Source: Microcystis aeruginosa NIES-843 (GTDB lineage Bacteria > Cyanobacteriota > Cyanobacteriia > Cyanobacteriales > Microcystaceae). Taken from it: DNA of 32,000 nt. This document shows positions 1 to 32,000 of this stretch, piece by piece. The position numbers and the translations under genes are program-made. Positions within the stretch are counted from its first letter, which is position 1. Each line of letters opens with the position of its first letter. Under the pieces are notes generated by a model. That model did not search any database, had not been told where the DNA came from, and worked only from the letters and a program-made list of their open reading frames with translations. Location: assembly GCF_000010625.1 (NCBI RefSeq), contig NC_010296.1, positions 1,890,001 through 1,922,000 on the forward strand, in the 5' to 3' direction.

Positions 1-531
<531 letters not shown>

Positions 532-588
532 TGATTCTTCTTTTCACCACTTTTTCCCTAGCTTTTGCAGTCTTGAGGGTTCTACCCT

Positions 589-708
589 TCCTGGTGTCTT
601 TAACGTGATGGCACCACTCCGATTCCATCCCGAACTCGGTTGTGAAACTTCACCGTGGCCAAGATACTTGTCGGGTTGCCGACCGGGACAATAGCTCGAT
701 GCCAGGAT
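589..708 (+). rRNA. rrf: 5S rRNA
   Basis: TCCTGGTGTC...CCATCCCGAACTCGGTTGTGAAAC...ATAGCTCGATGCCAGGAT matches the cyanobacterial 5S consensus. The terminal helix pairs (CCTGGTG/GCCAGG). It sits ~60 nt after the 23S end. Confidence 0.9.
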
Positions 709-716
709 TATTCTTT

Positions 717-756
717 CCTACCCCTCAATCCCACCAGATTGGGGGGTAGGCTTTTA
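717..756 (+). terminator. Putative rrn operon intrinsic terminator
   Basis: 8-bp GC-rich stem CCTACCCC (717-724) / GGGGTAGG (743-750), followed by CTTTTAT, immediately after the 5S. Confidence 0.55.
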
Positions 757-757
757 T

Positions 758-1048
758 CTAAACTACCGCCTGAATTAACACAAAAGGTTGCACGATTAGT
801 GTATTAAAAAGGTTATCGGGATGGGAATTCCAATCGCTTAACTGCTCTTGTGTCGGTTTTTCTAGTAGTTTTTCCCCGATCCAATTCTGCACTTGAGCAA
901 CCCGATCACCGGCGATCGCTTCTGCCACTTCGATTAAATTGAGGGAATCCGAAACCACGATCAGCGCATCCCTTTGAGCATGGGGGATCAAGTCACTCCA
1001 CTCCACTTCGGCTAATTCCTCTAATAACTGCTCGTGAATATTACCCAT
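758..1048 (-). CDS. Small conserved hypothetical protein (DUF2288-like)
   Basis: 96-aa ORF with an acidic N-terminus (EQLLEELAEVEWSDLIPHAQRDALIVV). It resembles the cyanobacterial DUF2288 family from memory. No search was run. Confidence 0.55.
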   Translation of the reverse strand: MGNIHEQLLEELAEVEWSDLIPHAQRDALIVVSDSLNLIEVAEAIAGDRVAQVQNWIGEKLLEKPTQEQLSDWNSHPDNLFNTLIVQPFVLIQAVV

Positions 1049-1411
1049 ACTGTCAATCCTTGCGAAAAAGCTCGCTCAATAACGAATTAGCCCTTCCTTC
1101 TAGCATACAGGCAAAGGGACGACCGATCTTCATCTATAGTAATTGTAGCGGTTCTCACACCTGTATGTGACAGCTAAACCTTTCCTGATTAAGCTTTTCA
1201 ACATCGATAATGTACCTCTTGCGAACAGGAAACGCTATATCACTGTTTACTGATCACTTAAAAAGCTGACGGCTGATGGCTTAGATGTGTAATTAATTTT
1301 GCTTAGGTACTTATGACCGAAGCGATTCGCGCTTCTAGGAAAGGCAGCGCTTCTCCTTGAGAGTCCTTCCACAGAGTCAATGCCACTGGCGGCTTGACAC
1401 CTCTCCTGAAC

Positions 1412-1500
1412 GGTTACGTTATCCTTAACTTCTTTCTTAACTTCCTAAACTTAGGTTACGTTATCCTTAACTTCTTTCTTAACTTCCTAAACTTAGGTTG
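1412..1500. repeat. 42-bp tandem direct repeat, 2 full units plus 5 nt
   Basis: GGTTACGTTATCCTTAACTTCTTTCTTAACTTCCTAAACTTA occurs at 1412-1453 and identically at 1454-1495, then GGTTG. The unit contains the sub-repeat CTTAACTTC. It lies ~75 nt upstream of the FAAL start. Confidence 0.9.
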
Positions 1501-1572
1501 TAGTTCCAAAATAATTCGCCGATAATTAGTTTTAAGTTAAAAGAACTTCAGAAATCAGTTGTAGAGGAAAAA

Positions 1573-3949
1573 ATGCTTTGTTTATCTGTAGAGTCAAAAT
1601 CTCAAGGCGAAATTTTTCAGGACATTTCTACTTTTGTAGATATTTTGAACCATAGAGCATTGCAGCAAGCCGAGCAAACAGCTTATATCTTTTTGGCTAA
1701 TGGAGAAACAGAAACCGCCAGACTGACTTATCAGCAATTAGATCAAAAAGCAAAAGCTTTGGCGGCTCAACTTCAGTTACAAATGTCTCCGGGAGAAAGA
1801 GCTTTATTGCTCTATCCATCAGGGGAAGAATTTATCATTGCTTTCTTTGCCTGTTTATATGCTGGTGTTATTGCTGTTCCTGTTTATCCCCCCCGACGTA
1901 ATCAAAAGCTCTCTCGACTACAAGCAATCACTAAAGATGCTCAGGCCAAACTGGCCTTAACTACTACATCCTTATTAAGGACTATTGAGGAAAAATTTTC
2001 GAGTGATCCTGAGTTAGTAACAGTACCTTGCTTAGCTACTAATAACATCTCGGATGAGCAAGCAGAAAACTGGCAAAAACTGAATCTTTCGGTTCTTCGG
2101 TTTTTGTTATGCAATGGAGGGGGGTTATAAGGGATGAAACCCTTATATATAAAGACATTGCTTCGATTTTTGCCAATTGTTTTCGATCTAGAACGAGCTA
2201 ATCAATTAAGTCTCTTGCCAGATAAGGATTTAGTCGATTTATGCCACCCGATCAAACCATACCAAGTAACGAAGAACCAATCTTTCTTTAGAGGACATAG
2301 CTTTCCTACAATATACTTCCGGTTCAACAGGTATGCCTAAAGGAGTTATGGTTAGTCATAAAAATTTACTTCATAATGAAAGACTGATTGCTTCTGCCTT
2401 TGGACACACAAGCAAAACTATTGGTGTAGGATGGTTGCCACTATTCCATGATATGGGACTAATTGGTCACGTATTACAACCCATATACGTCGGATTTCCT
2501 TCTGTGATTATGCCTCCAGAAGCATTTATCCAAAAACCGCTCCGATGGTTACAAGCTATTTCTCGCTACAAAGCTACCAGTAGTGGTGGACCTAATTTTG
2601 CTTATGAATTATGTGCCTCTAAAATTAAACCTCAAGAGCGAGAAAATCTGGATTTAAGTTGTTGGGATGTGGCTTTTAATGGAGCCGAACCTGTGCGAGC
2701 AATTACATTAGAAAAATTTGCTAATACTTTTGCTGATAGTGGTTTTAAGAGAGAGGCATTTTACCCTTGTTATGGGATGGCTGAAACTACTCTATTTGTA
2801 TCGGGGGGAATTAAAAGCCAATCTCCTGTGATTGAAGCAGTTGATAAATTAGCTCTTTTAGAAAATAGTGCCGTTACTATTAACTGTCAACACCCGAATG
2901 CTCAGTTATTGGTCGGTTGTGGTCACGCTTGGTTATCAGAAAAAATTGTGATTGTGAATCCTGAATCGTTAACTGAATGTCGAGATGGAGAAATAGGAGA
3001 AATTTGGGTATCTAGTGATAGTGTAGCTCAGGGTTATTGGAATCGACCCGAACAGACAGAAGAAACTTTCAAAGCTTATTTAGCTGATACCCAGGTCGGT
3101 CCATTTCTGCGGACAGGAGATTTAGGATTTTTACTGGCTGGTGAGTTATTTATCACAGGCAGACTCAAGGACTTAATTATTGTTCAAGGACGTAATCATT
3201 ATCCTCAAGATATTGAATCCACCGTCGAAAAAAGTCACCTGGGATTGCGGCAAGGGTGTGGAGCAGTATTTTCAGTGGAAATTGCTGGCCAAGAAAGGCT
3301 AGTGGTTGTCCAAGAGGTAGAGCGGAGTTATCTGCGTAAATTAGACTCACCAGAGGTAATTGAGCAAATTATTCGCTCTGTTGCCGAAGAACATCAGCTA
3401 GATGTTTATGCCGTCGCACTTCTTAAGACAGCAAGTATTCCTAAAACCTCTAGTGGTAAAATTCAACGAATAGCTTGTCGGACTGCTTTCCTAGCGGGAA
3501 CTCTTGATGTGATTGGCGATTGGAGTAAAATTCCATCTCAAAAAAAGGACTTCATAAAACTAGAATCAGATGTTAATCATTTGTTAGAAAAATTAAAAAC
3601 TTTTTCGCACTTATCAGAATCATCTGAGTACAAGGCTATTTATGAAGAGATTGAACAGTGGTTAATTGCTAAATTTGCAGAACTAAAGGAAACGGCTGAT
3701 GAAAACATAGACGTTCGACAAAATATCGGATTTGATTCCTTGGTAGCTGCTGAATTAAATAATCTGTTTAACACTAACTGGGGAGTTGAAATCCCTATAG
3801 ATAATTTTATTGAAGGTGTTAGTGTTAATAGTTTAACAGCAATTTTGACTAACAAAATATCAGAGAATCGCTGGAAGTTTACGGAACAAATAGACCAAAT
3901 GAATGATGAAGAAGTGGATGCTTTACTCAGTTCCATATTATCTAAATAG
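1573..3949 (+). pseudogene. Fatty acyl-AMP ligase fused to an acyl carrier domain (FAAL-ACP), interrupted by a MITE
   Basis: ORF 1573..2130 carries a FAAL-type N-terminus (LLLYPSGEEFIIAFFACLYAGVIAVPVYPPRRNQ). ORF 2333..3949 carries the rest of the adenylation fold and a C-terminal carrier domain with GFDSL. Deleting 2091..2286 (the MITE plus one TSD copy, 196 nt) joins the frames. This regenerates ...NLSLEDIAFLQYTSGSTGMPKG, the AMP-binding core motif, and gives a 726-aa protein. Confidence 0.9.
2091..2278 (+). mobile_element. 188-bp MITE, copy 1
   Basis: Imperfect terminal inverted repeats: GGTTCTTCGGTT... at the left end and ...AAGTAACGAAGAACC at the right. An 8-bp target-site duplication AATCTTTC lies at 2083-2090 and 2279-2286. 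There is an internal hairpin TATAAGGG-ATGAAA-CCCTTATA. It is roughly 93% identical by eye to 9835..10022. No transposase is encoded. Confidence 0.9.
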
Positions 3950-3967
3950 ATAGGAGACAATTGAATC

Positions 3968-5290
3968 ATGACTACCAATATTGAGACTCTAAATTCGCTT
4001 TCATCTGCTCAAAAGCGCCATCTTTTGAAACAACTACTTTCAGAAAAATCTGACTATATGTCTCCGTCGAAAAATCCTAGCCAATGGGGTAATGAAAAAT
4101 TTCTCGATGACGCTGAGGCAGCTGGATTTCTTCTTGGTGATGGTATTCCGGTTATGGACGGGATGAGTGGCTCTCGCATTAAACGTGATGGTCGGGAAAT
4201 GATTAATTTATCAGGGATTAATTTTCTCGGACTACAACAAGAAGAGCAATTCGTTGAGATTTTCTGTAAAAATACCCGCCAATATGGTTTAGCTACGGGA
4301 GGATCTCGTCTTACTCAAGGAGTTTCCCGTCCCCATCTTTTACTGGAACAAAAGATGAACGAAATTTGGCAAAAAGATTATACTTTAACCTTTGGGACAG
4401 GAGCTTTAGCTAATATTGGTTTTATTAATGCTATGACCAGTTCTTTTGGCTTTGATGCAACTGTCACAATAGATAATCAGGATGTTGTTTTTGTTTTAGA
4501 TCGAGATTGTCACTGGAGTTTATGGAATCCGCTGGCTAACCGAAAGTTGGGTTCTCAAGTATTTGCCTTTAAGCATAATGATCCTTCTTCTCTTGAGCAA
4601 GTGTTAAAGAAGATTAAATCATCGAGGGTTATTGTCGTCTTTGAAACAGTATATTCTTCTGATGGCAGTGTAGCTCCTGTTGGTGAATTAATCGAAATTT
4701 GTGAGCGTTATGGAGCTTTATCTTACGTTGATGATGCTAACGGATTTATGATTTATGGCACTCCTAATCGACCTTTCTATCAGGAGTACAAAGCTTTACG
4801 CAGAGCTACTTTTATCATGGTTTCTTTCTCCAAAGCTGTCGGTATTGAAGGGGGAGCAATCAGTGGACCGAAAGAATTTGTCAAATCTTTTGAGATTCTC
4901 TCTGGTACTTCCTTGTTTACAGCAACTATGCAACCACCAACGGCTGCTACGAATCTGGAAATTATACAGCACTTGGAGAAAAATCCCAAAATTATGGATG
5001 ACTATCTAAAACGCTGTTTACAATTGCGAGAAACTCTAATTAATTTAGGTTTTCACCTCAATGATGTACCTTCTTACATTACCTCAATTATTATTGGTCA
5101 AGATGAAGTAGCTGAACAGGTACGACGAGACTTACTGGACATGGGGTATTGTATCCCTATATTCCGTTATCCTGCTGTTGAGCGTGGCAAGGCTTTAATT
5201 CGCTTGATGATCAACAATAAGCATACTGATGAGGATATTAATCTTTTTGTTGAAGCTCTCAAAAAAACCCGAGAGCACTATCAATTTTAA
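3968..5290 (+). CDS. PLP-dependent alpha-oxoamine synthase (AONS / serine palmitoyltransferase family)
   Basis: 440 aa. Family layout: GTGALAN...DRDCHWS...VDDANG...SFSKAVGIEGG, with the PLP lysine in SFSK at codon 289. AGGAG lies upstream of the ATG, 18 nt after the FAAL stop. Confidence 0.85.
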   Translation: MTTNIETLNSLSSAQKRHLLKQLLSEKSDYMSPSKNPSQWGNEKFLDDAEAAGFLLGDGIPVMDGMSGSRIKRDGREMINLSGINFLGLQQEEQFVEIFCKNTRQYGLATGGSRLTQGVSRPHLLLEQKMNEIWQKDYTLTFGTGALANIGFINAMTSSFGFDATVTIDNQDVVFVLDRDCHWSLWNPLANRKLGSQVFAFKHNDPSSLEQVLKKIKSSRVIVVFETVYSSDGSVAPVGELIEICERYGALSYVDDANGFMIYGTPNRPFYQEYKALRRATFIMVSFSKAVGIEGGAISGPKEFVKSFEILSGTSLFTATMQPPTAATNLEIIQHLEKNPKIMDDYLKRCLQLRETLINLGFHLNDVPSYITSIIIGQDEVAEQVRRDLLDMGYCIPIFRYPAVERGKALIRLMINNKHTDEDINLFVEALKKTREHYQF

Positions 5291-5384
5291 AGCCGACAAT
5301 ATCCAACTTCTGTCAATTAAGTTCCCATCACAAAACTAGAAAAAATGGGTAACTTACCCGATTCACAAAACCAAAAGGAGAAAA

Positions 5385-6506
5385 ATGATGATTGCCAATA
5401 CTTTACAAGCAGAAAAATGCTCAACTCTTAACGCCACTGTCAACTCTTATAATGAATGGGATCCTTTAGAAGAGGTAATCGTTGGAAGTTTAGATAATGC
5501 GGTGTTTCCCCCGAATCATCTTAGTGTTCACGCCACAATTCCTCAAAGTTTATCAAAAATATTGATGTGGTTTGGTAGCCGACGTTATCCAAAATTTTTA
5601 ATAGAAGAAGCGAGTAAGGATTTAGAACATTTCATCCATATTTTAGAATCTGAAGGAGTTACCGTCCGTCGTCCCGATGTTATGGATTTTAGCGTGACCT
5701 ACAAAACTCCCGATTGGAAATCAAAAGGGTTATGTACTGCCTGTCCGCGAGATGGTTTGTTAGTATTGGGAGACGAAATTATTGAAACCCCGATGGCATG
5801 GCGTTCTCGATATTTTGAACTCCACGCTTACCAAACATTATTAATTGAATATTTTCAAAAAGGTGCACGATGGACTGCCGCACCTAAACCCAAGTTAACC
5901 GATCGACTCTATGATCGCAACTATCAGATACCTCAAGAAGGGGAACCGATTCGCTACGTAATCACGGAATGCGAACCTGTCTTTGATGCGGCGGATTTTA
6001 TTCGCTGTGGTAAGGACATTTTTGTTACGAGAAGTAACGTGACAAATGAGATGGGAATTCAATGGCTAGAACGCCATGTTGGGGATAAATTTAATATTCA
6101 TAGAGTCGAAAGTAAATGCCGACAACCAATGCACATTGATTCTAGTTTCATGCCTCTGGCTCCTGGAAAGTTATTAGTGAACCCAGATTATATTGATGTG
6201 GCTAAAATCCCAGACATTTTTAAATCTTGGGATATTCTCATTGCTCCTAAACCCGATATTATCACAGGAGGTTTTTTCAATGCCAATGCTAGTATGTGTA
6301 GTTTATGGATTAGCATGAATGTATTAATGCTTGATGAGAAAAGGGTAATCATTGAAAAACATCAAGAAACGATGATTCGATTTCTCAAAGATCATGGATT
6401 TGAGCCAATTCCCTGCCCTTTCATGAATTACGCGCCTTTCGGTGGCTCTTTCCACTGCGCTACCTTGGATATCCGTCGTCGAGGGACGCTACAATCCTAT
6501 TTCTAG
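5385..6506 (+). CDS. Amidinotransferase (glycine amidinotransferase / CyrA / SxtG family)
   Basis: 373 aa. The C-terminus GGSFHCATLDIRRRGTLQSYF closely matches the catalytic-Cys end of AGAT-type enzymes. AAGGAG Shine-Dalgarno sequence upstream. Confidence 0.85.
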   Translation: MMIANTLQAEKCSTLNATVNSYNEWDPLEEVIVGSLDNAVFPPNHLSVHATIPQSLSKILMWFGSRRYPKFLIEEASKDLEHFIHILESEGVTVRRPDVMDFSVTYKTPDWKSKGLCTACPRDGLLVLGDEIIETPMAWRSRYFELHAYQTLLIEYFQKGARWTAAPKPKLTDRLYDRNYQIPQEGEPIRYVITECEPVFDAADFIRCGKDIFVTRSNVTNEMGIQWLERHVGDKFNIHRVESKCRQPMHIDSSFMPLAPGKLLVNPDYIDVAKIPDIFKSWDILIAPKPDIITGGFFNANASMCSLWISMNVLMLDEKRVIIEKHQETMIRFLKDHGFEPIPCPFMNYAPFGGSFHCATLDIRRRGTLQSYF

Positions 6507-6516
6507 TCTTAATCCA

Positions 6517-7185
6517 ATGCTTACCTTGACCATTTTGTGGCTGGCTTTTATTGATAGCATCAATCCCACCCCTATTGCCATCGCTATCCTGATATTTTTG
6601 TATCGGGGGACTCGGGGAGTTTGGGCTTACGTCTATGGTATTTTCTTGACTACTTTGGTTCAATCATTCGTTTTTTACTTCGGATTAAGTGAACTGCAAG
6701 AGATAATATCGAGACAACACCTATCTTCTGTTAACTGGGGCTGGCTGTTAATTCTTGTTGGAGTGGTGGTCAGTGCTTATGGATTATATCGCTGGTGTCA
6801 TAGAAAGGAAATTCCGAATCTAAGGAGGTGGGACTCTCTCCCCCCCTTAGATTACGCAAATCGACTCAAATTCTTAGCTTTTGGTAGCGCGACAACCCTC
6901 GCGGAGACACCGGGAGCGTTCCTAATGATTCTGGCTATTATTGAAATCAGAAAACTAGCAACTCCTTTCGTGTTTTTACCATTTTACTTAGGTCTTTATG
7001 CTACGATTTATACCTTGCCTATTGTTCTTTTAAATTTGGCTGGAATCTGGCATAAAAAGCCTTTAGAAACATGGCTATCTAGACATTTTAAGTTGCTTTA
7101 CCTCATTCTGAATATCACTATTAGTTTATCTTTAATCGCTTTTGGTGTATTTTTTCTTGCTATGGGAGTGAAACAATTAAGATGA
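6517..7185 (+). CDS. Small polytopic membrane protein, possible exporter (LysE/GAP-like; family uncertain)
   Basis: The track ORF 6442..7185 overlaps the upstream gene. I prefer the ATG at 6517 (MLTLTILWLAFIDSINP...). The protein is hydrophobic throughout, with about 6 predicted TM segments. Its stop overlaps the next start as ATGA at 7182-7185. Confidence 0.6.
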   Translation: MLTLTILWLAFIDSINPTPIAIAILIFLYRGTRGVWAYVYGIFLTTLVQSFVFYFGLSELQEIISRQHLSSVNWGWLLILVGVVVSAYGLYRWCHRKEIPNLRRWDSLPPLDYANRLKFLAFGSATTLAETPGAFLMILAIIEIRKLATPFVFLPFYLGLYATIYTLPIVLLNLAGIWHKKPLETWLSRHFKLLYLILNITISLSLIAFGVFFLAMGVKQLR

Positions 7186-8087
7186 CTTCTCTTTCTTCAT
7201 TTGAGAATTCGAGATCTCAAATCAAAGGGGCGGTGTTTATTTCCGCCAGTTCGTCGGGAGTTGGTAGGGTCTGTGCAAAAATTCTTGCAGAAAAAGGGTT
7301 TTGGGTTTTTACCGGACTAAGAAATTTAGATCAAGCCCGATCACTGCAACAAGAAACGGGGGGGAATACAACCCCGATCCTGCTTGATGTTACGAAAGAA
7401 GATAGCATTATCTCGGCCGCTACTCAGGTGGCAGAAGTATTAAGCAAAAAAAATCTGAAATTGTTGGGCATTATTAACAATGCCTGTCACGAGTTTCACG
7501 GGCCTTTAGAACTCCTGCCCATCGAGTTCGCCCGTCAAGAAATGGAGGTGAGCTATTTAGGCTATTTGTCAGTTATCAAAGCTTTTTTACCACTTCTGCG
7601 GCAGTCGCGAGGACGGATCGTGAATTTTAGTTCTATCAATGGACTAATCGTATTTCCGAGTGTTGGCACAGGGTGCGCCGCAAAATATGCTGTCGAGGCG
7701 ATGTCGGATGCTTTTCGTATGGAATTAGCCCCTTGGGGAATCAAAGTATCGATCATCGAACCAGGAGCGATCGCCACCCCTTTGTGGCAAAAAACCCAAG
7801 AGGCTTTTGAAGAGTTACCGAAATATGTATCGATGGAAACTCTTCAGTTATACTATCCATCTTGGTCGGAAGCTTTAAAAAAGTCGAGATCGGAAACCAA
7901 TTTATTTTACAAAATTGCCACATCACCAGAACAAGTTGTACCCTCCATTCTGCACGCGTTAACTAGCAGGAACCCCAAAATTCGCTATCGGATCGGTCTT
8001 GATGCTAAAGCTCTGGCTTTGATAAACTGGTTGTTGCCAAATTGGTTATTTGATTTTATGGCTAGGAGGGTTTTTCTCTATCGGTAG
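7182..8087 (+). CDS. Short-chain dehydrogenase/reductase (classical SDR) with an atypical active-site motif
   Basis: 301 aa. Glycine-rich NAD(P) motif SASSSGVG, NNAC (the NNAG equivalent), catalytic Ser in NFSS, and Lys in GCAAKYAVEA. The canonical Tyr four residues before that Lys is Gly. Confidence 0.8.
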   Translation: MTSLSSFENSRSQIKGAVFISASSSGVGRVCAKILAEKGFWVFTGLRNLDQARSLQQETGGNTTPILLDVTKEDSIISAATQVAEVLSKKNLKLLGIINNACHEFHGPLELLPIEFARQEMEVSYLGYLSVIKAFLPLLRQSRGRIVNFSSINGLIVFPSVGTGCAAKYAVEAMSDAFRMELAPWGIKVSIIEPGAIATPLWQKTQEAFEELPKYVSMETLQLYYPSWSEALKKSRSETNLFYKIATSPEQVVPSILHALTSRNPKIRYRIGLDAKALALINWLLPNWLFDFMARRVFLYR

Positions 8088-8300
8088 TTCTTACTGAAAA
8101 AGGATACAGATTGTCTTTTGTCCATACTAACCCCGTGTGCAACTATATTTTTAGTCTTGATTTACAAGGCTCTCAGAAATCAGCAGAGATCAAGTATCCT
8201 CTGCAACCCTGATTCTGTCGTTTTTAGTTGCACATCGCGTCATACTATAAAAACATGATTGCCGCTTATATAAAACAAAAACAACTCTCAAGAAATAGCG

Positions 8301-8568
8301 ATGAAACCTAATTCATTATCCAAGCATTCTCATCCTTTACGCTGGATTTTAGCCATTGCTATTACTGCTACAACTATTACCAGTGTGGGGGTAGTTTACC
8401 AGGTTTTGCCCTGGAGATGGGGTAAGTTCACCTATTTCTCAACCAAAAGCAACAACACCCAGTATTATAAAAGTAGCTGCGTTGGCAAGATTAGAGTCTG
8501 AAAGTGAGGTTATCCGTCTAGATGCTCCCTTACCTTTAGATGGTGATCGCATAAATTGCGATCGATGA
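8301..8568 (+). pseudogene. Frameshifted, truncated N-terminal fragment of a devB/HlyD-family paralog
   Basis: Track ORF 8301..8501 gives a signal-anchor-like start (RWILAIAITATTITSVGVVYQ). The +1 frame continues SQPKATTPSIIKVAALARLESESEVIRLDAPLPLDGDRI, then stops at 8566-8568. This parallels residues KITALGRIEPRTEIISISAPMLLDSDRV of the full devB at 8655. Confidence 0.7.
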
Positions 8569-8654
8569 ACAAATGGAATTATTAGGTAAAATTCTTACTA
8601 CTTATTTGCAGAAAAACTGTTAACCCCCAACAATCACTTATTAACTAAAAAATT

Positions 8655-10134
8655 ATGAAAGGTAAAACTTTTGTGAAACCAAATCAAAAGTTAATGATCG
8701 GGTTAATAGTATTAGGCACAGGATTATTAGGAATAACCACCTTTTATAGTCTTTCCCAAGTCGCCCCCAAACCCGAAACCAAAACTCCTGTCATTGCGTC
8801 GCCCACACCGCAAAAAATCACCGCTTTAGGCAGAATTGAACCGAGGACAGAAATTATCAGCATATCTGCCCCGATGTTGCTTGATTCCGATCGAGTCAAG
8901 CAATTATTAGTCGATGAAGGAGATAGCGTCAAAACCGGACAAATAATCGCCATTCTCGAAAGTCGGGAAAGATTAGAGGATAACCTGCGACAGGCACAAG
9001 AACAGGTGAAAGTAGCCACAGCCAAACTAGAACAGGTGAAAGCTGGCGCAAAAGTCGGCGAAATCGATGCTAATGCCGCTAACGTGCGAAAAATCGAAGC
9101 ACAATGGTTAGGGGATCAAGCAACCCAACGGACAACCATCCAAAGATTAACAGCGCAATTAGAAGGGGATAGGGCTGCCCAAAAAGCGACAATTGCTAAA
9201 TTAGAAGCAGAATATCGCAATGCCAAAGCTGAATTCGATCGCTACGAAAAACTCTATCAAGAAGGGGCAATTTCCGCCTCTAGTTTTGATAGTAAAAGAC
9301 TGAATTTAGAAACCAGTAATCAACAACTAACAGAAGCAAAAGTTACCCTAGAGAGAATTGAAAGCACCGGTAAACAACAGATAGAAGAAGCCAAGACTAC
9401 CCTAGCCCGGATTGAATCCACCGGTCAACAGCAGATCAAAGAGGCCAAATCCACTTTAAATCAAGTCTCGGAAGTGCGGGGAGTTGATGTGCGGGCAGCC
9501 GAAGCGGAGGTAAATGCTGCCCTAGTTGCCGTTAAAAAAGCCCAAACCGAGTTAAATCAGGCTTATATTCGATCGCCAATTACCGGCAAAGTGATTAAAG
9601 TCAATACCCGTATCGGGGAACAAATCAGCGATCAAGGAATTGTTGACCTTGCTGAAACCGAGCGCATGGAAGTAATTGCCGAAATCTATCAAAGCGATAT
9701 CGGGAAAATTCGCTCTGGACAAACTGCCACGATTACCGGATCGGCGTTTAAGGGCGAAGTTAGGGGAAAAGTGCGCTTAATTGCTTTAAAAGTTGACCAA
9801 CAAAATATCTTCAGCAATCAACCGGGAGAAAACTGGTTCTTCGGTTTGTGTTATGCAATGGACGGGAGTTATAAGGGGTGAAACCCTTATATAGAAAGAC
9901 ATTGCTTCGATTTTTGCCAATTGTTTTCAATCTAGAACGAGCTAATCAATTAAGTCTCTTGCCATATAAGGATTTAGTCGATTTATGCCCCCCTATCGAA
10001 CCATAACAAGTAACGAAGAGCCAGAAAACTTTGATCGCAAAGTGATCTCTGTCCGCATTGCCTTAGATCGCGAAAACAGTGAAAAAGTGGCAGGTTTAAC
10101 CAATTCCCAAGTAACTGTAACTATCAATGAGTAG
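8655..10134 (+). pseudogene. devB: DevB-type membrane fusion protein (HlyD family), interrupted by a MITE
   Basis: N-terminal TM segment, a long coiled coil and a beta-barrel region. The track ORF ends at 9881 inside the MITE. Deleting 9835..10030 (196 nt) continues the frame: ...QPGENFDRKVISVRIALDRENSEKVAGLTNSQVTVTINE, with the stop at 10132-10134 (427 aa). Confidence 0.85.
9835..10022 (+). mobile_element. 188-bp MITE, copy 2 (same family and orientation as 2091..2278)
   Basis: Same termini (GGTTCTTCGGTT ... AAGTAACGAAGAGCC). An 8-bp target-site duplication AGAAAACT lies at 9827-9834 and 10023-10030. Confidence 0.9.
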
Positions 10135-11314
10135 GTTTTCCATGAAACTAACCCATCTATTCAAAAAAACGCCCCTATCTTGGTTACAGGTGACGCGAGA
10201 GAAAACCCGTTTGATCGTAGCTATTGCCGGGATTGCTTTTGCCGACTTCCTAATTTTCACGCAGTTGGGGTTTCGGGATGCCTTATTTGATGCTTCCGTT
10301 AAACCCCATTATGTCCTCAATGCGGATTTAGTCCTGATTAATCCCCAATTCAATACCCTCTTTGCTGTGAAAAGTTTCTCGCGCGATCGCTTGTACCAAG
10401 CTAAAAGAGTCGAGGGTATTCAATCTATAGCCTCAGTTTATATTGCTTCGGCCCAGTGGCGCAATCCCGAAACTGCCCTAGAAAGAACTACTTTAGTCTT
10501 TGGTTTTGATCCCAGTCAACGGGTTTTTACCCTCCCGGAAGTTAATCAAAAATCCAGTGATCTAAAGATGTTAAATCGCGTCTTGTACGATCAAGCAGGA
10601 AGGCCAGAATTCGGACCAATTGCCGATTTACTCCAGAAAAACCCCGATTTGACAGTTCAGTTAAATAAAAAAGAGGTACAGGTAGCGGGAATTTTTACCC
10701 TTGGTGCCTCCTTTGCTGCCGATAGTAACGTCATTAGCAGTGATTCTACCTTTTTAAGGCTCTTTCCCGAACGTCAACCCCACGAAATCGATATAGGACT
10801 GGTGAAACTGCAACCGGGGGCAAATATCGAAGCAGTTAAGGTCAATTTACAGGCACTTTTCCCTAAAAATGAAGTAATAGTCCTTACTTTAAAAGAATTT
10901 GCTGAAAAGGAAAAAACCTATTGGGCAAATGGTACAGCGATTGGTTTTATCTTTGGTTTAGGTGCAGTAGTCGGTTTTATCGTCGGTATCGTTATTGTCT
11001 ATCAGATTCTCTATTCCGATGTCACCGATCACTTACCCGAATACGCTACCCTAAAAGCTATGGGTTACGGTGATTGGTATTTAGTCGGGGTTTTGATGCA
11101 AGAGGCTTTATTACTAGCCGTTTTGGGGTATATACCCGGGTTTATCGTTTCTCTCGGTGTTTATCATCTCGCTTCCTCCGCTACACTTTTACCCATAGTG
11201 ATGACTACCGCTAGGGCGATCGAAGTTTTAATCCTAACAGTTATCATGTGTATTGCCTCTGGAATTGTCGCTATGGGCAAATTAAGGACAGCAGATCCAG
11301 CCGATATTTTTTAA
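10127..11314 (+). CDS. devC: DevC-type ABC exporter permease (FtsX/MacB-like)
   Basis: 395 aa. N-terminal TM segment, a large periplasmic domain and a C-terminal cluster of TM helices. The start overlaps the reconstructed devB stop. Confidence 0.8.
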   Translation: MSRFSMKLTHLFKKTPLSWLQVTREKTRLIVAIAGIAFADFLIFTQLGFRDALFDASVKPHYVLNADLVLINPQFNTLFAVKSFSRDRLYQAKRVEGIQSIASVYIASAQWRNPETALERTTLVFGFDPSQRVFTLPEVNQKSSDLKMLNRVLYDQAGRPEFGPIADLLQKNPDLTVQLNKKEVQVAGIFTLGASFAADSNVISSDSTFLRLFPERQPHEIDIGLVKLQPGANIEAVKVNLQALFPKNEVIVLTLKEFAEKEKTYWANGTAIGFIFGLGAVVGFIVGIVIVYQILYSDVTDHLPEYATLKAMGYGDWYLVGVLMQEALLLAVLGYIPGFIVSLGVYHLASSATLLPIVMTTARAIEVLILTVIMCIASGIVAMGKLRTADPADIF

Positions 11315-11332
11315 ACTATCAAGGGTGAAATA

Positions 11333-12052
11333 ATGCTGATTTTTCAAAAAGAGCGAGAATTAGAGGATTTTAGCCCTAATGAACCCGTAATTGCCATTAA
11401 AGGCTTAAATCACTATTTTGGCACGGGGGAATTAAAAAAACAGGTTTTATACGATATCGATCTGGAAATTAAAGCGGGGGAAGTAGTGATTATGACCGGT
11501 CCTTCGGGATCGGGGAAAACTACTTTATTGAGTTTACTGGGAGGTTTGCGATCGGCACAAGCGGGCAGTTTAAAAATTCTCGGCCAAGAAATGTTAGGAA
11601 TTGGTAAGGGCAAAATGCTGAAAATTCGCCGACAAATTGGCTATATTTTTCAAGCACATAATTTACTAAAATTCCTCACAGCGAAACAAAACGTAAGGAT
11701 GTCTTTGGAACTGCACGAGGAGTTTTTAGAACAAGATCTCGATCAAAAAGCGGCGGCAATTCTGGAGTCAGTGGGTTTAGGCAACCGCGTTGATTATTAT
11801 CCCCATGATCTATCAGGGGGACAAAAACAACGGGTTGCGATCGCTCGCGCCCTCGTCAGTCATCCCAAATTAGTCCTCGCCGATGAACCGACCGCGGCCT
11901 TAGATAAACAATCCGGGCGGGATGTGGTGGAAATCATGCAGAAATTGGCAAAAGAACAAGGTTGCACGATTTTACTTGTCACCCACGATAACCGGATTCT
12001 CGACATCGCCGATCGCATTGTCAATATGGAGGATGGTCGTTTAGGCGATTAA
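11333..12052 (+). CDS. devA: DevA-type ABC exporter ATP-binding protein
   Basis: Walker A GPSGSGKTT, ABC signature LSGGQKQRVAIARAL, Walker B LVLADEPT. Confidence 0.9.
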   Translation: MLIFQKERELEDFSPNEPVIAIKGLNHYFGTGELKKQVLYDIDLEIKAGEVVIMTGPSGSGKTTLLSLLGGLRSAQAGSLKILGQEMLGIGKGKMLKIRRQIGYIFQAHNLLKFLTAKQNVRMSLELHEEFLEQDLDQKAAAILESVGLGNRVDYYPHDLSGGQKQRVAIARALVSHPKLVLADEPTAALDKQSGRDVVEIMQKLAKEQGCTILLVTHDNRILDIADRIVNMEDGRLGD

Positions 12053-12113
12053 CTGCCCAAAAATTACTTGCCAAAAATTGGCCTTTCATGTTAGACTAAA
12101 ATAATGTCATCTT

Positions 12114-12205
12114 GGAGAGGTGGCAGAGTGGTCGAATGCGGCAGATTGCTAATCTGTTGTACGAATCGTAAGACCGTACCGAGGGTTCGAATCCCTCCCT
12201 CTCCG
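12114..12205 (+). tRNA. tRNA-Ser (anticodon GCU)
   Basis: Acceptor stem GGAGAGG/CCTCTCC. Anticodon stem GCAGA/TCTGT with loop TTGCTAA. Long class II variable arm. T-arm GAGGG-TTCGAAT-CCCTC. No encoded CCA. Track ORF 12104..12337 is an artefact. Confidence 0.85.
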
Positions 12206-12224
12206 TATTTTTTGGGTAGGTTCG

Positions 12225-13031
12225 ATGACTGCTCCCCAGGATTATTTCTGCTCCGTATATGGCCCGGTTGCCTCTTGGCGTTTCGGCAGTTCCCTGGGCA
12301 TCGATCCGATCGGTTTAGTTTCCACCTGTTCCTTTAACTGTGCCTACTGTCAGTTAGGAGAAATTGAGCAAAAAACCGAGCAGCGAAGAATTTTTATCAC
12401 CAGTGAACAAATTAGCAGGGATTTAAGCGCTTTTGCTCCTTGGGACGTGGATATAGTCACTCTCAGTGGTAGCGGGGAACCCACCCTCGCCCTCAATTTA
12501 GGGGAAATACTGGCCACCGTCAAGGAAATAACCAGGCGGCCGGTGGCGGTCTTAACCAATAGTACCCTCTTGGGAGATGACCGAGTGCGTCAAGACTTGA
12601 GCAAAGCTGATATCGTCGCCGCTAAAATCGATGCTGTTTCCGAGGCCCAATGGCGACGGGTTAACCGTCCGGTCTCCGGTCTGGATTGGCAGGAGCTTTG
12701 GTGGGGATTAAGACAATTTCGCCAAGAATGGTCGGGAAAACTAGCAATTCAAACCATGCTACTGGCCTCTTGGTCGCCCCAAGATCAAGACCGATACATC
12801 GATTTGATGCAACAGCTACAACCGGATGAAATTCAACTTAACACCCCGACCCGTCCCCGGGCCAGACAAAGACAATTAGAAACCCGCGGTAATAATCCCC
12901 TCACCGCTGCCGACGGAATGCAAATTCTCAAACCCGTAAACGCTGAAATATTGGCAATTTGGGCGCAAAAAATCGCCACGGCCACGGGAATTACCGTGCG
13001 CTGTGTGCCACTTACCGCCACAAGTCTCTAA
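12225..13031 (+). CDS. Radical SAM domain protein
   Basis: 268 aa with the CxxxCxxC cluster motif CSFNCAYCQ near the N-terminus. It starts 19 nt after the tRNA. Confidence 0.75.
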   Translation: MTAPQDYFCSVYGPVASWRFGSSLGIDPIGLVSTCSFNCAYCQLGEIEQKTEQRRIFITSEQISRDLSAFAPWDVDIVTLSGSGEPTLALNLGEILATVKEITRRPVAVLTNSTLLGDDRVRQDLSKADIVAAKIDAVSEAQWRRVNRPVSGLDWQELWWGLRQFRQEWSGKLAIQTMLLASWSPQDQDRYIDLMQQLQPDEIQLNTPTRPRARQRQLETRGNNPLTAADGMQILKPVNAEILAIWAQKIATATGITVRCVPLTATSL

Positions 13032-14902
13032 GGCTTCGGCCGGGGTTTTTCTTCTTTCGGCTTGACATTAAAATAAGCCTCCATTACCTGACGTACCATA
13101 GGTGCGGCCACTTTACCACCACCACCGCCAGAATGTTCCGCAAAGGCGACCACGACAATTTCGGGCTTGTCGAAGGGTGCGAAAGCTCCAAACCAAGCGT
13201 GGGACTTTCCGGGAGGTGCTTCTGCCGTGCCGCTTTTGCCCGCTACAGGCGGTAAAGCGGGGTCCGATAGGGCCCGCCCCGTTCCTTCCGCTACCACGGC
13301 TCTCAGGGACTTTCTCAGGGTGTCTAGGGTGCTAGGTTTCATGTTCAAAGATTTTCGCCATTCCTTAACATCGCGGGCATCCTGTAAAAGGTGCGGTTTC
13401 ACCAAAAAACCACCGTTAGCGGGGACAGCAAACATCACAGCTACCTGTAGGGGAGTCGCTAGGGTAAATCCTTGACCGATCGACATATTAATCGTATCCC
13501 CTACAGACCAATCCCAGTTTTTAAAATTACGCAGTTTCCAATCGCGATCGGCAATTAACCCCGGAGTTTCTTCCGCTAATTCTATCCCGGTTTTCTGACC
13601 GAAACCGTAGCGCCGAGCCGTGGCAATTAAAGTCGGTCCCCCCACCCCGCGACCAATTTGACCGTGAAAAGTGTTACTACTCATGGCCATAGCCCGGACA
13701 AAACCGATCGGACCAAAACCGGCGTGATTCCATTCTCCAAAAGCTGTCCCCCCCACATAAAGGGCGGCAAAGGTATTTAAGACCGTATTTGGCGGAAATT
13801 TCCCCGATTCCATGCCAGCAGTGGCAGTGACGACTTTAAAGGTGGAAGCGGGGGGGAATCCTTGGAGAGCGCGGTTAACAAACGGGTTGCCCTCCGCTTG
13901 CAGTTTTTTCCAAGTGGCGGTGGTAATTGGGGCCGAGAAAACATTGGGATCAAAACTAGGATAACTGACCATGGCCCGCACGGAACCATCCCGGGGATCG
14001 ATTGCCACGATCGCACCTTTGCGTTTTCCTAAAGCGGCCTCGGCGGCTTTTTGGAGTTTTAAATCTAGTGTCAGGGTGACATCTTGCCCCGGTTTAGCAA
14101 TTTTTTGGCCGAGAATTTGGATTACTTGTCCCGATCCGTTGACCTCTAACTGCATTCCTCCCCATTCTCCCCGCAATTTTGACTCGTAGGCGGCTTCCAC
14201 ACCCATTTTACCGACGACATCTCCCAACCGGTAGCCCTGGGGTCTTTTGGCTTTATATTCCTCCGGGGTTAGTTCCCCCGTATAACCGAGAATATGCGCC
14301 CCAATTTTACCATTGGGGTAGTAGCGCACTGATTCCACGTCCACTTCAATGCCGGTTAATTCGTCTTTGTATTCCTCTAGGGCGATAATTTGGCCTGGAG
14401 TTAAACCCCTAGCGATGCGGATCAGGGTGGAGGGGTTTTCGTCCGCTTCGTTAATGCGTTTTTCTAGGTCGCTTCTGGGAATGCCTAAAATACTGGCTAA
14501 ACGGTCAAGATTGAGTTTTTGGGCGGGATTACGCTGGGATTTGGGCCAAATATAGGCCGCATGGGTTAAGCGGGCCGTAGCCAAAACTTTGCCATTGCGA
14601 TCGAATAAGTTGCCCCGGACTGGGGGTTTGGGAATAATGCGAATCCGGTTATTTTCTGCCCTTTCTCGGTTAATTTGTCCTTGCTGCAGTTGTAAATATG
14701 CCAATCGTGAGCCGACTCCTCCTAGCAGGACAATGCTAATTAATCCCATAATTAGCCATGACTGACGCTGACGACCGACTAGACGCTCCTTATCTTTGAT
14801 TTTATTCTGTAATTTATTCGGCGCTGGCCGCGTCGGCGAGGTGAGCGGTTTTTTCGGTTTCAGTTTGACTTTGGTTTTTGATAGGAGTCCGCTATTACGC
14901 AT
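13028..14902 (-). CDS. mrdA: Penicillin-binding protein 2 (class B transpeptidase)
   Basis: 624 aa. N-terminal TM anchor, then the transpeptidase motifs STFK, SSN and KSGTA in the canonical order. Confidence 0.9.
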   Translation of the reverse strand: MRNSGLLSKTKVKLKPKKPLTSPTRPAPNKLQNKIKDKERLVGRQRQSWLIMGLISIVLLGGVGSRLAYLQLQQGQINRERAENNRIRIIPKPPVRGNLFDRNGKVLATARLTHAAYIWPKSQRNPAQKLNLDRLASILGIPRSDLEKRINEADENPSTLIRIARGLTPGQIIALEEYKDELTGIEVDVESVRYYPNGKIGAHILGYTGELTPEEYKAKRPQGYRLGDVVGKMGVEAAYESKLRGEWGGMQLEVNGSGQVIQILGQKIAKPGQDVTLTLDLKLQKAAEAALGKRKGAIVAIDPRDGSVRAMVSYPSFDPNVFSAPITTATWKKLQAEGNPFVNRALQGFPPASTFKVVTATAGMESGKFPPNTVLNTFAALYVGGTAFGEWNHAGFGPIGFVRAMAMSSNTFHGQIGRGVGGPTLIATARRYGFGQKTGIELAEETPGLIADRDWKLRNFKNWDWSVGDTINMSIGQGFTLATPLQVAVMFAVPANGGFLVKPHLLQDARDVKEWRKSLNMKPSTLDTLRKSLRAVVAEGTGRALSDPALPPVAGKSGTAEAPPGKSHAWFGAFAPFDKPEIVVVAFAEHSGGGGGKVAAPMVRQVMEAYFNVKPKEEKPRPKP

Positions 14903-14936
14903 TTGCTTAAAGTTAAAAATTTAAAAGTTATTAGGG

Positions 14937-14983
14937 CAGTTATCAGTTATCAGTCATCAGTTATCAGTTATCAGATTTGAGTT
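14937..14983. repeat. Heptamer tandem repeat (CAGTTAT)n followed by CAGATTTGAGTT
   Basis: CAGTTAT CAGTTAT CAGTCAT CAGTTAT CAGTTAT CAG ATTTGAGTT, read directly. The same module occurs inverted at 25855..25911, and a variant occurs at 29552..29620. Confidence 0.9.
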
Positions 14984-15295
14984 CTAAGTGAGTAGTATGT
15001 ATTAAGTGAGCAGTATTAAATAGTAGTTTGCCACTGTCTTTTCACTGTTTACTGCTTACTGAAAAGGACGCAATACTAGGTGATTTAGCTCCTCTGTTTA
15101 CTAAAGTTCAGGGTATCCGCAATATATCTTAACAAAATCGGAGTAAATACTGGGAGTGGAAGGAACCACTCCAGACACAGAGGACACAAAGATTGATCGC
15201 TTCTATAGTAAGTTAAAGAGAGCCTGGAAACTGGCGCAGACATATAGTTAAGAGTTTGTCAAGTGTTTCTTAACTATATCTAACATTATCCCTGT

Positions 15296-16480
<1,185 letters not shown>

Positions 16481-16488
16481 TTATCTCT

Positions 16489-19400
16489 ATGCCAGTCCTC
16501 ACCATCCGCGAAGAAGGAATTAACGATGGTGGCTTTACTGCTACTCTCAATTTTGATAGCGGTAACAGCTACCCAATTACGGTTACTGACCCCTTTACTA
16601 ACCAAGAAGAAAAACAACTAGAATGGTACTTTGAGGAATGGTTAGTATTTCCGACGCTAGACACGGATAAGGCGCAAAAAGCCGCCAACAGCGTCCAAAA
16701 CTATGGCGAAAACCTATTTAAACAGGTTTTCCAGAGTAATTTAAATGCTTATGGGGAATATCGAGACTTGCGAAAGCAGTTAAGTCAACTGCAAATTATC
16801 ATCGAAAGTCAGTCGCCAGAATTTCAAGCTTTACATTGGGAAGCGCTGAAAGATCCTGATTTACCGCGTCCTTTTTCTATAGATTGTATCATCTCCCGCC
16901 AGCGTCGAGGGGCTACAGTTGTCCCGGTGCAAATGGCCACTTATCCTACTATCAATCTTCTGGTGGTGATTGCGCGTCCTAATGAGGAATCTGATGTTAA
17001 CTATCGCACGATTTCCCGTCCTTTGGTAGAACTGGTAAATAGTAGTGAAATACCGGTAAAAATTGATATATTGCGTCCCGGAACTTATGAATCACTAACC
17101 AGACATCTGGATGAGAAGGGAGAAGGATACTATCATGTTATTCATTTCGATGTTCATGGCGGATTAATGGAATATGAACAGTACCAAAGACAGGTTCACG
17201 GGGATTCTTGGCGCTATCAAAGGGGATGGGGACTGGAGGATTTAGCAGAATATGAGGGAGTAAAAGCTTTTCTGTTTCTGGAAGGAGAAGAAAAAGGTCA
17301 AGCGACTCCGGTAGAAGCGACGGAATTAGCGAATTTACTCACTGGGAAAAATATCCCTATTTGTATTCTCAATGCTTGTCAGTCAGCAAAGCAAATTTCC
17401 CAGGAATCAGAAGACTATCGGGAAACCAGTTTAGGGAGTCGTTTGATGACTGCGGGAATGCAAGCTGTGGTGGCGATGGGATATTCGGTGACGGTTTCTG
17501 CAGCTAAGTTGATGATGAAACCAATTTATCAGCAATTATTGAACGGAAAAGACCTAACGGAAGCGATGCGAAAGGGACGGTTAGAGTTATTCAATAATAA
17601 GCAACGCCGCGCCTATTATAACACGAGAATAGATTTAGAAGATTGGTTATTACCGGTGATTTATTGTCGCGGTAAAATTAATCTCAATTTGCGTCCATTT
17701 ACTCCAGAAGAGGAGGAAAAATACTGGGAACATATCGGCAATCAATATGTCTTTCCTTTACCAGAATACGGCTTTGTGGGAAGGGATTTAGAAATTCTCA
17801 AGATGGAAAAGGCGCTGCTGAAACATAATATCCTTTTACTCAAAGGAATGGGAGGGACAGGAAAAACTACTTTACTCAATTATCTACGAGAATGGTGGCA
17901 GAAAACCAACTGGGCGACCCATATTTTCTATTTTGGTTATGATAGAAAAGCTTGGACGTTAGAACAGATTGTCCATGAAATTGGTCAGGGAATTTATAAT
18001 CGCTTTGAACAGGCGAGTTTCCAAGCGATGAACCTGAAAGCGCGGGTAAAGAAACTAGAGCAAAAACTCCGCAGTGAGGCGTATATTCTCATTTTAGATA
18101 ATCTGGAGTCGGTGACGGGACAACCGTTAGCAATTCAGAATACTTTACCGGAGAATGAAAGGGAAGCAATCGCCGAATTTCTCAAGAATTTGGTCGGGGG
18201 AAAAACGAAGGTGATTTTGGGTTCTCGCAGTGAGGAAACTTGGCTGCAACGCAGGACTTTTAAGGAGAATATCTATCAGTTACAAGGATTAGACCAAGAG
18301 TCGAGAACTGAATTAGCGGAGAGAATCTTAGAACGTCAGGCGAAGAGTCGGAAAAATGCGATTAAAAAGGATGATTATTTTAAACGTTTGATGAAGTTGT
18401 TGGCGGGATATCCGTTGGCGATGGAAGTGGTATTAGCGAATCTGAAGCGACAGTCACCGGAGGAGATTTGGCAAGGGTTACAGTTGGCGGAATTAGCTGA
18501 TGTGGGGGATGAGGATAAGACTAATAATATCATCAAGTGTGTGGAATATTCCCACAGTAATTTGTCGGAGGAGGCGCAGAAGTTGTTACTCTGTTTAGCA
18601 CCTTTTAGTGGGTTTATTCACAGGGGTGTTATTCCTATTTATAGCCAAAAACTACAGCAATTAGAACCTTTACAAGGCTATCAGTTTGATCAATTTGATG
18701 CAGCGATAGAAGAAGCGATTCATTGGGGTTTGCTTTCGCCGATGAGTGAAGAATTGCCGTATTTATTGACTATCCAGCCCATTTTTCCCTACTTCCTGAA
18801 GACGAAGTTAAAGGAATTAGCACCAGAGACACAAGCAGCAATTTGGGAGGGTTTTAAGAATCATTACCGAGACTTGGCAGGTTATTATGATACCTTACTA
18901 GATTCCAAAAATCCGCAGGAGAAGCAGTTAGGGATATTGTTCTGTCGCTGGGAGTATGAAAATCTGTTTAATGCGTTGCAAATCGCCCTCAATCAGCAAG
19001 AGAGCGTATTGACTATTATTAATTGCTTGCATAGTTATCTGGATTTAAACCAAGATACTCAGACTAATTTAAAGCTCCTAGAGTTCGTTCTCGAAACTTT
19101 TGAAAACTATCCCCCTGAAGCCAAACAAGGGCAGGTGGCAATAGAAATCATTGGTATAATTGACGAGGCAGGAAACAAATATTTACAAAGTAAAAATTAT
19201 CAGAAAGCGAAAGAGATTTACCAAAAAAGCCTTGAATTACTCAAGCCAATTAGTGAAAGTTACAGTCAATCTAAGCAATCTTTCCAAGCCATCACCCTGC
19301 ACAATTTGGGAATCGTAGCGCAAGAATTGAGGGAATGGGAACAGGCGCGACTCTACTTCCAGCAGGCTATTGAGATCTACATTGAATATGGGGATCGCTT

Positions 19401-20133
19401 CTCCCAAGCTACCACCCTGCACCAGTTGGGAACGGTAGCGCAACAATTGAGGGAATGGGAGCAAGCCCGAAGCTACTACCAGCAAGCTATTGGGATCTGC
19501 ATTGAATATGGGGATCGCTACTCCCAAGCCATCACCCTGCACAATTTGGGAGCCGTAGCGGCAGAATTGAGGGAATGGGAGCAAGCCCGAAGCCACTACC
19601 AGCAAGCTATTGGGATCTGCATTGAATATGGGGATCGCTACTCCCAAGCCATCACCCTGCACTGTTTGGGAATGGTAGCGGCAGAATTGAGGGAATGGGA
19701 GCAAGCCCAAAGCTACTACCAGCAAGCTATTGAGATCTACATTGAATATGGGGATCGCTACTCCCAAGCCAGCACCCTGCACCACTTGGGAAACCTAGCG
19801 CAAGCATTGAGGGAATGGGAGCAAGCCCGAAGCTACTACCAGCAAGCTATTGAGATCTACATTGAATATGGGGATCGCTACTCCCAAGCTGGAACCCTGC
19901 ACAATTTGGGAATGGTAGCCAAAGCAGTTGGGGAATTGAGCCAAGCCAAAAGTTATTACCTGCAAGCCTTACAAATTTGGGCAGAATTTAACGATAATTA
20001 CACCATACAAACCTATTCTTTGCCTCGTCTTGTTGCTCTTTATCAGCAAACGCAAGATGAGGAGATTCTTGTCGGTATTGCTTCTGTTTTCGGGGTTGGG
20101 GTTGAGGAGGTGCGGGGTTTGCTGGAGGGTTAG
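16489..20133 (+). CDS. CHAT (caspase-like protease) - STAND/NB-ARC-type P-loop NTPase - TPR repeat protein (bacterial NLR-like)
   Basis: 1214 aa. Caspase-fold dyad candidates are His223 (VIHFDVHGG) and Cys297 (ILNACQSA). Walker A GMGGTGKTT (Lys459), Walker B-like ILILDNLE. The C-terminus has six 40-aa TPR-like repeats. Confidence 0.85.
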   Translation: MPVLTIREEGINDGGFTATLNFDSGNSYPITVTDPFTNQEEKQLEWYFEEWLVFPTLDTDKAQKAANSVQNYGENLFKQVFQSNLNAYGEYRDLRKQLSQLQIIIESQSPEFQALHWEALKDPDLPRPFSIDCIISRQRRGATVVPVQMATYPTINLLVVIARPNEESDVNYRTISRPLVELVNSSEIPVKIDILRPGTYESLTRHLDEKGEGYYHVIHFDVHGGLMEYEQYQRQVHGDSWRYQRGWGLEDLAEYEGVKAFLFLEGEEKGQATPVEATELANLLTGKNIPICILNACQSAKQISQESEDYRETSLGSRLMTAGMQAVVAMGYSVTVSAAKLMMKPIYQQLLNGKDLTEAMRKGRLELFNNKQRRAYYNTRIDLEDWLLPVIYCRGKINLNLRPFTPEEEEKYWEHIGNQYVFPLPEYGFVGRDLEILKMEKALLKHNILLLKGMGGTGKTTLLNYLREWWQKTNWATHIFYFGYDRKAWTLEQIVHEIGQGIYNRFEQASFQAMNLKARVKKLEQKLRSEAYILILDNLESVTGQPLAIQNTLPENEREAIAEFLKNLVGGKTKVILGSRSEETWLQRRTFKENIYQLQGLDQESRTELAERILERQAKSRKNAIKKDDYFKRLMKLLAGYPLAMEVVLANLKRQSPEEIWQGLQLAELADVGDEDKTNNIIKCVEYSHSNLSEEAQKLLLCLAPFSGFIHRGVIPIYSQKLQQLEPLQGYQFDQFDAAIEEAIHWGLLSPMSEELPYLLTIQPIFPYFLKTKLKELAPETQAAIWEGFKNHYRDLAGYYDTLLDSKNPQEKQLGILFCRWEYENLFNALQIALNQQESVLTIINCLHSYLDLNQDTQTNLKLLEFVLETFENYPPEAKQGQVAIEIIGIIDEAGNKYLQSKNYQKAKEIYQKSLELLKPISESYSQSKQSFQAITLHNLGIVAQELREWEQARLYFQQAIEIYIEYGDRFSQATTLHQLGTVAQQLREWEQARSYYQQAIGICIEYGDRYSQAITLHNLGAVAAELREWEQARSHYQQAIGICIEYGDRYSQAITLHCLGMVAAELREWEQAQSYYQQAIEIYIEYGDRYSQASTLHHLGNLAQALREWEQARSYYQQAIEIYIEYGDRYSQAGTLHNLGMVAKAVGELSQAKSYYLQALQIWAEFNDNYTIQTYSLPRLVALYQQTQDEEILVGIASVFGVGVEEVRGLLEG
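19285..20004 (+). repeat. Intragenic 120-bp tandem repeats (5 near-identical units plus 1 diverged) encoding the TPR array
   Basis: The period of 120 nt was verified from CAAGCC at 19285 and CAAGCT at 19405. The unit is QAxTLHxLGxVAxxLREWEQARSYYQQAIEIYIEYGDRYS. The antisense track ORF 19237..19785 is a by-product. Confidence 0.9.
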
Positions 20134-20220
20134 AATGGGTTTTGGGCGTAGGCTGCGTGTTTGCGGCTATCAATTCAGTTAACGTAAGTAGCTGGTTATA
20201 ATTAAATTAAAAATGGATTT

Positions 20221-20280
20221 TAGGTTCGATCCCCCCTGCCCCCCTTGATAAGGGGGGAATAACGAACCTAGTTTGTTGTT
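20221..20280 (+). terminator. Possible terminator / palindromic element after the CHAT-STAND gene
   Basis: Nested inverted repeats TAGGTTCG...CGAACCTA enclose CCCCCC-TTGATAA-GGGGGG, followed by GTTTGTTGTT. Confidence 0.35.
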
Positions 20281-20287
20281 GCGCTCC

Positions 20288-20392
20288 CTTCGCTAAATTC
20301 TCTCCCCTTTCCTTGTAGGAGAAAGGCCAGGGGAGAGGTCAATAATTAAGAACCCAATGCGATCACACTATCTGGTAAAGATCAAGTATAAT
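20288..20392 (+). repeat. 105-bp non-coding module R, copy 1
   Basis: CTTCGCTAAATTCTCTCCCCTTTCCTTGTAGGA...CAGGGGAGAGGTCAATAATTAAGAACCCAATGCGATC...GATCAAGTATAAT. It contains the hairpin CTCTCCCC/GGGGAGAG and ends in a TATAAT box. A near-identical copy lies at 22662..22766. Confidence 0.85.
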
Positions 20393-20405
20393 AATAAATA
20401 TAAAG

Positions 20406-20434
20406 ACCAAATTATTCATCTACCGTTAACTTAA
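20406..20434 (+). pseudogene. Orphan 3' tail of a DUF5615-type toxin gene
   Basis: ACCAAATTATTCATCTACCGTTAACTTAA (..QIIHLPLT*) matches the last codons of the intact gene at 23489..23517 (ACCAAATTATTCATTTACCGTTAACCTGA). It sits right after module R copy 1. Confidence 0.65.
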
Positions 20435-20444
20435 TGAAAGCCAA

Positions 20445-20942
20445 ATGAACTTATTAAAACAATCGGACATTCAAGAAAATCCCACAACACTTTACGAACA
20501 AGATCTTCAGTTGTGGATTGAGCAAACTATTCATCAATTACAGAATCGACAGTTTGAACAACTGGATATAGAAAACTTAATTGAGGAGTTAAAAGATTTG
20601 GGTAAGTCAGAGAAACGCGCCTTAGAGAGCAACTTAATGGTCTTGTTGATTCACTTACTCAAATTAAAGATACAGCATGATGCTCCTGAGACAATGAAAG
20701 CAAGTTGGTATAATTCAGTAGATGAGCATCGCCAGCGCGTTCAAGATGATTTACTTAAGACTCCCTCTCTTAAATCTTATCTCTTAATCTCCATCACACA
20801 AGCCTATTCCAGCGCTCGTAAAGTCGCCATCAAACAGGGTAAACGCGCTCAATTTGGTATTCGTATTCCCCAAGAAAGTGAGTATCCCCTCGCTTGTCCT
20901 TTCACACCTGAACAGATTCTAAATGAGGACTTTTACGGATAA
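20445..20942 (+). CDS. DUF29 family protein
   Basis: 165 aa. LYEQDLQLWIEQTIHQLQNRQFEQLDIENLIEELKDLGKSEKRALESNL is the characteristic DUF29 N-terminus as I recall it. Confidence 0.75.
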   Translation: MNLLKQSDIQENPTTLYEQDLQLWIEQTIHQLQNRQFEQLDIENLIEELKDLGKSEKRALESNLMVLLIHLLKLKIQHDAPETMKASWYNSVDEHRQRVQDDLLKTPSLKSYLLISITQAYSSARKVAIKQGKRAQFGIRIPQESEYPLACPFTPEQILNEDFYG

Positions 20943-20980
20943 AAACGAAAGTAAACATTATCAATAATAAAACCATGAAA

Positions 20981-21080
20981 CCAGAATAAGTACCTAAGCA
21001 AAATTAATTACACATATCTAACCACCTCTTGCCTCTTGCCTATCTTCACTAGGAAATTAATTTTGCACGACTACTTATCA
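20981..21080. mobile_element. ~100-bp MITE-like insertion
   Basis: Flanked by the 9-bp direct repeat ACCATGAAA (20972-20980 and 21081-21089). The ends carry an inverted ATAAGTA..AAAATTAATT / AATTAATTTT..TACTTAT. One terminus recurs inverted at about 1283-1316. Confidence 0.55.
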
Positions 21081-21177
21081 ACCATGAAAACAGGTGATAT
21101 TGTTTTAATGATTAAATTATCATTGAACCCTAACGCACCATCTTCATAAAATTGGTTTGTTACGCTACAAACTACTA

Positions 21178-21645
21178 CTAAATATAGATATAACCCAAGC
21201 CAAAGACACGAAGCAAATCTCGGCATCCTTCTTCAAAATTATCATTAAAATTAATAATTTGGAAGCTAGGTAAGACCCAAGAAAGTTTTGTATATTCACA
21301 AGGTTGATAGAGAATTGGCAAAATTTTATCTTCAAAACGCTGATCCTGTAAAGTAAAAATTAGTTCTCGCTTTACCCACATAGAATCGACCGCATCAGGA
21401 GAGAGAACGATAATAAACCAATCACATCGCCTCAAAGCTTTCCCAATTTCATCATGCCATTGCTGTGCGCCTAAAATATTAGTTTCACTATACCAAACGG
21501 GAACTCCATGACGGCGTAATTCATTGGCCAAATGAGAGACAAACTCTCGATTTTTGCTAGAATGGGAAAGAAAAGCTTCTTGGGGAATCATCTCATACCT
21601 ATAGTTAAAATTAGACAAAGCATAGCTTGGGATGAGACAAGCCAA
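21178..21645 (-). CDS. TIR domain protein (TIR-B)
   Basis: 155 aa. TIR start AFLSHSS, then ...VPVWYSE...WFIIVLSPDAVDSMWVKRELIF with a conserved Glu candidate. An alternative start at the internal Met (ATG 21589-21591) is likely. The upstream TIR gene ends 2 nt before this ORF. Confidence 0.75.
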   Translation of the reverse strand: MACLIPSYALSNFNYRYEMIPQEAFLSHSSKNREFVSHLANELRRHGVPVWYSETNILGAQQWHDEIGKALRRCDWFIIVLSPDAVDSMWVKRELIFTLQDQRFEDKILPILYQPCEYTKLSWVLPSFQIINFNDNFEEGCRDLLRVFGLGYIYI

Positions 21646-21647
21646 AT

Positions 21648-22091
21648 CTAAAAGTGGTGTATCTCATGAGTCAGTCCGTCGGAGCTTGTCGTATTTTTAA
21701 GTGCCTGTGTAATTTCTTTCAATTCTTGATTGTCTTGTTCAAGATTAGGGACGAAAATCATTGGAAATTTTTTGAGAATCCAAGGAATATGTTCTAGGTT
21801 TGAATTATCTGAGGAAGAGACAATAACAGGAATGATACGACCTTGATACTTTTCTTCTCCAATTGCATAACTAATATCAGAAACAACATTAAAAGGCTTC
21901 AGTGATTCTGGTGTTAATAAGACTATCATTGCTTCAGATTCTTGTAAGGCTTTACCTATGTTATTAGCCCAGTTTTCCCCGGGTAACATTTCAGCAGCAT
22001 CCCAAACTTGAAAGCCATCTTCTTTGAGAGAATCAGCAACTCTCTTAGCTAACTTAGCCTCAGTAAAGGCATGACTAATAAAAACTTTCAT
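21648..22091 (-). CDS. TIR domain protein (TIR-A)
   Basis: 147 aa. MKVFISHAF...GFQVWDAAEMLPGENW...AMIVLLTPESL follows the TIR_2-like pattern. No obvious W-x-x-x-E motif is present (the sequence is NVVSDISYAIGE instead). Confidence 0.7.
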   Translation of the reverse strand: MKVFISHAFTEAKLAKRVADSLKEDGFQVWDAAEMLPGENWANNIGKALQESEAMIVLLTPESLKPFNVVSDISYAIGEEKYQGRIIPVIVSSSDNSNLEHIPWILKKFPMIFVPNLEQDNQELKEITQALKNTTSSDGLTHEIHHF

Positions 22092-22196
22092 ATTCTTTCT
22101 AGCTTCCTCGATATTTAAATTAATTCAACTGATTTATTCATAATCTGCTGACAATTTACTAAGAGTATAGCGTTTTTAGTCGCTAGAGAAACTCAT

Positions 22197-22505
22197 TTAC
22201 TCCTCGACTTCATCAGGAATAGATTCAGCTAACTTAAGCATAGCGCCTAAATCGACTGTTTCTTCAGCGAAATTTCCTGTGCGGGCTTCTGCGAGTCCCC
22301 GTTTGAGCGACTCGCGGACCCTAGGATTCTGAAAAGCCCATAGTTCTCCCCCCAGAATCGCCACCATGGGAACCAAAAGAAGCTCCCCGCTTGCATTCAT
22401 CAGTATTCGATAGTGACGGTTGCTACATTCAGTCCCAAGGCTAATCCGTCCGCAAGCATCAGCCTGAATATCTTCTTTAATGAGCGAAAAATTCTGATAC
22501 TCCAT
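22197..22505 (-). CDS. AbrB/MazE/SpoVT-like small protein (antitoxin-like)
   Basis: The swapped-hairpin-like core DACGRISLGTECSNRHYRILMNASGELLLVPM and the tail ELWAFQNPRVRESLKRGLAEARTG resemble cyanobacterial AbrB-type antitoxins. I prefer the second ATG (22503-22505) because GAGGAGGAG lies 5-8 nt upstream. The track ORF extends to 22526. Confidence 0.5.
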   Translation of the reverse strand: MEYQNFSLIKEDIQADACGRISLGTECSNRHYRILMNASGELLLVPMVAILGGELWAFQNPRVRESLKRGLAEARTGNFAEETVDLGAMLKLAESIPDEVEE

Positions 22506-22661
22506 CACGTCTCCTCCTCTCTTCATATACTTATTCTAGATAAGTTACCCAATTTGGGCAATAGGGTTATGTCCATTTAGCTCCTCACTATCTAAAGAAA
22601 ACAGGTTAAACTTGTTCGGGCGAGAGCCTTGACAACAAACCCAGTTTGTAGTCGAAGCTCT

Positions 22662-22766
22662 CTTCGCTAAATTCTCTCCCCTTTCCTTGTAGGATAGGGT
22701 TCAGGGGAGAGGTCAATAATTAAGAACCCAATGCGATCGCACTATTCGGCAACGATCAAGTATAAT
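22662..22766 (+). repeat. 105-bp non-coding module R, copy 2 (upstream of the DUF433 gene)
   Basis: Aligns base-for-base with 20288..20392 except for the inner part of the hairpin and a few substitutions. It ends in TATAAT, 60 nt before the ATG at 22827. Confidence 0.85.
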
Positions 22767-22826
22767 TAAGATAACAATGTTACTTAGAAAACAAAGTGAA
22801 GTTTGAATCTTCAATTAGGATAACTC

Positions 22827-23177
22827 ATGCAACTCGAAGACTATTTTAATTTTCTTGCCCCTAACGATATCCGACTAAAAGAAACCCGCATCGGTATTGA
22901 AACCATTTTATACGATTTTATTTACCAAGCGAGAACTCCCGAAGAAATTGCCAATACTTATCCGTCTTTAACCCTAGAACAGGTATATGCGACGATTCTT
23001 TATTATCTTCATGAAAAAGAAAAAGTGAGTCAATACATCACCGACTGGCTAGAATGGGGGCGAAAAATGCGAGAAGAACAGCAAAAAAATCCTCCGCCTT
23101 CGGTTGAACGACTGAGAAAATTGAAAGCTGAAATAACAGCCAAGCAGAAAGCTAATGACACTGAAATATTTAATTGA
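22827..23177 (+). CDS. DUF433-like protein (putative antitoxin)
   Basis: 116 aa. TRIGIETILYDF...TPEEIANTYPSLTLEQVYATILYY is the DUF433 pattern. It overlaps the next gene by 23 nt. Confidence 0.65.
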   Translation: MQLEDYFNFLAPNDIRLKETRIGIETILYDFIYQARTPEEIANTYPSLTLEQVYATILYYLHEKEKVSQYITDWLEWGRKMREEQQKNPPPSVERLRKLKAEITAKQKANDTEIFN

Positions 23178-23517
23178 TGAAAATGTTAATTCGGTGTATC
23201 CTCAACAATTGCGTCGCCGAGAACCAGAAATCATTGTTCGAGTAGTTGGTGAACCAGATACACCAAAATTAGGTACATTAGATCCAGAAATTTTGATTTG
23301 GTGTGAGGTAATGGGTTTTATTTTAGTGACAAATAATCGTGCCTCTATGCCCGTTCATTTAATAGCTCACTTCAGGCAAAATCGTCATGTTCCTGGAATT
23401 TTTATTCTCAATCAAGATTTAAGTGTTGGTGATAATTTGTTAGAATTAATTGTAATTGCTAAAGGCTCTTTTGACAATGAATATGAAAACCAAATTATTC
23501 ATTTACCGTTAACCTGA
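23155..23517 (+). CDS. DUF5615-like (PIN/Mut7-C-like) protein (putative toxin)
   Basis: 120 aa. YLIDENV...ILVTNN is the pattern typical of DUF5615 partners of DUF433. Confidence 0.6.
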   Translation: MTLKYLIDENVNSVYPQQLRRREPEIIVRVVGEPDTPKLGTLDPEILIWCEVMGFILVTNNRASMPVHLIAHFRQNRHVPGIFILNQDLSVGDNLLELIVIAKGSFDNEYENQIIHLPLT

Positions 23518-23583
23518 TCAAATTGAAATAATCTTATTAAAATAACTAAGAATCCCAATTCACGATCGCTACGAACCCGGTTT

Positions 23584-23661
23584 GATGAGGATATTTTCGT
23601 TGCTGTGGCTGATATTTTGAGGATTGGGATTGAGGAGGTGCGGGGTTTGCTGGAGGGTTAG
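23584..23661 (+). pseudogene. Orphan 3' tail of a second CHAT-STAND-TPR-type gene
   Basis: Encodes ..DEDIFVAVADILRIGIEEVRGLLEG*, compared with the intact gene end DEEILVGIASVFGVGVEEVRGLLEG*. The similarity continues into the 3' flank: 23662-23734 matches 20134-20189, with a ~20-nt indel. There is no upstream ORF body; stops lie at 23515 and 23524. Confidence 0.75.
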
Positions 23662-23753
23662 GATGGGTTTTGGGCGTAGGGATTGTTTGGGCGCAGGGTG
23701 CGTGTTTGCGGCTATCAATTCAGTTAACGTAAGTCTTAATTAAGGTGGTAAAT

Positions 23754-24374
23754 ATGGTTCAATTTTTACAAGCAAAAGAAGTCACTCTTAGAAATTTAAT
23801 TAATCATTTTCAACTACAGTTTATAGAAGATAAGCATTTTTTTGGGGAATGGCAGCAAGACCTAGAAGCAATCTCTGAACAAGAAAAAGAATTGTTAGAT
23901 AAAATCAAAACAGGTTATTTAAACTTATTAAATTATCCTCCCTTTTTAGAAACTTCGGTGAGGATGACGGTTTTAGATCCATTGTTATTTATTGGTAACT
24001 TTTATCTATTTCCCTTTCAGATTAAAGCGGAAGAGTCCGTTGAAATTATTACAGAAGAGCAAGATTTAATAATTAAAGGAAGGTTAGATACTTTAATTCT
24101 AAAAGAACAATTATGGGTAATGATTATTGAATCAAAACGGGTTATTTATTCCGTTGAAGTAGGTTTACCGCAATTATTAGCTTATTTAATGGTCAATCCT
24201 CATCCCAACCGTCCTAATTATGGAATGTTGACCAATGGTTCCGAGTTTTTATTTGTTAAATTATTATGGGACGGTAAACCTTTATACGGAACCTCTCGTT
24301 TATTTGCCATGAGAAATCCGGGGGATTTATATGAGGTTCTCAAAATCCTTAAACATCTCTGTCAACTAATTTGA
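23754..24374 (+). CDS. PD-(D/E)XK nuclease-fold protein (HsdR-N-terminal-like)
   Basis: GRLDTLILKEQLWVMIIESKR gives a D...E-x-K motif. The ATG at 23754 is preceded by AAGGTGG. The track ORF starts at an upstream GTG (23745). Confidence 0.55.
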   Translation: MVQFLQAKEVTLRNLINHFQLQFIEDKHFFGEWQQDLEAISEQEKELLDKIKTGYLNLLNYPPFLETSVRMTVLDPLLFIGNFYLFPFQIKAEESVEIITEEQDLIIKGRLDTLILKEQLWVMIIESKRVIYSVEVGLPQLLAYLMVNPHPNRPNYGMLTNGSEFLFVKLLWDGKPLYGTSRLFAMRNPGDLYEVLKILKHLCQLI

Positions 24375-24579
24375 GTATCAAGATAATCAGTACCTACAAA
24401 ATCATTACTCTCCTATTTCCCTCTGTTGTATAATTTGCTCTGCAAGGAACAAATCAGTTAGGCATAAATAAAAATTATCAGGATTTTTTCGGCTTTTCTT
24501 GACTATTTCAGCCTGATTTGTCCTGACAAGCTCAAGAATACGAGATTTTTTCTCTAGAATTGCCCGGCCTGAGAGGGGA

Positions 24580-25743
24580 ATGGTAAAGTTAGATAAGAAA
24601 ATTAAAGATGGTGTGATTAAAGTGAAATTTGCTGCTAGTACCTATTTTTCCCTGCTGCGCCATTGTGCCGTTCCTTTGTTGTCGATCGCCACTTTTACGC
24701 CAATTCTCTTAACTTATTTAGCCAAGGAAAAACCAGAAACCCCGCAACCCCAGGCAAATCTAGAGACTGCTGCCTTTCCTTCCCCTATTATCCCATCTCC
24801 GATCGCCCCCTTAACCGCGCCATCGCCGAAACTAGCGCCCTCTCCCCAATCTTCTGCGATTCCAAAATCAGCACCCTCTCCTCAGTCTTCCCTCTCAGCG
24901 CCGAAAAAATTAGCGCCATCGGTTCATTCCCCTAATACTTCCCCCAATACTTCCCCCGCTGCCGCAGCCAAACCGGTAACTAGACAACCCTTAGCGGTTC
25001 CCGCTAATTATACGCCGCCGGCCATAGAAATTCGCGTGGCGATCAAAAGGGATGTGGCCAGTGTTTTGATTGGAGTTAACGGACCGGCGGTGATCACCGA
25101 TCGCCAAGGTGGCGGTTTAAAAACGATTACCACTAACGAGGGTTTACCGGTCATTCCAGGTGCCAATGGCTTAAAAATGGGCGATTTATCGCTGCCAGAG
25201 GTGATTTTTGTGCAGCCCACCAGTGCCGATGGTTTAGTTTATGTGGATGATGGTTGGTATCGGGGCAAAGTGCTGCTTGTTGCGCAAGGCGATCGCTTGT
25301 TAGTGGTCAATCATGTTAATTTAGAGGCCTATCTCTATAGTGTGGTGGGTAGTGAAATGCACTCCACCGCGCCAATGCACGCTTTAAAGGCACAAGCGAT
25401 CGCCGCCCGTTCCTACGCCCTAGTACATATAATCCGCCCCGCTAATGCTTGGTTTCATCTGGGCAATAGCCAACGCTGGCAGGTATATAAAGGCATTCGC
25501 TCGGAGTATCAATCGACTCACCAAGCGGTTAATGCCACTGCTGGGCAGATTCTCAGCTATAAAGGGGGTGTAGTCGAGTCTCTTTATGCTGCCACCGATG
25601 AAATTGTCGCTTGGGCCCACGGTGGTCGCGGTATGAGTCAAACTGGGGCTTATAAATTAGCGGAAAAAGGCCTAGATTATCAACAAATTCTCGGTAATTA
25701 TTATCCCGGAGTTGGTTTAGCCCGTCTAGTTCTACAAAATTAG
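24580..25743 (+). CDS. SpoIID/LytB domain protein
   Basis: 387 aa. TM anchor, a Pro/Ser-rich linker with a repeated APSPQSS, and a C-terminal SpoIID pattern (LEAYLYSVVGSEM...ALKAQAIAARSYAL). Confidence 0.8.
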   Translation: MVKLDKKIKDGVIKVKFAASTYFSLLRHCAVPLLSIATFTPILLTYLAKEKPETPQPQANLETAAFPSPIIPSPIAPLTAPSPKLAPSPQSSAIPKSAPSPQSSLSAPKKLAPSVHSPNTSPNTSPAAAAKPVTRQPLAVPANYTPPAIEIRVAIKRDVASVLIGVNGPAVITDRQGGGLKTITTNEGLPVIPGANGLKMGDLSLPEVIFVQPTSADGLVYVDDGWYRGKVLLVAQGDRLLVVNHVNLEAYLYSVVGSEMHSTAPMHALKAQAIAARSYALVHIIRPANAWFHLGNSQRWQVYKGIRSEYQSTHQAVNATAGQILSYKGGVVESLYAATDEIVAWAHGGRGMSQTGAYKLAEKGLDYQQILGNYYPGVGLARLVLQN

Positions 25744-25854
25744 ATTGATTGGCTTTCTCGATCGCTGGTGCTAGGCTGTTGACTATAGCAGGGAGAAATA
25801 GTTGAGCATTTGTACTAAAATTCCCAACAGCTTGCCGACCTGTTTCTTCTAGTT

Positions 25855-25911
25855 GATAACTGAAAACTCAAATCTGATCACTGATAACTGATAACTGATC
25901 ACTGATAACTG
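25855..25911. repeat. Inverted copy of the heptamer module (AACTCAAATCTG followed by ATCACTG/ATAACTG units)
   Basis: Reverse complement of the 14937..14983 module. It lies 75 nt upstream of metH. Confidence 0.9.
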
Positions 25912-25986
25912 AAATGCAGACCATAGCAGATTTCTAGTAACCGTATTACAATAAACTTTCAAAATGCTATAGCAGTAAATCTCTCT

Positions 25987-28900
25987 ATGAATAGCCCCTT
26001 TCTCGACTACCTCAACGGCCCCAAGCATCCCGTCCTCGTCTTTGATGGGGCGATGGGAACTTCCCTACAAAGCCAAAATCTGACGGCCGAGGACTTTGGT
26101 GGGGCAGAATACGAAGGTTGTAACGAGTATCTTGTCCATACTAAACCTAGCGCCGTAGCGAAAGTCCACGAAGCTTTTTTAGCCGTGGGTGCGGATGTGA
26201 TTGAAACCGACACCTTTGGGGGAACCTCGATAGTTTTAGCCGAGTACGATTTAGCCGATCAAGCCTATTATCTCAACAAAACCGCCGCCGAACTGGCCAA
26301 GGCTTGCGCTAATAAATACTCTACCCCCGAAAAACCCCGTTTTGTGGCGGGTTCCATGGGGCCGGGGACAAAACTGCCCACTTTGGGTCATATTGACTTT
26401 GATACTCTCAAAAATGCCTATGTGGAACAGGTAGAGGGTCTGTACGATGGCGGGGCAGATTTATTATTAGTAGAAACCTGTCAGGATGTCCTGCAAATTA
26501 AAGCGGCTTTAAATGCTATTGAAGAAGTATTTCAGCAAAAAGGTCAACGATTGCCCCTCATGGTTTCGGTGACGATGGAAACCATGGGAACGATGTTAGT
26601 AGGAACGGAAATTAACGCCGTTGTCTCTATTTTACAACCCTATAAAATCGATATTTTGGGACTTAACTGCGCCACTGGTCCCGATTTAATGAAACCCCAT
26701 ATTAAATATCTCTCGGAAAATTCCCCTTTTATTGTTTCTTGTATTCCTAACGCTGGTTTACCGGAAAATGTCGGCGGTCAAGCGCACTATCGCCTCACTC
26801 CCGTAGAATTAAAAATGGCTTTAATGCACTTTATCGAAGATTTGGGAGTACAAATTATCGGCGGTTGTTGTGGTACTCGTCCCGACCATATTCAAGCTTT
26901 AGCGGAACTATGTCAAGGTTTAACTCCGAAATCTCGTCATTATCATTATGAACCCTCCGCCGCTTCTATTTATAGTACCCAACCCTATATTCAAGATAAT
27001 TCTTTCCTGATTGTCGGGGAAAAATTAAACGCCAGTGGTTCTAAAAAATGTCGGGAACTTCTCAATGCTGAAGACTGGGATAGTTTAGTATCTATGGCGA
27101 AAGCGCAGGTAAAAGAAGGGGCGCATATTCTCGATGTCAACGTCGATTATGTGGGCCGGGATGGGGTGCGCGATATGCACCAATTAGCCTCTCGTTTAGT
27201 TAATAATGTCACCCTACCTTTAATGTTAGATTCCACCGAATGGGAAAAAATGGAAGCGGGGTTAAAAGTAGCGGGGGGTAAATGTATCCTCAACTCTACT
27301 AACTACGAAGACGGGGAACCGCGTTTTTATCAAGTCTTGGATTTAGCGAAAAAATACGGCGCGGGGGTAGTAATTGGAACCATTGATGAAGAAGGAATGG
27401 GACGCACTGCCGAGAAAAAATTCCAGATAGCTAAACGGGCCTATTATGCGGCGATAGAATACGGAATTCCTCCCTACGAAATCTTTTTTGATCCTTTAGC
27501 TTTACCGATTTCTACCGGTATCGAAGAAGACCGAGAAAATGGCAAGGCTACTATCGAAGCAATGGGCCGAATTCGCCAAGAATTGCCAGAATGTCACATT
27601 CTTTTAGGTGTGTCTAATATCTCCTTTGGCTTGAATCCGGCAGCGCGTCAGGTATTAAATTCCGTCTTCCTCAACGAAGCGATGCAGGTGGGGATGGATG
27701 GGGCAATCGTCAGCGCTAATAAAATTCTTCCTCTGGCAAAAATTGAACCAGAATATCAGCAAGTTTGTCGGGATTTAATCTATGATAATCGTCGTTTTGA
27801 TGGCGATATATGTGTTTATGATCCCCTGACCAAATTAACCGAATTATTTGCGGGGAAAACTACTAAAAAAGACCCCTCTAGTAATGCTAATTTACCCGTG
27901 GAGGAACGATTAAAACAGCATATTATTGATGGGGAAAGATTGGGACTGGAAGACGCTTTGAATCAAGCTTTACAGGACTATCCACCCCTAGATATTATTA
28001 ATATTTTCCTCTTGGATGGGATGAAGGTAGTGGGTGAGTTATTTGGTTCGGGACAAATGCAGTTACCTTTTGTTCTCCAATCTGCCCAAACTATGAAAGC
28101 AGCTGTTGCTTTTTTAGAACCCTTTATGGAGAAAAAAGAGGGGGATAATAATGCCAAAGGGACTTTTATTATCGCAACAGTTAAAGGGGATGTTCACGAT
28201 ATTGGTAAAAATTTAGTTGATATTATCTTGACAAATAACGGCTATAAGGTGATTAATTTGGGCATTAAACAACCCGTAGAAAATATCATCGAAGCCTACA
28301 AAGAACATAAAGCCGATTGTATCGCTATGAGCGGTTTATTGGTGAAATCAACGGCTTTTATGAAGGAAAATCTGGAGGTTTTTAACGAAAAAGGAATCAC
28401 CGTTCCCGTTATCCTTGGCGGGGCAGCTTTAACTCCCAAATTTGTCCATGATGACTGTCAAAAAACCTACAAGGGACAGGTTATCTATGGTAAAGATGCC
28501 TTCTCTGACCTGCATTTTATGGATAAATTAATGCCCGCTAAAGCTGGGGGTCAATGGGATGATAGCAAAGGCTTTTTAGCGGAGTGTGCCGAGACAGAAA
28601 AAACCCCGGTTGTCGCCGAAGAATTAGAGGTTAATCCCGATACTATTTTTACCGATGGCAGCGTGGACAAAGAATTAGTTATTGATACCCGTCGTTCGGA
28701 AGCGGTGGAAGTTAATATTCCCCGACCAACACCGCCCTTCTGGGGTACTAAAATATTAACAGCAGCAGAAATTCCCATCGAGGAGGTTTTCTGGTATTTA
28801 GACCTACAAGCTTTATTTGTCGGTCAATGGCAATTCCGCAAACCCAAAAGCCAATCGAAGCCAGAATACGACCAGTTTTTACAGGAAAAAGTTCATCCAA

Positions 28901-29550
28901 TTCTAGCAGCATGGAAAGAGAAAATTGTCAAGGAAAATTTACTAAACCCCACATTAATTTATGGTTATTTTCCCTGTCAGTCGTCCGGTAATTCCCTGTT
29001 AATTTACGATCCCGAATCGATACAAGCGGGCGAAAAACCCGAAAATCTGCAACCGATCGCCATTTTTGAGTTTCCTCGCCAGAAATCCGGTCGTCGTCTC
29101 TGTATTGCTGACTTTTTCGCCCCGCAGGAATCCGGTATTATCGACGTTTTCCCGATGCAAGCAGTGACAGTGGGGGAAATCGCCACGGAATACGCTAAAT
29201 CTCTCTTTGATGCCAACCAATACACCGAATACCTCTATTATCACGGCATGGCTGTCCAAACCGCCGAAGCCATGGCCGAATGGACCCACACCCGCATCCG
29301 TCGCGAGTTAGGTTTCGCAGAGTTCGATCCCGATAATATCCGCGATATACTACAACAGCGTTACCAGGGTTCTCGCTATAGTTTCGGCTATCCCGCTTGT
29401 CCCAATATTCAGGACCAATACAAGCAACTAGATCTGTTAGGATGCGATCGCATTGGGATGTCTATGGACGAAAGCGAACAATTGTACCCAGAACAATCCA
29501 CCACCGCCATTATCACCTATCACCCCACCGCTAAATACTTTAGTACCTAA
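25987..29550 (+). CDS. metH: Cobalamin-dependent methionine synthase
   Basis: 1187 aa with the full five-module order: Hcy-binding, pterin-binding, cap, B12-binding with DVHDIGKN (DxHxxG), and the AdoMet activation domain. Confidence 0.95.
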
Positions 29551-29551
29551 T

Positions 29552-29620
29552 CAGTTATCAGTGATCAGTGATCAGTTATCAGGTGTGAGTTATCAGTGAT
29601 TCAGTTATCAGGTGTGAGTT
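29552..29620. repeat. Heptamer repeats CAGTTAT/CAGTGAT interleaved with CAGGTGTGAGTT
   Basis: Starts 2 nt after the metH stop. Read directly. Confidence 0.9.
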
Positions 29621-29650
29621 TTTATCGGTAAAACCCTACACCCCACACCC

Positions 29651-30342
29651 GTTACAGTAGAGCAGGAAGTCGCCTTCCCACCCCCTGCTTCAAAACCGGA
29701 CTTACGACTTTCGCCGTATCCGGCTCCTGAGTAACTAGGCTACTGTCATTAGTAGAATAATAATGGGAATTATTATTTCCTTGTCTATTCAACCCTCTTG
29801 GCTGTATCCCCACCAGACAAGATTGTTGGTTTTAGGGCGTATATGACCGTTGATTGTTGCTTAGACTTCCTAGTTACCCGTCCTTTGTCAGCATATCTTT
29901 GATATTACTCAAAGCCTTGGCTTTTAAGGACATCCTCTCCCTCTATTGACTTGCGGATGGTTTCCTACTGCCCCGAACGGGCAGAGTCAATCAGGGTTAC
30001 TTCGTTCCCTATAACCATTGGTTGAACCCTTAGGATGATACTGTCCACAACAGAGTAACGGGAATGCCTTACTGATAGTGGTATGAGCTATCAGCCCCAA
30101 CTCTGTTAACTTTTGTTTCGAGCCTGTCAGCCTTTTGGCTCGTGGGTGTTGACGATGGTTAATTCGTATCTTCGCCCCAGGGCTATCCATAGGTTCTGGC
30201 TCAACGGGTTTCTGATTTAGGCTATCAGATACCGCTTTTTTTTCCTCGCTCACTACCTCAGATGTACCAAGTCTAAAGCAGCAGGAAATGCCGTCACTCT
30301 AGGCATCTAGAGGACAGGACTAAGGTTATTACTAACCCGCAC
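29651..30342 (-). mobile_element. ORF-less group II intron, copy 1 (692 nt)
   Basis: - The minus strand begins GTGCGGGTTAG (GUGYG) at 30342.
- The canonical 34-nt domain V, GAGCCGGATACGGCGAAAGTCGTAAGTCCGGTTT, is the complement of 29693-29726. It has the AGC triad, a GAAA tetraloop and a 2-nt bulge.
- The domain VI helix has a GCGA loop and a bulged A (complement of 29658) 7 nt from the 3' end ...CTGTAAC.
- Domain IV is reduced to an AT-rich hairpin, and there is no RT ORF. Confidence 0.85.
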
Positions 30343-30456
30343 CTGTAGGGTTATAAAGTTATCAAGGTACTACATTTACCAAGCGGCTAATCCTCTAAAC
30401 GTCTTACTGTCTAGTTTCTAGCCAACGAATCGCACCACACCCCACACCCTACACCC

Positions 30457-31148
30457 GTTACAGTAGAGCAGGAAGTCGCCTTCCCACCCCCTGCTTCAAA
30501 ACCGGACTTACGACTTTCGCCGTATCCGGCTCCTGAGTAACTAGGCTACTGTCATTAGTAGAATAATAATGGGAATTATTATTTCCTTGTCTATTCAACC
30601 CTCTTGGCTGTATCCCCACCAGACAAGATTGTTGGTTTTAGGGCGTATATGACCGTTGATTGTTGCTTAGACTTCCTAGTTACCCGTCCTTTGTCAGCAT
30701 ATCTTTGATATTACTCAAAGCCTTGGCTTTTAAGGACATCCTCTCCCTCTATTGACTTGCGGATGGTTTCCTACTGCCCCGAACGGGCAGAGTCAATCAG
30801 GGTTACTTCGTTCCCTATAACCATTGGTTGAACCCTTAGGATGATACTGTCCACAACAGAGTAACGGGAATGCCTTACTGATAGTGGTATGAGCTATCAG
30901 CCCCAACTCTGTTAACTTTTGTTTCGAGCCTGTCAGCCTTTTGGCTCGTGGGTGTTGACGATGGTTAATTCGTATCTTCGCCCCAGGGCTATCCATAGGT
31001 TCTGGCTCAACGGGTTTCTGATTTAGGCTATCAGATACCGCTTTTTTTTCCTCGCTCACTACCTCAGATGTACCAAGTCTAAAGCAGCAGGAAATGCCGT
31101 CACTCTAGGCATCTAGAGGACAGGACTAAGGTTATTACTAACCCGCAC
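30457..31148 (-). mobile_element. ORF-less group II intron, copy 2
   Basis: Offset of exactly 806 nt from copy 1. Appears identical to copy 1 by eye along the whole length. Confidence 0.85.
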
Positions 31149-31237
31149 CTGTAGGGTTATAAAGTTATCAAGGTACTACATTTACCAAGCGGCTAATCCT
31201 CTAAACGTCTTACTGTCTAGTTTCTAGCCAACGAATC

Positions 31238-31318
31238 GCACCACACCCCACACCCTACACCCCACACCCTACACCCTACACCCCACACCCCACACCCTAC
31301 ACCCCACACCCTACACCC
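31238..31318. repeat. Heptamer tract CACACCC/TACACCC (about 11 units) abutting the intron 3' end
   Basis: The same tract is about 2.5 units at 29634-29650 and about 3 units at 30434-30456. This length difference explains the 862-nt versus 806-nt unit spacing. Confidence 0.9.
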
Positions 31319-32000
31319 GTTACAGTAGAGCAGGAAGTCGCCTTCCCACCCCCTGCTTCAAAACCGGACTTACGACTTTCGCCGTATCCGGCTCCTGAGT
31401 AACTAGGCTACTGTCATTAGTAGAATAATAATGGGAATTATTATTTCCTTGTCTATTCAACCCTCTTGGCTGTATCCCCACCAGACAAGATTGTTGGTTT
31501 TAGGGCGTATATGACCGTTGATTGTTGCTTAGACTTCCTAGTTACCCGTCCTTTGTCAGCATATCTTTGATATTACTCAAAGCCTTGGCTTTTAAGGACA
31601 TCCTCTCCCTCTATTGACTTGCGGATGGTTTCCTACTGCCCCGAACGGGCAGAGTCAATCAGGGTTACTTCGTTCCCTATAACCATTGGTTGAACCCTTA
31701 GGATGATACTGTCCACAACAGAGTAACGGGAATGCCTTACTGATAGTGGTATGAGCTATCAGCCCCAACTCTGTTAACTTTTGTTTCGAGCCTGTCAGCC
31801 TTTTGGCTCGTGGGTGTTGACGATGGTTAATTCGTATCTTCGCCCCAGGGCTATCCATAGGTTCTGGCTCAACGGGTTTCTGATTTAGGCTATCAGATAC
31901 CGCTTTTTTTTTTCCTCGCTCACTACCTCAGATGTACCAAGTCTAAAGCAGCAGGAAATGCCGTCACTCTAGGCATCTAGAGGACAGGACTAAGGTTATT
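31319..32000 (-). mobile_element. ORF-less group II intron, copy 3 (5' ~12 nt cut by the window end)
   Basis: Same sequence. The only difference seen is a T10 run (31874-31883) where copies 1 and 2 have T8. Confidence 0.8.

Follow-up and report, generated by a model that had tools for sequence, protein, structure and literature searches.

The sequential use of an α-oxoamine synthase (AOS) and an amidinotransferase has two described precedents. In the early steps of saxitoxin biosynthesis, the substrate of an AOS-family enzyme is an acyl group bound to a carrier, and an amidinotransferase of the AGAT fold follows (SxtA, then SxtG, which accepts α-aminoketones; PMC12371840); the acyl group is a propionyl-ACP made by MT/GNAT domains. 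In the ketomemicin cluster, an AOS-type C-acyltransferase is paired with an amidinotransferase outside NRPS/PKS logic (KtmB and KtmE; PMC11943689), the products being pseudopeptides whose assembly from benzylmalonyl-type units involves an ATP-grasp ligase. Supply of an AOS enzyme by a dedicated adenylating enzyme and ACP is known from the bacterial sphingolipid entry module, in which the acyl-ACP synthetase AasR and AcpR serve a serine palmitoyltransferase (SPT) that is followed by a KDS reductase (PMC9386255); cyanobacterial sphingolipids have rarely been reported, and the BioF homologues of cyanobacteria are not SPTs (PMC8895605). Fusions of a fatty acyl-AMP ligase (FAAL) to a carrier domain occur as the PuwI starter modules of the puwainaphycin/minutissamide pathways, where the acyl chain goes to PKS/NRPS modules. 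The DevBCA-TolC heterocyst glycolipid exporter and the mycobacterial Sap/Gap lipid-addressing proteins both move amphiphilic lipids outward. DevBCA-type exporters place glycolipids in the heterocyst envelope.

The window analyzed here, a 32,000-nt stretch of the Microcystis aeruginosa NIES-843 chromosome, holds an uncharacterised (orphan) biosynthetic and export cluster allele at positions 1573–12052. An rRNA operon bounds it on the left (23S rRNA 3′ end, 1–533; 5S rRNA, 590–707; terminator-like hairpin, 717–750; + strand) and a tRNA-Ser(GCU) gene closes the variable locus on the right (12113–12206, + strand); radical-SAM and PBP flanking genes are common to all Microcystis alleles. The first-pass annotation had described a tight block of five genes that it did not recognise as a characterised cluster, and a search of the full-text literature likewise gave no description of it. 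On re-examination the five genes, their coordinates, spacings and motifs were all confirmed, and all five family assignments were upheld: the ORFs lie at 1573–2130, 2333–3949, 3968–5290, 5385–6506, 6442/6517–7185, and 7182–8087, with gaps of 18 nt (3949 to 3968), 94 nt (5290 to 5385) and 10 nt (6506 to the ATG at 6517) and an ATGA overlap at 7182–7185. Order and gaps stand, but the co-directional unit is longer than described, continuing past 8087 with devB, devC, and devA, and its first gene is split by a MITE. As an explanation of the whole, a FAAL/α-oxoamine synthase/amidinotransferase/SDR-like/export route to a guanidino lipid is favored here with moderate confidence.

The FAAL-ACP gene (1573–3949, + strand) encodes a fatty acyl-AMP ligase fused to a carrier domain, with Pfam matches to AMP-binding, AMP-dom_DIP2-like (the C-terminal subdomain) and PP-binding, and the carrier serine lies within GFDSL (3728–3742). 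Its top NCBIfam matches are all FAAL families, yet each falls under its cut-off. The gene is present as two ORFs rather than one: a 188-bp MITE (copy 1, 2091–2278), absent at the orthologous position in M. ichthyoblabe (L002) and in L081, L082 and L095, puts a stop codon at 2131 and shifts the frame by 196 nt. This copy has terminal inverted repeats GGTTCTTCG / CGAAGAACC and an 8-bp target-site duplication, AATCTTTC, at 2083–2090 and 2279–2286; its removal in silico restores an ORF of 726 aa, and intact 726-aa alleles, 97–98% identical, occur in M. aeruginosa TAIHU98 and others. A second copy, 94% identical to the first, lies in devB (9835–10022; target-site duplication AGAAAACT at 9827–9834 and 10023–10030), where it replaces the last 34 DevB residues so that the ORF stops at 9881; without the MITE and the target duplication, devB encodes 427 aa, identical at 427/427 positions to DevB of TAIHU98. 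MITEs of one family have thus recently inserted twice, interrupting the FAAL and truncating DevB, and the pathway is therefore probably off or crippled in the NIES-843 genome. A MITE-free allele, which the first-pass annotation had proposed to look for, exists in TAIHU98, where the intact cluster is 99.7% identical; every other Microcystis copy examined carries a lesion.

The reconstructed FAAL-ACP has the same two-domain architecture as PuwI, its closest named homologue (58% identity over 94%), but the proposed acceptor in the window is a free-standing α-oxoamine synthase (hereafter AONS). FAAL-ACP adjoins AONS in the window and in L081, L082, L092, and L095; a stand-alone ACP lies beside AONS in L089, and P0145 is a fused FAAL-ACP-AONS protein. 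At the same locus in M. ichthyoblabe, FAAL-ACP is fused to a full reducing PKS module, accompanied by a second ACP, and this single module precedes AONS. The earlier description of the pathway as PKS/NRPS-free accordingly fits the window allele and is allele-specific. These several carrier-linked forms of acyl supply beside AONS count in favor of the proposed route.

AONS (3968–5290, + strand; Pfam Aminotran_1_2) carries its PLP lysine in SFSK (4823–4834). Its highest-scoring NCBIfam model is BioF (TIGR00858; 231 bits, cut-off 426), followed by SPT (196 bits, cut-off 500, and under the cut-offs of all three SPT models), KBL (175, cut-off 460), ALAS (169.5, cut-off 338.55), and CqsA-type enzymes (132, cut-off 428); its nearest solved relatives are ALAS and SPT (E 1e-36 to 1e-32). 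The motif DDANGF (4730–4747) stands in place of DEAH, so that the position of the histidine that contacts PLP-O3′ in AOS enzymes is Asn, while the Lys, the stacking His, the Asp, and two Arg are all kept. This Asn is invariant in 121/121 relatives, and the substitution is therefore probably functional. AONS, which scores below every curated cut-off, is not orthologous to BioF, KBL, SPT, or ALAS; it falls in an unassigned α-oxoamine-synthase subfamily in which DDANGF is invariant and which presumably differs from that of the saxitoxin enzyme.

The amidinotransferase (AMT; 5385–6506, + strand) gave no match in a Pfam search, but it aligns along its entire length with solved structures (SxtG 6u1r, E 1e-135; human AGAT, 1e-100; HsvA, 3e-98; StrB1, 2e-83), which places it among the L-arginine-dependent amidinotransferases of the AGAT/SxtG/StrB1 fold family. 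Its C-terminus carries FHCATLDIRRRGTLQSYF, its catalytic Cys lies in FHCATLD (6450–6470), and the Cys/His/Asp/Asp catalytic residues are conserved. Genes of the set are kept together across cyanobacteria and also in an actinobacterium: Rivularia PCC 7116 has AONS (69% identical), AMT (80%), an IS remnant, SfLAP, and SDR (57%); a metagenome contig (L091) has AONS, AMT (80%), SDR, SfLAP, a methyltransferase, FAAL, and a desaturase; and Nonomuraea (L096) has AMT (52%), an SDR lacking the catalytic Tyr (46%), an MFS protein, and AONS (46%). Because the same set recurs in such distant genomes, it is more than a chance association, and the recurring synteny supports a functional unit. Other members of the family carry a methyltransferase in place of the amidinotransferase, or an added PKS module; several sister cassettes (L082, L083, L089, L092) have no amidinotransferase, and amidination is thus an accessory step.

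The alternative that survives best, although it is unlikely, takes up this last point: the core product would be a plain long-chain amino-ketone or amino-alcohol, and AMT a recent, loosely coupled or unrelated passenger making, for example, a small guanidino metabolite. Besides the AMT-less cassettes, it can appeal to AMT homologues of 58–69% identity that are widespread in unrelated contexts and to synonymous divergence between the window and M. ichthyoblabe, where dS is 0.035 for AMT and 0.83 for the flanking AONS, a difference that points to recombination at AMT; near-identical between otherwise diverged alleles, AMT may have passed from one Microcystis allele to another in this way instead of diverging in step with AONS. 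However, the AONS-AMT adjacency repeats in Rivularia, L091, and Nonomuraea, and the AMTs of the window, Rivularia, and L091 form a distinct cyanobacterial subclade (80% identity, vs. ≤69% to other cyanobacterial homologues), though identity to the Nonomuraea copy is no more than 52%. Non-orthologous FAAL-ACP-AOS fusions also occur beside an AMT in Nostoc (L030) and, in a Bradyrhizobium MAG (L027), at a distance of 6 kb from an AMT, and both AMT (dN/dS 0.06–0.16) and AONS (0.11–0.18) are under purifying selection.

Next, and improbable, is a saxitoxin-like substrate, in which AONS would join arginine or another basic amino acid to the fatty acyl-ACP and AMT would yield a bis-guanidine that cyclises. 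Among characterised two-step precedents the SxtA–SxtG pair comes closest (PMC12371840), and no solved structure matches AMT better than SxtG. The 59% identity between these two, however, is similar to that with many bacterial homologues, and AMT lacks the acidic LEEL insertion of SxtG (E58/E59) and has Gln at the position of E255, as generic bacterial homologues do; these acidic residues were proposed to attract the cationic substrate of SxtG (PMC12371840). The earlier label "AGAT/CyrA/SxtG-type" therefore holds for the fold family and not for an SxtG type in particular. A search of the window found neither an sxt-type Rieske oxygenase gene nor any further sxt tailoring genes, and the cluster, unlike that for saxitoxin, has a free-standing AONS, would start from a FAAL-loaded fatty acid, and adds SfLAP and a DevBCA export set; it differs from the ketomemicin cluster in its fatty-acid loading module and in having no aldolase, dehydratase, or ligase genes.

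Downstream of AMT lies a gene for an SfLAP-family polytopic membrane protein (6517–7185, + strand; PF11139, 51.5 bits, cut-off 35), a product of 222 aa from the ATG at 6517 with about six hydrophobic segments by hydropathy; all cyanobacterial cassettes of this family include it, and it is presumed to be a lipid-export accessory. The SDR gene (7182–8087, + strand; Pfam adh_short, 112 bits) encodes the Rossmann motif SASSSGVG (7242–7265) and NNAC (7476–7487), but alignment to DHRS9 places Gly164, within GTGCAAKY (7665–7688), at the catalytic Tyr position. Gly, Ser, or Asn occupies this position throughout a subfamily of about 47 proteins, which travels with the amidinotransferase and adjoins AMT and AONS in Rivularia and Nonomuraea. 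The protein is thus a member of the SDR family, as first annotated, but not a canonical ketoreductase: simple ketoreduction is doubtful, and with the catalytic Tyr missing across the subfamily a 3-ketosphinganine-reductase-like step is not a safe label (KDS-reductase model NF049977, 126.5, cut-off 400). The export genes all pass NCBIfam cut-offs: devB, for a membrane-fusion protein (8655–10134, + strand, interrupted near its 3′ end; TIGR02971, 277 bits, cut-off 129), devC, for a permease (10142–11314, + strand, start set by the 390-aa orthologues in L081 and L095; TIGR01185, 493 bits, cut-off 290), and devA, for an ATPase (11333–12052, + strand; TIGR02982, 378.6 bits, cut-off 295.8).

SfLAP and these export genes, together with the acyl-ACP synthetase, ACP, and AOS logic shared with sphingolipid entry (PMC9386255), would also suit another kind of product: not a bioactive metabolite for secretion but a constitutive cationic lipid of the outer membrane, comparable to sphingolipids or ornithine lipids. 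This reading is unlikely: the cluster is patchy and strain-variable in distribution, has alternative alleles at one locus, and is frequently inactivated in Microcystis, and for these reasons behaves like accessory metabolism. In addition, Pfam and NCBIfam profiles found no ceramide synthase or N-acyltransferase in the cluster, which has a nearby SDR gene in common with the sphingolipid module but, unlike it, has an amidinotransferase. That AONS is a housekeeping BioF or Kbl in a coincidental neighborhood is very improbable, even though BioF is its top model and some sources call its relatives "8-amino-7-oxononanoate synthase," since it scores far under the BioF cut-off and below those of the other AOS equivalogs, has the family-specific DDANGF motif, and lies in a conserved gene order among genes for carrier proteins, SfLAP, and exporters, and since an IS interrupts the AONS gene in a complete Microcystis genome, which makes an essential biotin role unlikely.

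The favored guanidino-lipid route is drawn from family chemistry. FAAL would adenylate a free fatty acid and load its own ACP; in a decarboxylating condensation of the acyl-S-ACP with a small amino acid, AONS would release a long-chain α-aminoketone; AMT would transfer the amidino group of L-arginine to the amine, and the resulting α-guanidinoketone could cyclise to a cyclic guanidine. The SDR-like protein would then process the intermediate by C=O or C=N reduction or in a non-redox role, the weakest step of the scheme. Finally, SfLAP, DevBCA, and an outer-membrane partner whose gene lies elsewhere would together export the cationic lipid from the cytoplasmic membrane; Microcystis is unicellular and has no heterocysts, and the predicted cargo is cationic and nitrogenous, unlike the glycolipids and sulfolipids of the DevBCA-TolC and Sap/Gap systems. 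The amino-acid substrate, the SDR step, and the product are inferred, and with the substrate the "sphingoid-like" label of the first-pass annotation is putative; the product would most likely be a fatty α-aminoketone or alcohol bearing an N-amidino group, or the corresponding cyclic guanidine.

The frequent lesions in Microcystis could mark a decaying cluster. The locus is one of a family of modular cassettes that have an unusual α-oxoamine synthase and an SfLAP membrane protein as their core, and in its intact form most likely converts a fatty acid to a lipid that bears a guanidine head group and is exported.

Gene content, conserved linkage, catalytic residues, exporter identity and gene disruptions were established for window positions 1573–12052, where known enzyme families occur in a conserved but undescribed combination that includes two atypical subfamilies. 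The first-pass annotation recognized five of these genes (1573–8087) as a candidate route to a guanidinylated sphingoid-like lipid. The ORF list contains exactly the same genes, with intergenic gaps of 18, 94, and 10 nt, an ATGA overlap at 7182–7185, and the quoted motifs GFDSL (3728–3742), SFSK (4823–4834), and, at the C-terminus of the amidinotransferase, FHCATLDIRRRGTLQSYF. The limits assigned to the cluster were too short: devB, devC, and devA continue past 8087 on the same strand to 12052. On the left, the cluster is bounded by the terminal part of an rRNA operon (23S rRNA end, 1–533; 5S rRNA, 590–707), a terminator-like hairpin following that operon (717–750), and a DUF2288 gene; on the right it is bounded by tRNA-Ser(GCU) at 12113–12206. 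Scans for promoters and terminators gave counts near background, with no usable operon boundary except the rRNA terminator, and a search of a plasmid collection with the window matched the rRNA end alone. Two features lie within the presumed promoter region of the cluster: a perfect 42-bp tandem duplication within 1412–1499, which precedes the FAAL start by 75 bp and is shared with Microcystis aeruginosa TAIHU98, and a segment of ~107 bp (1250–1356) that has no counterpart in TAIHU98. Elsewhere in the window are genes for housekeeping and unrelated proteins (PBP2, a zinc ADH, MetH), among them a large 1214-aa protein with CHAT-protease, NB-ARC/NACHT, and TPR regions (16489–20133) that bears no relation to the cluster; this architecture is frequently linked with conflict or programmed-death systems.

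The functional state implied by the first-pass annotation needs correction, as two genes of this copy are interrupted by MITEs. Alignment with three orthologous loci revealed a 196-bp insertion in the FAAL gene, consisting of a 188-bp element (2091–2278) with terminal inverted repeats GGTTCTTCG / CGAAGAACC and a duplicated 8-bp target, AATCTTTC. The element splits the reading frame, which is intact in alleles elsewhere, and its excision in silico yields a clean 726-aa FAAL-ACP. A second copy of the same 188-bp family, 94% identical to the first, lies within devB (9835–10022) and is likewise flanked by an 8-bp target duplication, AGAAAACT; its removal restores a 427-aa DevB that matches the TAIHU98 protein at 427/427 residues. 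TAIHU98 carries neither insertion. Because FAAL is split and DevB lacks its C-terminus, the pathway is probably inactive in the NIES-843 genome. Further copies of the element were seen at two other Microcystis loci, one in the SDR-devB spacer of L081 (7339–7525) and one upstream of FAAL in L093 (9707–9895).

Save for the two MITE insertions, the window and TAIHU98 are 99.7–99.8% identical across the cluster, and all genes of TAIHU98 (ANKQ01000002.1, 354735–364822 from FAAL to devA) are intact (FAAL-ACP, 726 aa; AONS, 440 aa; amidinotransferase, 372 aa; SfLAP, 222 aa; SDR, 301 aa; DevB, 427 aa; DevC, 390 aa; DevA, 239 aa), making it the only fully intact cluster among the Microcystis copies examined. 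Independent lesions occur in other strains: in M. aeruginosa HE972954, FAAL is split by a ~91-bp insertion (L081:1364–1456), and in the complete genome CP097576.1 and M. wesenbergii FACHB-1317 an ISL3 transposase lies within the AONS gene (L093:13191–14405; L094:4590–4742). At this chromosomal position M. ichthyoblabe FBCC-A1114 has another allele (L002, 23–15698): its FAAL-ACP continues into a complete reducing PKS module, giving a 2850-aa FAAL-ACP-KS-AT-DH-ER-KR-ACP protein that is predicted to lengthen the chain by two carbons, a TetR regulator stands where the window has the SDR, and DevBCA has diverged. Its AONS, amidinotransferase, and SfLAP are 84, 99, and 87% identical to those of the window, and the amidinotransferase of the window is 99–100% identical to copies in Microcystis genomes. 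Since dS between the window and FBCC-A1114 is 0.83 for AONS vs. 0.035 for the amidinotransferase, the locus is a recombination mosaic. A 3.9-kb contig from a MAG labelled Snowella sp. holds the FAAL 3′ end, AONS, amidinotransferase, and SfLAP at 97–100% protein identity to the window, and either was mis-binned from Microcystis or stems from very recent transfer.

The FAAL halves (1573–2130 and 2333–3949) fit the assignment of a FAAL with a carrier domain. An ANL adenylation fold is indicated by AMP-binding matches to PF00501 on both halves and by a DIP2-like C-terminal subdomain (PF23024) on the C-terminal half, which is followed by a PP-binding carrier domain (PF00550, 23.1 vs. a cut-off of 20.8) with the phosphopantetheinyl Ser in GFDSL. 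The top named matches of the reconstructed protein are all FAAL models (FadD32, 465 bits; PRK12476, 462 bits; PRK05850, 459 bits), each below the narrow family cut-offs of 775–975 bits and well above the scores of FACL models. The closest named relative is PuwI (58% identity), the FAAL-ACP starter of the puwainaphycins.

The AONS gene (3968–5290) encodes a protein of the class I/II aminotransferase fold whose placement among the α-oxoamine synthases (AOS) holds: the SFSK Lys, DCHWS His, VDD Asp, FRYP Arg, and LIR Arg align with SPT K265, H159, D231, R378, and R390, corresponding to the PLP Lys, the PLP-stacking His, the Asp that contacts PLP N1, and two carboxylate-binding Arg residues. The Lys, His, Asp, and second Arg are invariant across the family. 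One canonical residue is missing; the DEAH His that hydrogen-bonds PLP O3′ (SPT H234), and that BioF, KBL, SPT, ALAS, and CqsA all possess, is replaced by Asn in a DDANGF motif (N258 of the window AONS), as it is in 121/121 relatives, which include proteobacterial, myxobacterial, and actinobacterial proteins. Scores against the NCBIfam models all fall below the cut-offs (BioF, 231 vs. 426 bits; SPT, 196 vs. 500; KBL, 175 vs. 460; ALAS, 169.5 vs. 338.55; CqsA-type, 132 vs. 428). Together with the invariant Asn, these scores place the protein by sequence in a distinct, uncharacterized AOS subfamily. A housekeeping BioF/Kbl identity, against which the first-pass annotation had proposed a check, was rejected on the same curated cut-offs, the different motif, and the gene context. 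In the large DDANGF subfamily (window positions 4730–4747; proteins P0001–P0120), members from Pseudomonas and Cystobacter (L087, L088) adjoin genes for FemAB-like acyltransferases, accompanied by either an MFS transporter or a methyltransferase, in contexts that are likewise uncharacterized.

The product of 5385–6506 falls in no Pfam family and is nonetheless a full-length homologue (~355 residues aligned) of solved amidinotransferases, namely SxtG (6u1r, E = 1e-135), human AGAT (1e-100), HsvA (3e-98), and StrB1 (2e-83). Equivalents of the AGAT/SxtG/StrB1 residues C362, H258, D131, and D209 (SxtG numbering) are conserved, so that of the proposed AGAT/CyrA/SxtG-type assignment the AGAT/SxtG-fold family stands. 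The SxtG-type label does not: identity is 59% to SxtG and 48% to AGAT, SxtG is no nearer than many bacterial homologues, and the acidic pocket of SxtG is absent, with E58 and E59 deleted along with the LEEL insertion, E255 replaced by Gln, and E276 by Asp. The LEEL insertion and E255 have been proposed to draw in the cationic substrate of SxtG (PMC12371840). Specific orthology to SxtG was therefore rejected on the generic level of identity and the missing insertion. The AONS-linked cyanobacterial amidinotransferases form a group of their own, in which those of the window, Rivularia, and the metagenome contig L091 are 80% identical and other cyanobacterial homologues reach at most 69%; that of Nonomuraea is more distant from the window enzyme (52%). 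Four Nostocales loci (L013, L029, L034, L051) carry amidinotransferase homologues of 59–62% identity with KS/AT/KR genes within 10 kb, apparently a hglE/PUFA-type context, distinct from the cluster and likewise uncharacterized.

The SDR (7182–8087) belongs to the adh_short family, as first annotated; the 3-ketoreductase role assigned to it is not sustained. In alignments with sister cassettes and DHRS9, the Ser and Lys of the Ser-Tyr-Lys triad are present and the Tyr position is Gly164. The same position is G, S, or N in most of a subfamily of ~47 proteins (P0241–P0287; window positions 7665–7688), with Y in six only, and AAKYA(V/I)EA is invariant in the Tyr-less subfamily; more distant relatives are canonical. 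The Rossmann and NNAG motif positions read SASSSGVG (first Gly = Ala) vs. TGxxxGxG and NNAC vs. NNAG, and the KDS-reductase (KdsR) equivalog NF049977 scores 126.5 bits, far below its cut-off of 400. A canonical 3-ketoreductase is thus not accepted, since most of the subfamily lacks the Tyr, and this absence and the low KDS-reductase score make the ketoreductase step the least secure part of the original proposal. Microcystis, Rivularia, and Nonomuraea each pair AONS and the amidinotransferase with an SDR of this Tyr-less type; methyltransferase cassettes have a canonical SDR.

The small polytopic membrane protein (6442/6517–7185) is an SfLAP protein (PF11139, 51.5 bits vs. 35) with ~6 hydrophobic segments, and the adjacent genes encode a DevBCA exporter (DevB, TIGR02971, 277 vs. 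129; DevC, TIGR01185, 493 vs. 290; DevA, TIGR02982, 378.6 vs. 295.8). Within devB, a 54-bp imperfect tandem repeat (9332–9436; 1.9 copies, 76% matches) falls in a repeated coiled-coil segment (…RIESTG.QQI.EAK…).

Close relatives of the AONS (at least 67% identity) form a clade in cyanobacteria and metagenomes, and their neighborhoods form a modular series. Rivularia PCC 7116 has AONS, amidinotransferase (80%), SfLAP, and SDR (57%); a hidden FAAL was sought in the 1.9-kb gap between amidinotransferase and SfLAP, which holds only short ORFs that by eye resemble IS/transposase remnants. Contig L091 has AONS, amidinotransferase (80%), SDR, SfLAP, methyltransferase, FAAL, and desaturase. Sister cassettes carry FAAL-ACP, AONS, SDR, SfLAP, and DevB (L092), FAAL-ACP, AONS (88%), methyltransferase, SfLAP, and DevBCA (L082), or ACP, AONS, SDR, SfLAP, and methyltransferase (L089/L090). 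Gloeothece verrucosa PCC 7822 has AONS, SDR, a 422-aa protein, SfLAP, TetR, and DevBCA; the 422-aa protein (L083:12358–13626), which occupies the amidinotransferase position, was considered as a divergent amidinotransferase and rejected, showing no similarity to that enzyme and no Pfam/NCBIfam match. The constant core is therefore AONS and SfLAP, with an SDR in most; the acyl-supply part differs (FAAL-ACP, free ACP, PKS module, or none), as does the presumed amine-capping enzyme (amidinotransferase, methyltransferase, or both). Beyond cyanobacteria, Nonomuraea sp. NPDC050790 carries contiguous genes for amidinotransferase (52%), SDR (46%), MFS, and AONS (46%). The synteny that the first-pass annotation proposed to check was thus recovered, with AONS, amidinotransferase, and SDR recurring together in Rivularia, L091, and Nonomuraea, and AONS and the amidinotransferase are under purifying selection (dN/dS 0.06–0.18). 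Non-orthologous FAAL-ACP-AOS tri-domain proteins also occur near amidinotransferases, adjacent in Nostoc (L030:11449–14961; 1170 aa) and separated by 6 kb in a Bradyrhizobium MAG (L027:680–4075; 1131 aa); their AOS parts are just 23–24% identical to the window AONS, and they seem to represent the same logic arrived at independently.

Precedents exist for parts of this arrangement: SxtA followed by SxtG for an AOS and then an amidinotransferase (PMC12371840), KtmB plus KtmE for the same pair of activities (PMC11943689), and AasR/AcpR/SPT for an acyl-ACP synthetase, ACP, and AOS (PMC9386255). Of the known systems, saxitoxin comes nearest, as the cluster logic resembles the first two saxitoxin steps but is fatty-acid-primed and joined to a lipid exporter; with the SxtG acidic pocket and the sxt gene context both absent, and no other sxt-type genes found in the window, it is not an sxt cluster. 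A sphingolipid pathway and a ketomemicin cluster were each dismissed, as a defining feature was lacking on test. Within the open full-text literature, the orphan status suggested at the outset holds: no description of the cluster was found there, and it goes unmentioned both in a review from 2025 on guanidine natural products of cyanobacteria and in a survey from 2026 of amidinotransferases associated with BGCs. The accessible part of Humbert et al. (2013) lists the orphan Microcystis clusters MIC1–3 and does not identify this gene set. Overall, the first-pass interpretation is partly supported. Its family calls and synteny survive, as does, within the literature covered, its orphan status; it gives way on what the SDR does, on the label SxtG-type, on where the cluster ends, and on whether this copy is functional.

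The most likely pathway steps, and the product, we infer wholly from family chemistry. FAAL would adenylate a fatty acid and load its own ACP; AONS would condense a small amino acid with decarboxylation to give an α-aminoketone; the amidinotransferase, with arginine as donor, would convert the amine to a guanidine, a product that could cyclize; the SDR-like protein would act in some unspecified manner on the guanidino intermediate; and the cationic lipid would be exported by SfLAP and DevBCA. For Gly and C16:0 as example substrates, the calculated [M+H]+ values are 270.279 for the aminoketone, 312.301 after amidination (a gain of 42.022 Da), 314.317 after reduction, and 294.290 for the cyclodehydrated 2-aminoimidazole; Ala in place of Gly would raise them by 14.016 and Ser by 30.011. 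A bolder reading, possible and on balance doubtful, is that the DDANGF AONS, the amidinotransferase, and the Tyr-less SDR may constitute an unrecognized three-enzyme module of cyanobacteria and actinobacteria that makes cyclic-guanidine lipids (2-iminoimidazolidine or 2-aminoimidazole) from fatty acids, with the SDR catalyzing a non-classical reaction, e.g., C=N reduction of a cyclized guanidino-ketone, rather than classical ketoreduction. If so, bloom-forming Microcystis would export a new class of cationic lipid that might act as a toxin or allelochemical, and strains would differ in chain-building (PKS module or none) and head-group capping (amidino or methyl).

The enzymology is of note for an α-oxoamine synthase whose PLP-binding His, canonical elsewhere, is Asn and for an SDR subfamily without its catalytic Tyr. 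The locus also supplies natural controls, comprising the intact TAIHU98 allele, alleles disrupted by MITEs, ISs, or indels, one extended by a PKS module, and cassettes in which a methyltransferase replaces the amidinotransferase, so that the structure-gene relationship is testable by comparative metabolomics. Microcystis is the principal genus to form blooms in fresh water, and peptides are what its unexplained toxic and allelopathic effects have mostly been traced to; PKS/NRPS-light clusters of this kind are poorly flagged by standard mining tools. An orphan pathway in so ecologically important a genus is attractive and testable, and if so small a cluster does yield an exported guanidinium lipid, another chemical class would be added.

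Follow-up and report, generated by a model that had tools for sequence, protein, structure and literature searches.

The CHAT-NLR locus

The window, a 32,000-nt stretch of the Microcystis aeruginosa NIES-843 chromosome, holds a complete gene at 16489–20133 on the forward strand (ATG start, 1214 aa), which we refer to as CHAT-NLR. It is transcribed divergently from a class III ADH gene (15296–16405, reverse strand), and both promoters presumably lie in the 83 nt between the two genes (16406–16488), where a consensus scan found no sigma-70-like site. The gap is 97.6–98.8% identical in five Microcystis genomes; in strain BLCC-F210, 49 nt of it align and the left flank is different. The reading frame, its translation and the coordinates of the gap all bear out what the original prediction, made from the sequence alone, had given for this gene and its divergent neighbour. 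Further downstream lie two TIR_2 genes (21178–21645 and 21648–22091, reverse strand), a DUF433/weak DUF5615 pair (22827–23517, forward strand) and an HSDR_N/PD-(D/E)xK-like ORF (23745–24374, forward strand).

Domain structure of CHAT-NLR

The original prediction read the protein as a caspase-like effector, an NTPase switch and a TPR sensor, and the elements that it named for each part (a His/Cys dyad, a P-loop with a Walker B-like strand, and TPR repeats) are all present at the residues given below. Because profile searches, motif conservation in 31 homologs, and structure prediction followed by a fold search agree, the predicted order CHAT, NB-ARC-type STAND NTPase, TPR (effector, switch, sensor) is supported, as is the description of the protein as bacterial NLR-like with a caspase-fold effector, a layout that resembles the NLR immune receptors of animals and plants. 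Pfam matches CHAT, NB-ARC, NACHT and TPR_12, all above their curated cut-offs, and the AF2 model of aa 1–880 (pLDDT 82.3, pTM 0.74) matches NLR nucleotide-binding oligomerization domains (NODs) and CHAT proteases in Foldseek.

The first 70 residues (16489–16698, forward strand) form an alpha+beta module in the AF2 model, with three beta-strands followed by helices (pLDDT about 90). It has no Pfam match and no family could be assigned, and Glu8, Phe16, Pro35, Phe36, Glu41, Trp46, Tyr47, Glu49 and Trp51 are invariant in the 31 homologs.

The CHAT peptidase domain (caspase fold, clan CD-like; PF12770, 72.7 bits versus a cut-off of 24) spans aa 71–374 (16699–17610, forward strand). Its dyad consists of His223 (codon 17155–17157) in HFDVHGG, aa 219–225, and Cys297 (codon 17377–17379) in ILNACQS, aa 293–299. 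His219, Asp221, His223, Gly224, Ala296, Cys297, Gln298 and Ser299 are invariant in the 31 homologs, and a loop of low pLDDT, predicted to be disordered, comprises aa 297–312 directly after the catalytic cysteine. The closest solved CHAT structures in Foldseek are Csx29 (TPR-CHAT of the type III-E CRISPR Craspase; 7zoq, 8eex and 7y84) and the anti-sigma factor DdvA (8rw5), and at the sequence level 8rot matches weakly. These proteins share the CHAT fold and the His/Cys dyad with CHAT-NLR, but they are switched on by a Cas7-11–RNA complex or by membrane signalling instead of a fused STAND NTPase and carry the TPR ahead of the CHAT domain.

Pfam, motifs and Foldseek place an NB-ARC-type NOD at aa 446–689 (17824–18555, forward strand), with 31.0 bits for NB-ARC (cut-off 23.5) and 28.2 bits for NACHT (cut-off 26.7). 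Walker A (GMGGTGKTT, aa 453–461 with Lys459; 17845–17871), Walker B (ILILDNLE, aa 533–540; 18085–18108), a sensor-I-like GSR (aa 578–580) and the GxP motif GYPLA (18406–18420) are invariant in the 31 homologs. The top fold matches are plant NLR NB-ARC domains (9h2l, 8xuo, 7dfv and 8bv0; E about 1e-7), MalT (8bob), Apaf-1 (1z6t) and CED-4 (2a5y), and the region has a weak sequence match to an ADR1-type ARC. A winged helix and a helical linker that includes degenerate TPR-like helices (AF2) follow at aa 690–932 (18556–19284, forward strand). The MHD-equivalent motif in this segment is IQP (Ile762, Gln763 and Pro764; 18772–18780), in which glutamine replaces histidine in all 31 homologs, and Walker B reads D-N instead of D-D/E. 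Nucleotide handling may therefore differ from that of the proteins used below as models, which counts against the switch mechanism that we favour.

A hypervariable TPR array

The sensor part consists of six TPR units of 40 aa (120 bp) at aa 933–1172 (19285–20004, forward strand; TPR_12, 219.6 bits in seven stretches) and is followed by a C-terminal tail, aa 1173–1214 plus the stop codon (20005–20133), with a median identity of 83% among Microcystis alleles. At the DNA level, TRF reports a tandem array of 120 bp at 19284–19967 with 5.7 copies and 87% matches, a feature absent from the original prediction.

Units 1–5 are near-identical save for a few hypervariable codons, and unit 6 is a divergent cap. 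Nucleotide identity among units 1–5 is 86–92.5%, and amino-acid identity among the units is 77.5–85% (mean 81%). All nucleotide differences between units 2–5 are nonsynonymous and cluster in codons 3, 7, 10, 13, 14, 30 and 32. Among 305 unique Microcystis units, entropy reaches 2.2–2.8 bits at positions 3, 7, 10, 32 and 40 and is near zero elsewhere. With Gly9, Ala21 and Ala28 of the unit set to canonical TPR Gly8, Ala20 and Ala27, the hypervariable positions correspond to TPR positions 2, 6 and 9 (plus 12 and 13), which are given as concave ligand contacts in PMC1261162. By this sequence register, the variation thus falls on the canonical concave ligand-binding positions. In a crude count over paralogous repeats, which is not a phylogenetic test, pN and pS are 0.53 and 0.36 in the hypervariable codons and 0.082 and 0.173 in the remaining ones.

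Microcystis alleles carry four to nine units each. Signatures at the hypervariable sites are unique in 256 of 343 units, and some units are common to several alleles at differing ordinal positions. Across about 60 alleles, median protein identity to the window protein falls from 99.1% in CHAT to 90.4% in the NOD and 78% in the array; DNA identity is 98.1–99.3% for CHAT, 98.0–98.4% for the neighbouring ADH gene and 87–90% for the array. Polymorphism begins in the helical linker, where entropy rises from about aa 690 to a peak at aa 840–930 (59 alleles). CHAT and NOD are under purifying selection, whereas the TPR units are extremely diversified among alleles. Sensor repeats that differ in almost every strain suggest an arms race.

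Genomic context and distribution

The closest homologs of CHAT-NLR (84–95% identical) are all from Microcystis, and the family, annotated as "TPR protein" only, is present in all major cyanobacterial orders, in unicellular and filamentous forms alike. The original prediction had set its reading against orthologs lying uniformly in housekeeping contexts, and the outcome is divided: most Microcystis genomes carry the gene at a fixed site beside ADH and PBP2 and not in a mobile defence island, whereas in other genera it lies in unrelated contexts that are rich in toxin–antitoxin (TA) modules and share no housekeeping neighbour. The fixed site counts against the defence role favoured below. So does the recovery of the gene in all eight Microcystis species representatives, since it therefore looks core, and so does the finding that no conserved substrate or partner gene adjoins it in Microcystis. 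The right flank of the site is a variable islet; the TIR, TA and nuclease-fold genes noted earlier are indeed nearby, but they vary between strains and are not linked to CHAT-NLR.

PADLOC, which the original prediction had named as a check, matches CHAT-NLR with no system-level defence model, neither Avs nor bNACHT, and returns generic TPR matches only. This also counts against a defence role and places the protein outside the characterised Avs and bNACHT families by sequence.

Relation to known NLR-like proteins

The CHAT-STAND-TPR architecture is already known (Dyrka 2014, 2020; Kaur 2020, 2021; Nature 2026). CHAT-NLR belongs to the all-in-one NLRs, or AP-ATPase-TPR proteins, that begin with a caspase-like domain, either CHAT or a metacaspase (Koonin and Aravind 2002; Leipe 2004; Dyrka 2020; Kaur 2020/2021), a class in which CHAT is a frequent N-terminal domain in multicellular bacteria. 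It shares with this class the domain order, the NB-ARC-type NOD with a GxP motif, the TPR C-terminus and the enrichment in cyanobacteria and colonial or multicellular organisms. Nothing categorical sets it apart; the surveys contain neither the allelic repeat hypervariability of the CHAT-NLR family nor experimental function. New here are the allelic gradient along the protein, the variation in repeat number, the mostly unique unit signatures and the hypervariable concave sites with pN above pS, and also the finding that the TIR genes are not conserved partners and the small helical protein that, outside Microcystis, is often encoded nearby.

Like KrAvs12 (Evans 2025) and the bacterial Apaf-1-like proteins that start with a caspase-like protease and whose nearest relatives are cyanobacterial (PMC13581612), CHAT-NLR combines protease, STAND and repeat sensor in one chain, and the predicted logic is the same: ligand, oligomerization, active cysteine protease. 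KrAvs12, a caspase-like protease–STAND fusion active in phage defence, responds to a phage protein and depends on its catalytic cysteine for toxicity (10.1101/2025.11.14.688446). It works, however, through an adjacent pore-forming substrate, EACC1, and no such gene is found at the CHAT-NLR locus; the Apaf-1-like proteins carry WD40 propellers in place of TPRs. The sensors of characterised Avs proteins are irregular, TPR-like and envelop conserved phage proteins or folds, whereas that of CHAT-NLR is built from near-identical cassettes, a difference that again weighs against a defence role.

Proposed function

Taken together, CHAT-NLR is probably an NLR-like sensor-executioner of Microcystis that acts on its own as a single polypeptide, and its most likely function is that of a ligand-triggered, oligomerizing protease death switch.

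As a variant of this reading rather than a strict rival, the protease might not kill by itself but license a distinct latent effector whose gene lies elsewhere in the Microcystis genome, a variant that we consider unlikely even if the main model is right. In many other cyanobacteria, this effector would be a neighbouring protein of about 150 aa, helical and with a pair of hydrophobic helices towards its C-terminus. The corresponding small ORF lies 0.03–3.7 kb from the NLR gene, in several orientations, at 42–44 of 72–73 non-Microcystis loci, and it follows a CHAT-NACHT-TPR paralog of only 32% identity at a distance of 2 nt. AF2 models it as helical throughout (pLDDT 84.8; hydrophobic helices at aa 92–108 and 115–135), PADLOC matches it weakly to the candidate defence gene PDC-M35B, and protease-STAND fusions activate the small effectors EACC1 and Pepco encoded beside them (10.1101/2025.11.14.688446). 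However, the small protein has no homolog in the window or at any Microcystis locus examined, nor are there Microcystis members among the 120 family matches listed. Its gene can also lie away from any CHAT gene, for instance in Calothrix PCC 7507; neither Pfam nor a PDB fold matches the protein, and its cleavage by the NLR is putative.

Kin recognition or colony-level PCD is an unlikely alternative, in which the array would sense non-kin Microcystis proteins or a self stress signal instead of phage, policing colony membership or executing bloom-collapse PCD in the manner of fungal het-type genes (HET-E, HET-D and NB-ARC/TPR genes). A fixed locus with very many alleles fits this idea, as do repeat-number polymorphism and hypervariable concave sites, and the parallel to fungal NLRs whose repeats show high internal conservation is close (PMC4986451). 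Such NLRs (Podospora NB-ARC/TPR Pa_2_10340, HET-E/D; TPR, ANK or WD repeats; Dyrka 2014) likewise have near-identical repeats of polymorphic number with a handful of hypervariable concave positions each, and combine NB-ARC with TPR; CHAT-NLR differs in being prokaryotic, in its 40-aa unit and CHAT effector, and in a mean unit identity just under the fungal criterion of 85%. Microcystis forms colonies, and bacteria that are multicellular or aggregate are enriched in NLR-like genes. Yet bacteria do not fuse their cytoplasm, so non-kin proteins have no obvious route to a cytosolic sensor save by way of mobile elements or injected effectors. That the family spans all cyanobacterial orders, unicellular as well as filamentous members included, also argues against this role, and the experimentally characterised bacterial STANDs of this layout that we found in the literature are all anti-phage.

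We also think it improbable that CHAT-NLR serves a non-immune role, as a core-genome signalling ATPase comparable to MalT, AfsR or GutR or as a scaffold with a processing protease, responding to an endogenous metabolite or protein while its TPRs change through neutral repeat instability. The conserved synteny with ADH and PBP2, the occurrence in every Microcystis species representative recovered, a CHAT conservation equal to that of neighbouring housekeeping genes, MalT among the structural matches and the lack of defence-database matches are consistent with such a role. Neutral slippage, however, would not focus change on five to seven codons per unit and leave neighbouring codons and synonymous sites identical, nor does it sit well with variation that maps onto ligand-contact positions. 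The protease is moreover the sole output domain that Pfam recognizes, DNA-binding or other, and the TA-rich contexts of other genera speak against a housekeeping function.

A Thoeris type IV-like system, in which a nucleotide signal from the two TIR-only genes 1–2 kb downstream would activate the caspase-like protease, has a precedent (a defence system of TIR and a caspase-like protease; 10.1101/2024.10.24.620036) but is very improbable here. The two TIR genes run on the opposite strand beyond a DUF29 gene and are missing from M. panniformis and M. aeruginosa CP116295, both of which have CHAT-NLR; no TIR family is among the recurrent neighbours at 80 loci, and CHAT-NLR itself carries a STAND-TPR sensor, with no nucleotide-signal-binding domain recognizable by Pfam. 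Lacking co-occurrence across Microcystis and these loci, the TIR genes are largely refuted as partners.

For the favoured sensor-executioner, we infer the ligand, the oligomerization, the substrates of the protease and the death of the cell as follows. At rest, the NB-ARC-type NOD would keep the protein as an inactive monomer. The trigger would be a foreign protein, most likely from a cyanophage or another mobile element, bound by the concave TPR face and probably also by the polymorphic helical region upstream. If the protein behaves like Apaf-1, plant resistosomes and the Avs proteins of bacteria, binding would lift autoinhibition, nucleotide-dependent NOD oligomerization would gather the N-terminal CHAT domains, and the His223/Cys297 protease would be switched on by proximity. 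It may then cut a large number of host proteins, or a latent effector encoded at an unlinked site, so that the infected cell would die or stop growing and its clonal neighbours in the colony would be protected.

Domain architecture and predicted fold

The open reading frame at 16489-20133 (+) is real: it starts with ATG and encodes 1214 aa, and the motifs quoted in the original prediction lie at the residues assigned to them (HFDVHGG with H223, ILNACQS with C297, GMGGTGKTT with K459 and ILILDNLE at 533-540). That prediction had proposed a CHAT protease, a STAND NTPase and TPR repeats, in this order. Pfam profiles, conserved motifs and an AlphaFold2 (AF2) fold searched with Foldseek agree, and this agreement supports the tripartite reading. 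CHAT, NB-ARC and TPR all score above their curated Pfam cut-offs in the protein: CHAT (PF12770) with 72.7 bits against a cut-off of 24 over aa 71-374 (model positions 2-273 of 289), NB-ARC with 31.0 bits against 23.5 over aa 446-689 (model positions 18-246 of 248) and TPR_12 with 219.6 bits in seven stretches. NACHT passes marginally, with 28.2 bits against 26.7, and among the NCBIfam models only TPR-containing families matched the protein, all below threshold.

The putative protease follows the CHAT dyad order, with the histidine (H-G) first and the cysteine (A-C-x-S/T) second. In an alignment of 31 homologs from across the cyanobacterial orders, residues H219, D221, H223, G224, A296, C297, Q298 and S299 of this domain are invariant. 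The nucleotide-binding oligomerisation domain (NOD), of the AP-ATPase/NB-ARC clade of STAND NTPases, has a Walker A motif, a Walker B motif (ILILD537), a sensor-I arginine and a GxP (GLPL) motif; Walker A residues G453-T461, Walker B residues L536, D537, N538 and E540, GSR580 and GYPLA are invariant in the same 31 homologs. Walker B departs from the usual form in that its aspartate is followed by asparagine rather than by Asp or Glu (D537-N538-L-E540; 18085-18108), and this departure is itself invariant in the alignment. The MHD-type histidine of the winged-helix domain, which contacts ADP, is without a match. The position that we infer to be equivalent, from motif order and from strand 759-761 and helix 765-774 of the AF2 model, reads I762-Q763-P764 (18772-18780), with the glutamine invariant in the 31-homolog alignment.

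Sequence searches of the PDB with the whole protein, the CHAT domain and the NOD separately gave significant matches to TPR proteins only and none for CHAT or NOD. Both domains are thus without a close solved relative by sequence, and a fold search was therefore needed. The AF2 model, built from the 31-homolog alignment, covers aa 1-880 (mean pLDDT 82.3, pTM 0.74). It consists of a three-stranded plus helical N-terminal module (aa 1-100), an alpha/beta CHAT core of the caspase/hemoglobinase type in which strands and helices alternate over aa 100-375, and a P-loop domain with helical and winged-helix subdomains that forms the NOD. Loop 297-312, directly behind the catalytic cysteine, is disordered in the model. 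The top 13 Foldseek matches in the PDB are NB-ARC domains of plant NLRs (9h2l, 8xuo, 7dfv, 8bv0; E ~1e-7), followed by MalT, Apaf-1 and CED-4. The N-terminal half matches the TPR-CHAT protease Csx29 (7zoq, E 4.6e-5; 8eex; 7y84) and DdvA (8rw5), with low TM-scores (0.25-0.27) that reflect normalisation to the 880-aa query.

The putative sensor is an array of hypervariable TPR cassettes

The TPR region consists of a tandem array with a 120-bp period, which encodes six 40-aa units at aa 933, 973, 1013, 1053, 1093 and 1133. Units 1-5 are 86-92.5% identical at the DNA level and, over their 200 aa, 77.5-85% identical at the protein level. The protein mean of 81% is just below the fungal threshold, by which repeats have to be 85% or more identical in amino acids over a stretch of 100 aa or more (Dyrka 2014, PMC4986451). 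Units 2-5 have no synonymous differences at all; their changes are confined to codons 3, 7, 10, 13, 14, 30 and 32, and the changed codons often differ by two or three bases. An antisense ORF of 182 aa within the array (19237-19785 (-)) was rejected as an artefact of the repeat periodicity; comparable ORFs were found only in other Microcystis loci.

Across 376 units (305 of them unique) from 67 Microcystis alleles of the protein, entropy reaches 2.2-2.8 bits at unit positions 3, 7, 10, 32 and 40 and ~1.2 bits at positions 13 and 14, and it is near zero at most others. Residues G9, A21 and A28, which show little or no variation, are the counterparts of canonical TPR residues G8, A20 and A27; the hypervariable sites therefore fall on TPR positions 2, 6 and 9 (plus 12 and 13), the concave-face ligand-contact sites of Magliery and Regan (PMC1261162). 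Canonical TPR numbering, rather than a structure, thereby assigns them to the predicted concave binding face. Crude as it is, a simple Nei-Gojobori count based on 40 unique DNA units of ten loci points in the expected direction, with a pN/pS of 1.47 for the five hypervariable codons (pN 0.53, pS 0.36) and 0.48 for the remaining codons (pN 0.082, pS 0.173).

The 57 near-full-length alleles differ in length in 40-aa steps and hold four (n = 2), five (14), six (23), seven (17) or nine (1) units. Their 343 units comprise 277 unique sequences and 256 unique hypervariable signatures, and 13 shared units stand at differing ordinal positions between alleles. The six signatures of the window allele are private to it within this set. 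Fungal diversifying NLRs (Dyrka 2014) have the same traits: a few hypervariable concave-face positions with a nonsynonymous excess, as in the window family, and repeat-number polymorphism with unit shuffling, as in the Microcystis alleles. In the literature searched, we found no description of such cassette hypervariability of a TPR array within one bacterial species.

A diversity-generating retroelement (DGR) was rejected as the source of this variation. The ORFs of the window include neither a reverse transcriptase nor a template repeat, the variable target is a TPR rather than the CLec-type fold of DGR targets (PMC10907252), and the codon differences between units are multi-nucleotide.

Constraint relaxes along the gene. 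Median protein identity of the Microcystis alleles to the window protein is 99.1% in CHAT, 90.4% in the NOD (aa 431-880) and 78% in the TPR array, and per-site entropy is flat to ~aa 690, climbs through the winged-helix and linker region and is maximal at aa 840-930 and beyond. At the DNA level, CHAT (98.1-99.3% identity) is about as conserved as the divergently transcribed alcohol dehydrogenase gene ADH (98.0-98.4%) and more conserved than the left-flank housekeeping gene PBP2 (95.8-97.4%), with the TPR array at 87-90%. The CHAT executioner and the NOD switch are thus under purifying selection and the sensor is diversifying, the gradient that is expected of an NLR-type receptor.

Proposed mechanism

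We observe in this gene an NLR-like architecture, intact motifs and the evolutionary pattern just described. The best-supported model, which we hold to be probable, is that the protein acts on its own as an NLR-like death switch. Reasoning from Apaf-1, plant resistosomes and Avs proteins as analogues, the concave TPR face would recognise a foreign protein as its ligand, the NOD would then oligomerise in a nucleotide-dependent manner, the CHAT protease would be switched on by proximity, and proteolysis of its substrates would lead to growth arrest or death.

The fungal-like polymorphism of the array would also fit a receptor for kin recognition or colony PCD. This is the first of the rival explanations in our ranking, yet we think it unlikely, as there is no obvious route by which the protein would be exposed to the proteins of non-kin.

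Genomic context

The NLR-like gene is transcribed divergently from ADH (15296-16405 (-)), a class III alcohol/S-(hydroxymethyl)glutathione dehydrogenase gene (TIGR02818, 628.7 bits), and the spacing of 83 nt that had been predicted is exact between the two start codons. The left flank, with TetR, MFP, FtsX, ABC, radical SAM, PBP2 and ADH genes, is common to closed genomes of M. ichthyoblabe, M. panniformis and M. aeruginosa. All ten metagenomic contigs with an identical ADH protein (L006-L015) likewise carry a long divergent gene 83 nt away. These short-read contigs all end inside the NLR gene (cut products of 525-1002 aa), six of the ten at 949-1002 aa, which is where the 120-bp repeat array begins or just within it. 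The locus is thus probably truncated or mis-assembled systematically in short-read assemblies; these, and allele catalogues from MAGs, need caution. The closed genome of Microcystis sp. BLCC-F210 (locus L020, 1-10000 compared with window 13028-16488) has genes for an ABC-ATPase, an HI0933-like flavoprotein, an alpha/beta-hydrolase and a methyltransferase in place of the ADH/PBP2 left flank. Its alignment to the intergenic region extends over only 49 nt, which places a rearrangement breakpoint inside that region, directly upstream of the NLR gene. A scan for promoter and terminator consensus sequences gave nothing above shuffled expectation.

The synteny and the core-gene distribution would also be compatible with a non-immune role of the protein in core signalling. 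Such a role is at odds with the site-specific diversification of the sensor; we place it second among the rivals and consider it improbable.

Downstream of the NLR-like gene follow a DUF29 gene, two TIR_2 genes on the opposite strand, a 109-aa ORF, a DUF433/DUF5615 pair, an HSDR_N-like PD-(D/E)xK gene, SpoIID and MetH. The TIR_2-only genes (21178-21645 (-) and 21648-22091 (-); 155 and 147 aa) are 2 nt apart and have ThsB-like/TIR matches in PADLOC, and no ThsA-like or other effector lies near the pair. The DUF433 gene and a weak DUF5615 (PIN-like) match (22827-23177 (+) and 23155-23517 (+)) overlap and resemble a toxin-antitoxin module. The 109-aa ORF (22197-22526 (-)) has no family match and turns up in this islet in five Microcystis loci.

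The TIR, toxin-antitoxin-like and nuclease-fold neighbours that had been noted from the sequence are therefore present, but they are strain-variable, and TIR is not a conserved partner. The TIR pair and the toxin-antitoxin-like genes occur in the window and in M. ichthyoblabe, where the TIR pair is in the same place; the right flank of M. panniformis has an IS605-type element and no TIR, and that of M. aeruginosa CP116295 has unrelated genes and no TIR. Because this flank varies between strains, we take the TIR genes to be chance neighbours, and we reject them as functional partners for their lack of co-occurrence with the CHAT-NLR. A TIR-coupled, Thoeris-IV-like system, the last of the ranked rivals, is hence very improbable, the TIR genes being absent from two of these Microcystis genomes and no TIR cluster being found among the recurrent neighbours of 80 loci. 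In Nostoc PCC 7107, the NLR gene has ParE and HepT/MNT toxin-antitoxin modules around it. The NLR-like gene does not reside on any obviously mobile island, but it borders a hot spot of variable, conflict-type genes.

Three further features of the window were recorded. The 3' end of a 23S rRNA (1-533) and a 5S rRNA (590-707) account for the GC spike at the window start (1-707). The ABC-transporter ATPase and radical-SAM genes have a tRNA-Ser(GCT) between them (12113-12206). Downstream of metH, 29631-32000 (-) contains three tandem copies of ~806-862 bp that are 99-100% identical, the last of which runs off the window. Each copy has a match to the Rfam group II intron domain RF00029 (55 bits) and none has an ORF of at least 90 aa; they look like ORF-less group II intron-derived repeats.

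Relatives and defence-system databases

All of the closest homologs, with 84-95% identity over the full length, belong to Microcystis; a second tier, at 55-76%, is made up of proteins from Xenococcaceae, Nostoc, Calothrix, Oscillatoria, Crocosphaera and others. Their source annotations do not go beyond "tetratricopeptide repeat protein" or "CHAT domain-containing protein". When one genome per GTDB species was scanned with aa 1-880 as the query, 272 relatives emerged. The best 80 of these are all cyanobacterial, represent essentially every order and include eight Microcystis species representatives; several genomes among them carry two or three copies.

The original prediction had pointed to defence-system databases, and here PADLOC, searched with the protein and eight neighbours, returned no system-level match for the NLR-like protein; matches to ThsB-like and TIR models came from the TIR ORFs only. 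None of the Avs/AVAST and bNACHT family HMMs in PADLOC-DB v2 matched it; the matches were to generic TPR models, with SAVED_CHAT (16.2 bits) and mad8 (14.8 bits) below threshold. Characterised antiviral STANDs (Avs, bNACHT) share with it the layout of effector, STAND and repeat sensor, and roughly 90 newer Avs families exist (PMC13581612). Comparative genomics has repeatedly pointed out CHAT or metacaspase-NB-ARC-TPR proteins in cyanobacteria, experiments support a caspase-STAND fusion as a cell-death system that is triggered by phage and depends on its Cys (10.1101/2025.11.14.688446), and Apaf-1-like cyanobacterial proteins with caspase-like N-termini were highlighted in 2026 (PMC13581612). 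The window protein thus joins the known CHAT/metacaspase-NB-ARC-TPR class as a new member that is so far uncharacterised.

A small helical partner in other cyanobacteria

Clustering of the flanking ORFs of the 80 loci revealed one recurrent neighbour, an ORF of ~138-155 aa that is present in 42 of 72 non-Microcystis loci by clustering and in 44 of 73 by HMM (with the Nostoc PCC 7107 locus L005 counted). It lies 0.03-3.7 kb from the NLR gene, mostly convergent and sometimes divergent or co-directional. Examples from the extracted loci are L036:13637-14101(-), L044:13747-14202(-), L090:13032-13457(-) and L100:7001-7465(+), and it is found in loci L024-L095 and others. Its consensus is ...LR.ELCG.D.GFR...EY.KNPGS.PLLTGLIVSLVG..LP.DPAIATVIVLYILKIGLNIFC.YTEP. 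and the family has two invariant cysteines. The suspicion that the cluster was an antisense-repeat artefact was overturned on checking; it is a real small gene family, with 448 clusters whose listed members are all "hypothetical" and all cyanobacterial. In Microcoleus FACHB-SPT15, 2 nt separate the start of the small gene from a preceding CHAT-NACHT-TPR paralog, which shares just 32% identity with the window protein, and in Calothrix PCC 7507 it is found alone. We found no description of this recurrent partner of the CHAT-NLR in the literature searched.

The small protein has no Pfam match and a weak match to the PADLOC candidate PDC-M35B (18.5 bits). Its AF2 model is all-helical (pLDDT 84.8), with two hydrophobic C-terminal helices, and has no significant match among PDB folds (best E 0.67); we therefore make no claim of a Bcl-2 or colicin-like fold. 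EACC1 and Pepco are small latent effectors activated by adjacent protease-STAND fusions (10.1101/2025.11.14.688446), and by this analogy the small partner is a plausible candidate for a protease substrate or effector, in its own lineages and not directly in the window. It is uncharacterised and appears to be a different protein from the known protease-latent effectors (EACC1, Pepco, gasdermin, MBL, alpha/beta-hydrolase). By tblastn and HMM, neither the window nor any Microcystis locus examined contains it, and in these loci flank clustering and HMM searches likewise detected no conserved small or latent effector gene beside the protease gene.

In Calothrix PCC 6303, a 568-aa gene (L098:8849-10555 (-)) has TPR units 53% identical to the window array and adjoins a copy of the small partner, with ParE modules between them. 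It has no detectable CHAT or NOD match and may be a truncated form or have a different N-terminus.

Implications

Beyond the death-switch model, we tentatively consider a further joint reading, which is possible but doubtful: the window protein would be a prokaryotic counterpart of fungal-type diversifying NLRs, and the protease of sister lineages would license the ~150-aa protein as a latent membrane effector. At a fixed chromosomal receptor gene, near-identical TPR cassettes would be reshuffled, gained and lost, and nearly every Microcystis strain would have a recognition surface of its own, which drives a caspase-like executioner that does not vary. If this is true, the gene would encode an immune or non-self receptor that evolves rapidly at the level of the population and shapes the dynamics between cyanophage and host, or between strains, in blooms.

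Since the layout of caspase, STAND and repeats is already established, the gain is incremental unless function is demonstrated. The cassette hypervariability within a bacterial species and the recurrent small helical partner are both computational observations, and the latter may represent a new class of protease-activated effector in other cyanobacteria.

Microcystis forms toxic freshwater blooms, which collapse partly via cyanophages and programmed cell death. Almost the whole genus has the NLR-like gene; its locus is fixed and its polymorphism extreme, and it is therefore a concrete candidate gene for the control of cell death or for strain-specific resistance to phage. The evolution of NLR specificity by repeat shuffling has so far been studied mainly in fungi and plants, and this locus would be a tractable bacterial system for it. 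The chief interest of the gene lies in the population-level diversification of its sensor in an ecologically important bloom-former.

Follow-up and report, generated by a model that had tools for sequence, protein, structure and literature searches.

Two adjacent bare TIR genes of Microcystis aeruginosa NIES-843 as a candidate catalytic-plus-regulatory pair with relatives in more than ten bacterial phyla

Bacterial TIR proteins serve as models for the switching-on of TIR enzymes in plant and animal immunity, and the known bacterial TIR systems combine a TIR either with a separate effector, as in Thoeris, or, inside a single protein, with a sensor domain. The characterised bacterial TIR enzymes are, to our knowledge, all conflict-related. 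In plants, RPS4 and RRS1 are encoded by adjacent genes, and the non-catalytic RRS1 TIR restrains the catalytic RPS4 TIR. Type II toxin-antitoxin systems with NAD+-targeting toxins, such as RES-Xre and MbcT-MbcA, form compact autonomous two-gene cassettes in which the antitoxin is a DNA-binding protein. NADases of the AbTir type are each encoded by one gene, and their N-terminal regions form coiled coils or serve dimerisation. The NADase activity of AbTir needs the Glu of its WxxxE motif (PMC11374754, PMC10641520), which within the sequence WTNYEL is documented as E208 (PMC10641520), and the Trp of the same motif is required for the formation of cADPR isomers (PMC11374754, PMC10641520). The Thoeris systems (types I–XI) join a ThsB TIR to a non-TIR effector, and every type is defined by its linked effector together with enrichment in defence islands; their TIRs yield NAD+-derived products (10.64898/2025.12.03.692087), and in type IV the TIR is coupled to a caspase-like effector (10.1101/2024.10.24.620036).

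The window analysed here, 32,000 nucleotides of the M. aeruginosa NIES-843 contig NC_010296.1 (positions 1,890,001 to 1,922,000), carries a pair of genes, TIR-A and TIR-B, that can be set beside each of these systems. Like Thoeris, in which several TIR genes may occur, sometimes in tandem, including in type III, the pair encodes small TIR-only proteins; unlike every Thoeris type, it has no linked effector and lies among housekeeping neighbours. The likeness to RPS4/RRS1 is a functional analogy only, consisting of adjacent genes of which one encodes a TIR with the catalytic Glu and the other a TIR without it. The plant proteins, large NLRs that carry sensor domains, are of unrelated origin; regulation of the active partner by the inactive one in a hetero-complex is only proposed for the bacterial pair; and most TIR-A proteins, unlike the RRS1 TIR, retain an acidic residue at the catalytic position. 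As in type II toxin-antitoxin systems, the cassette is compact, autonomous and scattered among unrelated chromosomal neighbours, with a less conserved upstream gene (TIR-A), a downstream gene that is more often lost (TIR-B) and an NAD+-consuming toxin, here predicted only, but the putative antitoxin would be a TIR paralogue of the putative toxin. No operon made up only of TIR genes was found described in the literature searched, an absence that does not prove novelty, and the two-TIR pair has apparently been undescribed before now.

Gene boundaries and the limits of the TIR cassette

A preliminary description of the window placed three open reading frames on the minus strand, at 22197-22526, 21648-22091 and 21178-21645, all of which are present. 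As delimited here, the features are the following.

21178 to 21591, minus strand: TIR-B, 137 aa, a bare TIR domain and the predicted catalytic NADase subunit
21592 to 21647, minus strand: spacer of 56 nt between TIR-A and TIR-B (family median, 23 nt)
21648 to 22091, minus strand: TIR-A, 147 aa, a bare TIR domain and the predicted regulatory, weakly catalytic or non-catalytic partner
21151 to 22184, minus strand: the TIR cassette (leader, TIR-A, spacer, TIR-B and 27-nt tail), with limits from strain comparison
22176 to 22196, minus strand: geneY relic, ATG AGT TTC TCT AGC GAC TAA, read as M-S-F-S-S-D-stop
22197 to 22505, minus strand: geneX, 102 aa, an orphaned antitoxin-like gene with a possible AbrB/SpoVT-like N-terminal domain
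22533 to 22561, minus strand: promoter-like site upstream of geneX, TTGCCC-17-TAGAAT, from a consensus scan
22657 to 22766: direct repeat of 110 nt, with a 90% identical copy at 20283-20392

The mechanical open reading frame of TIR-B begins at a TTG at 21645, and from it a protein of 155 aa located 2 nt after TIR-A had been deduced. All homologues and independent gene calls start instead at the ATG at 21591 (MIPQE...), so that TIR-B has 137 aa and follows a 56-nt spacer; the TTG is probably not the true start. The length of TIR-A and the 105-nt gap between geneX and TIR-A were given correctly. The 102 aa assigned to geneX hold for the ATG at 22505, which is preceded by a GGAGGAG box, while counting from the first ATG of the frame gives 109 aa. 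A hairpin in the spacer (21644-21623) is weak and not above chance, and the consensus scan detected no promoter-like site on the minus strand in the geneX–TIR-A gap. When the window was scanned for repeats at the cassette ends and for promoter and terminator signals, nothing stood above chance except the promoter-like site 5' of geneX, which may drive the TIR genes as well.

The segment had also been described as AT-rich, and this is borne out: the GC content of 21151-22184 is 0.359, at the 4th percentile among segments of the same size, and that of the window is 0.431. Other accessory genes nearby are equally AT-rich. Homology to M. aeruginosa NIES-2522, which is without the TIR genes, stops at 22185, and the block common to the window, BLCCF158 and TAIHU98 ends at 21151. 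Presence of the pair is polymorphic within Microcystis. The two copies of the 110-nt direct repeat bracket DUF29, the TIR pair and geneX, and the repeat at 22657-22766 coincides with a breakpoint between strains.

Catalytic asymmetry and co-evolution of TIR-A and TIR-B

Both proteins are bare TIR domains, as first proposed. With a cut-off of 28 bits, Pfam TIR_2 (PF13676) matches TIR-B at 89.4 bits (E = 3.3e-25) and TIR-A at 73.3 bits (E = 3.2e-20), and TIR-A aligns with the TIR-B family at a probability of 99.7 and 22% identity (hhalign). The closest solved relatives of TIR-B are AbTir, BtTir, PdTIR and Cat1, of which the first three (PDB 7UWG, 8G83, 7UXR, 3H16) provide its top structure matches (E = 4e-9 to 4e-8). 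TIR_2 is found in the AbTir-type NADases as well, and their C-helix WxxxE aligns to TIR-B residue by residue, W72-x-x-x-E76 (WVKRE) falling on the catalytic WTNYEL of AbTir; unlike these single genes with their additional N-terminal regions, TIR-B is a bare 137-aa domain whose gene nearly always follows that of a paralogous TIR-A. The best PADLOC models for the pair are PDC-S66, Aga TIR-APAZ and SAVED-TIR, not ThsB, and TIR-B is best matched by NADase TIRs and by TIR models of the effector type, TIR-SAVED and TIR-APAZ among them. The Pfam model ThsB_TIR scores 14.7 and 16.0 bits for the two TIR proteins, under its cut-off of 21.2.

The two families differ in their catalytic residues. WxxxE is kept in all 136 unique TIR-B sequences, which by motif alignment thus carry both the Glu and the Trp of an AbTir-like NADase, whereas the complete motif is present in 21 of 145 unique TIR-A sequences; this agrees with the original suggestion of one catalytic TIR and a second that is regulatory or degenerate. 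The TIR-A of the window has N68-x-x-x-D72 in the same columns and so lacks the AbTir-like Trp, a residue found in 35 of the 145 TIR-A sequences. The catalytic residue is not merely missing from TIR-A, as had been suggested; the site is occupied by Asp72, and most of the family has Glu there (Glu in 98, Asp in 36 and another residue in 11 of the 145). Because an acidic residue is kept in 92% of the sequences, TIR-A may still be catalytic. Across the same 145 sequences, P37, G38, N40, W41 and A76 are almost invariant, the BB-loop having the pattern P-G-x-N-W. TIR-B, on the strength of its motifs, is predicted to be an NADase.

Of 79 genome loci that could be tested, 78 have TIR-A as the gene immediately before TIR-B; they come from more than ten phyla, among them Cyanobacteria, Gammaproteobacteria, Acidobacteriota, Planctomycetota, Poribacteria, Latescibacterota, Spirochaetia, Gemmatimonadota and Chloroflexota, and TIR-B is found downstream in 72 of 78 metagenome loci that were located via TIR-A. 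The distance matrices of the two proteins are correlated (r = 0.79), a value as high being reached in none of 500 permutations. Mean pairwise identity across phyla is 66% for TIR-B and 49% for TIR-A, and the dN/dS ratios (0.17 and 0.30, respectively) indicate that purifying selection acts on each of them. Since 96% of pairs have reached saturation at synonymous sites, the similarity is old and constrained and does not stem from recent transfer. Natural TIR-A–TIR-B fusions were absent among the loci, and long open reading frames in L052, L066 and L073, considered as candidates, proved to be overlapping-frame artefacts or solo TIR-B. In 6 of 78 loci TIR-A is intact but TIR-B has become a pseudogene or is gone (two by deletion of the catalytic core), and TIR-A is missing beside TIR-B in 1 of 79. 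This asymmetry falls short of significance (Fisher p = 0.06, rising to 0.11 when two near-identical loci are merged). At the Longimicrobium locus L066, a solo TIR-B with an intact WxxxE has no TIR-A upstream; TIR-B alone is therefore tolerated, and the locus fits poorly with a constitutively toxic TIR-B.

The reading favoured here, with moderate confidence, is that of an autonomous pair of TIRs, one catalytic and one regulatory, which is probably an NADase under restraint. TIR-B would be the enzyme, an NAD+ glycohydrolase or cyclase of the AbTir type, and TIR-A would be a co-evolving paralogue in which the catalytic motif is dispensable and the BB-loop is retained. By binding TIR-B, TIR-A would block the TIR-TIR assembly required for NADase activity, in the manner of an antitoxin or as the RRS1 TIR acts on the RPS4 TIR in plants; TIR-B would be released by a trigger, for example phage infection or the disappearance of TIR-A, and would then consume NAD+ and cause cell arrest. 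An antitoxin-like role of TIR-A is suggested by its position as the first gene of the operon, its greater divergence and its persistence when TIR-B is lost. The physical interaction of TIR-A with TIR-B, the NADase activity, the direction of regulation and a role in defence are all inferences. The broader proposal that the pair is an ancient, phylum-spanning and minimal immune or toxin-antitoxin-like module consisting of nothing but two TIR domains, in which a pseudo-enzyme TIR gates an NADase via the TIR-TIR interface, is made more tentatively and is, in our judgement, somewhat doubtful.

The strict pairing and co-evolution of the two genes are also consistent with an obligate hetero-enzyme. 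Neither TIR would then be active alone, and TIR-A would be either a required subunit, with a BB-loop that completes the active site of TIR-B in the way known for adjacent protomers of AbTir, SARM1 and TIR-SAVED assemblies, or a sensor that nucleates TIR-B assembly. The almost invariant BB-loop of TIR-A beside its labile catalytic motif points the same way, as does the solo TIR-B of L066 with its intact WxxxE. On the other hand, loss of TIR-B next to an intact TIR-A is commoner than the opposite case, and there is no obvious reason for an orphan activator to persist; the order of the genes and their relative divergence also look antitoxin-like. Neither of these two points is decisive. On the whole, a hetero-enzyme is rated as unlikely.

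Genomic neighbourhood of the pair and the place of geneX

Confirmed pair loci number 272 among 185,579 species genomes, a very patchy spread; the Competibacteraceae locus L017 is one of the gammaproteobacterial pairs. The sequences of TIR-B by itself fall into at least 1,629 clusters. All-against-all clustering of 2,407 flanking open reading frames revealed no conserved third gene, only the synteny that is stable inside Nostoc (11 loci) and Poribacteria (5 loci). Of the 92 nearest neighbours at 49 non-redundant loci, most are housekeeping genes and no Pfam family is represented more than three times, and no recurrent effector stands beside the pair at these loci; the effector families linked to Thoeris (SIR2-SLOG, Macro, SLOG, caspase-like, DUF2270 and others) do not include any that neighbours the pair across lineages. 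A qualitative census gave no enrichment in defence islands, each PADLOC family matching at most one of the 92 neighbours. Phage collections and IMG/VR yielded no matches to the family, and carriage on plasmids was considered and rejected, the plasmid matches being other TIRs (best, 37.5% identity at >80% coverage). TIR-A→TIR-B is a self-contained two-gene module, inherited and transferred as a pair and marked by its gene order, co-evolution, purifying selection, motif asymmetry and lack of a conserved third gene.

The pair is far better conserved than most defence proteins, and this conservation, outside defence islands and mobile elements, leaves room for a non-defence role. The pair could serve physiology as a signalling or metabolic enzyme with NAD+- or nucleotide-derived products, for example by synthesising a second messenger of the cADPR type for host targets encoded elsewhere. 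The mainly housekeeping neighbours, the stable synteny in Nostoc and Poribacteria, the absence of the family from phages, plasmids and viral contigs, and the unusual conservation of TIR-B across phyla (identity and dN/dS as given above) would accord with such a role. Its very patchy distribution and its presence/absence polymorphism in Microcystis argue the other way, the pair has no linked gene for a receptor or target, and the bacterial TIR enzymes so far characterised are, as established knowledge, all conflict-related. A physiological role is accordingly rated as improbable.

In the preliminary description, the pair formed the distal part of a three-gene unit, and the product of geneX, labelled AbrB/MazE-like, would be the antitoxin or repressor of a TIR NADase pair. 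All three genes lie on one strand, the only promoter-like site is upstream of geneX, the geneX-TIR-TIR block is intact in several Microcystis strains, and there are weak AbrB/SpoVT-like hints in geneX, which may have been locally co-opted as a transcriptional regulator. Like the AbrB/SpoVT/MazE antitoxins, geneX is small, carries a D-x-x-G-R-I ... G-x-I-L-L-x-P pattern and precedes a small partner gene, which it abuts or overlaps. Searches with Pfam, NCBIfam, PADLOC and PDB profiles, however, returned no significant match, and the sequence and fold comparisons were likewise not significant. MazE_antitoxin matches 1 of 85 geneX relatives, weakly (E = 0.003); an AF2 model built from 85 distant relatives (pLDDT 86; a model from 12 Microcystis sequences, at pLDDT 47, was unusable) has the SpoVT N-terminal domain as its top two Foldseek matches, with a probability of 0.85-0.92 but E ~0.5; and comparison by hhalign with approximate AbrB-type reference sequences gave P = 0.004 and a probability of 9%. 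An AbrB fold is hinted at in these results, at a level that is not significant.

The partner of geneX, moreover, is not the TIR pair. Close homologues of geneX occur only in Microcystis, and the gene is absent from all TIR-pair loci elsewhere; in its wider family (447 representatives, no Pfam model) the conserved partner is geneY, of ~116 aa, a pairing that recurs in three independent contexts. From DNA alignment and BLAST breakpoints, a relic of geneY was identified at the junction in the window, where just its first 12 nt are kept; these are homologous to the beginning of geneY (116 aa) in M. aeruginosa NIES-2522. The TIR cassette took the place of geneY in this Microcystis lineage. An ISL3 element interrupts geneX in M. 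aeruginosa TAIHU98, where TIR-A (100% identical) and TIR-B (one substitution) are both intact; geneX is dispensable for the TIR module. The GC content of geneX (0.479) also differs from that of the TIR genes (0.36-0.37). Identification of geneY as a RelE/ParE-like toxin was rejected, its only match being a weak one to Gp49 (E = 0.087), with none in PDB; because profile matches are weak or absent, the toxin label rests on gene organisation and on resemblance of a C-terminal motif. geneX belongs to a separate geneX-geneY pair, of which it is the antitoxin-like member, and stands outside the TIR module, its promoter at most now reading through into the TIR genes. As the three genes are not co-conserved elsewhere, AbrB-TIR-TIR as a conserved module is largely refuted, and control of the pair by an AbrB-like antitoxin or repressor is very unlikely.

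Profile searches confirmed that the window contains no SIR2, SLOG or Macro gene, as had been noted, and the nearest candidate effector was a CHAT-STAND protein encoded ~1 kb from the pair. Outside Microcystis, this CHAT-NB-ARC-TPR protein is absent from all of the loci, so that there is no conserved TIR–protease pair of the type IV Thoeris kind. A Thoeris-like system, in which the pair would make a nucleotide signal for an effector elsewhere, such as the CHAT protein, could draw on the proximity of this protease gene, the caspase-like effector of type IV (10.1101/2024.10.24.620036) and the Trp that TIR-B retains and that is linked to cADPR-isomer synthesis (PMC11374754), but it is highly improbable, given that the 49 non-redundant loci show no effector family in linkage with the pair, that adjacency to CHAT is confined to Microcystis, with intervening genes that vary by strain, that the CHAT protein is itself a full STAND protein, TPR sensor included, and that the ThsB_TIR scores lie under the Pfam threshold.

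Implications for TIR biology and annotation

For annotation, the locus counsels caution, as recombination in Microcystis can set an orphan antitoxin-like gene beside an unrelated cassette and produce a misleading "operon." The pair itself is strictly conserved in more than ten phyla and lies outside defence islands, plasmids and phages, and context-based pipelines may therefore miss compact NAD+-targeting modules. If the proposed mechanism is true, the pair would have escaped discovery based on defence islands because it is seated among housekeeping genes, and a TIR NADase gated by a pseudo-enzyme would represent a bacterial counterpart of the paired TIRs of plants. A module of two bare TIRs would then be the simplest natural system in which one TIR controls another.

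A TIR gene pair conserved across phyla

The preliminary description had treated three minus-strand genes of the window as a possible unit, a small upstream ORF (geneX) followed by two small TIR genes (TIR-A and TIR-B).

22197-22505, minus: geneX, 102 aa from an ATG after a GGAGGAG box; its longest ORF starts 7 codons further upstream, at 22526
21648-22091, minus: TIR-A, 147 aa, starting 105 nt from the end of geneX
ATG at 21591, minus: TIR-B, 137 aa (MIPQE...), with the start used in all homologues and in independent gene calls

The minus-strand ORF of TIR-B was confirmed, but the 155 aa and 2-nt separation from TIR-A originally assigned to it were not; its longest form begins with a TTG at 21645, while the ATG start leaves a 56-nt spacer. 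Both genes encode bare TIR domains, as first described; Pfam TIR_2 scores (cut-off 28) are 89.4 bits for TIR-B and 73.3 bits for TIR-A. The AT-richness ascribed to the segment applies to the TIR cassette (GC 0.359 versus 0.431 for the window, 4th percentile) and not to geneX (0.479), and nearby accessory genes are as AT-rich as the cassette. TIR-B shares 99% identity with its copy in M. ichthyoblabe FBCC-A1114.

Homologue searches yielded 20 close relatives of geneX, all named ones from Microcystis, whereas relatives of TIR-A (104, in Cyanobacteria, Tectomicrobia, and Acidobacteriota) and TIR-B (at least 1,629, with 66-75% identity) were distributed across phyla. TIR-A is followed by TIR-B in Gloeothece, a Tectomicrobia-type contig, a 2.5-Mb contig, Gemmatimonadota, and Nostoc, with different surrounding genes. 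The original three-gene claim is thus refuted; what is conserved as a unit is TIR-A with TIR-B. A genome census, in which one genome per species was scanned, gave 272 loci confirmed by tblastn. In 78 of the 80 retrieved, the two genes were direct same-strand neighbours with TIR-A first. In one further locus (L027) a contig end interrupts the sequence; the other (L066), from a Longimicrobium MAG, carries a solo TIR-B. This gene (6001-6405), the sole solo TIR-B found, has an intact WxxxE motif, and all upstream frames lack TIR-A. The case may be truly exceptional or may reflect an assembly artefact; it is relevant to the tolerance of TIR-B alone. The reverse census used 80 metagenome loci found via TIR-A, 78 of them with downstream room, and TIR-B followed in 72 of these.

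The median spacer across the family is 23 nt. The two proteins co-evolve, their pairwise distances being correlated at r = 0.79, a value reached by 0/500 permutations. Both genes are under purifying selection, with median dN/dS of 0.30 for TIR-A and 0.17 for TIR-B (118 pairs in which dS was not saturated). Across all pairs, 96% show saturation at synonymous sites, which means that the similarity between phyla is ancient and constrained rather than the product of recent transfer.

Motif asymmetry, gene loss, and a proposed restrained-NADase mechanism

TIR-A and TIR-B are paralogues (hhalign probability 99.7, 22% identity). All recovered sequences, comprising 136 unique TIR-B and 145 unique TIR-A proteins, were aligned by HMM and their motif residues counted. 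The Trp of WxxxE was kept in 136/136 TIR-B versus 35/145 TIR-A, and the full motif in 136/136 versus 21/145; the acidic position was Glu in every TIR-B (136/136) and Glu in 98, Asp in 36, and non-acidic in 11 of the 145 TIR-A. The motif first seen in TIR-B extends throughout its family. Its apparent absence from TIR-A is no simple loss: the Microcystis protein reads N68xxxD72 at these columns, with Asp where most of the family has Glu. In AbTir, NADase activity needs the Glu and 2'cADPR formation needs the Trp, which is less conserved among non-catalytic TIRs (PMC11374754; PMC10641520). The solved structures nearest TIR-B are AbTir, BtTir, PdTIR, and Cat1, its WxxxE aligned with WTNYEL of AbTir, and its top PADLOC models are effector-type TIRs. 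The BB-loop of TIR-A is nearly fixed (P37 143/145, G38 145/145, N40 145/145, W41 137/145) and A76 is kept in 145/145; an interaction surface, and not catalytic chemistry, appears to be conserved in this protein. Across the family, this motif contrast bears out the earlier idea that one subunit is catalytic and the other regulatory.

Intact TIR-A without functional TIR-B occurs in 6/78 loci found through TIR-A.

L119, 3433-3567: TIR-B pseudogene cut off after residue 46, TIR-A intact
L128, 3463-3600: TIR-B pseudogene with an internal deletion of residues ~12-90, removing the catalytic core, TIR-A intact
L118, L121, L129, and L169: TIR-B wholly missing, TIR-A intact; L121 and L129 are near-identical

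The reverse loss was seen in 1/79 loci. This asymmetry favouring TIR-A retention is suggestive, not significant (Fisher p = 0.06; 0.11 with near-identical loci merged). A toxin-antitoxin-like pair would be expected to show this asymmetry, and also to have TIR-A in first place and diverging more than TIR-B (mean identity 49% versus 66%).

The best-supported mechanism is a restrained NADase with a putative role in defence. TIR-B would be an AbTir-type NADase, and TIR-A a co-evolving partner of weak or no catalytic activity that may bind TIR-B via its invariant BB-loop. Such engagement would block the self-assembly required by TIR NADases until a trigger frees TIR-B, whereupon NAD+ would be consumed and the cell arrested. 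The main rival reverses the direction of regulation, with TIR-A as an obligatory activating subunit of TIR-B; the existence of solo TIR-B in L066 speaks for it, whereas the loss asymmetry favours inhibition instead.

geneX, geneY, and the variable Microcystis region

In M. aeruginosa NIES-2522, geneX (88% identical) lacks the TIR genes after it and has a 116-aa gene, geneY, directly downstream. DNA homology between this strain and the window (94.8% over 582 nt) stops at 22185, 12 nt beyond the geneX stop codon. These 12 nt (ATGAGTTTCTCT versus TTGAATTTCTCT) are the first four geneY codons, and the relic frame in the window reaches a stop after six codons; the TIR cassette (21151-22184) thus sits where NIES-2522 has geneY. 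Distant geneX relatives also precede geneY homologues, and geneX is part of another module, with geneY. The geneY of L095/L096 has 59% identity to that of NIES-2522 and a 4-nt overlap with its own geneX; that of L177 has 43% identity (E = 1e-28).

L093 4310-4660; L095 3318-3665; L177 1944-2234: geneY family, ~96-116 aa, always downstream of geneX-family genes

The conserved geneY C-terminus, TPxAYRIFWxYGP....TI..ITPHP, is reminiscent of RelE/ParE-type toxins, and Pfam, NCBIfam, and PDB searches gave no significant match. Among 1.84 billion representative proteins, profile searching returned 447 geneX-family matches at E <= 1e-3, proteins of ~90-130 aa without a Pfam model; this family and geneY look like an uncatalogued toxin-antitoxin-like pair.

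The AbrB/MazE-like assignment of geneX is plausible but unproven. Pfam, NCBIfam, and PADLOC gave no match to geneX itself, while one relative matches MazE_antitoxin (E = 0.003). An AF2 model built with 85 relatives (pLDDT 86) had as its two top Foldseek matches the SpoVT AbrB-type N-terminal domain (probability 0.85-0.92, E ~0.5; rmsd 2.1 Å over 44 columns). Alignment by hhalign to reference sequences of AbrB, SpoVT, Abh, and MazE that were entered by hand gave only P = 0.004 and probability 9%, although the D-x-x-G-R-I and G-x-I-L-L-x-P motifs lined up as expected.

In M. aeruginosa TAIHU98, a 1,420-bp ISL3 element (L094, 2649-4068; terminal inverted repeats GGCTCTTCG..., 8-bp target duplication ACTATGGG) splits geneX after codon 56, while TIR-A is 100% identical to the window copy and TIR-B carries a single amino-acid change. 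geneX is therefore unnecessary for tolerating the TIR genes, with the caveat that the insertion may silence these as well.

Accessory features of the window near the cassette are as follows.

16489-20133, plus: CHAT-NB-ARC-TPR gene (CHAT-STAND), 1,214 aa; 120-nt-period TPR units, especially at 19284-19967, self-align at multiples of 120 nt
22827-23177 and 23155-23517, plus: DUF433 (116 aa) and DUF5615 (120 aa), 23-nt overlap
23745-24374, plus: 209-aa protein, a further small accessory gene, whose similarity to HSDR_N / PD-(D/E)xK nuclease-like models is weak (Pfam E = 1e-5; PADLOC PD_DExK E = 3e-4)
20056-20189 and 23584-23734; 20283-20392 and 22657-22766; 20393-20462 and 23476-23545: three sets of direct repeats, 70-150 nt, 81-96% identical, dispersed through the accessory region

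With CHAT, NB-ARC, and TPR domains present, CHAT-STAND has a complete STAND architecture. The NIES-2522 orthologue is longer (1,413 aa), which suggests TPR repeat-number variation between strains. CHAT-STAND had been put forward as the nearest candidate effector, a role that finds no support: it adjoins the pair only in Microcystis, and the intervening genes vary by strain, with DUF29 in the window, DUF2283 in BLCCF158 and TAIHU98, and geneY in NIES-2522. The direct repeats coincide with the breakpoints of strain-to-strain shuffling in Microcystis, which involves DUF29, geneX with the TIR pair, DUF433-DUF5615, and HSDR_N. The CHAT-TPR gene has its 3' end duplicated in one copy (23584-23680), and another (20393-20435), just upstream of DUF29, is a relic of the DUF5615 3' end. 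The DUF433-DUF5615 pair adjoins geneX divergently, moves as a block between strains, and looks like a toxin-antitoxin-type pair.

Genomic context and known TIR systems

Clustering of 2,407 flanking ORFs revealed no third conserved component across lineages, synteny being confined to the lineage level (11 Nostoc loci and 5 Poribacteria loci). Among the 92 nearest neighbours of 49 non-redundant loci, no Pfam family occurred more than three times, PADLOC matches were sporadic, and neither a defence-island context nor, outside Microcystis, a comparable CHAT-STAND gene was found. In one Gemmatimonadota locus (L039), a 94-aa HTH_3 (Xre-type) gene (5158-5442) lies upstream and a 100-aa HNH nuclease gene (6452-6754) downstream, both on the strand of the pair, and a PcfJ-like gene adjoins; these may be a lineage-specific cassette extension or mobile context, HTH_3 accounting for just 2/92 neighbours. 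The family had no match in 50,697 phage records or IMG/VR, and plasmid matches were other TIRs (top identity 37.5% at >80% coverage). Most neighbours encode housekeeping enzymes (for example undecaprenyl-PP synthase, enoyl-CoA hydratase, lumazine synthase, ThiC, and GyrA), and these contexts, with the strong conservation, are consistent with a less likely reading in which the pair would have a non-defence signalling role.

Thoeris is defined by a linked effector and defence-island context; the TIR pair has neither, and both proteins score under the Pfam threshold for ThsB_TIR. A 2025 systematic survey, which chose TIR clusters by enrichment near defence genes and sought non-TIR effectors, listed 29 putative Thoeris types, none of them TIR-TIR-only (10.64898/2025.12.03.692087), and no description of such a module was found in the other literature searched. 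The pair is regarded as a predicted TIR NADase system whose all-TIR, two-gene architecture is unusual. What lay beneath the refuted triad is more interesting than one strain-specific operon.

Follow-up and report, generated by a model that had tools for sequence, protein, structure and literature searches.

Several group II intron systems approach the arrangement considered here. The ORF-less IIB1 introns of T. elongatus (TeI3) are mobilised in trans by the RTs of TeI4 introns (Mohr, Ghanem & Lambowitz 2010, PMC2882425). In E. coli, the IIB1 intron EcKTE56.groEL can integrate as two head-to-tail copies at one locus (Gomes et al. 2025, PMC12584367). Such tandem integration is commoner when the ORF has been deleted (22% versus 4%), and it demonstrates that retrohoming needs no further process to produce tandem copies. 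By the account of Meng et al. 2005 given in PMC12584367, ORF-less introns in dnaN of Trichodesmium erythraeum are spliced by the RT of the RIR intron. Lastly, the background given in PMC8643678 describes group IIC introns as targeting terminators or attC stem-loops. We analyzed a 32,000-nt stretch of the genome of Microcystis aeruginosa NIES-843 (the window), and found on its minus strand at least three near-identical ORF-less group II introns, arranged head-to-tail 3′ of metH and lying within a tract of (GGGTGTR)n heptamers (Table 1). In a limited search of the literature on Microcystis group II introns, tandem ORF-less introns and introns in heptamer or STRR repeats, this arrangement was not described.

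The Rfam model Intron_gpII (RF00029), which represents domains V-VI, matched the minus strand at 29651-29728, 30457-30534 and 31319-31396. Together with the direct repeats, these matches bear out the at least three head-to-tail copies proposed in a first-pass annotation of this DNA, whose periods of 806 and 862 nt were reproduced by the start-to-start spacing. Copies B and C, both complete, share 100% identity; copy A departs from them solely in having A10 rather than A8 in a poly-A run of domain I (minus strand), the difference earlier given as T8/T10 on the plus strand. Also as described before, the array is convergent with metH, 100 nt separating the end of the gene at 29550 from the 3′ end of the last intron (copy C), and it runs on past the window, whose end truncates copy A at intron position 106. 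Between the copies there are heptamers only, 3 and 11 units, so that both spacers are multiples of 7 and in phase.

Table 1. Coordinates of the intron array and its neighbour in the window; intron numbering follows copy B.
Feature	Position	Strand	Basis or remark
metH (cobalamin-dependent methionine synthase), five Pfam domains	25987..29550	+	Uninterrupted; convergent neighbour
3′ exon of copy C: GGGTGTG GGGTGTA GGGTTTT	29630..29650	-	End of heptamer tract and start of GGGTTTTACCGAT arm, common to a dispersed Microcystis repeat
Copy C, complete, 785 nt, nearest metH	29651..30435	-	Identical to copy B; RF00029; 5′ terminus GUGCGAUUCG at 30435, 3′ terminus ...CUACUGUAAC at 29651; limits set by solo copies L125/L126 matching 1-785
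Spacer B-C, three heptamers, 21 nt (GGGTGTA GGGTGTG GGGTGTG)	30436..30456	-	Serves copy B as 3′ exon and copy C as 5′ exon
Copy B, complete, 785 nt	30457..31241	-	Reference for intron numbering
Predicted branch-point A778, copy B	30464	-	Bulged from the DVI helix, 7 nt ahead of the intron's final nucleotide
Domain V, copy B (intron 710-743)	30499..30532	-	34 nt, AGC triad, GAAA tetraloop
Domain IV, copy B (intron 557-707)	30535..30685	-	Local alignment to L003 intron 511-639, 2325-2426
EBS1, copy B (intron 351-356, CAUACC)	30886..30891	-	Loop of hairpin 341-365
EBS2, copy B (intron 287-291, ACACC)	30951..30955	-	
Intron positions 1-93, copy B (earlier "spacer")	31149..31241	-	L003/L004 homology, conserved 22-mer, stem covariation
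Spacer A-B, exactly eleven heptamers, 77 nt	31242..31318	-	
Copy A, partial	31319..32000	-	RF00029 match; repeat alignment

The 5′ boundary of the intron does not lie where it was first placed. The first-pass annotation had each intron begin at a GUGCGGG at 31148/30342, so that a 692-nt intron and a 114-nt non-coding flank would form a repeated composite unit; the GUGCG pentamer at those positions and a weak D1D4-2 match downstream of it speak for such a unit. However, that GUGCG falls within domain I, at intron position 94, and the "114-nt spacer" resolves into 21 nt of heptamers plus intron positions 1-93. These 93 nt start with GUGCGAUUCGUUGGCUAGAAAC, the 5′ end conserved in a large family of cyanobacterial IIB1 introns, whose 5′ 22-mer (GTGCGATTCGTTRGCTAGAAAC) is present in at least 120 cyanobacterial contigs. 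Homology to two full-length introns, L003 (which carries a 607-aa RT ORF) and L004, continues across the earlier splice site, and positions 81-87, upstream of it, pair and covary with 420-426. In every copy at other loci the 93-nt segment follows directly after the heptamers, and none begins at position 94. Two solo copies (L125, 99.7%; L126, 98.6%) align over exactly 1-785, and comparison of the occupied site in L126 with the matching empty paralogue (L125:3188-3208) gives an insertion of 785 nt; at the true 5′ boundary (31241/30435) there is again a GUGCG, in agreement with GUGYG. The true intron is 785 nt long; what repeats is this intron and nothing else, set within its heptamer target, and a 692 + 114-nt composite is very improbable. 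The argument from a repeated intron-plus-flank to unequal recombination or a composite element rested on the misplaced 5′ splice site; with the boundary corrected that puzzle disappears, as a long heptamer tract offers many homing sites. Similarly, the expected ligated junction changes from AACCCTACAG joined to GGGTGT to a predicted GGGTGTG followed by GGGTGTR. The two GUGCG motifs, 93 nt apart, would also fit a twintron, with the 93 nt as the 5′ fragment of an outer intron around an inner 692-nt intron, and three Moorena relatives (L074, L082 and L100) do lie inside other introns. Nevertheless, we rejected nesting here as having next to no probability: heptamers only, and no remainder of an outer intron, follow each copy, the unit as a whole, 93 nt included, is colinear with the single introns L003 and L004, and there is one domain V per unit.

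Judged by sequence and predicted fold, the copies are group II intron ribozymes of the cyanobacterial IIB1, or chloroplast-like, type. The minimum free energy of copy B is -259.5 kcal/mol (z = -5.1 versus shuffles), and both MFE and centroid folds show a DI-DVI six-domain layout with a closed domain I, in which domains II-IV are drawn from energy folding only. Positions 1-93 hold the 5′ GUGCG, two hairpins (12-52 and 56-70) and, at 81-87, the 5′ half of the basal stem of domain I; the hairpins precede this stem, as expected of the 5′ insertion of IIB1 introns. The stem 12-18/46-52 is conserved in the family and covaries at 13/51. Across 79 family members the basal stem 81-87/420-426 shows compensatory changes, with 28 G-C and 26 A-U pairs at 84/423, and compensatory changes are likewise found in the stem of the EBS1 hairpin. 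A candidate tetraloop receptor is formed by UAUGG (245-249) and CCUAAG (402-407). The 34-nt domain V described earlier was seen, with its GAAA loop, as was the bulged A of domain VI, with 7 nt after it. The first assignment to group II was borne out by the Rfam model Intron_gpII, which scored 55 bits at all three copies, above its gathering score of 40. The D1-D4 models missed their threshold: the best, group-II-D1D4-2, reached 26.7 bits, below its gathering score of 36, in a partial match (model positions 47-116, E = 0.003 in an 891-nt search). The Rfam D1-D4 models fit this lineage poorly, and the low score is no argument against the fold.

The assignment of the exon-binding sites links the intron to the heptamers. 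In the window, EBS1 pairs with IBS1 (GGUGUG, -6 to -1) at 6/6 positions and EBS2 with IBS2 (GGUGU, -13 to -9) at 5/5. This pairing is conserved by covariation: among 72 family members, EBS1 matches its own exon perfectly (6/6) in 31, where shuffles gave a mean of 4.6 and a maximum of 14, and EBS2 does so (5/5) in 34, where shuffles gave a mean of 5.1 and a maximum of 12. EBS1 and EBS2 are near-duplicates that read two consecutive units, so any (GGGTGTR)n with n of at least 2 should be a homing site. Position -14 is a G, and a candidate partner, C292, lies 3′ of EBS2, whereas the EBS2a base of EcI5 is 5′ of EBS2. A search for further copies recovered near-identical introns at no fewer than 13 distinct Microcystis loci besides the array, with heptamer 5′ exons in all but two. 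Specifically, the 5′ exon ends in GGGTGTRGGGTGTR in 10 of 12 copies on Microcystis genome contigs and in both solo copies, and the remaining two (L036 and L015) have degenerate heptamers at the 5′ exon. At -1, roughly half of the 5′ exons in Microcystis carry an A, a mismatch to C351 of EBS1. The 3′ exons begin with G, mostly GGG, and a heptamer is not required there. Unoccupied heptamer tracts were also found in Microcystis DNA. (GGGTGTR)n is most likely the intron's own homing site, hence the array. A separate element, ACCCUACA (intron 85-92), is complementary to UGURGGGU; its positions 88-89 differ between strains and sit just outside the covarying basal stem 81-87 of domain I. We considered this element as an additional heptamer-binding site and rejected it, C89 in L029 facing an exon A.

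The copies lack an RT, as the first-pass annotation had stated. The longest ORF in the array region encodes 88 aa and lies in domain I; domain IV contains no RT or maturase ORF, and tblastn with the L003 RT gave no match. Domain IV nonetheless retains remnants of the RT leader and first codons (ATG to ACG) as well as its own 3′ end, with an AU hairpin (659-680) in place of about 1.7 kb of ORF. These remnants mark each copy as a non-autonomous derivative of an RT-encoding intron, produced by a deletion of about 1.7 kb in domain IV. The RT of L003 has its best PDB match in the T. elongatus intron RT (6ME0_C, E = 1.8e-108), and its homologues carry RVT_N, RVT_1, GIIM and HNH domains. Neither the window nor any of the Microcystis loci examined yielded an RT gene, and no Microcystis protein was among the best 120 homologues of the L003 RT. 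Domain V is absent from the truncated Microcystis copies L015, L029 and L123, and the pattern of the intron 5′ end was not found in viral contigs. The genome of M. aeruginosa NIES-843 encodes seven group II RTs, six of which have an HNH/McrA domain (PMC8934634).

These observations suggest a model for the origin of the array. We consider it probable, at roughly three chances in four, that an ORF-less IIB1 intron mobilised in trans and homing into heptamers built the array by repeated retrohoming. The intron would read GGUGU at -13 to -9, GGUGUR at -6 to -1 and then a G at +1. A long tract would thus present many overlapping sites, and every in-phase insertion would keep usable tracts on either side. 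Repeated retrohoming would be driven by an RT supplied in trans from a full-length relative elsewhere in the genome, and the outcome would be a head-to-tail array with spacers of whole heptamer numbers only. No gene is disrupted, which makes the heptamer tract a safe haven. Should the minus strand be transcribed, the introns would leave as lariats and a seamless heptamer tract would be re-ligated; a promoter and terminator scan of the array gave nothing above chance, only weak promoter-like sites inside the intron.

Alternatively, the intron could have homed once and then been amplified in tandem, either by unequal sister-chromatid exchange or by replication slippage between the heptamer tracts on its two sides. 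The identity of copies B and C, with copy A differing only in a slippage-prone homopolymer, is what such amplification would leave, the tracts on either side are ideal substrates for unequal exchange, and the short spacer (A-G-G) could be the contracted end of the long one (...A-G-G). However, unlinked copies are as uniform as those in the array (the nine 5′ ends in MAG M131 are identical over about 100 nt), so identity gives local duplication no advantage. Frequent insertion at the heptamer motif in unlinked sites and the ready recovery of tandem integration in experiments (PMC12584367) also weigh against amplification, which is no longer needed once the 5′ boundary is corrected. We regard amplification from a single insertion as rather unlikely, although it and repeated retrohoming are not mutually exclusive: unequal exchange between tracts may have altered the copy number further, and, the copies being identical, repeated insertion is indistinguishable from unequal exchange or gene conversion.

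We also weighed whether a single intron, or fewer copies, had been spuriously expanded by repeat mis-assembly. Short-read assemblies do break here: the only contigs that encode an identical MetH are 3.7 kb long (L001 and L002) and stop 32-67 nt past the gene, and Microcystis contigs run some 100 nt into the intron before they stop. Moreover, the A8/A10 difference is typical of long-read error. On the other hand, the two spacers differ in length (3 versus 11 heptamers) and in their pattern of A and G units, which collapse or duplication would not produce, and the in-phase spacers and intact EBS/IBS pairing at each copy make coherent biology. We therefore judge an artefact to be improbable. The array accounts for the breaks of short-read Microcystis assemblies at such loci.

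Repeated retrohoming of a trans-mobilised intron would place the locus beside the systems introduced above. Like TeI3 (PMC2882425), the Microcystis intron is a cyanobacterial IIB1/CL ribozyme in which a deletion in domain IV has left remnants of the ORF, its many near-identical copies occupy intergenic sites to which they pair well through EBS/IBS, an RT is presumed to act in trans, and in the PDB the RT of its relative L003 is closest to the T. elongatus intron RT (6ME0). In contrast to TeI3, its target is a short tandem repeat that is read twice, EBS1 and EBS2 being nearly the same, and it forms tandem arrays where TeI3 copies are dispersed or nested; the word 'tandem' is absent from the full text of PMC2882425. 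EcKTE56.groEL (PMC12584367) shares the IIB1 class and the 5′ subterminal insertion. There, the second copy abuts the first, CCGAC running directly into GTGCG, and EBS3 forms a U-G wobble with the first intron nucleotide, whereas the Microcystis copies each have complete heptamer exons and lie 3 or 11 units apart, in an array that is natural and comprises at least three copies rather than arising in an over-expression assay. As far as the account of T. erythraeum dnaN in PMC12584367 goes, in both cases several closely related ORF-less cyanobacterial introns depend, or in Microcystis presumably depend, on one RT-encoding relative, but the dnaN introns occupy different sites in an essential gene and those of Microcystis one repeated site in non-coding repeat DNA. 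Group IIC introns, as outlined in PMC8643678, likewise home into repeated intergenic motifs that are abundant and non-essential; what they recognise is a DNA hairpin, and they have no EBS2, while in the Microcystis intron EBS1 and EBS2 both pair in the canonical way with a linear tandem repeat.

The array is a natural example of a known mechanism and no new element class. The corrected anatomy turns an anomaly into a testable rule, namely that the homing site is two heptamers plus a G. It also provides a natural case of multi-copy tandem integration, for which the literature searched had previously offered only the E. coli over-expression assay, and suggests that ribozyme-guided retroelements can find a safe haven in short tandem repeats. 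At 785 nt, the IIB1 ribozyme is compact and its target simple and programmable-looking, which could make it of interest for targetron work in Microcystis.

Related introns in Moorena hint at a wider pattern. An RT-encoding intron (L110) lies in phase in a (GGGGAGAT)n repeat, with CCAUCU as EBS1 and CCAUC as EBS2, and another relative (L012) is inserted in (GGGAGTA)n. We tentatively propose, at somewhat less than even odds, that a cyanobacterial IIB1 lineage has specialised in short tandem repeats, independently in Moorena, with near-identical EBS1 and EBS2 reading successive units and microsatellite-like tracts serving as harmless, self-renewing landing pads for arrays. For telomere- and microsatellite-specific non-LTR retrotransposons, such as TRAS and SART of Bombyx, the repeat is a self-renewing, harmless target in which arrays of elements form. 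These belong to another element class and use a protein endonuclease rather than ribozyme base pairing, so the likeness is an analogy only. If the proposal is true, the lineage would be a bacterial, ribozyme-guided counterpart of these eukaryotic retrotransposons, and it would link heptamer repeats with intron proliferation, both of which are abundant yet unexplained in cyanobacterial genomes.

The minus strand of the window carries, from 29651 to the window end, a head-to-tail array of group II introns. The Rfam model RF00029 (Intron_gpII, domain V-VI) matches it at 29651-29728, 30457-30534 and 31319-31396, at 55 bits apiece (gathering score, 40), and a direct-repeat finder gave start-to-start periods of 806 and 862 nt; the measurements of the first-pass annotation were therefore right and far above chance. 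As it had stated, the copies are nearly identical: the two complete ones are 100% alike, and the third, ended by the window edge, differs solely in a homopolymer (A10 versus A8, minus strand). The reported lack of a reverse transcriptase (RT) ORF was also borne out: ORFs in the array region reach at most 88 aa, and the RT of a related intron, used as a tblastn query, gave no match there. The convergent neighbor, metH (five Pfam domains, plus strand), stops at 29550, 100 nt from the 3′ end of the last intron, as described. The spacers between copies are exactly 3 and 11 heptamers (GGGTGTR), Tandem Repeats Finder placing a 7-nt repeat at 31241-31318, and after the last copy come two more heptamers and then GGGTTTTACCGAT. 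Since the window ends inside the third copy, at least three copies is a lower bound. A second, unrelated heptamer repeat lies between the metH stop and the array at 29550-29620 (ATCAGTT when read on the plus strand and of CTGATAA type on the minus; 8.7 units with a 29-nt higher-order period). G+C content of the window is ~42%, in keeping with Microcystis.

The first-pass annotation had opened a 692-nt intron at a GUGCG (31148 and 30342) and treated the preceding 114 nt as a non-coding flank. When one period was compared with plasmids by BLASTN, the match was confined to this "spacer" and fell where group II introns annotated on Nostocales plasmids have their 5′ end. In Fremyella plasmid AP018240 (L003) it opens a 2427-nt intron with a 607-aa RNA-directed DNA polymerase ORF and an RF00029 match at its end; in Nostoc UHCC 0926 (L004) it opens a 1129-nt intron. 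Homology among the three runs uninterrupted across the proposed 5′ splice site (window AGGUGCGGG opposite L004 AGGUGAGCC), and the actual 5′ ends, at 31241 and 30435, read GUGCGAUUCGUUGGCUAGAAAC. When 185,579 species-representative genomes were scanned, this 22-mer (with one R position) was matched in at least 120 contigs; among the matches listed, these are cyanobacterial save for a few "uncultured bacterium" MAGs and one Sericytochromatia MAG, so a large intron family shares GUGCGAUUCGUUGGCUAGAAAC as its conserved 5′ end. The nearest relatives of the window intron are from Microcystis, with 99% identity across the first ~100 nt (an M. aeruginosa MAG and Microcystis sp. T1-4). At 12 Microcystis genome-contig loci with unrelated upstream sequences, GUGCGAUUCG stands immediately 3′ of the heptamers; the junction is GGGTGTRGGGTGTR in 10 and degenerate in two (L036 and L015). 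Furthermore, two full-length solo copies obtained by scanning metagenomes for the intron 3′ end (L125, 99.7%; L126, 98.6%) resemble the window over exactly intron positions 1 to 785, start and end. A repeat dispersed in Microcystis, ...GCTGAAAAAGTTTTTCCTAGGGGCA-(heptamers)-GGGTTTTACCGATTTTGAGGGGG, hosts the L126 copy; an empty paralogue at L125:3188-3208 makes this a classical occupied/empty comparison, and L130 and L133 contain comparable unoccupied sites. The earlier splice site was thus misplaced. On sequence grounds, the intron is 785 nt long and the "spacer" comprises 21 nt of heptamers and intron positions 1-93, which are present 3′ of the heptamers at other Microcystis loci and hold a domain I stem strand. 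The repeated flank that had been the central surprise is an artefact of boundary placement.

The dispersed repeat, ...GCTGAAAAAGTTTTTC(C/G)T(R)GGGGCA-(GGGTGTR)n-GGGTTTTA(C/G)C(G/C)AT..., has the heptamer tract at its center and occurs both intron-occupied and empty (L126:2161-2964 flanks; L125:3188-3208; L130:2486-2513; L133:3138-3165; window 29630-29650). Its GGGTTTTACCGAT arm is common to the downstream flank of the array (29630-29650). It may be a MITE or REP-like element.

The 785-nt RNA has a minimum free energy of -259.5 kcal/mol (z = -5.1 against dinucleotide shuffles), and its predicted layout is a six-domain wheel, with an 11-nt-type tetraloop-receptor motif (UAUGG 245-249/CCUAAG 402-407). 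Across 79 aligned family members, compensatory change is clear in the domain I basal stem (81-87/420-426): pair 84/423 is G-C in 28 and A-U in 26, and pair 81/426 is A-U in 32, G-C in 16 and U-A in four. The segment formerly left out supplies the 5′ strand of this stem, so the 692-nt molecule would be unable to close domain I. Bacterial IIB1 introns carry a 5′ insertion (PMC8643678, PMC12584367), to which the two predicted 5′ hairpins correspond, and the L003 RT is closest to the T. elongatus IIB1 intron RT in PDB 6ME0 (E = 1.8e-108). Rfam, suggested in the first-pass annotation, gave a divided answer: the domain V-VI model scored above its gathering score, but the D1-D4 models gave a partial, sub-threshold match (26.7 bits versus 36). 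A full fold and class assignment were also suggested there; on all the sequence-level criteria applied, the element belongs to the group II introns, subgroup IIB1. It is not a twintron, nor, once the boundary is corrected, a composite element, but the 785-nt intron alone. Just 3′ of the basal stem, intron positions 88-89 (window 31153-31154 and 30347-30348) differ between strains whose copies are otherwise ~99% identical (window and L125, CU; L126, AU; MAG M131, UU; Microcystis T1-4, CC). The octamer in which they lie, ACCYYACA, complements the heptamer repeat; covariation with the exon was not observed.

Predicted intron domains (intron numbering) and other features of the window (window numbering)
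Feature	Position	Strand	Remark
Two 5′ hairpins	intron 12-52, 56-70		predicted fold
Domain I	intron about 77-437		predicted fold
Domain II	intron 440-497		predicted fold
Domain III	intron 505-556		predicted fold
Domain IV	intron 557-707		predicted fold
Domain V	intron 710-743		AGC triad, GAAA loop
Domain VI	intron 748-782		bulged A778
23S rRNA 3′ end and 5S rRNA	1-707		window start
tRNA-Ser(GCU)	12113-12206		
1214-aa CHAT-NACHT/NB-ARC-TPR protein	16489-20133	+	
DUF29 protein	20445-20942	+	
Two adjacent TIR-domain ORFs	21178-21645, 21648-22091	-	

Elsewhere in the window, 16489-22091 is a cluster of defense-related look, and an AMP-binding (acyl-CoA synthetase/adenylation) gene lies in two plus-strand ORFs, 1573-2130 and 2333-3949 (profile positions 3-143 and 176-384), which could reflect a frameshift, a pseudogene or a small insertion.

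The exon-binding sites (EBS) fit the heptamer context. EBS1 (CAUACC, 351-356) occupies the loop that caps hairpin 341-365 and is complementary to GGUGUG (-6 to -1), counting one G-U, and EBS2 (ACACC, 287-291), in an internal loop, pairs with GGUGU at -13 to -9; these pairings indicate that the intron reads two consecutive heptamers, with the variable R at -8 unpaired. An A at -1 mismatches C351, as happens in about half of the Microcystis copies. The homologous loops of relatives fit their own unrelated exons (in L088, UUUCAG/CUGAAA and UUAGC/GCUAA). Among 72 non-redundant introns, EBS1-IBS1 forms 6/6 pairs in 31 (1000 exon shuffles: mean 4.6, maximum 14) and EBS2-IBS2 5/5 pairs in 34 (mean 5.1, maximum 12). 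The 3′ exons of 12 copies begin with G in all and GGG in 11 and are not necessarily heptamers (GGGAGA, GGGTTTAG, GCCCCC), as expected if recognition were by IBS3 at +1 alone.

Of 123 insertion sites examined for the family, those with a tandem repeat as 5′ exon belong to the Microcystis lineage as a whole and to two Moorena introns. One, in Moorena sp. SIO3I8 (L110:4315-6737, minus strand), is a 2423-nt intron with a 434-aa RT ORF, in phase in a (GGGGAGAT)n octamer tract that fits both its EBS1 (CCAUCU) and EBS2 (CCAUC); a (GATTCCC)n heptamer tract lies ~100 nt downstream. The other, in Moorena producens 3L (L012:4381), sits after a (GGGAGTA)n tract (GGGAACA GGGAGTA GGGAGTA G), which its EBS1 (CUACUC) and EBS2 (UGCUC) fit; the following 3.6 kb yielded no domain V, so this intron may be truncated or interrupted. 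These three cases, though few, hint that a short tandem repeat read by two near-identical EBS elements is a recurrent solution. In other Moorena sequences (L074:3146, L082:1042 and L100, minus strand, 4043), family introns begin directly after domain V/VI-like sequence (…CGGTTCTGAAGGAGAGG|GTGCG) and appear inserted, twintron-like, in domain VI of another group II intron.

Domain IV of the window intron aligns with two stretches of the L003 intron: 511-639, the RT leader and first codons, where the window copy has ACG in place of ATG, and 2325-2426, which spans the last part of domain IV and continues through domain VI. Where the ORF stood, about 1.7 kb has given way to roughly 40 nt including an AU hairpin. 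T. elongatus TeI3 introns keep ORF remnants and are mobilized by RTs of related introns (PMC2882425); the window intron is a derivative of the same kind, non-autonomous and ORF-less like those of T. elongatus and Trichodesmium. No RT gene was found in the window or the Microcystis loci examined, and no Microcystis entry is among the best 120 homologues of the L003 RT. Because seven group II RTs, six with an HNH/McrA domain, are reported for M. aeruginosa NIES-843 (PMC8934634), we propose an RT acting in trans. Degenerate Microcystis copies (L015:4695, with an internal deletion of ~47 nt between GGTAA and TAACC; L029, minus strand, and L123:6285, with large deletions or insertions and without domain V) show that the family leaves fossils too.

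A tract (GGGTGTR)n holds n-1 overlapping target sites, and unoccupied ones of 2-8 units are frequent in Microcystis, with nine across 156 kb of loci. In-phase insertion would leave target sites in both flanks, and repeated retrohoming into one long tract would be the simplest account of the array; tandem integration through retrohoming alone is shown for a IIB1 intron in E. coli, oftener for its ORF-deleted form (PMC12584367). Such insertions should do no harm, since they lie in an intergenic tract that splicing would return to an unbroken repeat. A promoter and terminator scan of the array was at chance level. A single insertion may just as well have been duplicated by unequal exchange between the tracts on either side; the array copies are alike, and copies scattered through one genome show the same uniformity, so the data do not separate the two. 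We see the two routes as complementary and favor repeated retrohoming. That assembly created the multiple copies is unlikely because the two spacers differ in length, even though contigs encoding an identical MetH end just after the gene. Within the limited literature searched, a natural array of at least three copies separated by repeat units alone appears undescribed, as does a heptamer microsatellite as the homing site itself. The corrected anatomy provides a clear, testable example of target-driven intron accumulation.
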